This document shows positions 1 through 64,000 of a stretch of 64,000 nucleotides of DNA, one piece after another. Within the stretch, counting starts at the first letter, position 1. The number at the start of each line of letters is the position of its first letter. This stretch comes from a virus, in IMG/VR virus record IMGVR_UViG_3300045988_160359, positions 53,570-117,569 of that record, one strand, 5' to 3'. Position numbers and translations under genes: made by a program. The notes under the pieces are model-generated. The model was given only the letters and a program-made list of their open reading frames with translations. It ran no database searches and had not been told where the DNA came from.

Positions 1-342
1 ATGGGGACTTTCATTAATAATAATAATAAAAAACAAGAATATGGGTTATATGCTTTTAGTGATAAAAATATTGTATTTAAAATTACAGATAATGGTGAGG
101 CTTATATTTAGTAGTCTGAAAAAGCATATTGTTTATCAAATAAAGACGAAAATAGTACTCCATATTCAGTAGGTAGCAAAACTTAGCCTGTATATTTTGA
201 TTAGGGAGTTCCTAAATAGATAGATATTAATTTAACAAATATTAATAATAAAATTTCAACATTAGAAAATACTATAAGTAATTTGCAATAGACTATTTAG
301 AGTTTAACAAATAGAATTATAGCATTGGAGAAAAAAAAATGA
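1..342 (+). CDS. 3' portion of a late gene (5' end probably outside the window); coiled-coil-like C-terminus; TAG read as sense
   Basis: Frame 1 is open from nt 1 to TGA at 340-342 if TAG is sense. It contains 11 in-frame TAG in 113 codons, including a tandem TAG-TAG at 109-114. The next gene follows with an RBS. Confidence 0.4.
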
Positions 343-362
343 GAGTAAAAGGAGAATGATGT

Positions 363-3300
363 ATGCCTACAAGATTATATCCTCCTCAAATAGCAGGAAC
401 ATTACCGGCATTTTACAAATCTTATGATAGTGCTACTGGAGTGTTAAAGGAAAGTTCAATCACTATCCCGTTTACTTCAAGTGCGCTAGTTAGTTCGGCG
501 GATTTTATAGGTTTTTATTTACGTTTGAAAACCTCTTCTACAAATACATATTTATTTCCGCCAATATATTCAAAAAATTATGATAGTAAAAATTCTACGG
601 TTACATTCACATTAACCGCTGATTAGAGTGCATTATTAAATGAAGGACAATATTACAAGGTCCAAATAGCTTATGTGTCTCAATACGTTGAGAGTGAAAC
701 TACTGATATTGACAATGATGGAAATATAATTACTAATAGTGTAATGAAAAAATTAACTGGTTATTATTCTACTATTGGAATTATAAAATGTGTCCAAGAG
801 CCTAAAGTTTCTATTTAGGGTTATTCAATAGATAGTATTAATTTATTTAATAATGAATTATTTGGTGTTTATGAGTTATCTTCAAATTTAGATTAGACTG
901 AAAAAGTTTATTCTTATAATTTTTCATTCTATTTAGAAGATGGGGATTTATATTACTCCACTGGAGAACTATTGCATAACAATGCTAATGATAATGAATA
1001 TGGTTTATCTATTGATTCAGTAGTTTTAAGTAGTTTTATAAAAACTAGTGAAATATATAAATTAATTTATACAGTTACTACAATTAATGGATTGGTAGTG
1101 TCTAGTCCGACTTATAGAGTAACTGCGGAAACATTATTAGCTCCTAGTAAAAATTTAAATATTTTACCAAGAGCGGATTCAGAAACTGGTAGTATTAAAA
1201 TTAATTTTAAAGGTTTAGAAAAAACTGTTAAAATTAAAAATACAATTAAGGAATTAAAACGCAAGGAAGTATATTATAATTATAGTAAATCATTAATTTC
1301 TTAGATTAAATAGAAAATCAATCCTGACTATGAATATTAGGGAGAATAGATAACTAATTTAGAATATTTATTAAAGATAAGTTCAAATGATGAAATGACT
1401 CGATTTTTTGTTGCATTACAAAAATTATTAAGAGATAATGCGGGATTAATAAGTGAACTTTGTGGAGTCTCTCCTGGTTTGTTAATGTCATTAGTTGATA
1501 TATCAGCAGACTATACTAAAGTGTTAAGTCAATATATTATATCAATTACAAAACCTACAATGGTTGAAAAAGATTTTTAGAAGATTAATGATCAATTTTT
1601 AAAGAATACTACAAATTACATTCTTACTACAACAGGAGACTATAAAAATTTAAATACAATATTATAGGTTCGCTTAAACTCTTATGTAGGATATTTATTT
1701 AGTAGTATTGCTACTGATGAAACAGATTTTGATGAAATAGTAACAGATTAGAATTTAATTAATTTGGCTCAAAGTGTTATTACATTAGCTGGATTATCTG
1801 AAGAATTGGCTATAGAATATATGAGTATTTTAGGGTATGCAGCTAGTATTGTTGCCACTGAAGAGAAATCTGAAGATACTTATTTTGGACAATATATTCT
1901 TGTGCGCGCAAGTGAAGAAGATGATTATCGCTCTTGGTTAGAATTAAAACGTTTTAAATTAGAAAATATACGACCTTCTACAATTAATTATGTCGATTAT
2001 ACAGTAAAACAAGGTGTTAAATATATATATGGGATTATTCAATATAATTTATTTGGTATTTATTCTGCAAGAATTGAGAGTGAACCAATTTCTGTTGATT
2101 TTGAAGATATTTTTCTATATGATGGAGAACGGGTGTTAAAAATAAAGTTTAATCCTAAGGTATCTTCATTTAAATCTACCATTTTAGAATAGAAAACAAA
2201 TACGATTGGAAATAAATATCCATTTATTTTTAGAAATGGAAACGTAAATTATAAAGAATTTCCAATTAGTGGATTAATTTCATATTAGATGGATAATGAA
2301 TTATTATTTTATAATCGTGAAATTGAAGAATATATTCGTAATTATACTCTTGATTTTAAATCGTTGGAACTAAAAGAACGTATTGAAAAACAAAAAGAAT
2401 TTCTTAATAAAATGGATTAGATTTTAATAAATCCTTGTGATTTAGTAGAAGAGAATATCCATAAAGAAAGAGATTTTAAAATTGAAGTATTAAACTGGTT
2501 AAATAATGGTAAACCTAAATTATTTAAATCAGGGCCTGAAGGCAACTTTATTGTTTGTATTATGAATGTATCATTATCTCCTACCGATAGTTTAGGCCGT
2601 ATGTTACATTCATTTACTGGTCAGTGTGCAGAAATAGCTGAGTTTAATTATAATAATTTATTACGTTATGGATTTATTAAAGCAGATATTGTTAGTAAAT
2701 ATGTTTCTTTATGGAAAACTTATTATTTAAATGAATATAAGCCTGGTAAAGATATCGAATTATTATTTGACTCAGGTATTAATTATTTTGCTGTAGAAGA
2801 TTTAAAACCTGGTAGTAGTATATTTTTAACTTATGGAGATACAATCGATCGGACTGAAGATGAAATCATAATAGGTATTACTGGAGCCTATCGATATGAA
2901 AATTCTTCACGAATTATTTCAAAAATTAGAATACCTAATAGTATATATAATCATCCAGTAGGAATATTAGAGTGCCAATATCAAGGTTTAAGATATTCTG
3001 ATTTTGATGCAATTACTTCAGTTAATTTAAAAACTATAGTAAGTAATCAATATGTTGGTGTTGATCCAATATTAGAAAATATTAAAGCATTTACTACCGA
3101 TCCCTCTGATTATGCTAAACAATTATTTATAAAAGCTTTAAAAGCTTTAAATGATCGAATTTTATTAAATGATAATTTATCCTATTCAGACTTGCGAGAA
3201 AAACTGGTTGAACGAGGATTTGAGCCAGGAGATATTGTTTAGCATATTAATTCATCATTTTATAACTATGAGAAAGACAAAGTTAAAATATTGAATTTAG

Positions 3301-6300
3301 AATAGTTAAAAATTAGAGTTAGAGAATTAATTCCTATTTATGCAGTTCCTTATGATTATATTACTCAAGAAGGATGGGATAAATTACCAGACTCTGTTGT
3401 TTATTGGAATTCTAATGGTATGACTACGAGTTGTTATAAGGATAAAAAAGAAAAAAGATTTAGTCGTAGTGATTATGAAAATTTATTTCCTAGTTAGAAT
3501 TTATTATATTCAGTAACACCTTTTGGTAAGCCTTATCCTATTGATGCATTAACTCCATTAGTCAAAGATTATTTTGATATTAATGATGAATTTTGTGTAT
3601 TTTAGATGTTTGAATATTCAAAAGAATATCAAACTTGGATGCCGACTTGTCGAAATAATGTTTTTAATATTGCTACTGGACAATATTATGATTGTTATTG
3701 GCAATCTGTTCTTAAAGAGTATGATACATCATATTATATTGGAGAAAAATATCGTTATGAATAGATAGTCGATATCCAACGGGATGAAGAAACACAACGA
3801 TATTATATTATAATTCAAAATAAAAAATATTATTTATCAGATGAATTTAATTTGTATGTTGAAATAAACGGAGAGTATAAATTATTAAAAGAAGTATATT
3901 TATTCCCAACAGATGAAGATGGATATTATACTATTATTACTAATAATGATTCTCGCATCCAAGATAATAGTTATTTAAATGAAGCTGTTCGTTGGAAAAA
4001 TAAAGATGATTATAACCCTGTTCCTGGGTATAATTTAACTACTAGAACTATTGATGAAAATAATATTGCTAAATCAATAGTAAAAGCTTCTGAAATTAAA
4101 CCATTTTATTTGAGAATAGATAATGCGATTCAATTAAATCAAGGAGATACATAGTATTATACAAATTTAGGTTCTCCAAAAGTAATAAAAATTGGGACTG
4201 GATTAATCGCTGAAGCTACATTTTAGTTAGAAGTATTAGACTATTTTACAGAAAAGAATGATGATAGTACATTTTTAGCTAAAAATAGATATTTAGAGCG
4301 ATCTGAAATCTTAAAGAATTTTTATCGAAATTATGAAATTTTAGGAGATGCTGATAATAATTTTTAGAGATTTTTAACATTGAGTCGTTTTTATAATACG
4401 TTATTAAAAGGATTAACTGATAGCAATAATACTCCTTATGAAGATAAAAATACATATTAGTCTAATTTAAATTCACCATTGAATTATCAGGATAGAACTA
4501 TTGTAAATGAAATTTTAAATACCGATAAAGACATAGATTTAAAAAATACTGAAATTGCTGATTTATGGACAGCAGATAATTCTTCAGTTGAAAAGAAAAA
4601 TAAAATCAAGAATGATATTAAAACTACGATAAATAAAATGCAAATAAATAAACGTATGAAAGAAGAATTAGTTTTACAAGATACTGAAGAAAATGATTTA
4701 TTTGATTTAATTAAAAATCCTACTAAAGAAGGTATAAATGATAAATTAGCTAAATTAAATGAACTATATGAATTATTAAGTTCTAATAAAAATACTACTA
4801 TTATGAATAACTAGAATATAGCTTCTGATTATGCTTAGAAATTAAAAAATATAGATTTTGCAGTTAATTCTTATAATAACGCAATCTATAATTATAAAGC
4901 TCATTTATGGTTGTATTGTTTAATTTATCAAAAAATTGCTAAATTAATATATATTGATACAGATAATTATGATGAAAAATTATTAACTGAAGATACATTA
5001 GATAAAATGGAAGCTAACATTTCAATTTCTAACATTTTAGCTGAAATAAAAAATCATTATAATAAAATAATAGAAAATAAAAGTGAGAATGCATCTAATG
5101 AAGCGGAATTAATAAAATAGAAAAATTATTATTTAAATGCTTACGGAAGTATTTAGAAAAATTATTCTGAAATTTTTACTTATAAATCAATTATAAATGA
5201 AAAAGAAGGAGATACTGCATTAGATGAATTATTAATAAAACAATTAATGAATTGTTTATTAGATATTTTTTATCAATATTCTGTAATGATATAGGCTCGT
5301 AAAAATATAAATGAATTATTGAATGGTAAGGCTTAGGATGAAGATACAGATATATTTAAAAAATATATTGGAATTAATGAAAATGCTGATTTGGCTCTCA
5401 GTAAAGTTAAACAAAAAATTAATACTTTAAAAATTGAAGTCATTAATAATAAAGACAATTTAACATTAGCAGATTTATTTTCATAGTATAATTTTTCTAA
5501 AGATAATGTTTCTTATTTTAATTCATTAAATTAGAAATTAATTTATTCTAAAAATAATGTTTTAGGATTTTTAGATAGTCATGCCACTCAAGTAAAAGAA
5601 TATGTCCAAAAAATTGATTATATGGAATATGTTTATAAAGGTGGTAAAGCTTTAGAATGGTAGCATTATAATTATTCTCATTTTATTGTATTTGATAGAT
5701 TGCCATATCAATTATGGGATTTAAATTCAAAAGATATAGATATAAAAAATTACACTTATGAAATTGAATTTAGATCAAGAATTTTAAAATCATTTAGTTA
5801 TTGGAAAGATAATAATTTTGGAGGAGAAGCTCCTGCTTATATATCTACTATGAGTTCAAATCAATAGAATGAAATACGCAGTCAAGTTAATCGTAAAATT
5901 ATTTTAGATATTAGTGAAGATAATATTAATACTGATGATTTAGATATTTATACAAGTTTTGAATTTGATGGATAGATGGACTCAGCTGAATAGAAAGCTA
6001 TTCAAAAAATTAAAATTCAAAAATTGTTAAGTATTATTGAGACATTTAAAGAGGCAACAGATTATCGTAGTGTATTAGATAGTTTAAGTGATTTAATTTC
6101 ATATATGAATAAAAATACGAATGGGCTTGGAGAAACTTGTTTTAAAACATTATATGGAGTTTCTGGCGATAAAGATTTAATTACAATACTTACAAATTAT
6201 AATTAGACTATAAATTCTATTCAAGATGAATTAATAAAAAGTAATGAATTAGATACTTAGTTTATTAAAATTGGACAAATTAGTAAAACTGATTTTGATT

Positions 6301-7469
6301 TTTTCAATCCTTCTAAAGTTTACTATATTTTAAAAGATGATAATTATTAGTTATAGACTGTTTATTCAAATACTGCTATTTATTATTTAAAATTAAAAGA
6401 TTATTTAGTAAAAACTCATTTTGAATATTATAATGCATTAATGGTAGCAAAAGATTATTAGAATATTACAACTGAATTGATTTATAGTGTTTTAAATTCT
6501 TAGAATACTAAAAAAGCAGAATTTGAATTAGGAAAAATGCAATTATATAATTCAAATGGTTTTGTTCCTACTGTTATCACTAAAGAAAATTATCAAGAGT
6601 GTAATAATTTTGTTTATAATAATGTTACGAAATTTGAACGACAAACATTTGATTCAGCTATTAGTTATGATAAAAAGTCCAAAGATACATTCTTAGCGAA
6701 AAATATCACTGGTGGAGATAATGCATTATCAAGTCATAATAATTCAATTAATGCAATTTTAACTAATTATAATAATTTAATAAAGAAAAATGGTATCGTA
6801 AATAAATTATATTCAACTTATTCAAAATTAGGCAATACCCCTATTGTTTTTACAGATGAGGGAAATAATGCTCTTAATGCATTAGATTTGTCTAAAATAA
6901 ATATAAGTATATTAACTGCATCAGATACAACAGCAGTAGGAAAATTTAAACATCTATTATTAATTAAATATTTATCTAAATTTATTAATTTGTTCTATTG
7001 GTGCAACACTTAGTTGTTTGTTGAATATGATTTAAATATTCGCTTAGCTGAATTATATACTAATTTACCAAAACCATGGTCTGAAGCTTCTGAGAACTAT
7101 CCTTCTATAACTGCTCATGGTATTGTATATTGGTATTTAGAATATGTTTTAAATAAAGCTATAAATGATTATAATGATGCATTGGAATAGGCGGAATTAT
7201 TAAATATTTTTTATACAAACAAATAGACAAACTATAAAGAGAAATAGGCATTATATGAGGCTAAATATAAAGAATATTTATAGATTTTTACAGCATTTAT
7301 GGCTCCTGAATATAAGGAATATTGGAAATATTATAACTCATCTGATATATTTAATAAAAATGAACAAATGAAAAAGTTAATTGAAGAAGTCAAAAATCTA
7401 TGGTATGATTTTATTTTAACTCTTGATAAAGGATTCAAAAAAGAGATAGAGGCGGGTATGTACCAATGA
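363..7469 (+). CDS. Giant virion/tail protein (2368 aa; tape-measure-like position and size); TAG-recoded
   Basis: RBS aaaggagaatgatgtATG precedes it. Ten ORF-track fragments (363, 972, 1395, 1764, 2562, 3852, 4479, 4911, 6024, 6537) are all in frame 0. Codon-by-codon reading finds only TAG (about 45) and no TAA/TGA in frame 0 until TGA at 7467-7469. The gap 3243-3851 was checked position by position and is open. The frame-1 ORF 3574..3768 is a spurious overlap. Confidence 0.75.
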
Positions 7470-10237
7470 AAAATAACCCATTGTTAGATACAAATTTTTT
7501 AAAACAGTTAGATTTAGAAAATTAGAAAGAAATATTTATTAAAATTATTAGTCTAAATCAAAATGAAGAACCTATTGAAAGTATCGAAGGCCGTGCAACA
7601 GGAGGATCCATTAATATTGATGGATCCTCCGCAGTTAGACGAACTTGTTCAATTTCATTGGTTGCTGAAGGAGTTAATATTACTGATGTATATTGGGGAT
7701 TAACTACTAAATTTTCATTACAAATTGGATTAAGCAATAATATTAATAAAGAATATGAAAAAATTATTTGGTTCCCACAAGGTATTTATCTAATTACATC
7801 ATTTAAAACAGATGTCACTACTAATGGATATAAAATTTCTATTTCAGGTAAAGATAAAATTTGTTTATTAAATGGTGAAATTAGTGGTAATTTTCCTAAT
7901 CCAATTGATTTTGCTATTGAATTAGTAGAATATAATTCTAAAACATTAACAGTTGATGCTATGATTACTAAATATAATTTAGTAGAAAATTTACATTGGA
8001 AAGAAAATGAAGGAAAACGATATTTAACTACATTAGGTATTTCTTATATAAATGAACTTACTAATGAAGAATCTGTTGCAGAAATAATTGATGTAAAAGT
8101 TGGAAATAAAGTTAGTAAATATAAAAAAGTAAAAAAATCAATTGGATATATTATTAGAGAAATGATTCATCATTATGGAAATGAACCATTCCATAATATT
8201 TTAATTAAAGATGTAGATAATAAAGGTTTAGAATTATTAAAATATTCAGAGGGTGATTTTTATGCGTTTTTAGATAAAACTGGAAAATATACTCATCTAG
8301 AATTTATTGATACATTAACTAGATATAAAGCTGATACAAATGTTCCAATTAAATTGAGCGATTTAACTGATGGAGATTTTTCTACCCCTGATAATCTACG
8401 GACAAAAATAAAAAATAATATTAGTGATACTGATTATTATTATGTGAATAAAATTAATGGCACTGACGCTGCAGGTTATCGTTCAGTCGAATTATATTGG
8501 CCTTCTAATGATGGTTTAGTTGTAAATGCAGGCGATACAATTACTTCTGTATTAGATAAAATTTGTTCAACGTTTGGTGAATATGAATATTTTTATAATG
8601 TATAGGGATAGTTTGTTTTTTAGAAAAAATAGACTTATATAAATTAGTCTTGGGATAATATTGTAAAGACAGAAAATAGTGCAAATCCAGATTTAGATTA
8701 GGATATTGATAATATTTATAAAGAAATTAAAGGAGAATATAAATATAGTCAATTATATGAAGAAGCCGCGATGCTAGCCTCTAAAAGTATTTATAATTTT
8801 TCTAATAATATTTTAATTTCATCATTTTAGAATATGCCTGATTTTTCTAAAATTAAAAATAATTTTACTATTTGGGGTAAACGTAAACCAGCATCGACTA
8901 ACAGCGAAGGTACACCAATTCGTTTGCGGTACGCGATTGATGAAAAGCCTAAGACTTATACCACTTTTGAAGGAAAAACTTATCGCACTTATGACCCTTT
9001 AGAGACGGGTGAATTTGTTAAAACTCCGAATCCACCAGATACATTGCTTGGAGAGCCTCTTGATGAAAATTGGTGGGATGTGAAAGATTGGGCGGAATTA
9101 TATCGAATGTTTATTGGAGAATATCCAAATCGAATGTTAAGTGCCTATTATTCAGACAAAGATGGTGTTTTTATTGATTTAAATTCATTATATAAATCAG
9201 CCACAAATGAAGAATTAATGCAAAAAGTCTATGGTCGTTCTATTGGAAATTATTTTGGCAGATGGATAAATAATTGGCAAGATGAAAAATTATATGTTTT
9301 TGATTTATTACCTGATAATACTATTGGTTATGTAGGACATGGTCCTTATTGCACTCACTATTGGGATGAATGGTTTGATCCTTTATACCAAAAGGGTGGT
9401 AAAGCATATGTATATAAACCATTAATGCCAGGACAAGATAAAAATACAGTATATTATGCTAAATAGAATTGGCGAGAGCTAATTTATCAAATGGCATTAG
9501 ATTATCAATTATATGGCCATAATGATAATTATGCAGTAAAATTAGCTTAGTTAAATCCAGAATATCCTAATGGCAGAACAGGTTATGAAAGTTATTATGC
9601 AGATTTTTTAGCTGAAGACGGATGGCGTAGTATATATAATCCAAAGTCAGAAGATTCTAAAAATTTTTTTGTAGGGAATATGTTGACTGATAAAGAAAAA
9701 GTTTATTACGGCTGGAATAGAAATGTTATAAATGATCCAACTCTTTTAAATTTTTGGATTGATTTTGTCGAAGATAGTGAAAGTACTATAGGTAAATATT
9801 CTGTTCGAGCAATTGGAGATAGGCCGAAAATTGTTAATAATGATGCTATTAGAGCTATTATTTATAGAGATATTCCTAATATAATTTATATTACTCCAGA
9901 AAAGTATGAACTGCAAAAATAGTAGAATTTATTACAAGATGGATATGATTATTTACCTTTACCAAATATTTATGAGAGTAAATTTTCAATTACTACCAAA
10001 GGTAAAAGTGCTTATTCTGAACTTAATGATTTATTATATTAGTATGCTTATATGAATGAAAAAATTAATATAAAAACTATTCCAATATATTATTTAGAGC
10101 CAAATAATATTATTACAGTCGATGATAATAATAGTAATATTCATGGAGAATATGTCATTAATAAAATATCATTATAGCTAACGCATAATGGTATAATGAC
10201 AATTACAGCGACAAAAGCGCCTCCAAGATTATTATAA
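7466..10237 (+). CDS. Large structural protein (923 aa), baseplate/distal-tail-like position; TAG-recoded
   Basis: ATG at 7466 overlaps the upstream TGA (caATGAaaa). The frame-2 fragments 7658, 8834 and 9680 join through TAG codons. Gaps 8606-8833 and 9467-9679 were verified open. The gene stops at TAA 10235-10237 and is followed by a strong RBS. Confidence 0.75.
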
Positions 10238-10253
10238 GAGAGGAGAAGGAGTC

Positions 10254-10598
10254 GTGGCAAAAAAAATTATTTAGTTTAGATATTTTGGCGAATTAAATGA
10301 AAAAAACTATCCACCTACAATTACTAAGACTAAATTAATGTCTGGAGTTGTATTTGATGGATATACTCCAATTATTAGATTAGGCATTCAAGCGCTTCCT
10401 GGTACTAAATTTAGATTAAATGCAAATCAAGATTATATTATGATTGGTAGTATTGGTTTATATGAATTAGATATGACTCAAGGATCAGGTTCAGTGACTT
10501 CTATTAATTTTGATGAAATGTCATTAACTAATATAGATGAGAATGAAGATGCTTATTTGTTGGTTGATATATTATATGAATAGGAGGGATCTAAATGA
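10254..10598 (+). CDS. Small structural-module protein (114 aa), GTG start
   Basis: RBS aggagaaggag lies 5 nt upstream of GTG 10254. Frame 0 contains ORF 10338..10583, reads through TAG 10581-10583 and ends at TGA 10596-10598. Confidence 0.5.
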
Positions 10599-13500
10599 GT
10601 TCTTTCTATGGAGATATTAAGGTAAATCCATAGATTTCATTAGTGTTTGATAAAACTTATCCTAATAGAAAAACTATGGAAGAGGCTATTTAGAAGAATA
10701 ATTTAGATGGTTCTTCTACTGGTAATATAAATGGCGATGGTGTTTATAATACTAGATACGTTTTTATTAATTATGGTGAACGTAGATATTCATCTTACCA
10801 TTTAGCAGAAATTTAGTCTTCTTGGTATACTGTGGAAAATGGTAAAAAATATTTTAAATCAATTTCTGAACGTCCTAGATTATTTATTTATCAAATAGGG
10901 ACAAACACTTTAACAACTAATAAATCATTGAATGTAGATCTTAAAACTCGACCCTATGGTGTATATAAAGAAATTGATAGTGGTATAGTTGAATACGAAC
11001 CAAATAATAGATATTATATCGCCACTGATAAGCTTGCTGGAGGTAATATAATATCTCCTGATGGTATTGATGAAAATTGCGAATATGCAATTAATAGAGA
11101 GATTGATGAAAATGAATATCAAAGTAGCTATGACCATACTGTTTGGCAAAAAATTTGGTGTTCTGTTGGAACAAGCTCTACAATTACTGAAAAATATATT
11201 ATGGTAGCCAGCCTTGACGCTAAGGCCCCTAGATTTGAAGTAATTATTGATGCTCCAGCTAGTGATGATGGATATGAAGTAATAAATCATATTCAGAGTG
11301 ATGGAACTCGAATTCCAATTACACCACTTGGAATATATTATACTCTAAATACAAAAACTAATAAATATGAATCATTAGATTTAAATTGTATTAATTAGTG
11401 GAATAAAGGGATTGAGAAAGAAAAAATAGATTTTCCTGCTAATTCAGATAAAAATATTTATCAAGGAGAAGCATCATTTTAGTATAAAGAAATTTTAAGT
11501 GATATTATAGAATATGTTCCATTACAAAAAAATGGAAATCAAATCATTACTGGCAAAGAAATGTTAGATATTTATTTAAATTCTGTTGGTAATATTTATA
11601 AAAAAATAGAAAGAAATAATGTTATTACTTATACCCCTGTGCCTGTTGGTTCAAAATTTGAAGAAACAGATAGTGATAATTCTGTTGTCCGGTATTGTCA
11701 TAAAACTACTAAAGATCCAGGGTATATTTCTGAAGATTTATTTGCTAGATTATTTAATACATCTTAGTCATTATATTATTATGATACACAAACTGATGCT
11801 ATAGTTTAGGTTAAATCAATAGATGAATATGATTCTGATACAAAATATTATAGAAAAGTAAGTCTTAAACATGGGCCTCATATTGATCCATTAAGAAGTA
11901 CAGATTTAAATTATAAATTACATATTCCTCGTAATTGGAAATTTAATCCAATTCCAGAATTTAAATATAATAAAAAAGGATTCTCTCCTACCGAATAGCA
12001 TGAAACGAATGGAGAAAATCAAATTCATTTATAGAAAACAAGTTCTAATTCATTATACCCAGTTCATATGGATGAATTTGGTCGTAAGTTATATACTAAA
12101 AATACAGAGTCTGGAACAATAAAAGGCGAAATTGCCACTGAAGTTAATATTCCAGAAGCTGGATATTATATTAATAATGAATTACAATATGCAGAGCAAT
12201 TAGATCAATAGACATTTTATATTGATTTACCTGAATTAGGTAATATGGCATCTCAAATATGGGATATCGTTTATCCAAGAGGTAAATTTATTAAATATCC
12301 GACAAAAGGCTCAATTACTTATGATGATAAAGAATATACCGCAGGACATTTATATTATAAAGAAGATGAAACTAAAGAACAATATACATTAATCGGCAAA
12401 AATGAGCCTTTAGATAGTAGATAGACTTATTATATTTTTGTTAGAGAAAATGAAGACGGTACTCCAGTAAAAACTCGTTATATGTTTATTGGCAATGACC
12501 GCGATCCAAAAAGTACTGCAAAATATCCTGAAGCTTATCCAGAAGGCTATCCTAAAACTTTTGGAGAAGCAATAAGATATGTATATAGATTATTAGGGTT
12601 AGAATCTGATAATGATTATTTAGATAATTTTTCTGAAAATACCATTTGGGGAATGTGGAATGGTTTAAGAGATTTATTAGGTAATTATAAAGATATTTAT
12701 GATACAGATAATTTTATACCAATAAAATCTCACCCAAGTACTGTATCTGGTTTTCCTAGTCGACCAGTTTTTAGTTATGGTAATGCTAGAGACTTAGTGT
12801 TTGGATATTTAAGTGGAGATTGGTTTAAAGAATTAAATAATGCTGCATTTGGGCCGTTATATGAAATTTGTTCAACTAAAGACTATATTATTCAAATATA
12901 GGCAAATACTGAAATAGAACCGAATTCTAGTTATCGGTATTATATTTATGATTCAAATACTAATAATTATATTTTAGCTGGTTCAGAAGGCATAATAAAT
13001 GAGTTTGAGCCAGGACAAACTTATTATTATCGAGTTAATCGTAAATGTACAAATTGGATAATAGTTGATAAATCACAAGGAGTTAAAAAAGGATTATAGT
13101 ATTATTTACAAATTAAAAATAATATCTATGAACGAATTAATGATTCATTTGAACAATTTAATCCAGAGTTAGAATATTATATTCCATAGATTGAATATAA
13201 AAAAGCGGAAATATTTAATTCTACTACTCAATACTATCGAAATATGAATAGTTTATGGGCATTATTAAATGAATTCCAAAAAAATCGTGATGAATATCAA
13301 GCAGATTGGATTAAAGATAATCCAGGCTCTCCTACTCATATAGTAAATCGTCCAAAAATTATTTTTAGTGATTTAGATTGGACAGATAAATATGGAGATT
13401 ATGATAATAAATTAGATTTTGTCTATGAAATCATTGAAGATATTAATTCAGATGAAAGTTTAGCTGAATATTTAACTGATGAAAAATTTAAAGAGATTGG

Positions 13501-13807
13501 AAATATTTATTATCAAGAGTAGATAAAAATTGATGAGACTATAAAAACTGTATATATTAAAGTATCTAAAGATAGTAAATACAATAATAAATATACATAT
13601 TTTAAAATTACTAAACCAATTGATGTTAATTTAAGTGATTACTCTATTGGAACAAGATGGTCTGGAATAAAAGTAAATCGGTAGAATACTGGAAAAATAG
13701 TTAATTATAATCCTAATTCTGGCACAACTGATACTCAAACTATTACTTTAGAAGAATTAACTCCAAAGAGATTAGCAGAATTAATTAATATTGTAGAATC
13801 TGAATAA
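10595..13807 (+). CDS. Large structural protein (1070 aa), tail-associated; TAG-recoded
   Basis: RBS taggaggg is followed by ATG 10595, which overlaps the upstream TGA. The frame-2 fragments 10832, 11561, 12482 and 13244 fuse through TAG codons. The gene stops at TAA 13805-13807. Confidence 0.7.
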
Positions 13808-13814
13808 ATAATTA

Positions 13815-13860
13815 TGCTGGTCCATAATAGATAATTATGGACTAGCATTTCTCATATTTT
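13815..13860 (+). terminator. Hairpin downstream of the 10595-13807 gene (gtccataat-agata-attatggac)
   Basis: A 9-bp perfect stem lies at 13820-13828 and 13834-13842. The T-run after it is only modest. Confidence 0.4.
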
Positions 13861-13923
13861 AGCGATAAGGAAAAAGATTTTCTTTATAATTATAAATAAA
13901 TAATTAAAAGAAAGGAGAAAATT

Positions 13924-14835
13924 ATGCCAAATATTAATTATGTTAAGTTTTAGCGTGGTACATTAAAAGCTTATAATTCACAAGTTAATAGAAACTTGAT
14001 TGATAATAATACTTTATATTTTGTTTATGAATCTGCCGCGGCAACTTCTGGCCAATTATATTTAGGTAAAAAGTTAATTAGTGGAGTTGGCTCTGGAACT
14101 TCTGTCACTAAATTATCTGAATTAAAAGATGTTATAGCTACTACTGCTGAAAATGGCTCATTTTTAGTATGTAATGCAGAGGGCAAGTGGGAAGCAACTA
14201 CATTAACTGATGTTGCCTCTTTAATCGCTAATCAATTACAAATTAATGTAAATACTAATACATTTGAATTCGTTGAAGTAAGTGGTTAGAATCCTGAATT
14301 AAATTTATTAGGATTTAATTCTGCTACAAATGGTTCTTATGCTAAAGTAGGCGATGATGGAAAACTTAAATGGATAAAACCAGATAAAGATTTTGATGTT
14401 ATTGCTTAGGAAGTTGGTAATTTACAAACTACTATTGCAGGTTTAGACACTGTAATTGCTAATAAAATTGCTCAAGCTAATCACTTAACTTATAAAAAAG
14501 TCTCTAGTTTAGATGAGATTAAAGAAACTAATACCATTTATTTAGTTCCAAAAGAAGGCTCAGAAAATGATGCATATACTGAGTATATGTTTATTGATTC
14601 TAAAGTTGAACATTTAGGGACATTCAATAATGGTGATTTAAGTGGTTATGTTACTACTGAGTAGTTGCAAGCTGTTGATGGGAAATTTTAGAATTATATT
14701 ACAAAAACTGCGTTTAATACAACAGTTGGTAATTTAGATGAATTAAATAATTACACTGAAGGTACTACTATTGTAAATGAAATTAATAACATTTATGATA
14801 GATTAGTGTGGAAAGAAATTGAAACAGTTAGTTAA
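13924..14835 (+). CDS. Tail fibre-like protein (303 aa) with the conserved phage tail-fibre N-terminal motif
   Basis: RBS aaaggagaaaattATG precedes the start. The N-terminus VKF-(TAG)-RGTLKAYNSQ...LYFVYESAAATSGQLYLG matches the R-G-T...DTGKLYIG motif seen at tail-fibre and hyaluronidase N-termini. Frame 1 is open (line-aligned, checked) through 4 TAG codons to TAA 14833-14835. Confidence 0.7.
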
Positions 14836-14862
14836 TAAAATTTTTTAGGGAGGTCTATTATA

Positions 14863-16521
14863 ATGGCTTTAAATGATAAAGTAATGTTCAAACTTGGTAC
14901 TCAAGCCAAGATTGATAAAATGATAGCTGACAAAACTGGTTATAATGTTGGTACATTTTATTTAACTAAAGATAGTGACCGTCTATATATTGGTCAAGCT
15001 ACTGGTCTAAAGTTATTAAATAAAAGCGTTCAAGTTGTTGAAACTGAAGCTGGTTTAGAATCATTAACTGCTAGTTGGGGTACTGACGCACTATCCCATA
15101 AAGATGATCTTGCTTATATCTCTGGTAAAAATATTCTTGCCTATTTTAATGGTACTGGTTGGACTCAAATTAATCCTGACCATAATGATCAATTACAGTC
15201 AGTTCTTGTTAATGTAGAAGATGCTACCAAAGGCGCAAAAGTAACAACTGAAGTTACAGTTGGTAGTATTGTTAAATCTGATGCTTTTACTGTTACTGGC
15301 GCTAATGGAGCAAAAGTTGAAAGAGTTGATGGCAATAATATTAAAGTAACTGGCGATACTTATACTATGACAGTCAATGCTGATAAAACCAATGATGTTG
15401 ACATTGACTTAACAAGTTCACTAGGACAAGCACCGAGTAAAGTACACTTAGTTGGTGGTAATAATGTTACCGTAAGTAAAGGAACTGCTGACAATACTAT
15501 TAATATTGCTGCTACAGATACTACTCTATCTGAAGGAGTAAGTTCTATTGATAATACTGGTAAATTGACCATTGAGTTCTCTGACACTGCTGGCAATAAT
15601 CCTTCTACTAATGTAACTCTTGGAGCTTATTTAGATGATGGATTCCACGCCATTGGTGGCAATACTGAAGAAACTAAATCTCAATGGCCTGTATACACCA
15701 AGAATCAAGTTGATGATAAATTTAAGACTCTAAATCCTATGCGTTATAGAGGTACATTAGGTTCTTCTGGTCAACATGACATTACTACTGATTTTAATTT
15801 AGTTGATGGCTTAACTGATGTTAGCTCTGGTGATATGTTCTTAGTCAGCGGTTCTGCTAAATACGGAACAGGTAAAACGGCAAAATCTGGCGATATTTTA
15901 ATTGCTAGCGGTACTGAAAATAATGATGGCGTATTTGATGATACTCATCCAATTACCTGGAATTTTATTCCTTCTGGTGATGAATAGGCACTAGATACTC
16001 AGTATACATTTACCGTTGATAAGAGTACCAATACTATGACTATTTATAGTAGTTTAAATGGTACTGAGAATAATGTCGGTAAGATTCAATTATTAGCAGG
16101 CTCTGATATTACACTATCTACTACTACCAATGATACTTCTACTGGTGGCGGGGATAAAAATCAACTCTTAACTACTATTGCTCACGCAGCTCTATTTGAT
16201 GCAACTAAGAATATTAGTAAGAATACTGCTAATTTAACCCAAGCTAATAATACTTTTAATGCTATTAAAAATATTACTGTTAATAAAAATGGACATGTTA
16301 CTGCCATTGAGACTGAGACTGTAAATCCAATTACTTATACACCTGGCCCTGGAGCTGTTGATGCCATCGACAAAGGGGTTAAATTTAGTTATAGTCTTAA
16401 CGCTGGCGATGAGGCAGTGACTGATGACAATGCTTACTTCAATTTAACTTCAACAACTCTATCTGTCACTGCAGCAAGTTCTGCAACAGCATCTGTTGAA
16501 TTACTATGGGGCGAGTTTTAA
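14863..16521 (+). CDS. Tail fibre protein (552 aa)
   Basis: RBS gggagg precedes the start. The N-terminus MFKLGTQAKIDKM...GTFYLTKDSDRLYIGQ carries the tail-fibre motif. ORFs 14863..15987 and 16036..16521 are joined by TAG 15985-15987. The gene stops at TAA 16519-16521. Confidence 0.75.
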
Positions 16522-16579
16522 TTTAAGGACAATCTATAATAATTATATTCGTGGTTTTTTTAAAAATCAACGAAGGAAT

Positions 16580-16615
16580 TTGGGAGAGGAAAAATTCCTC
16601 TCCCATTTTTTTTAT
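16580..16615 (+). terminator. Rho-independent terminator (gggagagga-aaaaat-tcctctccc followed by T8)
   Basis: A perfect 9-bp GC-rich stem is followed by a T-run at 16606-16613, directly downstream of the 14863-16521 gene. Confidence 0.85.
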
Positions 16616-16663
16616 ATATAATTTTGTTTTATATAAAATTTAAGATAGAAAGGAGATACTTGC

Positions 16664-19600
16664 ATGAGCAATAAACGATTCATCCCTGTTCGTGGTACTG
16701 AAGCTAAATTAGATTTAATGGGTTTTAATGATGGGTATGTTTATTTTGCAGTTGATACTGGTAAAATTTTCATAGACTATACTCAAGCTGATGGTACAAT
16801 GGTATCACGAAAGCTTTTAGGAAGCGGTAGTGGTGGTGGCTCAGGAAGTAATTCTGGTATTTATTATGCCAATTATACTCCGACTGATGCTGAAAAATTA
16901 GAAGATGAAATCAATATTCCAATCGGAGCTATTGAAGGTGGAGAGTACCCTGAAGAAGATGATTTAATTATCAATTTAGGTGATAATTGTTTTTATCGTG
17001 TAATAAAAGTTCAGCGAGCATTTCAAAATGTGCTATGTCGTCGTTTAACTGTTGCTGGTGGAGGCGGAGGAGATGACCCTAGTTCATTGGCTTCTGATAT
17101 TGAATTAACCGTAGACTCATTACCTACTGTTAATTTAATTAATGGGCGTTCTCAAGAAATAACATTTGTTGCGACATCAGCAAAAAATAAAAAGGGTAAT
17201 TCTTATGACTCTATTCTAACAATTAATTGGAAATTAGAATATACTGATGATGGCACCAATTATAATCAATACAATTCAGGAACATTCCAAGTACCTGATG
17301 GTGAGAAATATGCTTTTGAATTTGGTAAATTGGCTAAAGATGATGCTTCTTCAAGATTGGTATTAGTGGCTAGCCAAACCAATCATCCAAGTACAGTTAC
17401 TCGTTTGATAACATTTAAAACTTCTAAATTAGAGTTACAAGAATCAAGTAGTTTTTCTAATTTAAGTTATTTTGAGCCTAGTAAATTAGTATTACAATGT
17501 AATGTTAATGGTGCGATGGATAAAATTGTTGAATATTATTTTGACAATGAAGATGAACCATTTTTAAGTGTACCTTTAGCTGCTAATTCAACTACGTTAT
17601 AGACTGTTAATGTTTCACAATATATCCCTGTAGTTAATGGTTATCATAAAGTTTGGATTCGTTTATTCCAATCAATTAATGGCAAAAAAGGGATTGAAGT
17701 TAATCCTTTAATTTTTGAAATAGCTGTTTATGATGGTCTAGACCCTCAAGCTCCTCCAATTATTTGGTTAGGAGATTATAAAGATGAATATTATAATTAT
17801 GACACTATTCAAATTCCTTTCCGTGTTTTTGACCCATAGGCCGAAAACCCAGTAGTACATTTTAAACGTAATAACATTGAACTTTCTTATTCTCCTCAAA
17901 CAATTACAGATTCTAAGAAATTTGCTATTTTTGAAATCGCTAATCCTGAATTAAATGTAATTAATCACTACACTATTACTTGTGGTGATGGAACTCGTGA
18001 AACTACTCGTAAGATTGAAATTCGTGTTGTAAATGACCCAACAAGAACAGACTTTGGTATTTAGAAATAGGGATTTTTGACTTATTTATTAAATACAGTA
18101 GGTAGTGGACGTTCTAATTCTGAAACGTTAGCTAAACGTACTACTTTAATAAATTCTTCTACTGCTTTAGGGGCTGAGCCTTGCGCGGCGACGTTTACTA
18201 ATTTTAATTGGTATAATAATGGTTGGACTACGGATGAAGATAATAAAACTTGTTTACGTATTAGTAATGGTGCTAAATTATCTATTCCTATTGGTCGTAC
18301 TGTATTTTCAAATCCTAGCGGCTCTCAAGCTACTGAACAGTCTCATAGTATTGAATTAACTTTCAAAATTCGTAATGTTTAGGATTATTCAAATTTAATT
18401 CGTACTATTACTCGTTATAAAAATGATGAAAAATTATATAAAGCATTTTATGATGAAGAAACTGGTAAATTTAATACTACATACACCAACTATGATGCAT
18501 TTTTAGCTTGGTATTTAAAAACTTATGAAGTTGAATTTGTTGATAAAAAAGGTAATAAGCGTAGAATGGAATATGATGATTTAGAGTTTAGTCATATTGC
18601 CAAGCAAATTAATTTAAGTAATGTCATAGGTAGTTACTCTTCTGGTAATACTAAAGCCGTTACTGGTTTATGTTTAGGACCATAGGATGCATTTTTCTCT
18701 AATGGTACTGACACAGTAAACGTATCTTATGTAGAAAATAAAATTATTACTTTATCTGTTGTTTGTAAATATAGTAAAGAAAAAATTCAAAATCTAATTT
18801 ATATTTATTTAAATGGTGTATTAACTAGTGTTGTTAGAAACACTCAAGAAAATGGATTTGTTGTAGAAAATGATAAAATTGAATTTAACAGTAATTATTG
18901 TGATATTGATTTATATAAAGTCCGAGTATATCGCACTGATTTAAATGTTAATGATATTGTCATGAATTATGCTGCTGACTTTGAGAATGTAAATATTTAC
19001 GATCAAAATAAATTAGCAGAAGAAAATACCGCTATTGATGAATTCCAGTTTAGTTATCCTAATATGATAAAGTATAACAATGAACATCCTGATGCTCCAT
19101 TAATGCCTTATATTATTTTTGATACTACTAAATTAGAAGATAGTGAAAATAAACTTCCTTATTCTAAAAAGGTTAAATTAAACATTGGAGTTGAATTTGT
19201 TAACACTCCACTTGAAATGTATTATAATAAAGGTAAATTGGAAGAATTGGCTAAGGCTGATAAATTATTTGGTGATGGTGCGACAGCAGCTGAAAAACAA
19301 AAAGCTGTTGAAACTTATTATAAATATCATTGTCCTTCATTTATTAGTGATAGCGCATCAATGAGCGTTCAAGGAACTTCATCTGAATTCTATCCTCGTA
19401 GAAATTATAAAGTTAAAACTAAAAATAACGATGCGGTTGATGGCGAAAAGCGCGTTAATATTTTCTTAAACCGCGGTCCATTCAGAGAATAGTATAATGC
19501 TGATGTATTAGGTTCTACTCAGAAACCTTATATTTTAAGTACAACATTGGGGCCTCTAGTTGATTCTGCTACTGGTCAATTAAAAATTAAATATTATGAA

Positions 19601-22600
19601 GATGAAAATGGTGAAAAGGAAGTTACATTTAGTGAGACTAATCCTTATAAACCTAATACTTTTTATATTGAAAATACTGCTTATGTAAAACGAGGAGAAG
19701 AAAAAACTCGTCAAAAATATTGGTATTTTAATAATTATACTTGTGGAACCCATAAATTTACTATGAAGATTGACTACATGGAATCTTCTGGAACTTATAA
19801 TATGGGATTCGCAAATATGGTTAAAAATGCTTATTCTAAACATCCATTAGATGATTATAATAATGCAAAAGCATTTTAGGTTTTAGACCCTGACAAAACT
19901 GTTGAGACTGAAACAACTGAGTATGTTCCTGGAACTACTTATACTTATTATAATCATAAAGGCAATCCGAAAACAGCAAGTAATGAAGTTTTAGAAGATA
20001 ATATTGTGATTACCAGCAAAGAAGATTTTGATTTAGGCCCATACGCATTATATCAAAAATTAATGGCTGAAAATCCAACTGTTTATTCAAAATTAAAAGT
20101 AGCTGATTCAAGTAATCCTAAATATAATAAATGGTATATTATGAAACCTGGATACAGTGATTTTAAAGTTGAAAATACTGATGATTATCGCACTTCTGTA
20201 CGAGGGTTCCGTGTACTTGCATTCCATAAAAAGAAACCAGTCGATGGTAGCACAGAGCCTATTTATCAATTTATTGGTATATATAATATGCTTTTAGATA
20301 AAGGTTCTGATGAAGTATATGGATTCGCACTTGACAGTACTACTGGCAAAGATCCAAAAGCTAAATTTATAGGCGATGGTACTAAGAGTATGCCTAAAGT
20401 AGCAGAATGCTGGGAGTTTGAAAACAATAGCCGTACCTTCTGCTCATATCGTGACCCACAAGACCGCAAAGATTTGAAATTTGATGTATTTAATGCTGAT
20501 GGTTCTCGTGTATTAAATGCAGTTCAATCTGCCCCTGTGGTAGCAGACTCATTTGAATATCGTTATCATAATGACGAAGATATTCTTGATTATATTATGG
20601 CTCCTGATGGAGAATGTAAGAAAGACCCAACATTAACATTCTCTAAGGATGATATTACATTAAATCAAGAAAATCGCGCTCAGCATTTATTGAAAGATTA
20701 TTCTAATTGGGAACGTGCTGTAGCTTGGGTTTGGAGTACTTGCACTGAAAAAGTTGTATCAAATGGTACTTATAAAATCTGTGATGTTGGTGAAGAGTTA
20801 TTTGATAGTAATAAACATTATATTATGACAACTAATCCATTAACTTCTGAATAGATTTATACCTTAGCTGAAGAATATATAGAAGGCACTACTTATTATA
20901 AAAAGAATCCTGACTATAATCCTAATCAAGAAAATAGTTATGAATATATTGTTGCTTATGTTGGAACAGTATTATTTAGTGCTATTAAAACTAAATTATA
21001 TACTGGTGAAATTGATAAAAATAATAATATTACTTATGTTCCTTGCTATAGTACTGATACATTTAACCCCGATAAACGTTATTATACTTTGGAATCTTAT
21101 AGCGATGAAGAGTTAGATACAAAGGCTGATAGATTAGTTGTTTTATGTAAAGATGAAACATTTGATGCAAGTAAAACATATTATAATTATGATGGAAATG
21201 CTAAATGCGGTAAAGCAGTGACTAAAGCTACTGTAACTGCTGAAACTTATGAGCCAAATAAATATTATATTGGAACCATTATTACTTATGGTGACCGCTC
21301 TTATAAATATGATACACAAGAGTATCGTGGTGATAAATTTACTTATGAATTAAGTGACCATTTCGATAAAGAATATATGGCTACATATTTTGTTATGACA
21401 GAAATTTTTGAATGTTATGACTCTCGTGGTAAAAACTGCATGATGGCTTCTTGGGGTCCTCAAAAGAAAGGCGGAGACTATATTTGGTATCCAATTTTCT
21501 ATGATATTGATACTCAATTAGGTATTAATAATACTGGTATCCCTTCATTTGAATATAATGTTGATGCTACTGAAGATGGTAACTATTCTACTTCTGATAG
21601 TGTTTTATGGAATAATTTCTATAAATATTTTAAAACTGGCTTAATTATCCCTAAATATAGACATTTACGTGGTATTACTACTGATGTATTTGATTCTAAT
21701 TTAAAACAACCACCTTTAAAAACTGTTGATCGTATTGAGTCATATTATTTAACTGATTATAATATAACAAATAACTTAGCTGACTTGGGCACACGTCCAT
21801 TAGTAGCAGTTAACTTAGATGAATATTATAAATATATTACTATTACGAATGATGCTTCTTACTTAGATGGTACTACTGGACATATTAGTAGTGATACAAC
21901 TGGTGTATATACTGTTGATACTAATGGTACTTATTTCTATGCTTTACAAGGAAATAGAAGTCTATCTCGTCAACAGTTCCTATCTAACCGTTTAGAGTAT
22001 ATTGACTCTTGGTTAAATGAAGGTAACTATCAACGTGGTGGTGCAAACCGCATTCGTGGTCGTGTTGCTGCGAACAATAAAAATAAAACTTCAGATAAGT
22101 GGATTGAAACTGCTAGTGATCCTTATTTTAAGGATGAAAGTACTTTAACTAAAAATCATTTATTTGATGCTGAATATTGGATGACATTAACTCCAGCCCA
22201 CTCTTCTTATGTTACTCTTGGTGATGATAATGAAGCCTATCCTTCTCGTAAATACGATGGTGTTCATGCACTAAGATTTAATATTGATTCTATTGAAAAT
22301 GGTGTCCGTAAGAGTGAAAATTATCCTGAACAATTGCTATATGTTTATGGTATTAACCAAATGAAAGACCTTGGCGATATGAGTAATCTATATTGGCAAG
22401 AGTTTGAAATTTCTGGTGATGCTACTAAATTAACTAGTTTGAAATTAGGATATGATGGTTTGGATGAAAATGGAGAGCGTTGGCATAATGACAATGTTAA
22501 CCAATTCAGTATTCCTGCCAGCTCTTCTGATAGTAAAGGCATGCCCTTATTAAAAGAAGTAAATATGAGTAATATTCAATTTAATGCTGCTTCTCCTATA

Positions 22601-24838
22601 TTAGATTTAACCAGTTGTGAAAAATTAGAGAATTTCCGTGCTACTGGTTCTAATTTAATTAATGTCTAGTTTGCTAAAGGCGTCGCATTAAATACTGTAT
22701 ATTTACCTACTAGTATTACAAATCTTGAATTAGTTGAAGCTAATTTATTAAAGAATGTAATTACTGAAGATGAATATGAGAATCCTACCCGTGATGATGA
22801 AGGTAATTTACATGCTAATCCTGGTTTATATCTCCAAGGTTTCTTTGATAAAACCTCAACTGGAGATAAGGGCGATACAGTAATTGCTTCTCTAAATATT
22901 GCTGGTGGCGGCTTAGGCTATGATAGTTATAAACTATTAAAACAATATTATGCTATTCGCAGTCAATAGACTAATACTTCTCAAATTTCTATGACCGATG
23001 TTAATTGGTGTCCATATGTTTAGATGACTGTTGATGATGAACGTAATCCATCTACTACTTATTATGTGGATAATGGACATTATGGACTAGAACCTTATAC
23101 TTATACTAATTTTGATGCATGGACTATTAAAGTTGAAAATGGTGAAATTTATCGTAAGGATGAAACAATTCCAGAAGATAAAATAAATCAAATTACTGAT
23201 TTAGCTATGTTTAAAGAATTTATTAGTGATAAAAAATGGGTTAAAAATTCTAGTAAAAATATTCCTGATATCTCTGGTATTATTTATATTAATAATACAG
23301 AAGTTATTAAAGAATCTGAATTACGTAATATTATTCAAGTCGCTTATCCTAATTTAACAATTTTCTGTGCAAACGTTGAATAGGGATATACTGCTAGATT
23401 TGTAATTATGGATGAAGATGAAGGTAATGACGGTTGTTATCAGTTAATTGGCTCTATGACTTTAAAAGATGGTGAAACTTGGTTTGCTGATCCTATTGAT
23501 ACATTTGGTGATGTTAGTGAGAAAAAGCCGAATCATGATTTCTATGGTTGGGCATTGACAAATTCTGCTAGCGCTGATATCCTTATTAATATTGATAAAA
23601 GTATCAATAAATGGAATGAACAAACTCTTGATAATAATATTCATACTTATACATTCTATGCTATTTGTCCTATTCACAAATGGAGTGTTAAATATTATTA
23701 TAAAGATAGTACATTAATTGAAGAGAAAAAAATCCCTCATGGTAATTATGCTGTAATGTCTACTATTATTCCTTGGAAAGATGATAGTGATTTACCATTG
23801 GAATAGACCTATAAATTCTTAGGATATAATCGTTCTACTACTTCTAATACAGTTATGAAATTAGAAGAATATATGATTACTGAAGATACTACTTTCTATG
23901 CCGTATTTGATTCTAATCCTATAAGCGTTTATGATGATATCCATCCTGAATATTTTGAGCCTACTACTCAGGAATATAATTCACTATCTTCTCCATCTTC
24001 TTGGATATTTAGCGATCCAACAGAAGGTTTTAATAGTAAATGGTCTGTAATGAGTGATGGTATCGTTTTAGGTTTATGTAAAAAAGTTAAAGGTAAATTG
24101 ACAGTTCCTGCATTTTATGAATACAATGGTAAAAAATTAAAAGTTATTGGTATTGATGCTTCATTTAGTTCTCCTGGTGATGTTACTAATAGTAACCAAG
24201 CAACGCCAAATGCTAAAACGATTGGTGGTAATACTATTGTAGCAACTTGTTATGGAGAAGATTTAACTCATGTGTTCTTCGAGAAGTATACTGATAATGA
24301 TGGTAATTAGAAATGTAATATTAGAAAATTTAATATCGCTACATTCTCTCATTCTTATGGTTTAAAATGGGTAGAATTCCCTGAAGGCTTACGAGTAATT
24401 GATGCTTACTGTTTTGCTTTAAATGGCGATCGTGATAAAAAATTAGTTGGTTCTTTAGAAAATGCTAATATTAGTGGAACAATTACTGAAATAGGTTAGA
24501 GCGGATTTAAAAATAGTTTTAGTCCTAAAGTTGAGGCATTAATTATTGGTCCTTCTGTGAGCTATATTGATGTTCAAGGTATTGATTTCTGGTCTAATTC
24601 AGACTTGAATAAAGGATTAACTGGTGGTATTAATAAAATTATTATTGGTACTCCAGAAGAAAAATCTAAATTATATACTTAGAAAAAGCTCGATTATGGT
24701 TCAACAGGAATTAGAGGATATAGAACCAATGCTGATCGTAAGATTAATAGTATTGATTGGTATACTACATTATCTCGTGATGATACTATTTCAGTCTTTG
24801 GTAGCGGTATTGATACCAGTACGGTAAATTATTTATAA
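16664..24838 (+). CDS. Giant tail fibre / receptor-binding protein (2724 aa); TAG-recoded
   Basis: RBS gaaaggagatacttgcATG precedes the start. The N-terminus PVRGTEAKLDLM...GYVYFAVDTGKIFID carries the tail-fibre motif. Nine ORF-track fragments (16664, 18077, 18962, 19547, 20006, 21089, 23024, 23408, 23855) are all in frame 2. Gaps 17603-18076, 18383-18961, 22670-23023 and 24311-24836 were verified open codon by codon, with only TAG present. The gene stops at TAA 24836-24838. It contains Gly-rich linkers (SGSGGGSGSNSG, VAGGGGGDD). Confidence 0.75.
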
Positions 24839-24853
24839 GGAGGAGAAAAGAAA

Positions 24854-25051
24854 ATGACTAAAATTGTGATGTATGAATACTTAGGCACAAATGGAACTAT
24901 TCTTTCTCCCGTTCATTTAGAAGATATATATTATATCAGAAAACTACGTTTAATTGCTGATGTGAATAAACGTTTGACAAAAAATGATAAAGATTATTGT
25001 CAAGCAATAGTTATTCCAGAAGAAGAATTAGATTAGTGGAAAGAGGTTTAA
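24854..25051 (+). CDS. Small protein (65 aa)
   Basis: RBS aggaggagaaaagaaaATG precedes the start. It reads through TAG 25034-25036 to TAA 25049-25051. Confidence 0.5.
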
Positions 25052-25092
25052 TTGGGTAGTTCCAATTATCTAATATATAACTTTTTTGAAAA

Positions 25093-25126
25093 ATAGAGAG
25101 AAGAGATTAATTCTCTTCTCTCTATA
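25093..25126 (+). terminator. Hairpin (agagagaagag-attaatt-ctcttctctct)
   Basis: An 11-bp perfect inverted repeat sits after the small gene. The trailing T-tract is weak. Confidence 0.45.
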
Positions 25127-25163
25127 AGGGAAAATTATTTTAGAAAGGAAGGTTTTCTAGTCT

Positions 25164-27134
25164 ATGATTACAAAGTATAAAGACTCTGTTAAATTAGCTT
25201 ATTAGAAATTGTATGAAGACATTAATAAAGCTAGTAATGGGGAAATCCAAATTGATAACCTTGAGAGCTTTTTTGGTAACATACAAGAAATTAGTAAGTT
25301 AGATGAAAAGTTTTTAAGACTTCCTTTGGATGAGCCTTTATTTGAAATTGATGCTGATAGTCGTAAAATTACAGTTCCTTCAAATTTTGCTACTAATGGG
25401 TTATCAGTTCAAGGCGATCATTTAGCTGAAACTGTTTTCTTTAGTATTGATAGATATTTTGATTATAAAGATTTAAATACTTGTAATATTCGTATTAATT
25501 GGAAAATTGGTGAGGCTTCTGGCCAATCTATCAATTTCTCCAAAAGCACAGATACTGAGCCTGGTAAAATTATTTTTGGCTGGCCCGTAGCTAAGGATTT
25601 AACTGGCAAAAGTGGTACACTTAGTTTTGCTGTTGAATTTTATAATGAGCATAATGGTAATGTTACATATAGTTTAAATACTCTAATTTCTACCATTAAT
25701 ATTAAAGAAGGTTTAGCATTAATTGAGCCTACCGTAATTAATGTTAATGACGATATTCTGAATATGCTTCAAAATAGTGCATTTGGTGAGGGAGATGCAG
25801 AAGTCCCTGACTTAAAATGGTTAACTAATGGTTTAGTGTTATCCCCTGAAGATACTGTAACATTTAAAGTTATTAATTTAGCTGGTAATGCTACTGATGC
25901 TGGATTGGATACTCAAAAGTTGTCTTCTGTCCCTGTAAAATTATATGCTCGTGCGCAAGCAGGCGCAGCTGATATTAAATATAGTACTCCTGCAGAACGA
26001 GATGATCCTGTTGATGAATATATTCTTGTATCTAAAAAAGATGATGATGGAAATCGTATTAAGTTAGCAGAAGATGGAATTTATTACGTAAAAACTAGTG
26101 ATGGTACTGCTTATCAATTAGCCGAAGCAGATGATATTTTAACTTGGAATAATCCTGATATTATTTCTCCTAATAAAAGTGAAATTTATGCTCGCTATAC
26201 TACTATTATGGTAGAAAAGGCAGGAGAGTATTATGTAAATGCTCAAGGAGTAGTATTTGAAACCGAGAAAGATAAAGAAGGACATGTAATAAAACGTAAA
26301 ATCGGTCAAGGGCCATTAGAAACAACTCCATTCGTTATTTGTCCTGAGCCTGATGCTCCAGACACTATTTCTATTAGTTCTGACCATGCTGATTTAACTG
26401 GTACAGGATATTCTATTGATTTAGAATTTGCAGATTCTACAGCGTTTTTAACTGATGGGGCTGTAGTTTTAGTAGCTAAAGCTTCTGGGTATGATAATAA
26501 AGATGCTTATGAAGCGCCCGCTGAAGGTATTGAACCAAAAGCATTAATTCAATACACTTGGTATAAAGAAGGTTCTGAACAGCCTATTTCTACATCTAAG
26601 TGGGTACGTTCTAATGTAGAAGGTTCACTTGAAATTTCTGAGGAAGGTAAATATACTGTTGGTATTAAATCTTTCTTAAATGGTCATACTAGTGTGGATG
26701 AAGTAAAATCTAATCCTTATATTGTATCTCCATTAGCATCTAAAATTAATAATGATATTACATTTAGTGGATTAACTCGTAAAAATGGTCAATATTGGAT
26801 TAATTTAAATAGATATACTGGTGATTCTGATAGAAATGCTACTAAAGAATTTAATATTACATACACTCTTAATGGTAATTATAGTGATGAAGTTATTTGT
26901 ACTTTATTTGTTCGTGAAGATGGTGAAGATGAAGGTTCATCTACTATTAGCCCAGTTACTTCTGCTTCTGGAGTAAAAATCGTTGTTAAAGATATTGAAG
27001 GTGGTAAACACATTACTTTAAGTTCTGGAGCAATTGATAATAAAGAAGGAAATTATTTCATTCGTTTGACTAATAAATATAATGGAAGCGCTTATTCAGT
27101 AGATAGCGATACATTTTATATTAATATTAACTAA
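25164..27134 (+). CDS. Structural protein (656 aa); its N-terminal domain is paralogous to the next gene
   Basis: RBS gaaaggaagg is followed by ATG 25164. It reads through TAG 25203-25205 into ORF 25209..27134. The motif VPSNFATNGLSVQGDHLAETVFFSIDRYFDYKDLNTCNIRINW parallels VPKSFIIVSQDHSAETLYFTFDRYFDGMDLSNTCCIIQF in the 27164 gene. Confidence 0.7.
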
Positions 27135-27163
27135 TAAATTAAAAGAAAGGAGAATGAATAATC

Positions 27164-27772
27164 ATGATTACTAATTATCAAGATTATGAGAATAAGCTTT
27201 GGTCCATTGATAAATAGATGCGAACTTCCAAAGCCATTCTCCTTCCAACTCCACCTAAAGAAGAATTAATCCCTATCGATTTAAATGAACGTAAAATAAA
27301 AGTGCCTAAGTCCTTCATTATCGTCTCTCAGGACCATTCGGCTGAGACTTTATACTTTACATTTGATCGATATTTTGATGGCATGGATTTATCTAATACT
27401 TGCTGTATCATTCAATTCCAAAATGCAAAAGGTGAAGCTTATTATTATGTAGTACCTTATATGGATATTACTACTGATAATGTAAATCAAAAAATTATTA
27501 TGCCTTGGGTAATTCAAAATGCCGCTACTAAATATGCTGGTACTGTAAAATTTGCTATTAAATTTTTTAAATTGAATGCTGCAGGACATTTAATATATGA
27601 ATTAAATACATTAGTTGCTGAAGCTATTGTAGAACAAGGTTAGAATTGGGATTTAGATAATATCTCTCAAGAAGAATTTGTTTTTGATAAAGCATTTATT
27701 TAGGCAGTTCATGATTTAGAGCAAGCACATCAGAAAGGTACATTTGCTTTAGAGTGGATTGATAATTTTTAA
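27164..27772 (+). CDS. Structural protein (202 aa), paralogous N-terminal domain
   Basis: RBS aaaggagaa is followed by ATG 27164. The gene has 3 in-frame TAG and stops at TAA 27770-27772. Confidence 0.65.
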
Positions 27773-27784
27773 TAAAATGAAAAT

Positions 27785-27825
27785 AAAGGGAAGACTTTAA
27801 ATTAGTCTTCCCTTATTTTTTTTGG
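27785..27825 (+). terminator. Rho-independent terminator (aagggaagact-ttaaatt-agtcttccctt followed by T9)
   Basis: A perfect 11-bp stem is followed by a long T-run. Confidence 0.85.
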
Positions 27826-27901
27826 GTAAATATAAATAATATTTTGATGTAAATTTTTATAATAAATGTATATAATTTACAAAGAGGAAAGGAGTTATAA
27901 A

Positions 27902-29569
27902 ATGCTTAAAAAAGGCGATATAATTACTCTTGACTTAGGTGATGGATATGGTAATAGAAAATATCGTATTTTAAAAATAGATGGCCCTATAGCTGAAGTT
28001 TTAGGTTTATTTGATTTAAATTATGGACAAGTAATACCTTACACTAAAGATGTATCTCACACAATTACAATTGGTAATATTACTTTCCAAAATTATAATA
28101 ACAATGAAATTGATCAATTTATAAATAATGAATGGTATAATGATCATTTATCCAATAAAGCAAAATCAGCAATTTAGCCATAGTTATTTAATCAAGATGT
28201 TTGGTATTTTACTATTAACGGTTATTTACACAATGGTTCTCCTAAATATAATGGCGTTTATAGTAATGGTAGTTATCAAATTAGTAATGCTGGTATATTT
28301 TCTACTATTGGACCTAAATATATTCGCATCCCAGGAGTCCAAGATATTTTAGATTATTTTGCAGATAAAGATTTAAGAGTCGATCCTGAGGGTATATTTT
28401 CTAGTAAAAATATTTGGAAAATGTTTTGGGATCAAGATAAGGGCAACTCTGAAATGATGTGGCTGTCTTCTAGTTCTGCCAATGATTCTACAAAAGTTGG
28501 ATTTATTGATGGTTCTACTGGATTAGTAAGTATGCAAGGAACTGCTACTTATATAGGTACAGTTCATCCAATATTTACTATTGATTTAACTCAATTTTTA
28601 CCTTTAGAATTTAAACAGTATATTTCTCCTTATACAAATACAGTTATTTTACAAGATGATGCATTAAATTTATTAATGCGTATGACAAAATGTTATCCTA
28701 TTGCGGGAGATGGTACTGGTATTACTTTGGTTCCTACTCCAGATGATTAGCATATTCAAATATAGAATGCTATAAAAATTTATTCAGTCTTAAGTGATGG
28801 AACGGCTGAAGAAAAAGAAAAGCATCCAGGATGTATTTGCATTTGGGATACTTCAGCTAGCAAAAATAATAAACAATATATTTAGGCTGGTTCATTATTA
28901 GATTTTTATACAAGTGAATTATCATCTGGCCTTAAAGGAAAAGACATAAAAGCTAATCAATATGGCTCTTTTATTCTTATTAAAAATAAAGATTATAAAA
29001 ATCCTATTGTAGTTCCTATTAAAGGATTTGACAGCCAAGGAAATTTAATTTTACCAGGAAAAAAAATTCAATCTGCTATAATTGAATCTACTGGAGCTAT
29101 TACGGCCACTGGTAATATTACTTCAAGTGCTATTATCACAGGGAAAAAAGTGCGTGGTGCAGTATTTAATGATTATGCTGAGTATAGAGAATCTTATATT
29201 AAAGAGCCTGGCCGTTGTGTAATTGAAACTGGTTATGGAGATTTAGAATTGTCAACTAAACGTTTACAATTGGGCGGCAATATTATTTCAGATACATTTG
29301 GTTTCTCTATTGGCGAAACAGATAAAGCACAAACTCCTATTGCTGTTTGTGGTAGAGTATTAGCTTATCCTGATGAAAATAAAGAATTATATAAGCCAGG
29401 AGCGGCTGTGTGCAGTGGTCCAAATGGAACTGTGTCATTAATGACTCGTGAAGAAATTAAAGAATGGCCTGATGCAATAATTGGGTATGTAAGTGAAATT
29501 CCTTATTATGATACTTGGGGAACTGATAATATTAAAATAAATAATAGAATTTGGATTAAAATAAAATAA
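27902..29569 (+). CDS. Tail fibre-like protein (555 aa) with a conserved C-terminal module shared with the 33640-40170 fibre
   Basis: RBS aggaaaggag is followed by ATG 27902. The frame-2 fragments 27866, 28421 and 29150 fuse via TAG. The C-terminal 135 aa (NDYAEYRE...DTFGFSIGETDKAQTPIAVCGRVLAYP...CSGPNGTVS...RIWIKIK) is about 55% identical to 39760-40170. The gene stops at TAA 29567-29569. Confidence 0.7.
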
Positions 29570-29612
29570 AAAAAAATAGCAGATAACTGAAATGTTATCT
29601 GCTATTTTTTAT
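29570..29612. terminator. Bidirectional rho-independent terminator (A9, then atagcagataac-tgaaat-gttatctgctat, then T6)
   Basis: A perfect 12-bp stem is flanked by an A-run and a T-run. It lies at the convergence of the + gene ending at 29569 and the - gene ending at 29705. Confidence 0.85.
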
Positions 29613-29704
29613 AATTCAGTTGATATATTTTTAAAATAACTAATTTGATTATTTATATCATATACCCCTGAAACAATAATTCTTTTTAATGTAAAATTAT
29701 CATT

Positions 29705-30919
29705 TAAATTAGTATAGTCATTAGGAATAAGTGCCTCAAAATTTACATAATAATAATCAATATCTTTATCATATATATGTTGTCCTACATTAATTATTGA
29801 CCAAATTGTATCTTTAAATTTTATTTTATTAAATTTTATATTATCAAAATAATTTATTGCAATTAAATATAATAAATTTGCTGGTGTTTCACGGTGATTA
29901 ATAGTAAAAGTAGAAGTATTTACATCTCCAAAATACTAATAATTACCTGTCCAAACTTGAGGCATTGTATCCATATTAACATAAATTACTTTATTATTAT
30001 CATATTCCCATTTTGTTACTACAGTATTATGAGTATTTTCAAAATATATGGCAAAAGGTATTGTTATTGGTAGTGTTATTTTATTAAAATTTAAAAGAAA
30101 AGCATAATATAATGTTGTATTATTTTTTGCTGTCTCAAATTCTGTTGCATTTTGGATAGTATGATTGTCATCTGTAAAATAAAGAGAATAATATCCTTTA
30201 CTAAGCCAAATATAAAAAATTGAATTTATTTCTAAAGCATTTACTTCTTCTGTTGAAAGTTTAACTAATTCAGACCCAGAGCGTTTATATATTCTATCCT
30301 CATAATTTTCTTTATAATAAGTTAATTCTTCTACAGTTTTACAATTTATATCAATGAAATCAGTATCTGCTTTAGTAAAATAATAAACATTTTCATTATA
30401 ACTTTGTTTAGGGTCTACGGGATAAAAATTCGTTTCTTGACTGGTAATATAAACAATATTATCATAATTAGAATTATTAAAATACTGTTGAACTTCTTCC
30501 AAAGCTAAATAACGATATTTACCTAAATTTTCATTCTGTAAATTAAACAAAGCTGTTTTTAAATTTAAATTTAATTCTGCAATTTCTTGAGCAGTAGGTA
30601 ATGGTAATGAATCTTTTAGATTATTTTCAATTGATTCAATTTTATTGGCATTTATACCTGTTGTGGTAATAAGAGTGCCAATATCACTTTTATTAGAGTT
30701 TATTCTGTCATTTAATTTTTCTTGCTAAGTTGATAAATTATCAATAGTATTTTTAAGAGTTTCTAATGATTCAACAGTTTGCTATAAATTTGCTATTTTA
30801 TTCTATAAGTCAATAATATCCTAAGCATTGATATCATCAAAATTTAAATTATTAATTTTATTTAAAATTTCTTGCCACAAAGCTTTAATGCTTTCATCGG
30901 TCCAATAATAATTATTCAT
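29705..30919 (-). CDS. Coiled-coil protein (404 aa) on the opposite strand inside the structural block; TAG-recoded
   Basis: Reverse-strand RBS ggagg is followed by ATG (cat at 30917-30919). ORF 29936..30550 ends in TAG, not a true stop. Reading continues through 5 TAG codons in total to TAA (tta at 29705-29707). Confidence 0.6.
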
Positions 30920-31000
30920 ATTATATTTCCTCCATTCTCTTTATAAAAATAAAAAATATAAATAAAAAATTATTTATATCTGTCCAATTTTAATTATAAT

Positions 31001-31029
31001 TTGACATTTATAATTTTTTATGGTATACT
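31001..31029 (+). promoter_or_regulatory. Sigma70-like promoter (TTGACA, 17 bp, TATACT) for the radical-SAM cassette
   Basis: The -35 TTGACA is at 31001-31006, a 17-bp spacer follows, and the -10 TATACT is at 31024-31029. The RBS aaaggaga and ATG 31056 lie downstream. Confidence 0.55.
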
Positions 31030-31055
31030 TAAATTATATGAAAGGAGATTTGCGA

Positions 31056-31832
31056 ATGGCAGCAACTGATTTTTCTTCTTTATTTGCTGGAGAAAAAATA
31101 AAAAAAGCAGATTTAATTTAGTTAAAACAAGAAATACGTGAAATGATATTAAAACGTATGTATAATATTAATATTTCACAATATGGTTCTAGTTTATATG
31201 ATTATACTGATTCTTAGAAAGATTTAACACTTCAAGATGAAGAGATTATTAATGATTATTTTAATAAGATTTTAGAGCCTATGCAAGCCATTAATCCTAC
31301 TAAATTAGGATTTAACGAAAAATATGATGCCACCTCTAAAAAAACAACTCTTTTCAAATAGGATGAAGCTATTCCAAATTTAAAAGAATTAATTTCATTT
31401 TTTTAGATTTGCCAAGCTGAAAAAAATCAAAATAAATTAGATATTAGTAAGAGTAATTGTTTAAATCAATGTACTGGCATGTGCGTTAACTTATGTGCTA
31501 CTGGATGTACTGCACGTTGTGCTAGTAGTTGTTCTGGAGACTGTGAAGGTCGAACTTGCCAAAGTGGTTGTGATGCAGGTTCAGGAGGCTCCACTCCAAA
31601 CCCTGATCCTACACCACCCCCTAGTGGAGGAGGCGGCGGTGGGTGTCCTTGTACTGGAAATTGCACGGGAAGCTGTAATATTGCTTGCACAACTACTTGT
31701 CACGGTGGATGCCGTGGAGGATGCTCTGGGTATGCTTGCAGAAATGATTGTAATAACACATGCTCTGGCAACTGTGGTCGTAGCACTTGTACGGATATAT
31801 GTAATGGTGGTACATAGGGCTCTATGCATTAA
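31056..31832 (+). CDS. Cys/Gly-rich protein (258 aa): N-terminal ~150-aa domain plus a C-terminal ~110 aa with ~32 Cys in C-x3-C/CxxC repeats; candidate radical-SAM substrate/precursor
   Basis: Frame 0 was verified open from ATG 31056 through 4 TAG codons into the GC-rich segment 31466-31830 (CTGMCVNLCATGCTARCASSCSGDCEGRTCQSGCDAG...GGGGGGCPCTGNCTGSCNIACTTTCHGGCRGGCSGYACRNDCNNTCSGNCGRSTCTDICNGG). The gene stops at TAA 31830-31832. Confidence 0.7.
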
Positions 31833-31865
31833 TATAAAAAAGAGTAAAAGGAGATTTTATTATAA

Positions 31866-32144
31866 ATGATTAAAAAAGTTCAAATTCCTCAAGAAATTAT
31901 TTTAGAGGTTCAACGATTATGGTTTGAATATCAATCTAATTTAAATATTTTAGGTTATTTAATGACTTAGAATGATATTAATAAAGAATTATTAGCAGAA
32001 TATAATTAGGATACTAAAATTCGATTTACTGAATGTGAAATGTATAAACAAAAAATAGCAGATTTATATAACCCCTTTGATTTTAATTGTCAATATATTT
32101 TTGATTTTGATAATAGTTTAATTCAATATAATAAAAATGATTAA
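31866..32144 (+). CDS. Small protein (92 aa) between the Cys-rich gene and the rSAM gene; possible PqqD-like recognition/chaperone partner (speculative)
   Basis: RBS aaaggag is followed by ATG 31866. The gene has 2 TAG and its TAA at 32142-32144 overlaps the rSAM ATG 32137 by 8 nt. Confidence 0.5.
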
Positions 32145-33495
32145 AAGAAATAAAATTCAAGAACATTCAGAAATAATTCATAATTTATATAAAGAGTTAT
32201 ATCCTAACGCTAATAATATTTTATGTCCTTCAATTACATTTCAAGTAACGGACGATTGTTGTTGTAACTGTAGCTATTGTTATCAAGGAAATAAAAATAA
32301 ACATTATATGACTCCTGAAACTGCTATACAAATTGTTGATTATTTATTTGATCTATATGAGAAAAATGATATTAATAATTTGATTAATAAAAATACAGCA
32401 GGTATTATATTAGAATTTATTGGTGGAGAACCATTGATGAATATTGATGCTATTGATGCGGCTTGTACTCATTTTTTAAATTATTGTTTAATTCATAATC
32501 ATCCTTGGCTACGAACTTTTAGAATTTCAATGATCTCTAATGGAAAATATTATTTTGATTCAAAAGTTCAAGATTTTTTAAAACGTTTTCATAATTTTAT
32601 TTCTTTTGGTATTACTTTAGATGGCCCAGAAGATATACACGACAAATGTCGTAAATATTTTGATGGAACAGGTAATTTTAAAGATGCTTTTGCAGCATTA
32701 AAATACCATAATCAGCATTATAATTAGATTAGAACCACCAAAGTCACTATTGCTCCAGAAAATTTATTAGAGATAAATAAATTAATTGATTTCTTTATAA
32801 ATGAAGCTGGCGCTACTGATATTTTTATGAATCCTGTATTTGAAGCAGAGTGGACTAATGAAGAAGCTTCTATTTATTATTAGGAATTAAAAAAAATAGC
32901 AGATAAAATGTTAAATGTTAATCAATCAAATGAATTAATTAATAATATAGTATTTGCTGATAATATTGGATACCCATTAGAGGATACTGATACTTTAAAT
33001 TGGTGCGGTGGTACTGGCGCAATGATGAGTTTTGATTATAAAGGGAAAATTTACCCTTGTATTCGATATATGGAATCATCATTGGGGAAAGAAAGAGAGC
33101 CTATTATAATTGGTTCTATTAATACAAATGATAATAATGAAAAATATTTAAAGAATTTAGAAAATTTAAAAAAAATTACTCGACAATCTCAATCTACAGA
33201 AGAATGCTTAACTTGTCCAATTGCTGCTGGATGCGCTTGGTGTTCTGGGTGGAATTATTAGTTATACGGCACACCCAATAAACGCTGTACTTATATTTGC
33301 CCAATGCATAAAGCTCGTGTCTTAGCAAATGTTTATTATTGGAACAAGCTTTATAAGATTAAAAATCAAGATAAAGTATTTGAGTTAAATCTTCCAAAAG
33401 AAGAGTGTTTAAAATTTATTAATGAAAATGAATATAATATGTTGTTAGAATTAATTCAAAAATAGAAGGACAAAATAAATCAAATAGATAATTAA
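32137..33495 (+). CDS. Radical SAM / SPASM-domain enzyme, anSME (anaerobic sulfatase-maturating enzyme) family peptide-modifying maturase
   Basis: It has the CxxxCxxC motif (DDCCCNCSYCY), GGEPL, SNG, the LDGPEDIHDKCRK motif (compare anSME LSMDGPKEIHNLNRK), and a C-terminal SPASM cysteine array (CGGTGAMMSFDYKGKIYPC ... ECLTCPIAAGCAWCSGW ... CTYICPMH). ORFs 32137..32727 and 32908..33261 are joined through TAG in frame 1 (lines checked). The gene stops at TAA 33493-33495. Confidence 0.8.
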
Positions 33496-33558
33496 CTCTT
33501 TCAAAAATATATATGAAAGAGTAAGATACCTTTCAAAATATTATAATTTTATTTATTT

Positions 33559-33608
33559 TTATGGGAAAGTCTTACTATAGGCTTTCCCATTTTATTTTTT
33601 TTATTTTT
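33559..33608 (+). terminator. Rho-independent terminator (atgggaaag-12 nt loop-ctttcccat followed by T-rich tract)
   Basis: A 9-bp perfect stem at 33561-33569 and 33582-33590 is followed by tttattttttttatttt. Confidence 0.8.
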
Positions 33609-33639
33609 AAACTTTTTTTCAGAGAAGGGAGTTTAGTTA

Positions 33640-36600
33640 ATGGCTTTATTTAAAATTAATAAAGGTTTAGCAACAAACTTAGCAAAGAATATGCCTTATG
33701 CCAAAGAAGGCTTTGCATATTTTACTAAAGATGATGGTAAATTTTACATTGATATTGATGGTGATGGTACTACTACTAAAGCTGAAATTAATGTCAATCG
33801 TATACCATTAAATGCTGCTAAAGCTGATATAGCTACAATGATTCAAGCTACAGCAATGGCAACTGATGATAGTAAAGTATATCCTATTTTAGCATTTAAT
33901 ATAACTGATTCTACTAAGAATTTAGTTGAAGCTAAATATAGTCAAATTGGTATTAAAAATGGCACTCTTGTTATTCCAAGCGTTGAAGATAAAGATGAAA
34001 TCCTTATTTCTAATGAGGGTCTTGGTCGTGGTATTGTTATTGATAATAAAGGTACTAACAATGCTATTGAAATTCTTAATGGTAAAGGTATTAAAGTTGC
34101 ACAAGATCCAACTGAAAATTTAGAATTAACTACTAAATAGTATGTTGATAATAAATTAGCTAATAAATCAAATACCGGACATAATCATGATGCAACCTAT
34201 AAAAAAATTCAAACAGCAGTACCTAGTCCTAAAGCATCTAATACAGATATTTCATTTATTGATACAGTATCATAGGATACTTAGGGTAAAATTACTGCTA
34301 CTAAAAAAACAGTAAGAGATGCTTCAGCTAGTCAATCTGGTGTTGTATCTACTGGGACTCAAACATTTGCCGGAGAAAAAACATTAAATAATAAAACTCA
34401 TTTTTCTAAAGGCTTTGATCTAAAAACTGATAGCGGAAATGCTTAGTTTAACGCTAATACTGTAAGTGTTAGCAGTGGTACTGATTATGTTGATTTATAT
34501 GCCTCTACTATTGGAGGTGGAAATGGCAATAAGGCTAGACCATTAGTATTAAATGCTAATGCAAATGGTTCTGGTAATGTAGGTATTGGAATTACTTAGC
34601 CAACAGAGAAATTAGAGGTAGATGGCAATGTTAAAGCTATTTAGTTTAAAGGTAATGCTGATACAGCTGATAAATGGAAAACGATTAGAAAACTAACAAT
34701 TGGTTCCACGGGAAAAGATGTTGATGGTAGTGCTGATGTTAACTGGTCATTAGATGAAATTGGTGCAGCTGCAAAAAAACATACCCATACTAAATCAGAT
34801 ATTACAGATTTTGCTCATGCTCATGATGACAGATATTATACTGAAAATGAGATAAATGATAAATTAAAAGCGATTAATGATAAAATTGGGGCGTTATTAG
34901 GAGCTAATGATGCCTTAGTATTTAAAGGTACTATTGACGGAAAAAATCCCTTACCTACTGCTAATTATGAAGTAGGTCATACATATAGAGTTAATGAAGC
35001 TGGTACATATGCAGGTTAGAAATGTGAACAAGGCGATTTAATTATTTGTATTGCTGATGCATTATCTACAAGCACGCCTCATTGGACTGTCGCACAAACA
35101 AATATCGATGGGGCAGTAATTGGACCTGTTAATGCTACTGGTGATAATATTGTTTTATTTAATGGAGCTACTGGTAAATCAATAAAAGACAGTGGTAAAA
35201 AATTAAGTGATTTTGCTCCAAGTAAACACGATCACATTATTACAGCAACTGCTAAAAATGATGGTGTTGTAGTATTAACAGGAACAAGTGGCACTAATGC
35301 CGTTACTTATGAGGCTACTCATGCAAAGAAGGGGCCAAACACTGCTGCTAATACAGTAAAAGGTCCTGCTGAAGATGTATCAATTAGTGGAGCGGGTAAA
35401 TCAGGTTCAATTGTAATTCCAAAAGTAACTGTAGATGCATATGGTCATACTACTGGATTAACTGAATAGACATTAACAATTACTCTTCCTAATGATACTC
35501 ATCATCAAAGTAGTACAGTTATTACAGATAATACAGCAGGGACAACAAATAAAGCCTCGGAAAATGGTAAGACTTATTTAAATCATATTGAAAACGGTGT
35601 AGTTCGTAGTACTCATAAAATAGTAGGGGCTGGTAGTACAAAAGTTTCAAGTGATGATGATGGAGTTCTTACGATTACATCTAAAGACACTGTTTATAGT
35701 CATCCTACCACTCCTGGTAATATACATTTACCAGCGGGAGGAAAAGTAGGCGATGTATTATTATGTGCTGGTGATAATACTGGAGCTGGTAAATGGGGTA
35801 TCGATCCTAATATTAAAACTGCCATTGATAATTTGGACGTTGATGAAACCGGTGGCGAGGGTAAATATATTCAGGCGATTAAACAAGTTGATGGTAAAAT
35901 CGTTGCTACAGCCGAAACAATTGATACTACCTTAAGTGCTTCAAGTACCAAACCAGTTTAGAATAAAACAGTAAATGATGCTCTAAGTAAAAAAGTTAAT
36001 ACTACTACATTTAATTCTCATACAGGTAATATGACTATGCATATTACGGATGATGAGCGTATTAAGTGGGATGCTGCATATACACATTCTCAATCAACAC
36101 ATGCTCCTGCAAATGCTGAAAAGAACCAAAATGCATTTAGTAATATTCAATTAAATTCTGATACAAAAAATATTATTAAAGCAGATAATGCCACTGATAC
36201 TATGATACTAAAAAGTGGCGATAATATTTAGATTACTGGTGATATTGAGACTGATACAATTATTATTAGTGCTACAGATACGAAATATAGTAATGCCTCT
36301 ACTGAGTCTTCTGGATTAATGTCTGCGCAAGATAAGAAAAAGTTAGATGGTATTGCATTAAATGCTAATAATTATTCGCATCCAACAACTGCTAAGCATG
36401 AGGCAGCAGCAGTTAAAGTAGGAAATGATGAACATGGTCATGTAGTTTTAGGTAGTGTTCTTACTAAGAGTGATGTAGGTTTAAGTAAGGTTGGTAATTT
36501 CTTAGCTGTTTCTACTGTAGCTGATCAAAATTTAACTGAGGATTAGAAGTCTAATGCTAGAGCGAATATTGGTGCTGGCACTAGTTCTCTTACTATTGGT

Positions 36601-39600
36601 AAAGGTGAAAATGATGCAGCGGCGGGTAATCATACTCATAATTATGCTGGCTCAGCTAGGGCCGGCGGTCCAGCAAATTCAACTAAGGGTACATTAACAT
36701 TAAAAGCTGGAAAGAATACATAGACATTTAATGGTAGTGAAGATAAAATATTTACAATTACTGCTAGCGATTTAGGATTATCTACAGCAATGCATTTTAT
36801 TGGTATTGCCACTAAAGGTCCAATTGCAGATAATTTTGATCCAGGTATTGCTAATTATGGTTTTACTAATGCTCAAACTGGTGATGTTATTATTTCTAAA
36901 GATGGAGATCAAGAATATGTTTTAATTATTAAAACAGATGCTAATAATAATCCAGTATACCATTGGGAATTACTTGGTCCAAATGGAAGTTATGCAATAT
37001 CTGACCATAAACATTCTAGCGCAGATATAAATTCAATGACCGGATATGCTAAAGGCACGGCAAAGGCACCTATTACAATTAATGATACTCTTAACACAGC
37101 AATTGGAAAATTAGAGTATAAAGTAGACAATAAAGTTGATTAGACCGCTGACAAGGGTTTATCAACTAATGATTTTACTAATGCTTATAAATAGAAGTTA
37201 GATGGTATCGAAACTGGAGCTCAAAAAAATCAAAATACATTTAGTAATATAACTATTGATAAGAAAACTATTAGTGCTGATAGTGCTACTGATACATTAA
37301 CATTAGTAGCAGGAAGTAATGTAACATTAACTCCTGATGTAGATAATGATAAAATTACTATTGCTGCAACAAATACTGATACTAAAGTTACTGCGGTAGA
37401 AAATCACTATACTCCAAAAGCAGATCCAAATGCAGCTTTATCTATTGATGCTTCTAGTACTACAGCTGCCATTTGGGACACAACAAATCTAGTTACTGGT
37501 GTTAATTTACAACGTGATGCTAAAGGCCATGTAACAGGTGTTACTGTTGATTCAATTAAAATGCCTGCTAATCCTAATACTAATACTCATTATACTAGTA
37601 AAAATATAATTGGAGATTCTGCTACTGCTACAGCAAATGCGACTGCGACTAATGGCAATGTTTATTTAAATCATTTAGAAGAGAGTGTAGTAAAAAGCGC
37701 GCATAAAATTAGTGGTGCTGGTGCAACAACAGTTACATCGGATGGTTATGGTAATATTACTATTACATCTAAAAATGACAATACTTGGCAAGCAAATACT
37801 AAAGATGCTAATGGTTATGTTACTGCACCTGGTGCTGTGGCTAATAAAGTATGGAAAACTGATGAAAAAGGTAATCCTGGTTGGCGTGATGATGCAGGCA
37901 CAAATTCGGTGACCGGACCTAATTCTTCTACTGTAAATGCTGTTCCCACATTTGCTGATGCAACAGGTAAAGTCATTAAAAATAATTCAGCAGTTACTAT
38001 TAATGATACTGGATTATTTACTGCTCCTTATATTGTTACAGGCACTGATAAAACTCATTATTTTCAAAGTAGAAAATTCCGTGGTGAAGGCAATGCTGAT
38101 ACATATTATCATGCTATTGATTTTGGATATAGTGGACATAATCAAGTTGATTTTCATGAATATGGTGGAATTTGGAATTTCTATGAAAATACTAAAGGAA
38201 CTGCGGCTGATGGAAAATTAGTTGCTTCCATTAAGCCTGATGGGTTTCATGGCAATTTAAACGGTAACGCAACCAGTGCCGATAAAGTTAATAATAATTT
38301 AGTTATTAAGCTAAACAGTGGAACTACTGAAGGAACAAACCAATTTACTTATAATGGTAGTGCTACTAAAAATATTAATATAACTCCAGCTAATATTGGA
38401 GCGGCTTCAAGTTCTCATAATCATGATTCTAGTTATGTTAAAAAATCTGGAGATACCATGACTGGCGATCTTAAATTCTAGAAAACTAATAGTGATGGTA
38501 CAACTTCAATAACTGCTACTATTGGAGCTATTACAGGATATATTACTGGTACGTGGCTTCAAACAACAAATGTTGGAAATAAAGCTGGAGATTTTGCTAC
38601 TATTGATAGCTCTGGTTGGATTTATAAACGAACAGCAGCACAAGCAAGACAAGATATGGGTCTTTCAACTGCTATGCATTTTATTGGCAAAGCGACAGTT
38701 GATATTACAGACGGCAGCACAGTTGATCCTAAAATCACTGGCTATACGACTAAAACTGCCGGTGATGTAATTATTGATAAAAATAATTCATATGAATACG
38801 TTTGGACATTAGAAGGAAAATGGGAACGTTTAGGTCCAGATGGCAGCTATAGCGTAGTCGGACACACTCATGATGATAGATATTTAAAATTAACTGGCGG
38901 AACATTATCTGGTGATTTATTAATTACTGATAAAATGTATGGATTTAAAATTGGTGCTTCTTCTTCTAATATTTGGCTTGGATTAGAACGAAGTAATATG
39001 GGAGAACCCCAATATGGATTATATGACCATTTAATGGGACAATGGATTTTAGAAAGTAATGGAACTCTTGCTAAATTCCACGGCTGGTCAGATGGAGCGT
39101 TTACTGCATCAAATGATTCTGATGGCAATCCAATTTCATCTACTTATGTTAAAAAAGCCGGTGACACAATGACCGGGGATTTAACTCTTAATAAAAAATT
39201 AATAGCAAATAATCTTATAGTTTTAAAAAATGGATAGACTTATGGAACCAGCGCTCCTACCAGTGGCACAGCTGGCCAATTATTCTTTGCCCAAGATACT
39301 AGTGATTCAGATTATTTGCCATTAACAGGTGGCACATTAAGTGGTAATCTAACTCTTAATGAAAAATTATTAATTACTAATAAAATGTATGGAACTACAA
39401 AGCCTAGCAATCCAGTAGAAGGACAAATTTTCTTCCAAGAGAATGATGGTTCTTTAACATTACCTGCTGGAGGAACAGCTGGATAGTATTTAGTTAAAAA
39501 TAGTTCTAATGATAGCGATGCTAGTTGGAAGAGTTTACCTGCATTAAATTATTTACCATTATCTGGTGGTACTTTAACAGGAAATCTTACTATTTCTCGT

Positions 39601-40170
39601 TCAGATACAAATGATGCTACTGTTCGTGTTACTAATTCAAAAGGATCTATCGGATTATTATCTTCTACCAATTGTGGTCTATATGATTATACTAAGAGTA
39701 AATGGTTAATTTATACAGATGGTACAAAAGCTTCAACTTCTTACGCGCTATATGGTGCAGTGTGGAATGACTATGCTGAATTCCGTGAAGGAGATACTAT
39801 TGATGCTGGTCGTTGTGTAGTTGAAGTTGGTGATGATACTCTTATTACTTCGACTGAACGTTTGATGCCGGGTGCGAATATTACATCTGATACATTTGGT
39901 TTTGCTATTGGTGAGACTGAACAAGCTAAAACTCCAATAGCAGTAAGCGGACGTGTTTTGGCTTATCCATATGAATCTCGTGAAGAGTTTAAAAAGAATG
40001 TTGGACGTCCAGTATGTTCCGGCCCTAATGGGACAGTTTCTATTATGACTGATGAAGAATATAGAAATAAAGGTTATTGTGCGATTGGCACGATTTCAGC
40101 AGTTCCTGATTATGAAGAATGGGGAACTGGAAAAGTTAAAGTTAATGGGCGCGTATGGATTAAAGTGTGA
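33640..40170 (+). CDS. Giant tail fibre (2176 aa) with HxH motifs and repeated GGTLTGNL/GDTMTGDL fibre repeats; conserved C-terminal module
   Basis: RBS gaagggag is followed by ATG 33640. The N-terminus LFKINKGLATNL...GFAYFTKDDGKFYID carries the tail-fibre motif. Frame 1 is line-aligned, and every line from 34081 to 36060 was checked to contain only TAG. ORFs 33640, 36031, 36319, 36790, 37561, 38656 and 39760 are all in the same frame. Motifs include YVKKSGDTMTGDLKF, LPLTGGTLSGNLTLN, HTHTKSDITDFAHAHDDRYY and TAGQLFF / TAG-(TAG)-YLV. The gene stops at TGA 40168-40170. Confidence 0.8.
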
Positions 40171-40191
40171 TAAAGGAGAGTGAATTAATAT

Positions 40192-41913
40192 ATGGCAACT
40201 TATGATTTAGCAACAACATCTCCAAGTTTTACTTCTTTACGAGCCGGAGATATTATAAATTGTTCATATAGTGGAGCAAAAAAAAGTATTGATCTTCCAG
40301 CTGGTACTTATAAATTAGAAGTGTGGGGCGCTTAGGGAGGTAGTAGAAATACTAACAATCAAGGTGGTCCAGGAGGTTATTCAGTAGGTACTTTAACATT
40401 AACTACTAAAACAACGCTTTATATTTATAGTGGAGGGCAACCAACAGCAGTAAAAGTTGGAGGATTCAATGGCGGTGGAGCTGGTTATAACTCTGGATAT
40501 GGAGGAGGTGGAGCTTCTGATATCCGCATCGCTAAAGATAGTTTATATGCTAGAGTAATTGTTGCTGGCGGCGGAGGAGGAGCTTGTTATTCAGTTACTT
40601 TAAAAGGAGCTGGCGGAGGTACATAGGGCCTCGGAGGATATAATAATGAAACAACTATTGCTGGAAGTAATAGAAGTGGCGGTGGAGGCACTCAAACTCA
40701 AGGAGGCCATCCTTACTCTATAAGTGCTACTACTTATCCTGAAGCTGTTGGAACTTTTGGAAAAGGTGGAGCTGGTGGTGCAGGTAAAACTGGATATAGT
40801 TGTGGTGGAGGCGGCAGCGGCTGGTATGGCGGCGGCGGCGCTTATGATAATGATTCTGACTCTGACGGAAGAAGTGGAGGCGGAGGTAGTGGGTATATTT
40901 ATACCACTAGTACTGCTGCTAATTATCCATCTGGATGTTTATTAAATAGTAATTATTATTTAGCTAATGCTTCTACAAAAAATGGTACTGTTTCATTTGT
41001 AAAACCTGCGGGAGGAAATGAAACAGGGCATACTGGCAATGGATATGCTCGTATTACTATATTAACTACAACAGCGAAAACTACTTATACTTTCAATGCT
41101 AATGGAGGCGCTTCTACTCCCGCTTCAATTACTGTAAATTGGGGAACGACTAAAACACTACCTTCTGCTATTAATCGAGCAAGTAAGGGAGTTAATTTTA
41201 CTACTCTTTGTTACGGTGCAGGTGGTACAGATGTAACAGCTACTGGGCTAAAGACCGCTAATTATACATTTGCTGGATGGAATACTAATGCTCAAGGAAC
41301 TGGGACTAATTATAATGCAGGAGCATCTATCTCATCATCAGGATCAATTGATCCTGTTACTTTATATGCAAAATGGAATGTTAGTTATAGTTATAGTGCT
41401 AATAATCAAATTAAAACTATTCCCCATCCTACCCGAGCTAATTCTACTACTTCTTTTACTATTAAAGGAAATTGTAATGGTGGCATAAATAACACTTCAT
41501 TAACTGGCAATTAGACTATTTCTTATACTTTTACTGGATGGAATAGTTAGTATGATGGGAAGGGCACAGCTTATGATATAAATTCAACTGCTACATTTAA
41601 TGAAAGTACAATACTTTATGCCCAATGGAATTAGACAATATCTTATAATAATAATACTATTAATCTATTACCAATTCCTACTCGGTCTAAATATATTTTT
41701 ACAGGATGGAATACCGCAGCAAATGGTAGTGGAGGGACTTATCCTAAAGGCTCTACTGAATAGATTAAATCACCATAGACGTTATATGCTCAATGGTAGA
41801 GAGAAGCTTACAATTATGTCCCGTTTATTTATACAAATGGAAAATGGGTAAAAATGACTCCATTAATTTATAATAATGGAACTTGGACAAATAGACTAGT
41901 TGATTTAAAATAA
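40192..41913 (+). CDS. Glycine-rich-domain protein (573 aa) with C-terminal Listeria-Bacteroides (Flg_new-type) repeats; candidate cell-wall-binding tail protein
   Basis: RBS taaaggagag is followed by ATG 40192. Frame 1 was checked line by line from 40201 to 41911 (7 TAG). The N-terminal half has GGxGG tracts. Three C-terminal repeats of the form YTF(A/T)GWN(T/S)...G(T/S)(G/A)Y......TLYA(K/Q)W are present. The gene stops at TAA 41911-41913. Confidence 0.7.
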
Positions 41914-41962
41914 AAAAAATGGGAAGTGAATCATTTAGAATCACTTCCCATTTTATTATTTT
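41912..41962. terminator. Bidirectional terminator at the convergence of the + and - blocks (A8, then gggaagtga-loop-tcacttccc, then T-rich)
   Basis: A 9-bp inverted repeat lies at 41921-41929 and 41941-41949. It overlaps the TGA (tca 41931-41933) of the - strand gene. Confidence 0.55.
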
Positions 41963-42299
41963 CTAATCGTTGCTTAGAATTATCAATATAATGATTTATT
42001 TTTTCATTTGAGAAATATGTAATTGGTTTATCTAATTTCCTAGCATAGCAGATTTCTTGATAACCAGTCGGCCCAATATATTCATTTTCTCCAGTAATAA
42101 AATAAACGGCATCAGCCATATTAATTTTATTTTTACTAGAGTTTAACAATCTAGTTTCTGTGTCTGATGGTAATATAATATTATCTGCATGAGCAAATAC
42201 TTTAGGAGATAAAACAATATGTCCTTCGAGAGATAGGATTGCTCCTAACTTCTCGAAGGACTCTTTGAATTTAGTGCTTCCGCACAAACAAATAATCAA
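41931..42299 (-). CDS. SLOG-superfamily protein (nucleoside 2-deoxyribosyltransferase / LOG-like), 122 aa
   Basis: The motif AVYFITGENEYIGPTGYQEICYARKLDKPITYF resembles the Ndt/LOG core (GT.FELGYA...GKPV). The ORF is intact with no TAG. Confidence 0.45.
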   Translation of the reverse strand: MIICLCGSTKFKESFEKLGAILSLEGHIVLSPKVFAHADNIILPSDTETRLLNSSKNKINMADAVYFITGENEYIGPTGYQEICYARKLDKPITYFSNEKINHYIDNSKQRLENNKMGSDSK

Positions 42300-42713
42300 T
42301 TAATCTTCGACCTTTTTAGGCTGAGCTTTATTTGTATTAACCTCAGACTCGATTTTAGTGGTAATATATCCACTCAAATCACCAAGGGCTTCATTAAGAT
42401 ACTCTTTAGCATCTTCAGTCAGAATACCCATTACGGCGTCATAAGTCTTTTTGAATGCTTCCAATTGAGCATTTTTATCAAATGCATTTTGCCCCTTCAG
42501 ACTTTCAACATATGTTTGATTTGTTGCTAATACACAATCAGTAATTGTTTTATTAAGCATGTCCATATATTTTTGAAGAGTTTCATCATTGGTTTTAGCC
42601 TTCAATTCATTGGTTTTAGACTGAATAAAACGAACCAAGAATAAAGAGACAGCTGTTAGTACTGGAACAATAAGAATATTGAAAATTTGTTGTAGCATTT
42701 CTAGCCAATCCAT
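42300..42713 (-). CDS. Membrane-anchored protein (N-terminal TM helix plus a helical cytoplasmic domain), 137 aa; holin-like architecture
   Basis: Reverse-strand RBS aggagg precedes the ATG. It has the TM segment ILIVPVLTAVSLFLV. Its stop is contiguous with the next gene's start. Confidence 0.5.
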   Translation of the reverse strand: MDWLEMLQQIFNILIVPVLTAVSLFLVRFIQSKTNELKAKTNDETLQKYMDMLNKTITDCVLATNQTYVESLKGQNAFDKNAQLEAFKKTYDAVMGILTEDAKEYLNEALGDLSGYITTKIESEVNTNKAQPKKVED

Positions 42714-42884
42714 AAATTATTTCCTCCTATTCTATTTTCTGTATTATAAAATAAATTTTTGGAAAAGTCAATAAATGTCAATTCCTATTTAATATGAAAA
42801 ATATTCTAGATAGTTTTCTCGAAAATAACCAGGCAAAATCATTAATTGGTCCATCTTAATTTACATTATATAATGGAGGAGCTT

Positions 42885-42938
42885 AGTAAAATTTTTTACA
42901 CCATTGTAAAATTTTTTACTCCGCTGTAAAAAATTTGG
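42885..42938. promoter_or_regulatory. Array of three ~16-bp palindromic operator-like sites (TGTAAAA-W2-TTTTACA consensus) spaced ~20 bp apart
   Basis: The sites are gtaaaattttttaca (42885-42900), tgtaaaattttttact (42906-42921) and tgtaaaaaatttgg (42925-42938). Neighbouring half-sites are mutually reverse-complementary. The array sits in the divergent intergenic region just upstream of the gene starting at 42961. Confidence 0.5.
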
Positions 42939-42960
42939 AAAGCGAGGTATTTTCTAGAAA

Positions 42961-43401
42961 ATGTATCCAAACAGTTATAACTATTATCCTCAATCTCAAA
43001 ATCCCTACCTGAATCGTTATATGCCTACTAACCAATATACTCAACAACTTCAAGGATTAAAAGGTCGGCCGGTCTCTAGTCTTGAAGAAGTTCGAGCAAC
43101 AGGTATTGATTTTGACGGGTCGGTTTTCTATTTTCCAGACCTAGCAAATCGACGTATCTACACAAAACAAATCAATTTAGATGGAACAGCTTCATTAAAT
43201 ATGTATGAATTAAAAGCTACTCCTCCTCCAACAGCATAGCCAGAAGCAACACCATCTGACGCTTCTTATGTAAGCAAAGAAGAATTCGAGAAAACAGTCA
43301 CAATTCTAGTTAATGAAATTAATAAACTGAAAGGAGCTAACGCAGATGAATCCAAACCAAATGATGAATCCAATGGCGATGCTACAGAATTTAAATTCTA
43401 A
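42961..43401 (+). CDS. Hypothetical protein (146 aa) with a Y/N/Q-rich N-terminus
   Basis: ORF 42961..43239 continues through TAG 43237-43239 in line-aligned frame 1 to TAA 43399-43401. Confidence 0.5.
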
Positions 43402-43552
43402 TCCCTTATTCCAATAGGCACAAAGAATGGCTCAAGGAAAATCAGAAGCAGAGATTATTCAAATTGCACGTAATATCTGCCGAGAAAAGGGAATCAATTT
43501 TGATGAAGCTTATTCTATCTTCCAATCTCAATATAATTAGAAAGGAATGTAA
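43346..43552 (+). CDS. Small protein (68 aa), overlaps the 3' end of the upstream gene in another frame
   Basis: RBS gaaaggag is followed by ATG 43346. It has 2 in-frame TAG and stops at TAA 43550-43552. Confidence 0.35.
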
Positions 43553-43557
43553 AAATT

Positions 43558-44235
43558 ATGGCTTTAACTGAAAACGGATTATCTCCTGCTGATATCATGG
43601 CAATGACCCAAGGCGACAATAACAATAATGGTTTTGGCGGCACTTGGACTTGGGTATTCTTCTTATTCTTCCTACTGGCTTGGGGAGGCGGCGGATTATT
43701 TGGCGGCGGTTCTACTCAAGGCGCTTTAACTCGCGCTGAATTAGCTGATGGCCTAGGTCGTCAAGATATGTTCCGCAATCAAGATATGATCCTTACCGAA
43801 GTAAGCGCATTTGAACGTGATGCTACTAACCGTTGGGGTAATATCCAATACGAAGTAATGAAAGGGTTAAATGATAATCGTTTCGCCCAGCAAGAATGTT
43901 GTTGCACAACTAATCGCAATATTGACGCTGTGAGATATGAGAATGCTAAAAATACTTGCGATATTGTAAATACTAGCAACTTAAATACTCGTGATATTTT
44001 AACTAATCAAAATGCTGGTGTCCAGCGTATTCTTGATTATTTAACTACCGATAAAATTGAAGGTCTGCGTACTGAATTGCAGTCTGCCAACTTAACAATT
44101 CAGAACATGAATCAGACTTCTGATTTATTAAATGTCTTACGTCCATATCCTACTCCTGCATATATTACTTGCAGTCCTTATACTTCAAGTAATATTTATA
44201 ATGCATTTAGTGGATGCGGAGCTTGCGGTAATTAA
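43558..44235 (+). CDS. Membrane protein (225 aa) with a Trp/Phe-rich TM segment, a Gly tract and Cys clusters (CCC, CGACGN)
   Basis: The ORF is intact with a weak RBS aaaggaatg. The TM segment is WTWVFFLFFLLAWGGGG. Confidence 0.5.
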   Translation: MALTENGLSPADIMAMTQGDNNNNGFGGTWTWVFFLFFLLAWGGGGLFGGGSTQGALTRAELADGLGRQDMFRNQDMILTEVSAFERDATNRWGNIQYEVMKGLNDNRFAQQECCCTTNRNIDAVRYENAKNTCDIVNTSNLNTRDILTNQNAGVQRILDYLTTDKIEGLRTELQSANLTIQNMNQTSDLLNVLRPYPTPAYITCSPYTSSNIYNAFSGCGACGN

Positions 44236-44239
44236 TTTA

Positions 44240-44270
44240 TTGAGGGAGGAAATATCCTCCCTCTATTCTA
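44240..44270 (+). terminator. Hairpin (gagggagga-aatat-tcctccctc)
   Basis: A 9-bp GC-rich perfect stem lies directly after the TAA of the 43558 gene. The T-tract is weak. Confidence 0.5.
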
Positions 44271-44292
44271 ACTAAGAAAGGAGTTCATACGA

Positions 44293-44715
44293 ATGAGTAC
44301 TTGTTCAAATTGCTCTAACCCAATTTTAAAGACTACCTCTACAACTAGCTAGACTCTTGCTACGGGTAATCCCATTCCACTCCAAAATAATATATTCCAA
44401 AGTGGCTGTGGTATTTCTCATATTGCAGGCAGTACTGCGATTAGTTTAACTCGAACCGGCACTTATTTAGTTGCAATTACTGCAACTGGTGATGCTGGCT
44501 CTGGCAACACATTTTCAGTCTAGGCTTACAATAATGGAACTGCCATTCCAACCGCAATTGCAAGTCTAGTTGACACTGGCACAGTTCATTTTACTACATT
44601 AGTAAAAGTACTACCATCATGTCGTTCTATAAATAACAATGCCAATTTGACATTTGTTAACACTGGTGCAACAACCTATTCAACTGTTGAAGTCGATATC
44701 GTAAAGGTTGGGTGA
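44293..44715 (+). CDS. BclA C-terminal (C1q-like beta-sandwich) domain-like protein, 140 aa
   Basis: RBS aaaggag is followed by ATG 44293. Frame 1 was checked line by line (2 TAG). It stops at TGA 44713-44715. The pattern TGTYLVAITATGDAG...NGTAIP...TVEVDIVKV parallels the BclA CTD. Confidence 0.45.
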
Positions 44716-44720
44716 GTTGA

Positions 44721-45242
44721 ATGGATTGTCAAGAATATATGATTTCTATAATTAAACGCCAAACAGAGGGAGTAGTTTATCATGAAAATATGACTGACTA
44801 TTACCGTTTTTTATGTTTAGATGGTTTAAAAGAAATCCATTGTCATCAATCTTAGGAAGAATTAGAAACTCTTCAATGTATTAAAGATTGTTATGCAAAA
44901 ATATATTTTTCAATTCCACAATTTGAAATGGAAAACACAACATTAATTCCAGCAGAATGGTATAGTAAAACATCTATGGATGTTACCAAAGGAGCTATTA
45001 AATCATTAAGTAAAGAGAGTCTCTACCATTGGCTCGATTGGGAGAAGGAAACAGTGAGCATCTATAAAGAGGCCGCTATGCACTTCAAAGAAAATATGGC
45101 ATTCCATGAATTAAAAATAGCTAAAAAATTAATTAAAAATGTTTCCGCAGAAATTTGTGAAATTGAAGGATTAATTACAGAAGGGTTAGCTTACGATTTT
45201 AGCCCTGAATTTTTAAAATATTATTATAAAATAGAAGAATAA
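44721..45242 (+). CDS. Hypothetical protein (173 aa)
   Basis: ATG 44721 is in frame with ORF 44928..45242 through TAG at 44853-44855. It stops at TAA 45240-45242. Confidence 0.45.
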
Positions 45243-45249
45243 ATTATTA

Positions 45250-45292
45250 TAAGCCGAGAATTAAGTTTTATTTAATTCTCGGCTATTTTTTA
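45250..45292. terminator. Bidirectional rho-independent terminator (agccgagaattaa-gttttat-ttaattctcggct followed by T7)
   Basis: A 13-bp perfect stem is followed by a T-run. It lies between the convergent genes 44721-45242 (+) and 45290-45784 (-). Confidence 0.85.
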
Positions 45293-45784
45293 TTCTTTGT
45301 AGGTAGATAAACTATTTCTAAATTTCTATTCTACCATTTGGAATAGTTTATCTCCTGTATGATTTCCATTCATTTTATTATATGTCTCATGGTCGCTCTC
45401 AATTTCTTCAAATTCATCGAGAGTGATTTCATGGTCTGGATTTAATAATTTTCGACAATCATTTTTAAATTGTTTTCCCTAAATAGATAAAATACCATCT
45501 CTTACAACATCTATTTTATCATTTACATTATAAATTTCTTGTTTTAAACTATCGTTTTCTTGTTTAGATAAATTTCGCTCAGTTTGCAATAAATTAGCTG
45601 TAGTTTTATGTTCATCGCTAATTTTACTTTTTAATTCTTTAATAATTTTTTCATGAGCTTCATCTTCTAAACGCTATTTTTCTTTTTTATATAAATTATA
45701 AAAGTATTTAGCTAAACCCGTAAGTCCTAATGCGATTATACCAAATAAAAACTCAAGCCAATATTTGGCGATAAAATCAAGCAT
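45290..45784 (-). CDS. Membrane-anchored coiled-coil protein (164 aa)
   Basis: Reverse-strand RBS aaggag precedes ATG (cat 45782-45784). The TM segment is YWLEFLFGIIALGLTGLAKYF. It has 3 in-frame TAG and stops at TAA (tta 45290-45292). It was missed by the ORF track because TAG fragments it. Confidence 0.5.
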
Positions 45785-45862
45785 TTAAAAAACTCCTTTC
45801 CGTAAGAATCTCTATCCATTTGTTCTTACAAATAAGGAGTTATTTTTTTTTGTATTTTGGCC

Positions 45863-46372
45863 TTATTCCCAATTATACTCTTCTTGAGATTTAGTGAAAT
45901 ATGCAGTATATAAACATATAGCATCACATACATCATCATTAGCCACTATACCATATTTATTTTTTACAAACTCAATATCTGCTTGTTTAAGTGCTACTCG
46001 TTTTACTTTTGGACCAAGTTTCATTCCAAGTAATTTTCGCCATGATGATGAATTCATAAATTCAATAAAATCATAATCAATGCTAGTATCAATACTATGA
46101 GCACCTAATGCCACAGATCCTTGAAGCCACATTAAAACACGTTCAGTATGAGACTTATTCCCATATGCTTCTGGATGCACATCTTCTGCGACTATTTTAC
46201 CAACACTATTTTCTTTTATCAAATCTACAATTTTATCAGTCATTTGTTTAATACGTTCAAGAGTATTATCTCCTGAAATAGGAATTAATCCCCATTTGAG
46301 CATTTCCCCTTTTTCAGAAGATAAGCACCATCCAGTAGATTTAGATGATAAATCTAAAAATAATATATTCAT
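45863..46372 (-). CDS. ruvC: RuvC-like Holliday junction resolvase
   Basis: Motifs ILFLDLSSKSTGW, VAEDVH and DVCDAICL indicate the RuvC fold with its acidic residues. Its ATG overlaps the dUTPase stop (TAATG). Confidence 0.7.
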   Translation of the reverse strand: MNILFLDLSSKSTGWCLSSEKGEMLKWGLIPISGDNTLERIKQMTDKIVDLIKENSVGKIVAEDVHPEAYGNKSHTERVLMWLQGSVALGAHSIDTSIDYDFIEFMNSSSWRKLLGMKLGPKVKRVALKQADIEFVKNKYGIVANDDVCDAICLYTAYFTKSQEEYNWE

Positions 46373-46929
46373 TAAGTTAGACTAGCTTGATTAGCTTCTG
46401 GACTACTTGTAGTAGAACCAAACCCACCAAGCCGTTGGCCAAAAGCATTATCATCATCTGCTGTTAGATAAGGTTTAATAATACCTTGGCCAATTTTATC
46501 TCCCTTTTTAAGTTGAATATCAAATGGAGTAAGATTAATTACTTGAAAATAAATATGTCCTTCATTATCGGGATTATTATAATAATCAGCATCAATAATA
46601 CCCACTCCATTAGCAAGAATAATCCAATGCTTTAGTGGAGTAGAACTACGTACTGATAATTCAAGATATGTATCCGCATCAAGACAACATTTAATTCCAG
46701 TAGGAATAAGAGTAGGTTTTATTTTTAATTCTTTGGTAAAACTAGCCATTTCAGTTAGAGTATAAGTATGGCCTGTTCTACCCCATCGGACCATTTCGCT
46801 CATTTGGTTAGAATAAGATGGGATTACAATATCATTAGCCACAGTAAAATCGTATCCAGCGGAATTCACTGTACTACGAGTGGGAATTACTGCATCAGGG
46901 TATTTAGAAACTTTTTCAAATTTAATCAT
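46372..46929 (-). CDS. dut: dUTP diphosphatase (dUTPase)
   Basis: dUTPase motifs are present: SAGYDF, GVGIIDADYYNNPDNEGHI and the C-terminal QRLGGFGSTTSS. Confidence 0.85.
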   Translation of the reverse strand: MIKFEKVSKYPDAVIPTRSTVNSAGYDFTVANDIVIPSYSNQMSEMVRWGRTGHTYTLTEMASFTKELKIKPTLIPTGIKCCLDADTYLELSVRSSTPLKHWIILANGVGIIDADYYNNPDNEGHIYFQVINLTPFDIQLKKGDKIGQGIIKPYLTADDDNAFGQRLGGFGSTTSSPEANQASLT

Positions 46930-47180
46930 TAGAAATCAATTTGCTCCCCATATTTAATATTAACAACAGAAATAGGATCTTTTTCATCATTGAATTTCTT
47001 GGTCAATGAAACTTGATACCATTCATCAATGATTTCTCCCTTCTATTTCTTTTCCTTTTTTACAGAACTATACTTAGCTAATTCATACATACTATCATGC
47101 TTAGCCTTCTCAATTAAAGAAGCAGCACTAGCTTCATCATCAACTCTATATACTTCAGTTGTACTTACTAGGTATTCCAT
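46929..47180 (-). CDS. Small acidic protein (83 aa)
   Basis: Reverse-strand RBS ggagaagga precedes ATG (cat 47178-47180). It has 1 TAG and its TAA overlaps the dut ATG (TAATG). It is not in the ORF track because TAG fragments it. Confidence 0.45.
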
Positions 47181-47422
47181 TATTTTCCTTCTCCACAATC
47201 AATAATTAGATTTAAATTTTCATATGCATAATTAGTTTTACAAAATTCCATCATTCTTTGTTTCATTTCAAATGTGTAATCAGTAATACCTAACAAATGA
47301 ATTACATTAATATTATTATTTTTGCAGTAGGATGGAACAGCTTCAATCATATCATCGAACGTACAACTAAATGTATCTATGATATTGCCATTATTATCTA
47401 CTGCATAAATTTGTTGAACCAT
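47180..47422 (-). CDS. Small hypothetical protein (80 aa)
   Basis: The ORF is in the operon context. No clear SD is present, and an upstream GTG alternative start (47458) is possible. Confidence 0.35.
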   Translation of the reverse strand: MVQQIYAVDNNGNIIDTFSCTFDDMIEAVPSYCKNNNINVIHLLGITDYTFEMKQRMMEFCKTNYAYENLNLIIDCGEGK

Positions 47423-47454
47423 ATCAAATGGCTATAAGCTACAAAATAAACGAT

Positions 47455-48000
47455 TCACGAAAAATCCACCACCCCTGCATCATATCCAAATAAATAGAAC
47501 ATATAAATATTATCATCAATAGACATCCAAATTTCAATAGCGCCTTGTTCTTCATTCCAATCTAATGTTTTAATTTTACCAACATCAGCGAGGCAATCTA
47601 ATACAGATTTACCGAATGAATCAGCAATAATTGTTGGTTCATAATGGAATACAGTATAATAATTATAATCTCTACATAACATAAGATAATAATTATTATT
47701 CACTTTTCGATGATAACTATTAATTTTTTGTTGATAATCTCCTAATGTATCTGTATCGGGGTCTGGTAATGAACGCACTAAAGATTTATTTAAATCATAT
47801 AAATTTAAGTTTAAATTAGCTTTAGTATCATCAATTTTGTCGACAGTACCATAATTTGATACTTCTTCCCATTTATTATCTATATAACAATATACTTTTT
47901 TATCATCAGTATATGCTACTGCCCCATTTTCAAATACTTGAGGAGAATATTTTAATTCATCAATGGTTTTTACACCAATACATTTTAATCCATTAGTCAT
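47455..48000 (-). CDS. Hypothetical protein (181 aa)
   Basis: The ORF is intact with reverse-strand RBS tggaggataataaATG. Confidence 0.55.
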   Translation of the reverse strand: MTNGLKCIGVKTIDELKYSPQVFENGAVAYTDDKKVYCYIDNKWEEVSNYGTVDKIDDTKANLNLNLYDLNKSLVRSLPDPDTDTLGDYQQKINSYHRKVNNNYYLMLCRDYNYYTVFHYEPTIIADSFGKSVLDCLADVGKIKTLDWNEEQGAIEIWMSIDDNIYMFYLFGYDAGVVDFS

Positions 48001-48027
48001 TTATTATCCTCCATTTTCTATATTATA

Positions 48028-48522
48028 TCACATTTTTTCCCATAAGTCAAATGGAGCATAATAAACTTTTTGATTGCGTGAGCCGCGCATAGGTAAAGTA
48101 ATATCTCGTTGTTCAATTTTAAATGGGCCATCAATAATACAGTCAATATTATCAACAATATTTTTTAGATGTGGCTCTCTGCGCGTAGCCAATTCATCCA
48201 TTGTATATCCAGTCCATAAAAAAATTTTTGTTTTGGGAAGAGCTTCTTTAATATGTTCAATAATTAAATCTACAAGGAATAGATTTTCTGGGGCGAGAGG
48301 CTCTCCGCCCATAATACAAAAATCACGATGTATACCATTAGCAGTAAGAGCATTTACTATATCATCTAATGTATCTGTAGTAAATTCTTTTCCGCCATTA
48401 AAATCCCAAGTTTCTGGATTCTAACAACCTTCGCAATGTCTGGCGCATCCTTGAGTGAAAAATGAGACACACACTCCAGGAGCTCCAGCAATATCATTTT
48501 TAATTATTCCTGCGTATCTCAT
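48028..48522 (-). CDS. nrdG: Anaerobic ribonucleotide reductase activating protein NrdG (radical SAM), with one in-frame TAG
   Basis: Reverse-strand RBS aggag precedes ATG (cat 48520-48522). The N-terminus MRYAGIIKNDIAGAPGVCVSFFTQGCARHCEGC-(TAG)-NPETW matches the NrdG CxxxCxxC-x-N..TW motif. TAG at 48421-48423 joins the N-terminus in frame to ORF 48028..48312 (GGEPL, DGPF). Its ATG overlaps the nrdD TGA (ATGA). Confidence 0.8.
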
Positions 48523-50768
48523 TCCATCACTCCTACGTGTTTGACTCGATGTTCAACTTCATCTTGCTTTCCTAAATTAAATGCAGTTTTATAATTACCA
48601 GTTAAATAGCCAGTCACACGACGAAGTTGCTGGATTTCTTTACTACCACATTCTGGACATTTATCATTAAATTCACCAGTATATCCACACTTGAGACAAG
48701 TATCATTAGGAACATTTACAGCAAAATAAGGAATATCTTTGTCCATAGCATAATTTACAATTTGTTCAAGAGCAGTTAAATTATTAGATACTGTAGAGTC
48801 TAACTCAACATAAGTAATACAACCGGCATTACTATATCCAGTTAATTGACTCTCAATATCAATTTTGTCAAATGGGCTCATTTCTTTCCATACAGGAACA
48901 TGAATTGAATTAGTAAAAAATTCTTTATCACTTACATTAGGAATTTCGCCATACTTAGCCTTAAATTTCTTCATTGCAGTATAGCAGAGATTTTCCGCGG
49001 GAGTGTAATAAACACCGAAGTTTAATTTATATTGTTCCTTAAATTCCGCACAACGCTGTTTAAATAAGGATTCAATTTTTTTTGCTAATTCCATTCCCTC
49101 TGAAGTAGTATGGTCAACGCCAATAAGAATTTGTAGAGTTTCTGCTAGTCCTAACTGACCTAGAGCCAGTGTTCCATGTTTAAGCGCGCTTCTAATTCCT
49201 TCTTCTGGGATATAGCCTGCCATCAAATTATTTTCATACATGAATTTGGCTGAAGCCGGGCTTTGAGAGCAAATCCAATTAAAACGTTCAATTAATTGAT
49301 CTTTTGCTTCATGAATTTTTTCATCAAGTAAAGTCATAAAACTTCTAATTCTAGCAGCTTTTGGAGTTAATTGGAAATCACTGTTTTCAGCGGCTTCTTT
49401 TGCCAGCATAGCTAATGTAGGCATAATAATGGTTACTGGACAAATATTTCCACGGCCATCTTTTAATTGACCTAAGCCGTTAATATCATATCCATTAGCG
49501 GTTCGGCATCCCATTGTGCTAAAATAGGTGCGTGGGTCATTAATATCATAGCCAGCATTTCCAGACCAATCAACATTCGCATAATTAGGATATAATCTTT
49601 TAGCAGTAGATTTTAACGCAAGTTTAAATAAATCATAATTCGGGTCACCTGGTTCTCTATTAACACCCTTCATGCATTGGAAAATTCCACAAGGGAAAAT
49701 AGAAGTTTTATGTAATTTACCTAATCCTTCAAGAGACACTTCTAATAGGGCTTTTGTAATCATTCTTCCTTCTGGAAGAGTACAAGTTCCATAGTTAATA
49801 GAAGTAAATGGAAGTTGGTTACCACTACGACTTTGAAGAGTATTTAAATTATGATACATACCTTCAACTGCTTGATGGATTTCTTTTTCTGTCTGTTTTA
49901 GAGCATAATTATAAGCATTTTGATGACCAAATTGACTTTGCAATTCTTTATTAGAAATTTCAATAGGCTCACAATCACTCATAATTTGTAGAGCCATACC
50001 TTCACTATAATCATCAACATCAGTTAAATAGGCTTTAAAATGTTTTCTAAAACTCTTTTTAACATAAGGAACCATAGTCCAATCAAGATGAGTAGCACTA
50101 ACTCCACCAAACTGTTGAAGAGATTGTAATTGAAAAATAACTGCAACTAATTGGAATGCCGTATTTACTGAACCCGCTGGACGCACATCTGTTTGACGAG
50201 TATTAAATCCATTAGCAAGTAAATCATCAAATGGAATTGATAAACAGTTATGGTCGCCCACAGCATAATGGTCAAGGTCGTGAGTGTAAATCATATTCTC
50301 TTCATGATTACGTTTTGTGCGAGGAGATACGATATAATCAAGGGCATATTGTTTCATTAAGAGACTATTGGCTTCCCCCATACGCCCACCAAATGATGCT
50401 TCATCAACATTAGCATTTTGATTTTGAATATTAGCTCCACGAATTTTTTCACCAATCGCAGTAATAAATTCAGTTGAATGAGTGCGAGCGACTTCTTTTT
50501 TATATCTATAGCGAATATAAGCACGAGCAATATCAGGACGCTCTGATGCCATTAACGCTTCTTCAATCCAATTTTGGATGTCTTCAACATTAACACTTCC
50601 ATCGGGGAAATGACTCGCTCTATATTCTACTTCATCAGCGATGCTATTAATACTATCTGATTCAAAAATATTTTTATCTACAGCAATAAATGCTTTAGTA
50701 ATAGCATCAATAATTTTTTGTTTGTTAAATGGCATTACATCGCCATTACGTTTAATTATATAAAACAT
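48519..50768 (-). CDS. nrdD: Anaerobic ribonucleoside-triphosphate reductase NrdD (class III RNR)
   Basis: The 749-aa protein has an ATP-cone-like N-terminus. The C-terminus has a Zn-ribbon (CLKCGYTGEFNDKCPECGS) and the glycyl-radical motif RVTGYL. There is no in-frame TAG. Confidence 0.85.
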   Translation of the reverse strand: MFYIIKRNGDVMPFNKQKIIDAITKAFIAVDKNIFESDSINSIADEVEYRASHFPDGSVNVEDIQNWIEEALMASERPDIARAYIRYRYKKEVARTHSTEFITAIGEKIRGANIQNQNANVDEASFGGRMGEANSLLMKQYALDYIVSPRTKRNHEENMIYTHDLDHYAVGDHNCLSIPFDDLLANGFNTRQTDVRPAGSVNTAFQLVAVIFQLQSLQQFGGVSATHLDWTMVPYVKKSFRKHFKAYLTDVDDYSEGMALQIMSDCEPIEISNKELQSQFGHQNAYNYALKQTEKEIHQAVEGMYHNLNTLQSRSGNQLPFTSINYGTCTLPEGRMITKALLEVSLEGLGKLHKTSIFPCGIFQCMKGVNREPGDPNYDLFKLALKSTAKRLYPNYANVDWSGNAGYDINDPRTYFSTMGCRTANGYDINGLGQLKDGRGNICPVTIIMPTLAMLAKEAAENSDFQLTPKAARIRSFMTLLDEKIHEAKDQLIERFNWICSQSPASAKFMYENNLMAGYIPEEGIRSALKHGTLALGQLGLAETLQILIGVDHTTSEGMELAKKIESLFKQRCAEFKEQYKLNFGVYYTPAENLCYTAMKKFKAKYGEIPNVSDKEFFTNSIHVPVWKEMSPFDKIDIESQLTGYSNAGCITYVELDSTVSNNLTALEQIVNYAMDKDIPYFAVNVPNDTCLKCGYTGEFNDKCPECGSKEIQQLRRVTGYLTGNYKTAFNLGKQDEVEHRVKHVGVME

Positions 50769-50780
50769 TTATAACCTCCG

Positions 50781-50826
50781 CACTAAATATAGTGGAAAAA
50801 ATTAGGATATCCACTATATTTAGTGT
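50781..50826. promoter_or_regulatory. Two NrdR-box-like 16-bp palindromes spaced 31 bp centre to centre, upstream of nrdDG
   Basis: The boxes are gCACTAAATATAGTGg (50780-50795) and cCACTATATTTAGTGt (50811-50826), against the NrdR consensus acaCwAtATaTwGtgt. The two arms also form a 15-bp perfect inverted repeat. They sit between the RBS (50771-50779) and the probable promoter. Confidence 0.6.
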
Positions 50827-50840
50827 TTGTTGTAAATAAA

Positions 50841-51437
50841 TTAATAAGTTATGTCCAGATGCTCCGGCCACCGAGACAGGAATAATGCTAAATCTTTATA
50901 TATACATTCTAATTCCGCAGGAGTATTATTTATATATAACCAATTACATAAATCATCAGCATCTTCAAAATCAAGTTTATCTGTTTTATATCGACGAATA
51001 ATTTCATCAATATCCGGGTTAGCCTCTCGATTTAGCTATCTAATTAATCGAATTTTATCATCTGCGTGAATATAAACGATAATTAAATTTACTCGTTTAT
51101 CATGTAATAAAATCTCTGCGCCTTCTGGATTAAATACTCCTACATTGATAGCGCCTTCTTTGACTGATTCAATTCCTGTGCCATAGCACCATTCATTAAA
51201 AACAGTAGCTTCAAACATTTGATTCTATAAAATCATTTCAGCAAATTTTTCTGCTGAGATAAAATGGTAGTTAATACCATCCACTTCTTTTTCTCTTGGA
51301 GGTCTTGAAGTATAACTTATAATTTCATGTAGAGGTAATTTACCATTATAATAATGTTTTGTATCATCAATTAGTTTACGGAGAATGGTATCTTTACCAC
51401 TCCCCGCTTCACCAATTAATGCTAATATATTATACAT
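50841..51437 (-). CDS. gmk: Guanylate kinase-like nucleoside monophosphate kinase (198 aa), with 2 in-frame TAG
   Basis: It has Walker A GEAGSGKDT and the guanylate kinase signature TSRPPREKEVDGINYHFIS...CYGT. ORFs 51225..51437 and 51036..51218 are joined through TAG 51225-51227, and a second TAG lies at 51036-51038. It stops at TAA (tta 50841-50843). Its ATG overlaps the dnaE TAA (TAATG). Confidence 0.7.
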
Positions 51438-54400
51438 TAATTAGCTCCTCCATTGTATCTTTCATCTTTTAATTCAATATCACCATTATCTAAAATTTTA
51501 TCAATTTTATACAACTGGTGACCGCCAGAACTAGCATACTTTTTTGCTATAAAATTATCGCCTTGACGAATGCCTTGAACAGCAATCATATTACCACGAT
51601 TAAACCAACTTTTTTCCATTACTTTTTTAGTGCCATCAATTTGTTTTTCTGAAATCTGTTTATCAAATAATGAGAAATATTCTTTTCTAAATTTAACTTC
51701 GACAACTCCAGAAGTAGTAAGTAATGTAACTGTAGATTTAGTTTTATTTTTAGCAATACAAGTTCCGCAAATCTTATGTAATTTATACATAGTAATTGTT
51801 TTATTGCCTTTAGAAAATGTTTTATCAATAATGGGCTCTTCTGGCAGATGGAAGAAATCAACAAATCCATATTTACTATTATTTACATGGGCTAATTCAT
51901 GCTCATGATAATAGAAACATAAGACTTCCATTTCCCACGCTGAAATAGATTTAGATGCATATTTATCCCAATCTTCTTTAAATATTTTATTATTTAATTT
52001 ATTTAAAATAATATCTTTATTTTCTGCAATCCAAGTTCGGAATATATCCATATATTTTTGATATACTTTATCCCAAGCTTTAGAATCTAATAAATAACAA
52101 CTACCAATTAAATCATCGCAACCAATTTCAATTAAAAAATTAATCGCTCGTTCATCAACTTTATAGATATTACCATCTTTACAAACAGCTTTTAAATATC
52201 TATTAAATTCATAAACTCGTCTTGCCATTACATATTCATCTTTATCTTCTGGTAATAAATTATAACGAATTAGAGTTGCTAAATTTTGTAATGTTAAACG
52301 AGATTTTTTATCACACGTTTCCCAAATATACCAAATCATTAAATCTTTACGGTCCATCATTTCATCAAATGCACCGCTTTTAATCAATGAAATCATTGCT
52401 TGCTTACTTGGTTTAATACGATAATAAAAATCTTTCACTGATATATACGGACGATTTGCAATAATATTATTAATCAAATCATCGCCAACGTTCAACAATC
52501 CTTTTAAGCCAAATAAAATTTGGTTATTTTCAACATCAGGCGCAAATCCAAATCTAGCTTTATTAATATCAGCCAAACTTACTTTAATACCAGCTGACTG
52601 TATATCTCCAATAGCTTTTGCGATTTTACCATAATCAGTGCTAGCTACTTTTTTATTTTTTGATTTATTCTCCATTATATCTTCTGGAGACGCACCACAA
52701 TATTCTTCACCGGAATAATCATAATCTTCATCAGTTATTTCTTCTGGTTTATTTTCTAACGCTCCACTGTTTACAATTAAACAAGCGCAATTCCAATAAA
52801 TAGGATTGAAATTAATTGCCAAATAAATCATTTGAATTGCAACAAATGAATAAGGAAGAGAGTGATTTAAGCTAAACGCATATCCTAACTGAGGAGCGAT
52901 CGCATTTTCCCAAAAATATTCAGCATTATGTTCATTAGTAAATTTACTAAATACTTGCTCTTTTAATTGAGGAATTTTTGCCATTTGCTTTTTAGCAACA
53001 ACTTTACGCGCGCTATTTGCTTCGCCTAATGTAAATCCAGCGACATCCATAAGGATTTCCATCATTTGCTCTTGAAGTGGACAACATCCATAATATCTAT
53101 CACAATGCTTGTGCATTTTTTCAATCATTTCTTCTGGCAAATGATTATCTTTCATTTCTTTATCAAAAACTTGAATACCAGCTTTTTGGATTCGATAATA
53201 TCTATCTTGCTGACTTTCTTTGCCCTTTTCACTCATTAGACGCATCATAGCGTTTGCAGCGGTCATTTCCATAGGATCTTTTGGTTTCAATTTTTTAGCA
53301 ATAGCTAAACCTACACCAGTAGAGAATTGGAATACGTCAAGAATATCTCCCGCCGCCAAGTGTTCCCAAATGCGTTTATCAGAAGTATCTATTACTTCTG
53401 GATGAAGATATTTATTATAAAAATCACGTAGACCAATATCAGGGATTTGATTATCTTCTTTTAATAAATTATAGCATTGAATAATTTTATCGCAAGCTTC
53501 TGTTACCAGGAAGTCATATTTAGTATCTCCGGCGGCTTCGGCTTTATGTAAGTCCCAACAAGTAATTAAATCACCACTAGGAGTTTTCATAAATGATGCA
53601 GTTTCAAATGGGTCTTCACCATATAAAATAACACCAGAAGCATGAGAAGAACGTTTATTAATAATTCCTTCAATATATACAATAATATCCAATAAACCAG
53701 GATATTGATTTACCTTTTGGATAAATGTAGTAACTGGCTTTCTATCTTTATCAGGATTACCATTTACCACATCTTTCATCGGCCATAAAATTCCACGTTC
53801 CTGCGGGATTAATGAAGACATAAATTGAGCTTCATCTACATCAATACCATTGGGATAATCATCACTTCTATAGCCACGACAAGCAGTTAAGATTGCTTGC
53901 TTTGTTCCTTCAGTTCCAAATGTTGCAACTTGAATTAAACCTAATGTTCCACGTTCTTTACGAATAGCACTAAAAATTGCAGGGCGTTTACTTGGCGCAA
54001 GATCGATATCAATATCAGGCAATTCCGCGCGCTCTAAATTTAAGAAACGCCAATATGGTAATCCCCAACGAATTGGATCTAGCTGAGTAATTCCTAATAA
54101 ATAATTAGATAAGAAACCAGTTGCTGAACCTCGACCAGGACCAACAATACTCCCGCACTCCCAAAACAAATCAATATAATGTTTAAATGTATTAAAATAA
54201 GCAAACAAACAGTCTTCAAGTTTTTCGCCAATATTTTTAATTACATTAGCTTCAGTTTCAAGACGAGATATATATATTTCATTCTCATATAATTGTTTTT
54301 CTTGCAAGGCTTTAATACATTCATTTATCCAATATCGTTCTTGAATATCATCACTATTAATTAATGAACAAATAACAGGATATTTCTCAAGCCAATCTGC

Positions 54401-55390
54401 TGGAATAAATCCTTTTTTATAATCAATTACTTCTACTCTTGGAATTTGTTGTTTACGTTCCAGAGAATAAAATTTTATTTTCTTTTGAATTTCTAATGTA
54501 TTGTCAAAAATCCAATTCATAATCTCTTGAGGAGTTTTATCTTTATCCCAAGTATCCATATATGGTAGCATTAATTCTTCTACTTCATCACTATCCATTA
54601 CATAAGCAAACTCATAGAATGAATCAACTTCACGCTCGCCATCTTTAGAATTTAAATAAGCTTTATGAATTGGTCTATCTTTCTTTGTTAAATAATGAGC
54701 ATCGGTTCCAATTACCATTTTTAAATCATATGCTTTTGCTACTTGATAAATCTTTTGATTTACTACAAGTTGGTCTTTCATGGTAGATGGAGCGCACTCC
54801 AAATAAAAATCATCTTTACCAAAAACATTTATACAAAATTCAATGAATTTAACAACATTATTATAATAAATGCTTTTAGTTTGCATATCGCCTACTACTT
54901 CAGCCTCATACATTGGATATAAATTAGAACCTAATTCTCCACCAATGCAAGCTGTTGTTGCGATAATATGTCCTTTGTATTGTGCCATTACATTTTTTAA
55001 TTCAGACTTTAATGTTGGCACACGTTCCATTTTTCTATCAGTATAAGAATTAATCCAAGCAATTGAACTTAATTCTTTTAATGCTTTATAACCAATTTCA
55101 TCTTTTGCCAATAGAATAAAATGATAATACTTTTGACCACAATCTCTTGTATCAGTTAAATAAATTTCATTACCTAGCGCAATAGTAAAATCAGGATGCT
55201 CTTTTAAAAAATCTTTTGCAAATTGATTAACTTCCATATGAGCAGATAAACAGTCATGGTCAGTAATTGCTATACCACTTAATCCTAATTTTTCTGCTGT
55301 TTTAATCAACTCTTCTGGTCTATTAATAGAATCTAATAAACGCAGATTTGAATAGTGAGTATGGTTGTGTACGCCAAAATATGGTCGCAT
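51437..55390 (-). CDS. dnaE: DNA polymerase III alpha subunit (DnaE-type C-family polymerase) with N-terminal PHP domain
   Basis: The 1317-aa protein has a PHP domain (HNHTHYSNLRLLDSI...ITDHD) and the polymerase core motif GSIVGPGRGSATGF. The start was chosen at the second ATG (55388-55390), which has the strong RBS aaagaggtgga. The first ATG at 55408 lacks an SD. There is no in-frame TAG. Confidence 0.85.
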   Translation of the reverse strand: MRPYFGVHNHTHYSNLRLLDSINRPEELIKTAEKLGLSGIAITDHDCLSAHMEVNQFAKDFLKEHPDFTIALGNEIYLTDTRDCGQKYYHFILLAKDEIGYKALKELSSIAWINSYTDRKMERVPTLKSELKNVMAQYKGHIIATTACIGGELGSNLYPMYEAEVVGDMQTKSIYYNNVVKFIEFCINVFGKDDFYLECAPSTMKDQLVVNQKIYQVAKAYDLKMVIGTDAHYLTKKDRPIHKAYLNSKDGEREVDSFYEFAYVMDSDEVEELMLPYMDTWDKDKTPQEIMNWIFDNTLEIQKKIKFYSLERKQQIPRVEVIDYKKGFIPADWLEKYPVICSLINSDDIQERYWINECIKALQEKQLYENEIYISRLETEANVIKNIGEKLEDCLFAYFNTFKHYIDLFWECGSIVGPGRGSATGFLSNYLLGITQLDPIRWGLPYWRFLNLERAELPDIDIDLAPSKRPAIFSAIRKERGTLGLIQVATFGTEGTKQAILTACRGYRSDDYPNGIDVDEAQFMSSLIPQERGILWPMKDVVNGNPDKDRKPVTTFIQKVNQYPGLLDIIVYIEGIINKRSSHASGVILYGEDPFETASFMKTPSGDLITCWDLHKAEAAGDTKYDFLVTEACDKIIQCYNLLKEDNQIPDIGLRDFYNKYLHPEVIDTSDKRIWEHLAAGDILDVFQFSTGVGLAIAKKLKPKDPMEMTAANAMMRLMSEKGKESQQDRYYRIQKAGIQVFDKEMKDNHLPEEMIEKMHKHCDRYYGCCPLQEQMMEILMDVAGFTLGEANSARKVVAKKQMAKIPQLKEQVFSKFTNEHNAEYFWENAIAPQLGYAFSLNHSLPYSFVAIQMIYLAINFNPIYWNCACLIVNSGALENKPEEITDEDYDYSGEEYCGASPEDIMENKSKNKKVASTDYGKIAKAIGDIQSAGIKVSLADINKARFGFAPDVENNQILFGLKGLLNVGDDLINNIIANRPYISVKDFYYRIKPSKQAMISLIKSGAFDEMMDRKDLMIWYIWETCDKKSRLTLQNLATLIRYNLLPEDKDEYVMARRVYEFNRYLKAVCKDGNIYKVDERAINFLIEIGCDDLIGSCYLLDSKAWDKVYQKYMDIFRTWIAENKDIILNKLNNKIFKEDWDKYASKSISAWEMEVLCFYYHEHELAHVNNSKYGFVDFFHLPEEPIIDKTFSKGNKTITMYKLHKICGTCIAKNKTKSTVTLLTTSGVVEVKFRKEYFSLFDKQISEKQIDGTKKVMEKSWFNRGNMIAVQGIRQGDNFIAKKYASSGGHQLYKIDKILDNGDIELKDERYNGGAN

Positions 55391-55461
55391 AATCCACCTC
55401 TTTCTCATTTATTTTATTTATAATAATATTATATCATATAATTTATTATAAATCAATTGAA

Positions 55462-56658
55462 TTATTTTCTAATAAGAACTAAACGCTCTTTAGCTCTTGT
55501 GGCTAAAGTATATAGATATTTTTTATGAGTTTCTCTATCATAGGGAGGAGCTTCTTCAAATCCTAATACTTTATTATATTCACTACCTTGGGCCTTCCAA
55601 CAAGTAATAGCATAGGCATATGAAAAATCAAATGGAGGGTCAGGACAATTTTTATTCTTTTTAATTTGATAAATTTGTTTTCCTTCAAATGTTTTTTTGC
55701 CAGTTAATAATTGATTATAATCAATAGGGACTCCACAAAATGTATCATCATCATCAAGTCTTAATTGAGCATACATAAATGGTACAGGATTTTTATAAAT
55801 CCAATATGGAAATCGTATATCTTCGACATAAAAATCTTCTAATGTTCCAATAGTCCCATTAGTTAACGCCCATGTATGATTAGAAGACATAAAATCCCAT
55901 TGGTTATGTAATCCAATTAATTTATCTCCAATACAAGGCCGGTCTGGGTCATATCCTTTTTGAGTTCGGACTATACGATTAATATCATTTCGTTTTTCAT
56001 TTGTTGAGCAAATAATTTGGTCTGCCCAATTATACATCTAAGGAAGCATTTCATCCCATTTAAATCGAATTAAAACTTGTTCCTCAGTACCCTTATATGA
56101 AGAGATTGGTTTGTTATCACGAATCCACATTGAAAATCTAATAATTTCACTATCTTGAGCTTGACGCATAATTTCATCAAGGAAAACATGCGGATTGTCG
56201 AGCACATGATTATTATCTTCATCGACTATTGGCGGTAATTGACCTGGGTCTCCAGTAGCTAAAATATAGATGCCATGAGATAAAAGCAATTCCCACATAG
56301 CTTTAGGGAGCATTGAAACTTCGTCTACTACAATTACTTTATAGTGTACTATTTCTTCTCTTGGTCTTGGGAAAAATTTATATGTTCCATTCGGCGTAAT
56401 CCGTGCTTTATATAATAACTAATGAGCAGTAGTCGCATTTGGACAACCTTTAGTCTAGAGAACTGTAGCTGCTTTACCAGTAAATGCCACATAACAAACT
56501 TCTTCTTCTGGATTTACTCCCAAAGCAGAGATAATAAATTTAATTAGAGTTGATTTACCACTTCCAGCATAACCTGCTATTACTGTATATCGTTCTTTAT
56601 TTTTATATCGTTCTACTGCTATTTTTAATCCTTGTTCTTGTTTATTCGTTAAAATCAT
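55462..56658 (-). CDS. Dda/RecD-like SF1 DNA helicase (398 aa), with 3 in-frame TAG
   Basis: ORFs 56455..56658, 56038..56313 and 55462..56037 are in one frame, separated by TAG at 56455-56457, 56419-56421 and 56038-56040. Read-through restores Walker A GYAGSGKST, motif Ia TAH-(TAG)-LL, Walker B VIVVDEVSML, GDPGQLPP and motif VI WKAQGSEYNKV. Confidence 0.8.
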
Positions 56659-56686
56659 TTATATCACCATTTTGGTATAAAAATTT

Positions 56687-56889
56687 TTAAATCACTTTTT
56701 CATTTTGGATTTCGGTTCTCAGAGCCATAAACGACTGAGCGAAATCTTCTGGCGTTGTAAGGAATGTCTCTGCGAAAATTTTACTAATTTCAAATACTTC
56801 ATTATATATCTCATTATTAGATTTTTCTGTATTATATAGTAAATTATGTAAGTCTTGAGTGATATCCCAAGCTGATTTAAATTCTGTCA
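56687..56889 (-). CDS. Small protein (67 aa)
   Basis: The internal ATG (cat 56887-56889) has the RBS atggagataat. The N-terminal extension in the ORF track begins at a TTG and overlaps the upstream gene. Confidence 0.4.
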
Positions 56890-56954
56890 TATTATCTCCA
56901 TAAATGAAAATAAGGGTTATATGGAGAAATACCTCTCCATATAACCATATATAA

Positions 56955-57785
56955 TTAAGATGTAAAATATTCAAAAGCGATTAAAGCATTTGATTGTCTC
57001 ACATCATAAGAACCTGATCCACAGCGTTCATAACATTTAGCAAATGCTAATGCAATTTCTTCAATATCAGTCATTTCAATAAAATCATCATAATCAAATC
57101 CTGATTTATATTCACTACCGAATGAATTAAATTCATTTTCAATAGTTTCAACTAAATATTGACATTGTTCAGATAAATTCATACCTTTAGTATTACTATA
57201 TTTTAAACTCCATTGGCATATGCCGTAATATCCTGGATGGGTATTGGTAGTATGTTCAATATCTAAAGTATGCCCACCAACTTCAGCCATTATATTACCA
57301 AGGATACCAGCGCATATTTCATCGCTATATCCTTGATCACTTAAATATAGCCAAATACTAGAAGCAGTTGGGTATTTCTCAATTCGAATTTCCCAACGTT
57401 TTTGTTCTAACCGATTTTCATAAATTGTAATCAATTTATTTAATTGATCAATTTCAGCAGTTGTTGTTTTAACTACTGGATGTTTGTCAGTATATCCTAA
57501 ATTATCAGCCAATACTAGCATTTGTTCAGCGGATTCTTTTAATGTTTTACACTCTTGGATTAGTGTTCTTAATTCTTGTGTATCTTCTGTTTTAGATATA
57601 TTTCTAATTTGTTTATACTCAATAGTAGTAGTAAGATCTACCACAGAAGACATTTCAGAAGGGATGTAAGCTTCCGAAAGTGCATTTCGAGTAATAGCTG
57701 ACGCTTCAACGATTTTAACGCTGCATCCAATAATTAATACACAGCTTAATGCAATCAGCCATTTATTCAAAATAGTATTTTTCAT
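56955..57785 (-). CDS. Secreted lipoprotein with a phage-tail-lysozyme-like (tape-measure lysozyme-type) C-terminal domain, 276 aa
   Basis: Reverse-strand RBS aggagg precedes the ATG. It has a signal peptide with the lipobox LIIGCS. The C-terminal motif CAGILGNIMAEVGG...YGICQW resembles the AGILGN...ESG...G(I/L)AQW lysozyme-like domain of tape measure proteins. Confidence 0.5.
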   Translation of the reverse strand: MKNTILNKWLIALSCVLIIGCSVKIVEASAITRNALSEAYIPSEMSSVVDLTTTIEYKQIRNISKTEDTQELRTLIQECKTLKESAEQMLVLADNLGYTDKHPVVKTTTAEIDQLNKLITIYENRLEQKRWEIRIEKYPTASSIWLYLSDQGYSDEICAGILGNIMAEVGGHTLDIEHTTNTHPGYYGICQWSLKYSNTKGMNLSEQCQYLVETIENEFNSFGSEYKSGFDYDDFIEMTDIEEIALAFAKCYERCGSGSYDVRQSNALIAFEYFTS

Positions 57786-57838
57786 AATTGTAATTCCTCC
57801 TAATAGGTTTTTGGTCTATTAGTCGTAAGTGTCAATTA

Positions 57839-59584
57839 TTAAAAATAATAATTTGCCCTATCTACAATTTCGTAATCTTTAATCATAACTTGAGGACTAA
57901 TTTTATTATTCCAAATATTTCGTTCGCATTCACCAACGATATTAATTGTCACATAACCTAATTCAGAATATAGTTTATCATATTCCTCTTCAGACGACCT
58001 AAACTTCATAAAATTGATGCCGTTAGGCAACATTATCTTTAGAGTAGGATTTTTATCTGGCGATAGAATACGTATATTATCCTTGTGGACTTTAATACCT
58101 TCTACAGCAATTTCAGCTTCTTCTACTCCTTGGCCCCATAAGCTTTTCATTCCTGCGATGTCAATAACTTCATCAGGAGTCAGCTCATCTGATTTGTAGA
58201 TAAAATCTACATTATAGATTGGGGTGAAATCAAAACCATCTAGAGCAGAATTTGTAGATGCAATAAATGCGCTAATATCTTCATCTTTAATACCAATACC
58301 AAATGCATTAGCATGACCTTCAGCATATATAACGTATTTATTATTTTCTAAAAATCCTCTAAAATCTTTCAATCGAGATTTGTCGTATCCTCTACCAGAC
58401 CCTTCCCAAGTTATTGTACCATCTTCATTTTCAATTTTATTTAAGATTAAAACAGGTCTTTGATATTCACTCATTAATTGATTTGCTATTAATCCAGTTA
58501 GGTTGCGGTCAGTAATCAAATCATCTAATTGAACGATTAAGATTTTATTACTCAATAAATTTTGATTTACGATTATCTATTCAATTCTTTCCAAGCTATT
58601 GTCTCGAATTTTGGTTTGTCTACTTTTAATATTGGTACAATTTCGACAAGCTTGTTCTACTCTCGTCTCTGCTTGACCTTTACATCCACGTTTCGTTGAT
58701 GGGACAAGTTCGTATCCCCGAAAATCAAGCATTGATTCAAATAGCATGAGCTTTTCTTCTTGCGTTCCGACGCGAGTTGTCGCGTTAATTAATGGAGCAA
58801 TATAAAAAGCTACTCCAATAGGTGTAATCTCATTTGTAAAATGAAATTGGTCTTTATCAATCGCACCTCTGAAGTAAGGATTGCGGATTTGTTGAAGTCC
58901 TTTATCTATTAATCTTCTTGTTTCAAAATCTCGCACATCCATCATGTCGGCCACCAATCCAAGAGCCACTAAATCTAAAAACTTCTATGCATGGTCAGTT
59001 TTTAATAACATATCAATATAGCAACAAAATTTCCAGACCATTGCTACACCAGATAATGATTTAGTAGGATAATCACATAACTAATTATTAATTATACAAG
59101 CATATTCAGAAATGTGATCAGCTTCATGGTGGTCTATTACCAGCACGTCAACTCCGCTCAAATTTAAATATTCATGGGCTTCATAATCATTTGAACTTGA
59201 ATCTGGAGCGATTACTAATTTAACATCTTCCGGAATTGTATCTGGAATGATGCCGTGCTGTTTTCCCATATGGACACGATAAGAAATGTTATTATTCACA
59301 AAACTGGGAAATAGACAATATAGATAATTCATTAGTAATGCAGCAGAAGTATATCCATCGCAATCACTATCTACCTATATCAGAACTTTGTCATTTTGTG
59401 AAATATGTTTAATAAGCATTTTAGCACCTTCATCCAAGTGCGGTATTAACCGAGGGTCTAAAATGTCATTATCAGTAGTGTTTAAATAATGATTAATCTA
59501 ATCGTAGGGTATTCCACGATTTACTAGCACTTGTTCTACCGGTGTATATATCGGGAACTCGGGTGCTCTTAGGCGGTATTCCAT
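57839..59584 (-). CDS. recJ: RecJ-like DHH-family single-strand DNA exonuclease (581 aa), with 5 in-frame TAG
   Basis: Reverse-strand RBS aaggaggg precedes ATG (cat 59582-59584). ORFs 59081..59332, 58577..58969 and 57839..58555 are in one frame. They are joined by TAG at 59513-59515, 59375-59377, 59081-59083, 58985-58987 and 58556-58558. Motifs present are VDSDCDG (DHH motif I), VIDHHEADH (DHH) and ALGLVADMMDV (RecJ motif). It stops at TAA (tta 57839-57841). Confidence 0.75.
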
Positions 59585-59656
59585 AGAATAGTCACCCTCC
59601 TTTCATTAAATCACTACCTATATATTTTAATTTTTTTATTAAATTTATTATTTATA

Positions 59657-59968
59657 TCAGTCCTTTTCTGGATAATAATACTCAAACCCATGATAAGGAA
59701 AATCAGTGGTACAAGGTTTAATAATAGTATCAACAATATCATCAGCAATTTCACAATCAATATAAGAAATATTACATTTATATCCTCGACTATTAGTATT
59801 ACCTCGTATAGCTCGCCAATTATCTCCATTTTCATAAGTAATTATATATTCATTTTTAGTTTTAACTATTTGAATAGGGCTAATATGGAGATATTCGTAT
59901 TTTAGTGCTATCTAATCTAATTTATTTACTGCTGAAATCCAACGATTACCCCAAACGATACCTTTCAT
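59657..59968 (-). CDS. Small hypothetical protein (103 aa)
   Basis: Reverse-strand RBS aaaggagaa precedes ATG (cat 59966-59968). It has 1 TAG and stops at TGA (tca 59657-59659). It overlaps the 3' end of the Zn-ribbon gene by 26 nt in another frame. It is preferred over the low-complexity ORF 59614..59835. Confidence 0.4.
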
Positions 59969-60122
59969 ATTGTGATTCTCCTTTTATTACTTTTCCACAG
60001 TTGGGACATTTATCATATTCTTCTTTAAAACTTTTATAACATAATGGACATTGATATCTTATATCTGGAAATGGATCTAAATCTGCGGCTGCATTATATT
60101 TATTCCAATGTAATTCGCTCAT
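59946..60122 (-). CDS. Small Zn-ribbon protein (58 aa; CPLC...CPNC)
   Basis: Its ATG (cat 60120-60122) overlaps the primase TAA (TAATG), and the RBS aaagga lies upstream. Two CxxC pairs are present. It stops at TAA (tta 59946-59948). Confidence 0.5.
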   Translation of the reverse strand: MSELHWNKYNAAADLDPFPDIRYQCPLCYKSFKEEYDKCPNCGKVIKGESQYERYRLG

Positions 60123-61225
60123 TATATTATAATCCTTTCTTTAAATAATTTCAAGAAAATATCTTTACCATCATCGATTGGTGAATCCTTATAGCCAAGT
60201 AATCCTGTTTTATCAAACATAAATGATATTGTAGCATAATTTTTAAATTTACTTCTTGCTTTTAATAAATTTAATTTAAGATGTTTAAATTCATCATCAC
60301 CGAGTTCTTTAAACTGCCTATCGAATGCAATAATAATTTCTTCAACTCCACAATCTAATAATAATTGAACTTGATGACTAGATAAATTACTACCGCAACA
60401 GGCCACAGATATATCATTATTAAGACCAAAATAAGTTTTATACTTTAAAACAGATTTTTCCCCTTCAAATACTATTGCTTTTTTAAATGTCTTTATAGCA
60501 TTTTTACTCAGATTTAAGTTATATAAATTCATACCAAGAGGATGGCTATACCATTGATTATTTAAATGAATGGGTCGATATTTTCCATATAATTCACACT
60601 CTTCTTTACATAATGATCGCCCACGCAAACCAATAAATCGTCCATCAATATCATAATGTGGAATTGTTATTTGATCGCCTCCTGGATAAAAACCAATTTT
60701 AGCAGCATTTAATGCTTCTTGTGAGATACCTTCATCTAACCAAGGTGTTAATTGAACTTTATAATTGAATCTTGTTAAAATTTTTTCATCATAAGTTTTT
60801 AATGTTATTTGATTGGTTTTCTTCTCAATACTTTGAATACGACTATATTCATTAAAAATTTTCCAATCTTCAAGAGTTTTGGCTTCATCTAATTCTTGAA
60901 TTGTTCCACCTAAACCAAAACGATGAGCTACCCATAAAACTGCTGAATTTAAATCAAATTCTCGCTCATGTTGAATACGCATTACTTTCGTGCATAATTC
61001 AAATACATCAAATGTGGCGTCGCATCCGGTATAACATTTAAACAATCCCGTATTTTCATAATAGTAAAGTTTTTTACTACCTTCGCCAGGCATATTATGA
61101 CAAATAGTTGAAGAGACGATCCCAGTTTCATTATACTCAGGATCGCCTCCCCATTCTAACAACAAGTCATAAATATTATCGGTAGTAAGTTTTTCCCGGA
61201 TTTCTGACTTGTCGAATACAACCAT
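60122..61225 (-). CDS. dnaG: DnaG-like DNA primase (CHC2 zinc finger plus TOPRIM)
   Basis: It has the CHC2 zinc-finger pattern STICHNMPGEGSKKLYYYENTGLFKCYTGCDATFDVFELC and the TOPRIM-like segment VFEGEKSVLKY. The 367-aa ORF is intact with no TAG. Confidence 0.75.
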   Translation of the reverse strand: MVVFDKSEIREKLTTDNIYDLLLEWGGDPEYNETGIVSSTICHNMPGEGSKKLYYYENTGLFKCYTGCDATFDVFELCTKVMRIQHEREFDLNSAVLWVAHRFGLGGTIQELDEAKTLEDWKIFNEYSRIQSIEKKTNQITLKTYDEKILTRFNYKVQLTPWLDEGISQEALNAAKIGFYPGGDQITIPHYDIDGRFIGLRGRSLCKEECELYGKYRPIHLNNQWYSHPLGMNLYNLNLSKNAIKTFKKAIVFEGEKSVLKYKTYFGLNNDISVACCGSNLSSHQVQLLLDCGVEEIIIAFDRQFKELGDDEFKHLKLNLLKARSKFKNYATISFMFDKTGLLGYKDSPIDDGKDIFLKLFKERIII

Positions 61226-61389
61226 TAATCAACAATCACTTTCACGCATTTACGCAGAAGATTTAGATTAGTATTTACATATTCAATCAGAATATCCTGT
61301 GGATTCTTACGAGGTCCCTTGTAATTTTTAATCAGCTCTGTAGCTTGACGCTTAGACATTTTATACTCGATCTGACCAGCTTTTTCCAT
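61225..61389 (-). CDS. Small basic protein (54 aa) translationally coupled to the primase
   Basis: Reverse-strand RBS aaggaga precedes ATG (cat 61387-61389), and its TAA overlaps the primase ATG (TAATG). Local GC (~37%) and codon choice (CAG, CTG, CGT) differ from the window average. Confidence 0.45.
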   Translation of the reverse strand: MEKAGQIEYKMSKRQATELIKNYKGPRKNPQDILIEYVNTNLNLLRKCVKVIVD

Positions 61390-61400
61390 AATTATTCTCC

Positions 61401-62096
61401 TTATAGAATTAATTTTTCTAATTCATTGCTTTTATTTAAATATGAAACTCTAATTAATGGGATATTATGAGTATCACAATAATTATCTTTTAATGTATCA
61501 CATAACTATTGATATTTAATTTTTTCTTTTGTATTCCATCCACCCATATAATTTATTGAATGTGTTTCTCCATCATACTCAATTAATTTTTTTACATTAT
61601 CCTAATCATCTAAAATAGCAAAATCAAATCTTAAGTATCCATTTTTAGGAGATAATAAATCAAGAAAAACATATTCTTTTTTATATTTAATATTATTTGT
61701 TTTAAGAATAGTCTCAATAAGATATTCGCCGTGAGATTGCTTCATACAACCGCAAGACATAGTATTATTCTATTTTAAATTATTTGTAGATACTTCAGTT
61801 ATTTTTCCACAATCACATTGGCATTCCCAAATAATACCTCTATTATTGGTTCGTTTTCCAGTATCTTTTATAACTGTTAATTTACCAAATTTCTAACCAA
61901 TTAAGGTATGTGAAATTTTTTCTTTATGTAAACATCCACAAGACTGAGTTAATCCTGATATTAAATTACTATGCTAAATACTTTTAATATTTCCACAAGA
62001 GCATTGACAAATCCAATATTTATTTTTTGATTTTCGTTCTGTGTCTAATTTTAATACAGTTAATTTATTAAAAACTTGACCTGTTAAATCAACCAT
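61401..62096 (-). CDS. Homing-endonuclease-like zinc-finger protein (231 aa), with 5 in-frame TAG
   Basis: Reverse-strand RBS aaggaga precedes ATG (cat 62094-62096). Two repeats of the form YW-C-C-CGN...L-SG-T-SCGC are present (YWICQCSCGNIKSI-(TAG)-HSNLISGLTQSCGC and WECQCDCGKITEVSTNNLK-(TAG)-NNTMSCGC). A C-terminal nuclease-like segment (YLRFDFAILDD...IEYDGETH) follows. It stops at TAA (tta 61401-61403). It is invisible in the ORF track because of the TAG codons. Confidence 0.55.
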
Positions 62097-62160
62097 CTTT
62101 TTTCATCTCCTTCTCTTATTTTTAAGAGAAATAGAGAGCATTTTAATGAATTTTGTCCGC

Positions 62161-63693
62161 TCAAAACGCGCTCTCTTCATCAAAATTAATTTTTATATCA
62201 TCTATTGGAACTAACTCATATCCATAAGTAGTACAAAACATAGGTTTAATTCTACAAGTTCCTAAATCTGCTTTGCACCACAAATATACACCTTTATATC
62301 TTCCACGTCTATTTTTATAGACCGACATTTTTATTGTTGGAATTTCAAAAATATTTGTTTGCAAAATATCATTTAATGCTACTAAATCATCATCTTTTAC
62401 TGGTAATAAAATTGAACCATAGTCAATTTTATCAGCGATAGCTTTTGCTCCTCGTAATAGATTTTGGTCTGGTGTTTCAGCATCTTGATATGCACCATTT
62501 AACTGAGTAGCAGACATAATAAATACGCCATATTGATTACAAATATCTTTTAATTTAGTTGATAACATAAATAAGATATTATCTTCGCGTAATTTAACAC
62601 CACCACTACGACGAGTAATTTCTTCAAGAATTTTTAAACTTGTATGAATATAATCATGAAATACATATTTTACTTCATGGTCGCGAATACCTTTTTTAAT
62701 TTCATTCTCAACATCCATCAGAGAAAAATCAGGTAATTCACGAATGTAAATAGGACTAGAAGCAATAATTTTACCAGCCTCTAATACTCGCTCCTCTTCA
62801 TCGCCAACATATAATTTTGTATTCAAAATATGTTCTTCATTAACATTTGATAAAAATGCTAACATCATAGTTTGAATTTCACTAATTTCTTGCTCTGTGG
62901 TAATATATAAAACTGGTTCACAAATACCATTTTTAATCCAACCAAATGTTTCATCATAAATTTTATTACACCCAAGATTACAAGCATCGGCAATCATTGA
63001 ACGAGTTTTTCCAATACCAGAAGGGGCTGAACGCAAATAAAATTTCTTTAATCTGGCTCCACGCGTCACTATATTAACAAGTGGCCCGTATAATGGTGAA
63101 CCAATTTCTGGATGTTCCTTTAGAGAATCGAGCAAATCAAAAATTCCATGACCTGCTTGAACTGCTACACCTTCTATATTATTTACATATTCATATTTAA
63201 TCGTTTCAATTCTATCATCAACTAATTTTGCGATATTTTCTAATGATGAATTATCTAAATTATCTTCTTGTAATTGTTTTTTCTCGACATCTAAAATATT
63301 ATCAGGGTCATAAATAAATGATACATCTATACCATAATTATCATATGCTCTTAATAGAGACATTTTCTTTAAACGGCTATAATAGTAATCAAATGATAAT
63401 GGTTTTGCTGTATCTGTAATATTTAAAAGCCATTCTTCGCCTTTATTTGCTTTATATATACCTTGATATTTTGGACGAGAGGCTAAGAAATCATTAATAT
63501 TTTCTAAGGTAACCTTTTCAGCACCTAATTCATGAATTTTATAAATAGCCCCAAACACAACTCTGTGGAATGGGTCTGGAAAATCTTCTTCGGTTATTGA
63601 ATACTTATCAGTAAAATCAAGTAATTGTGGCGAATTATAAACACACCCAATCACTTGCATTATTGCAGTTGGGTCGACATATTTAGATGCCAT
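62161..63693 (-). CDS. dnaB: DnaB-family replicative DNA helicase
   Basis: The 510-aa protein has a DnaB-like N-domain and a RecA-like core with Walker A SAPSGIGKT. Reverse-strand RBS gaggaggg precedes the ATG. There is no TAG. Confidence 0.75.
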   Translation of the reverse strand: MASKYVDPTAIMQVIGCVYNSPQLLDFTDKYSITEEDFPDPFHRVVFGAIYKIHELGAEKVTLENINDFLASRPKYQGIYKANKGEEWLLNITDTAKPLSFDYYYSRLKKMSLLRAYDNYGIDVSFIYDPDNILDVEKKQLQEDNLDNSSLENIAKLVDDRIETIKYEYVNNIEGVAVQAGHGIFDLLDSLKEHPEIGSPLYGPLVNIVTRGARLKKFYLRSAPSGIGKTRSMIADACNLGCNKIYDETFGWIKNGICEPVLYITTEQEISEIQTMMLAFLSNVNEEHILNTKLYVGDEEERVLEAGKIIASSPIYIRELPDFSLMDVENEIKKGIRDHEVKYVFHDYIHTSLKILEEITRRSGGVKLREDNILFMLSTKLKDICNQYGVFIMSATQLNGAYQDAETPDQNLLRGAKAIADKIDYGSILLPVKDDDLVALNDILQTNIFEIPTIKMSVYKNRRGRYKGVYLWCKADLGTCRIKPMFCTTYGYELVPIDDIKINFDEESAF

Positions 63694-64000
63694 TCACACC
63701 CTCCTCTTCGTCTAAAAATGAAAATAAATTTTTCTTATAGGGTTTCCGTTGAGGTATTGGTATAGTTATTTCTTGAACTTGTGGAACATATAATGAGATA
63801 TTTTTATCTTCATTTCTTTGTTTTATCATCCATAAGTTATAGTAATAATTATAAGCATCTTTATATATCCAAGGAATTATACCAACTCCACCATTTGCTT
63901 TTTCGACAGAATTTCCTTTAACTTCATAAAAATATATAAGGGCTTTTAACATACCTGAATAAGTATAATTGTATTCCTCTACATATTGATTTAATTGTTT
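63683..64000 (-). CDS. Hypothetical protein, 5' end outside the window (frame open to nt 64000)
   Basis: ORF 63683..63952 stays open upstream to the window edge. Its TAA (tta 63683-63685) overlaps dnaB by 11 nt. Confidence 0.4.
   Translation of the reverse strand, partial: KQLNQYVEEYNYTYSGMLKALIYFYEVKGNSVEKANGGVGIIPWIYKDAYNYYYNLWMIKQRNEDKNISLYVPQVQEITIPIPQRKPYKKNLFSFLDEEEGVNGI

Follow-up and report, generated by a model that had tools for sequence, protein, structure and literature searches.

NrdR is described as a strictly prokaryotic repressor specific to ribonucleotide reductase (RNR) genes, and its sites have been catalogued in cellular genomes only. An NrdR site is defined as two partially palindromic 16-bp boxes, each with conserved C4, A6, A8, T9, T11 and G13, located in the promoter region of an RNR operon (PMC13584703; PMC12051234). 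The boxes are separated by a linker of 15-16 bp, with linkers of 14-17 bp still being bound, and it is the length of this linker and not its sequence that is constrained (PMC13584703; PMC12051234). NrdR is encoded in 77% of bacterial genomes (PMC13584703). In Listeria monocytogenes, the chromosomal nrdDG operator consists of two 16-bp partially palindromic boxes before nrdD-nrdG that overlap the RNA polymerase (RNAP) binding site, and its measured KD is in the nM range (PMC12051234). In Escherichia coli, the nrdDG operator, also chromosomal, is composed of the boxes GCACTATATATAGACT and ACCCAATATGTTGTAT (PMC13584703, Table 1), which are neither mirror images nor identical, since by each measure they agree at 3 of 10 variable positions. 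No description of NrdR boxes in a phage was found in the literature searched, where the NrdR papers are silent on phages and viruses.

Sites for transcription factors of the host are found on phages in other contexts: PhoB boxes precede cyanophage pstS and phoA, LexA boxes occur on temperate phages, and stx is under the control of Fur. The locus described here would follow the same logic, in which a phage-borne metabolic gene is wired to the sensor by which the host governs its own version of the pathway, with a different regulator and a different signal, here the dATP/ATP ratio. In its design the element is that of a textbook NrdR operator, and phage capture of host regulator sites is a familiar theme rather than a new field. 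Judging from its sequence and its conservation, this 47-bp element is likely to be a functional operator through which host NrdR controls the phage nrdD-nrdG operon.

The window, that is, the whole 64-kb stretch of gut-phage DNA that was analysed, carries the two boxes inside a 72-nt intergenic gap directly upstream of nrdD-nrdG. In gene orientation, the order is box 1, a 15-bp linker, box 2, GGAGG, six bases and ATG. The features of the locus are given below, with scores from a position weight matrix (PWM) where applicable.

50826..50811, minus strand: NrdR box 1 (distal), ACACTAAATATAGTGG in gene orientation, 6/6 invariant positions, PWM score 14.7 bits
50810..50796, minus strand: linker, ATATCCTAATTTTTT, 15 bp, the canonical length
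50795..50780, minus strand: NrdR box 2 (proximal), CCACTATATTTAGTGC in gene orientation, 6/6 invariant positions, PWM score 13.8 bits, abutting the ribosome-binding site (RBS)
50779..50775, minus strand: nrdD Shine-Dalgarno sequence GGAGG, read from the sequence
50768..48519, minus strand: nrdD, class III (anaerobic) ribonucleotide reductase, 749 aa (Pfam NRDD, 3.4e-147)
48522..48028, minus strand: nrdG, activase, 164 aa (Pfam Fer4_12, 4.6e-36, and Radical_SAM)
50841..51437, minus strand: guanylate-kinase-like gene, 198 aa (Pfam Guanylate_kin, 6.7e-20, with TAG read as Gln)
50813..50786, minus strand: candidate sigma-70-type promoter A, from a consensus scan, 9/12 matches
50840..50813, minus strand: alternative candidate promoter B, with a weak -35, recurring in 11/23 representative relatives
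50857..50840, minus strand: conserved upstream block tGGRCA-N8-TAAT (TGGACATAACTTATTAAT), overlapping the last codons and stop of the guanylate-kinase-like gene

Read directly on the plus strand of the window, CACTAAATATAGTG lies at 50781-50794 and CACTATATTTAGTG at 50812-50825; both match CACTAWATWTAGTG exactly, and no other exact match occurs in the 64 kb. The corresponding full 16-mers on that strand are GCACTAAATATAGTGG (50780-50795) and CCACTATATTTAGTGT (50811-50826). A previous sequence-only reading of this DNA had proposed two NrdR-box-like 16-bp sites at 50781-50826, and the sites are real, with all six invariant positions present in both; the end of this interval is right, but its start is not, because the first box begins one base earlier, at 50780. 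The box centres, at 50787.5 and 50818.5, are 31 bp apart, the canonical tandem spacing that had been claimed. The position upstream of phage nrdD-nrdG likewise stands, with both genes on the minus strand and supported by Pfam matches. NrdD also has an N-terminal ATP-cone (3.6e-21) and a Gly_radical domain (2.5e-9); its gene contains no in-frame TAG, and its ATG (50768..50766) lies 11 nt past the end of box 2. The nrdG start overlaps the nrdD stop as ATGA. On the upstream side, the operator is adjoined by the guanylate-kinase-like gene, which contains two in-frame TAG codons and is itself preceded by genes for a DnaE-type polymerase, helicases and a primase.

The phage pair agrees with the described NrdR sites in box consensus, in linker length, in its position upstream of an RNR operon, and in the conservation of the length but not the sequence of its linker. 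As in L. monocytogenes, two 16-bp partially palindromic boxes stand before nrdD-nrdG; the linker is 16 bp long in L. monocytogenes and 15 bp in the phage, and the distance from box 2 to the ATG is 13 bp and 11 bp, respectively (PMC12051234). The phage site differs from its Listeria counterpart in lying on a phage genome instead of a chromosome, with no cognate nrdR known in cis, and in having boxes that are mirror images of each other and capable of forming a hairpin. The linker of the E. coli nrdDG operator is 15 bp, as in the phage, and the phage proximal box on the plus strand (GCACTAAATATAGTGG) equals box 1 of that operator at 13/16 positions, including all six invariant ones, although the E. 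coli site belongs to a host of another phylum than the phage's.

The sequence-only reading had placed the boxes between the nrdD RBS and a promoter further upstream, but the sole sigma-70-like hexamers sit inside the boxes, so that the operator more likely overlaps the promoter. Candidate promoter A is composed of a -35 TGGATA (50813..50808), a 16-nt spacer and a -10 TATATT (50791..50786) inside box 2; it is a pattern match only, and recurs in just 5/23 relatives. Candidate promoter B, the most recurrent promoter-like arrangement among the 23 relatives, has a -35 TTTATT (50840..50835), a 16-nt spacer and a -10 TATAGT (50818..50813) inside box 1. From this arrangement, an overlap of the operator with the nrdD promoter is more probable than a position between that promoter and the RBS. 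The boxes of L. monocytogenes overlap the RNAP binding site (PMC12051234), an arrangement that the phage boxes would share.

Further upstream, the block tGGRCA-N8-TAAT stands out as conserved columns when the upstream regions of 23 diverse phage nrdD genes are aligned without supervision, irrespective of which gene precedes them, and in most related phages it lies ~30 nt upstream of box 1. This block may belong to a promoter or serve as the site of an activator. It was considered as a third NrdR box ("box 0") and rejected, with PWM scores of at most 2.3 bits and conserved positions that disagree with the box; as a sigma-54 promoter, it lacks GC at the required distance after GG; and its TGGACA has no acceptable -10 at 16-18 nt downstream that would make it a sigma-70 -35. 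Two more copies of the block are found in the window, at 16527-16543 (plus strand) and 30969-30985 (minus strand), both intergenic, each lying upstream of the next gene and oriented toward it.

Because the G+C content of the window is ~30%, loose motif definitions carry no weight. The six-position core alone is found 24 times against 22 expected, and the published box-pair regular expression (PMC12051234) finds 2 pairs against 2.0 expected; neither count discriminates in an AT-rich window, so both were rejected as significance tests in favor of PWM and pair scoring. Pairs with 6/6 positions in both boxes at an allowed spacing were observed once in the window, against 0.085 expected, and CAC..GTG 14-mers, counted as singles, twice, against 0.35 expected. 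A PWM was made from ten experimentally bound boxes (PMC13584703, Table 1) with the composition of the window as background, and under this matrix box 1 (14.7 bits) and box 2 (13.8 bits) rank first and second among ~64,000 window positions. These scores fall within the range of the training boxes themselves (10.5-19.8 bits), which come from E. coli and Streptomyces coelicolor. As a pair, the boxes score 28.5 bits, against 8.1 bits for the next best pair in the window; in 300 dinucleotide shuffles, the best pair had a mean of 11.3 and a maximum of 20.9 bits, and 0/300 reached 28.5. Scoring against the AT-rich background had been put forward with the sequence-only reading as a check on it, and the outcome does not refute that reading. 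The 64-kb window thus contains a single box pair of such quality, at the RNR operon.

Conservation was followed in related phages by searching IMG/VR with the NrdD protein, which returned 80 loci at 69-99% identity, mostly on contigs of 75-200 kb. Among 50 distinct nrdD upstream regions, 32 have a pair with a linker of 14-17 bp, matching the core at 12/12 positions in 24 and at 11/12 in 8, and such pairs usually end 9-20 nt before the nrdD start codon. In a control of ~755 random 200-nt segments from the same loci, 12/12 was found in 0 and 11/12 in 1. When 23 diverse representatives were aligned with MAFFT without supervision, box 1 and box 2 emerged as conserved blocks, and in most of these sequences the two positions chosen by the independent PWM, ~31 nt apart, coincide with these blocks. 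Positions outside the selection criteria are conserved as well, namely T14 of box 1 (18/18) and A3 of box 2 (17/18). The linker is 15 bp in 8 relatives, 16 bp in 6, 14 bp in 3 and 17 bp in 1; in contrast to the invariant box cores, linker sequences are unrelated among relatives (~0.3 bit per column), and the inner flanks of the boxes are better conserved. The pair is missing from phages with an ORF immediately ahead of nrdD.

The pair was also sought in the reverse direction, by scanning IMG/VR for ACTAWATWTAG-N19-21-ACTAWATWTAG. More than 120 stretches matched and 80 loci were examined, of which 10 are homologous to the phage; nrdD starts 10-19 nt after the site in 9 of these 10, and the remaining locus ends 35 nt past its site. 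When the 75-nt operator region was compared by blastn with 50,697 phage records, only chance matches were obtained. Among cultured phages, a 12/12 pair is present in Enterocloster phage PMBT24, where it precedes two small annotated ORFs and lies ~460 nt upstream of nrdD; no box pair was found near nrdD in Thomasclavelia phage TR-TP1 or Enterococcus phage VRE9_4. The PMBT24 pair (OQ326496.2, locus L150, 7977-8023) falls within an annotated 36-aa "hypothetical protein" ORF, which may have been called in error where the DNA is regulatory. In TR-TP1 (L001, 3971-7094), nrdD is annotated in two pieces with an HNH endonuclease gene between them, which suggests an intron or intein bearing a homing endonuclease. 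In one phage subgroup (L046, L051 and similar loci), box 1 is perfect and the proximal box, in the last ~20 nt before nrdD, is degenerate (4/6 core positions), with the RBS embedded in its center (ATACAAGGAGTTGT).

Could the boxes be a non-functional relic, imported together with nrdD by horizontal transfer from a bacterium? Phage NrdD is 62-70% identical to that of chromosomal nrdD genes of Bacillota and Bacteroidota, with 66-68% in Erysipelotrichaceae, and bacterial nrdDG operons commonly carry boxes; one Oscillospiraceae nrdD locus, for example, has a textbook pair. On the other side, core and spacing are kept across phages whose NrdD proteins are just 70-77% identical, whose upstream genes differ and whose linkers have been randomized. 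Moreover, the pair is absent within 600 nt of genuine Erysipelotrichaceae chromosomal nrdD loci, which are the closest bacterial ones, so the site was not merely imported with the gene. The relic explanation is therefore highly improbable. In the Erysipelotrichaceae loci (L094, L095, L098-L102, L104, L109-L113 and L132), nrdD follows a long leader in which a T-run precedes ATGCC, and these genes may be under a different mode of control.

One property of the phage pair goes beyond the published site definition. A 16-nt inverted repeat (50781-50796 / 50810-50825) has arms that are 100% complementary with 13 nt between them; the full boxes are 15/16 complementary to each other, and this mirror relation far exceeds the self-palindromy of each box. 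The operator region folds as RNA at -24.6 kcal/mol (z = -6.7), with no shuffle as stable and with the Shine-Dalgarno sequence unpaired. Across the ten variable positions of 20 distinct phage sites, complementarity between boxes amounts to 116/200, whereas permuting box 2 among phages gives 98.9 (P ~2e-4, a value inflated by relatedness among the phages), direct identity between boxes is 80/200, and self-palindromy is 72-78/200. Some sites, such as that of L022, are mirrored at 9/10 positions and self-palindromic at 0/10, whereas experimentally bound bacterial sites reach a mirror complementarity of only 2-4/10. This symmetry points to an additional or alternative constraint.

It could accordingly be proposed that the element is mainly a nucleic-acid hairpin, either a DNA cruciform or a 16-bp RNA stem, in the 5' leader or in read-through mRNA, with an effect on stability, processing or translation, to which the likeness to NrdR boxes is secondary. 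The complete arms, the stable fold and the excess of complementarity over permuted expectation all fit such a hairpin. However, RNAalifold found no consensus structure over the 23 diverse relatives, a search of 50600-51000 against Rfam gave no family, and several relatives that have both cores (among them L021, L024, L035 and L039) are poorly complementary. Nor does a hairpin explain the invariant C4, A6, A8, T9, T11 and G13 or the fixed 14-17 nt loop, and box 1 would not be transcribed if transcription started at either predicted promoter. In addition, quasi-palindrome correction can generate such symmetry with no selection involved, and another possible source is the two-fold symmetry of the NrdR tetramer, as suggested by the better conservation of the inner flanks. 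With these points taken together, a hairpin as the main function is quite unlikely. The role of an intrinsic terminator was also considered and rejected, as the scan predicts none on the minus strand here and the stem is A+T-rich and followed by GCGGAGG. Mirror symmetry and hairpin potential are not required by the reading as an NrdR operator; they may come from neutral quasi-palindrome correction, or from a secondary RNA role on read-through transcripts.

As to the protein that would bind the boxes, no phage nrdR was found in the data examined. When the window and 148 loci were searched by tblastn with E. coli and Bacillus subtilis NrdR, no NrdR homologue was obtained, the sole signal being a weak match to the ATP-cone of a bacterial NrdD, and no NrdR-like ORF is found within 4-5 kb on either side of nrdD in ~150 loci. 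The NrdR signature AY[VI]RFASVYR, scanned for as a degenerate pattern that would miss a divergent protein, matched 4 stretches in all of IMG/VR, none of them from the family of the window phage; the window covers about one third of the phage genome. Given that nrdR is absent from the window and its signature nearly absent from IMG/VR, the binding protein would be that of the host, and host NrdR is, on sequence grounds, the most economical candidate.

The host itself is probably a member of the Bacillota. This is suggested by the phage polymerase, which shares 39% identity with the YorL protein of SPbeta-like phages infecting Bacillus, Enterococcus and Staphylococcus, by the nearest nucleotide matches, which are cultured phages of Thomasclavelia and Enterocloster, by the closest genuinely bacterial NrdD proteins, from Erysipelotrichaceae and Clostridia, and by the strong GGAGG RBS. 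The presence of NrdR in this host is assumed from the general prevalence of NrdR among bacteria. Since the Erysipelotrichaceae loci are without the pair, NrdR control might be absent if the host is of that lineage. Identical or nearly identical contigs with phage-type nrdD (L126, L127 and L148; L082, L083 and L121) are found in metagenome-assembled genomes (MAGs) labelled Clostridia, Bacilli, Methanobrevibacter, Mollicutes and Clostridium. Such contigs are most likely mis-binned, and because the same contigs appear under discordant labels, a host call from MAG labels is unreliable. A search for contigs reaching past the window gave only short ones on that side, with nothing new.

The pair is not confined to relatives of the window phage. 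The other ~70 of the 80 loci examined in the reverse scan belong to unrelated large phages (L161-L240), which share with the window the same core motif but no genes other than a distant nrdD. Their pairs are perfect ACTATATATAGT-N-ACTATATATAGT arrangements, mostly mirror-symmetric, with a linker of 14-16 bp (for example, L194 2534-2577; L203 10842-10884; L240 1640-1682 and 3539-3582), and two or more per contig are present in at least three contigs. The genes beside them encode an NAD-dependent DNA ligase (followed by nrdDG), a dUTPase, an AAA_24 ATPase and a protein with a weak match to nucleoside hydrolase, and many encode hypothetical proteins; a TGAAA-N7-TTTCA hairpin often follows the pair. 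As these pairs stand upstream of varied genes, phage pairs of this type are not always tied to RNR, and they could represent an "NrdR regulon" widespread among phages or else a distinct operator system of phages.

Such a phage-wide operator system, with several perfect pairs per genome, is what would be expected if a regulator encoded by the phage bound the boxes, be it an unrelated repressor recognizing the same dyads or a divergent NrdR whose gene lies beyond the window, and the 64 kb of the window leave room for the regulator gene in a genome of ~166-200 kb. Against this stand the searches above, which gave no NrdR-like ORF in the window or near nrdD in ~150 loci and only four signature-bearing stretches, none from the family of the window phage. 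In addition, the window has a single site, at the RNR operon, and its boxes match the sites bound in E. coli and S. coelicolor as well as the training sites do. A phage-encoded regulator is accordingly held to be quite improbable here. Altogether, at the level of sequence and comparison, the data support the proposal of the sequence-only reading that control by host NrdR has been placed on a phage RNR.

Expression of the operon involves a translational step as well. In the window, the summed length of ORFs of 100 aa or more rises from 47 kb under the standard code to 71 kb when TAG is counted as sense. Large plus-strand ORFs, which are probably structural genes (for example, 363-7469 and 16664-24838), contain up to 45 in-frame TAGs, and most replication genes contain none. 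The phage reads TAG as a sense codon, most likely for Gln, and no tRNA genes were found in the window. In nrdG, an in-frame TAG at codon 34 (48423..48421), read directly from the sequence, lies inside the radical-SAM Cys motif, where relatives have CAA or CAG (Gln) or a His codon. Production of an active activase therefore needs TAG suppression, a second, translational gate on the operon.

By analogy with described NrdR systems, control by host NrdR would proceed as follows. When dATP is plentiful, NrdR loaded with dATP and ATP would form a tetramer, the zinc-ribbon domains of which would contact both boxes, three helical turns apart. The DNA would be bent and the promoter and RBS-proximal region occluded, so that nrdDG would be off. 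Phage DNA synthesis would drain the dNTPs, leaving ATP-only NrdR oligomers that would be unable to bind DNA, and from the freed operator the anaerobic reductase and its activase could be made. Lytic phage infection of Streptococcus pneumoniae strongly induces the NrdR regulon of the host (PMC6755750), which indicates that such a signal is available to a phage and that a phage gene behind an NrdR operator would switch on while replication depletes the dNTPs.

A more far-reaching proposal is that the element combines an NrdR-titrating decoy with an RNA hairpin and that, with the multi-copy pairs found elsewhere, NrdR is a general dNTP-pool switch for gut phages. Boxes amplified with the phage genome would titrate the few NrdR tetramers of the cell and de-repress the RNR operons of the host, while read-through from the polymerase and kinase genes would give a 16-bp RNA hairpin gating or stabilizing the nrdDG message. 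This combination is unlikely, and control of phage nrdD-nrdG by host NrdR is the reading retained here. If that reading is true, the phage sites would provide a natural set of diverged operators in which to test which box positions, and which symmetry, matter. The operator would also offer a sequence handle for host prediction, as the host must carry nrdR. For the phages themselves, it would mean that dNTP supply is coupled to the dATP/ATP sensor of the host instead of being left to constitutive expression.
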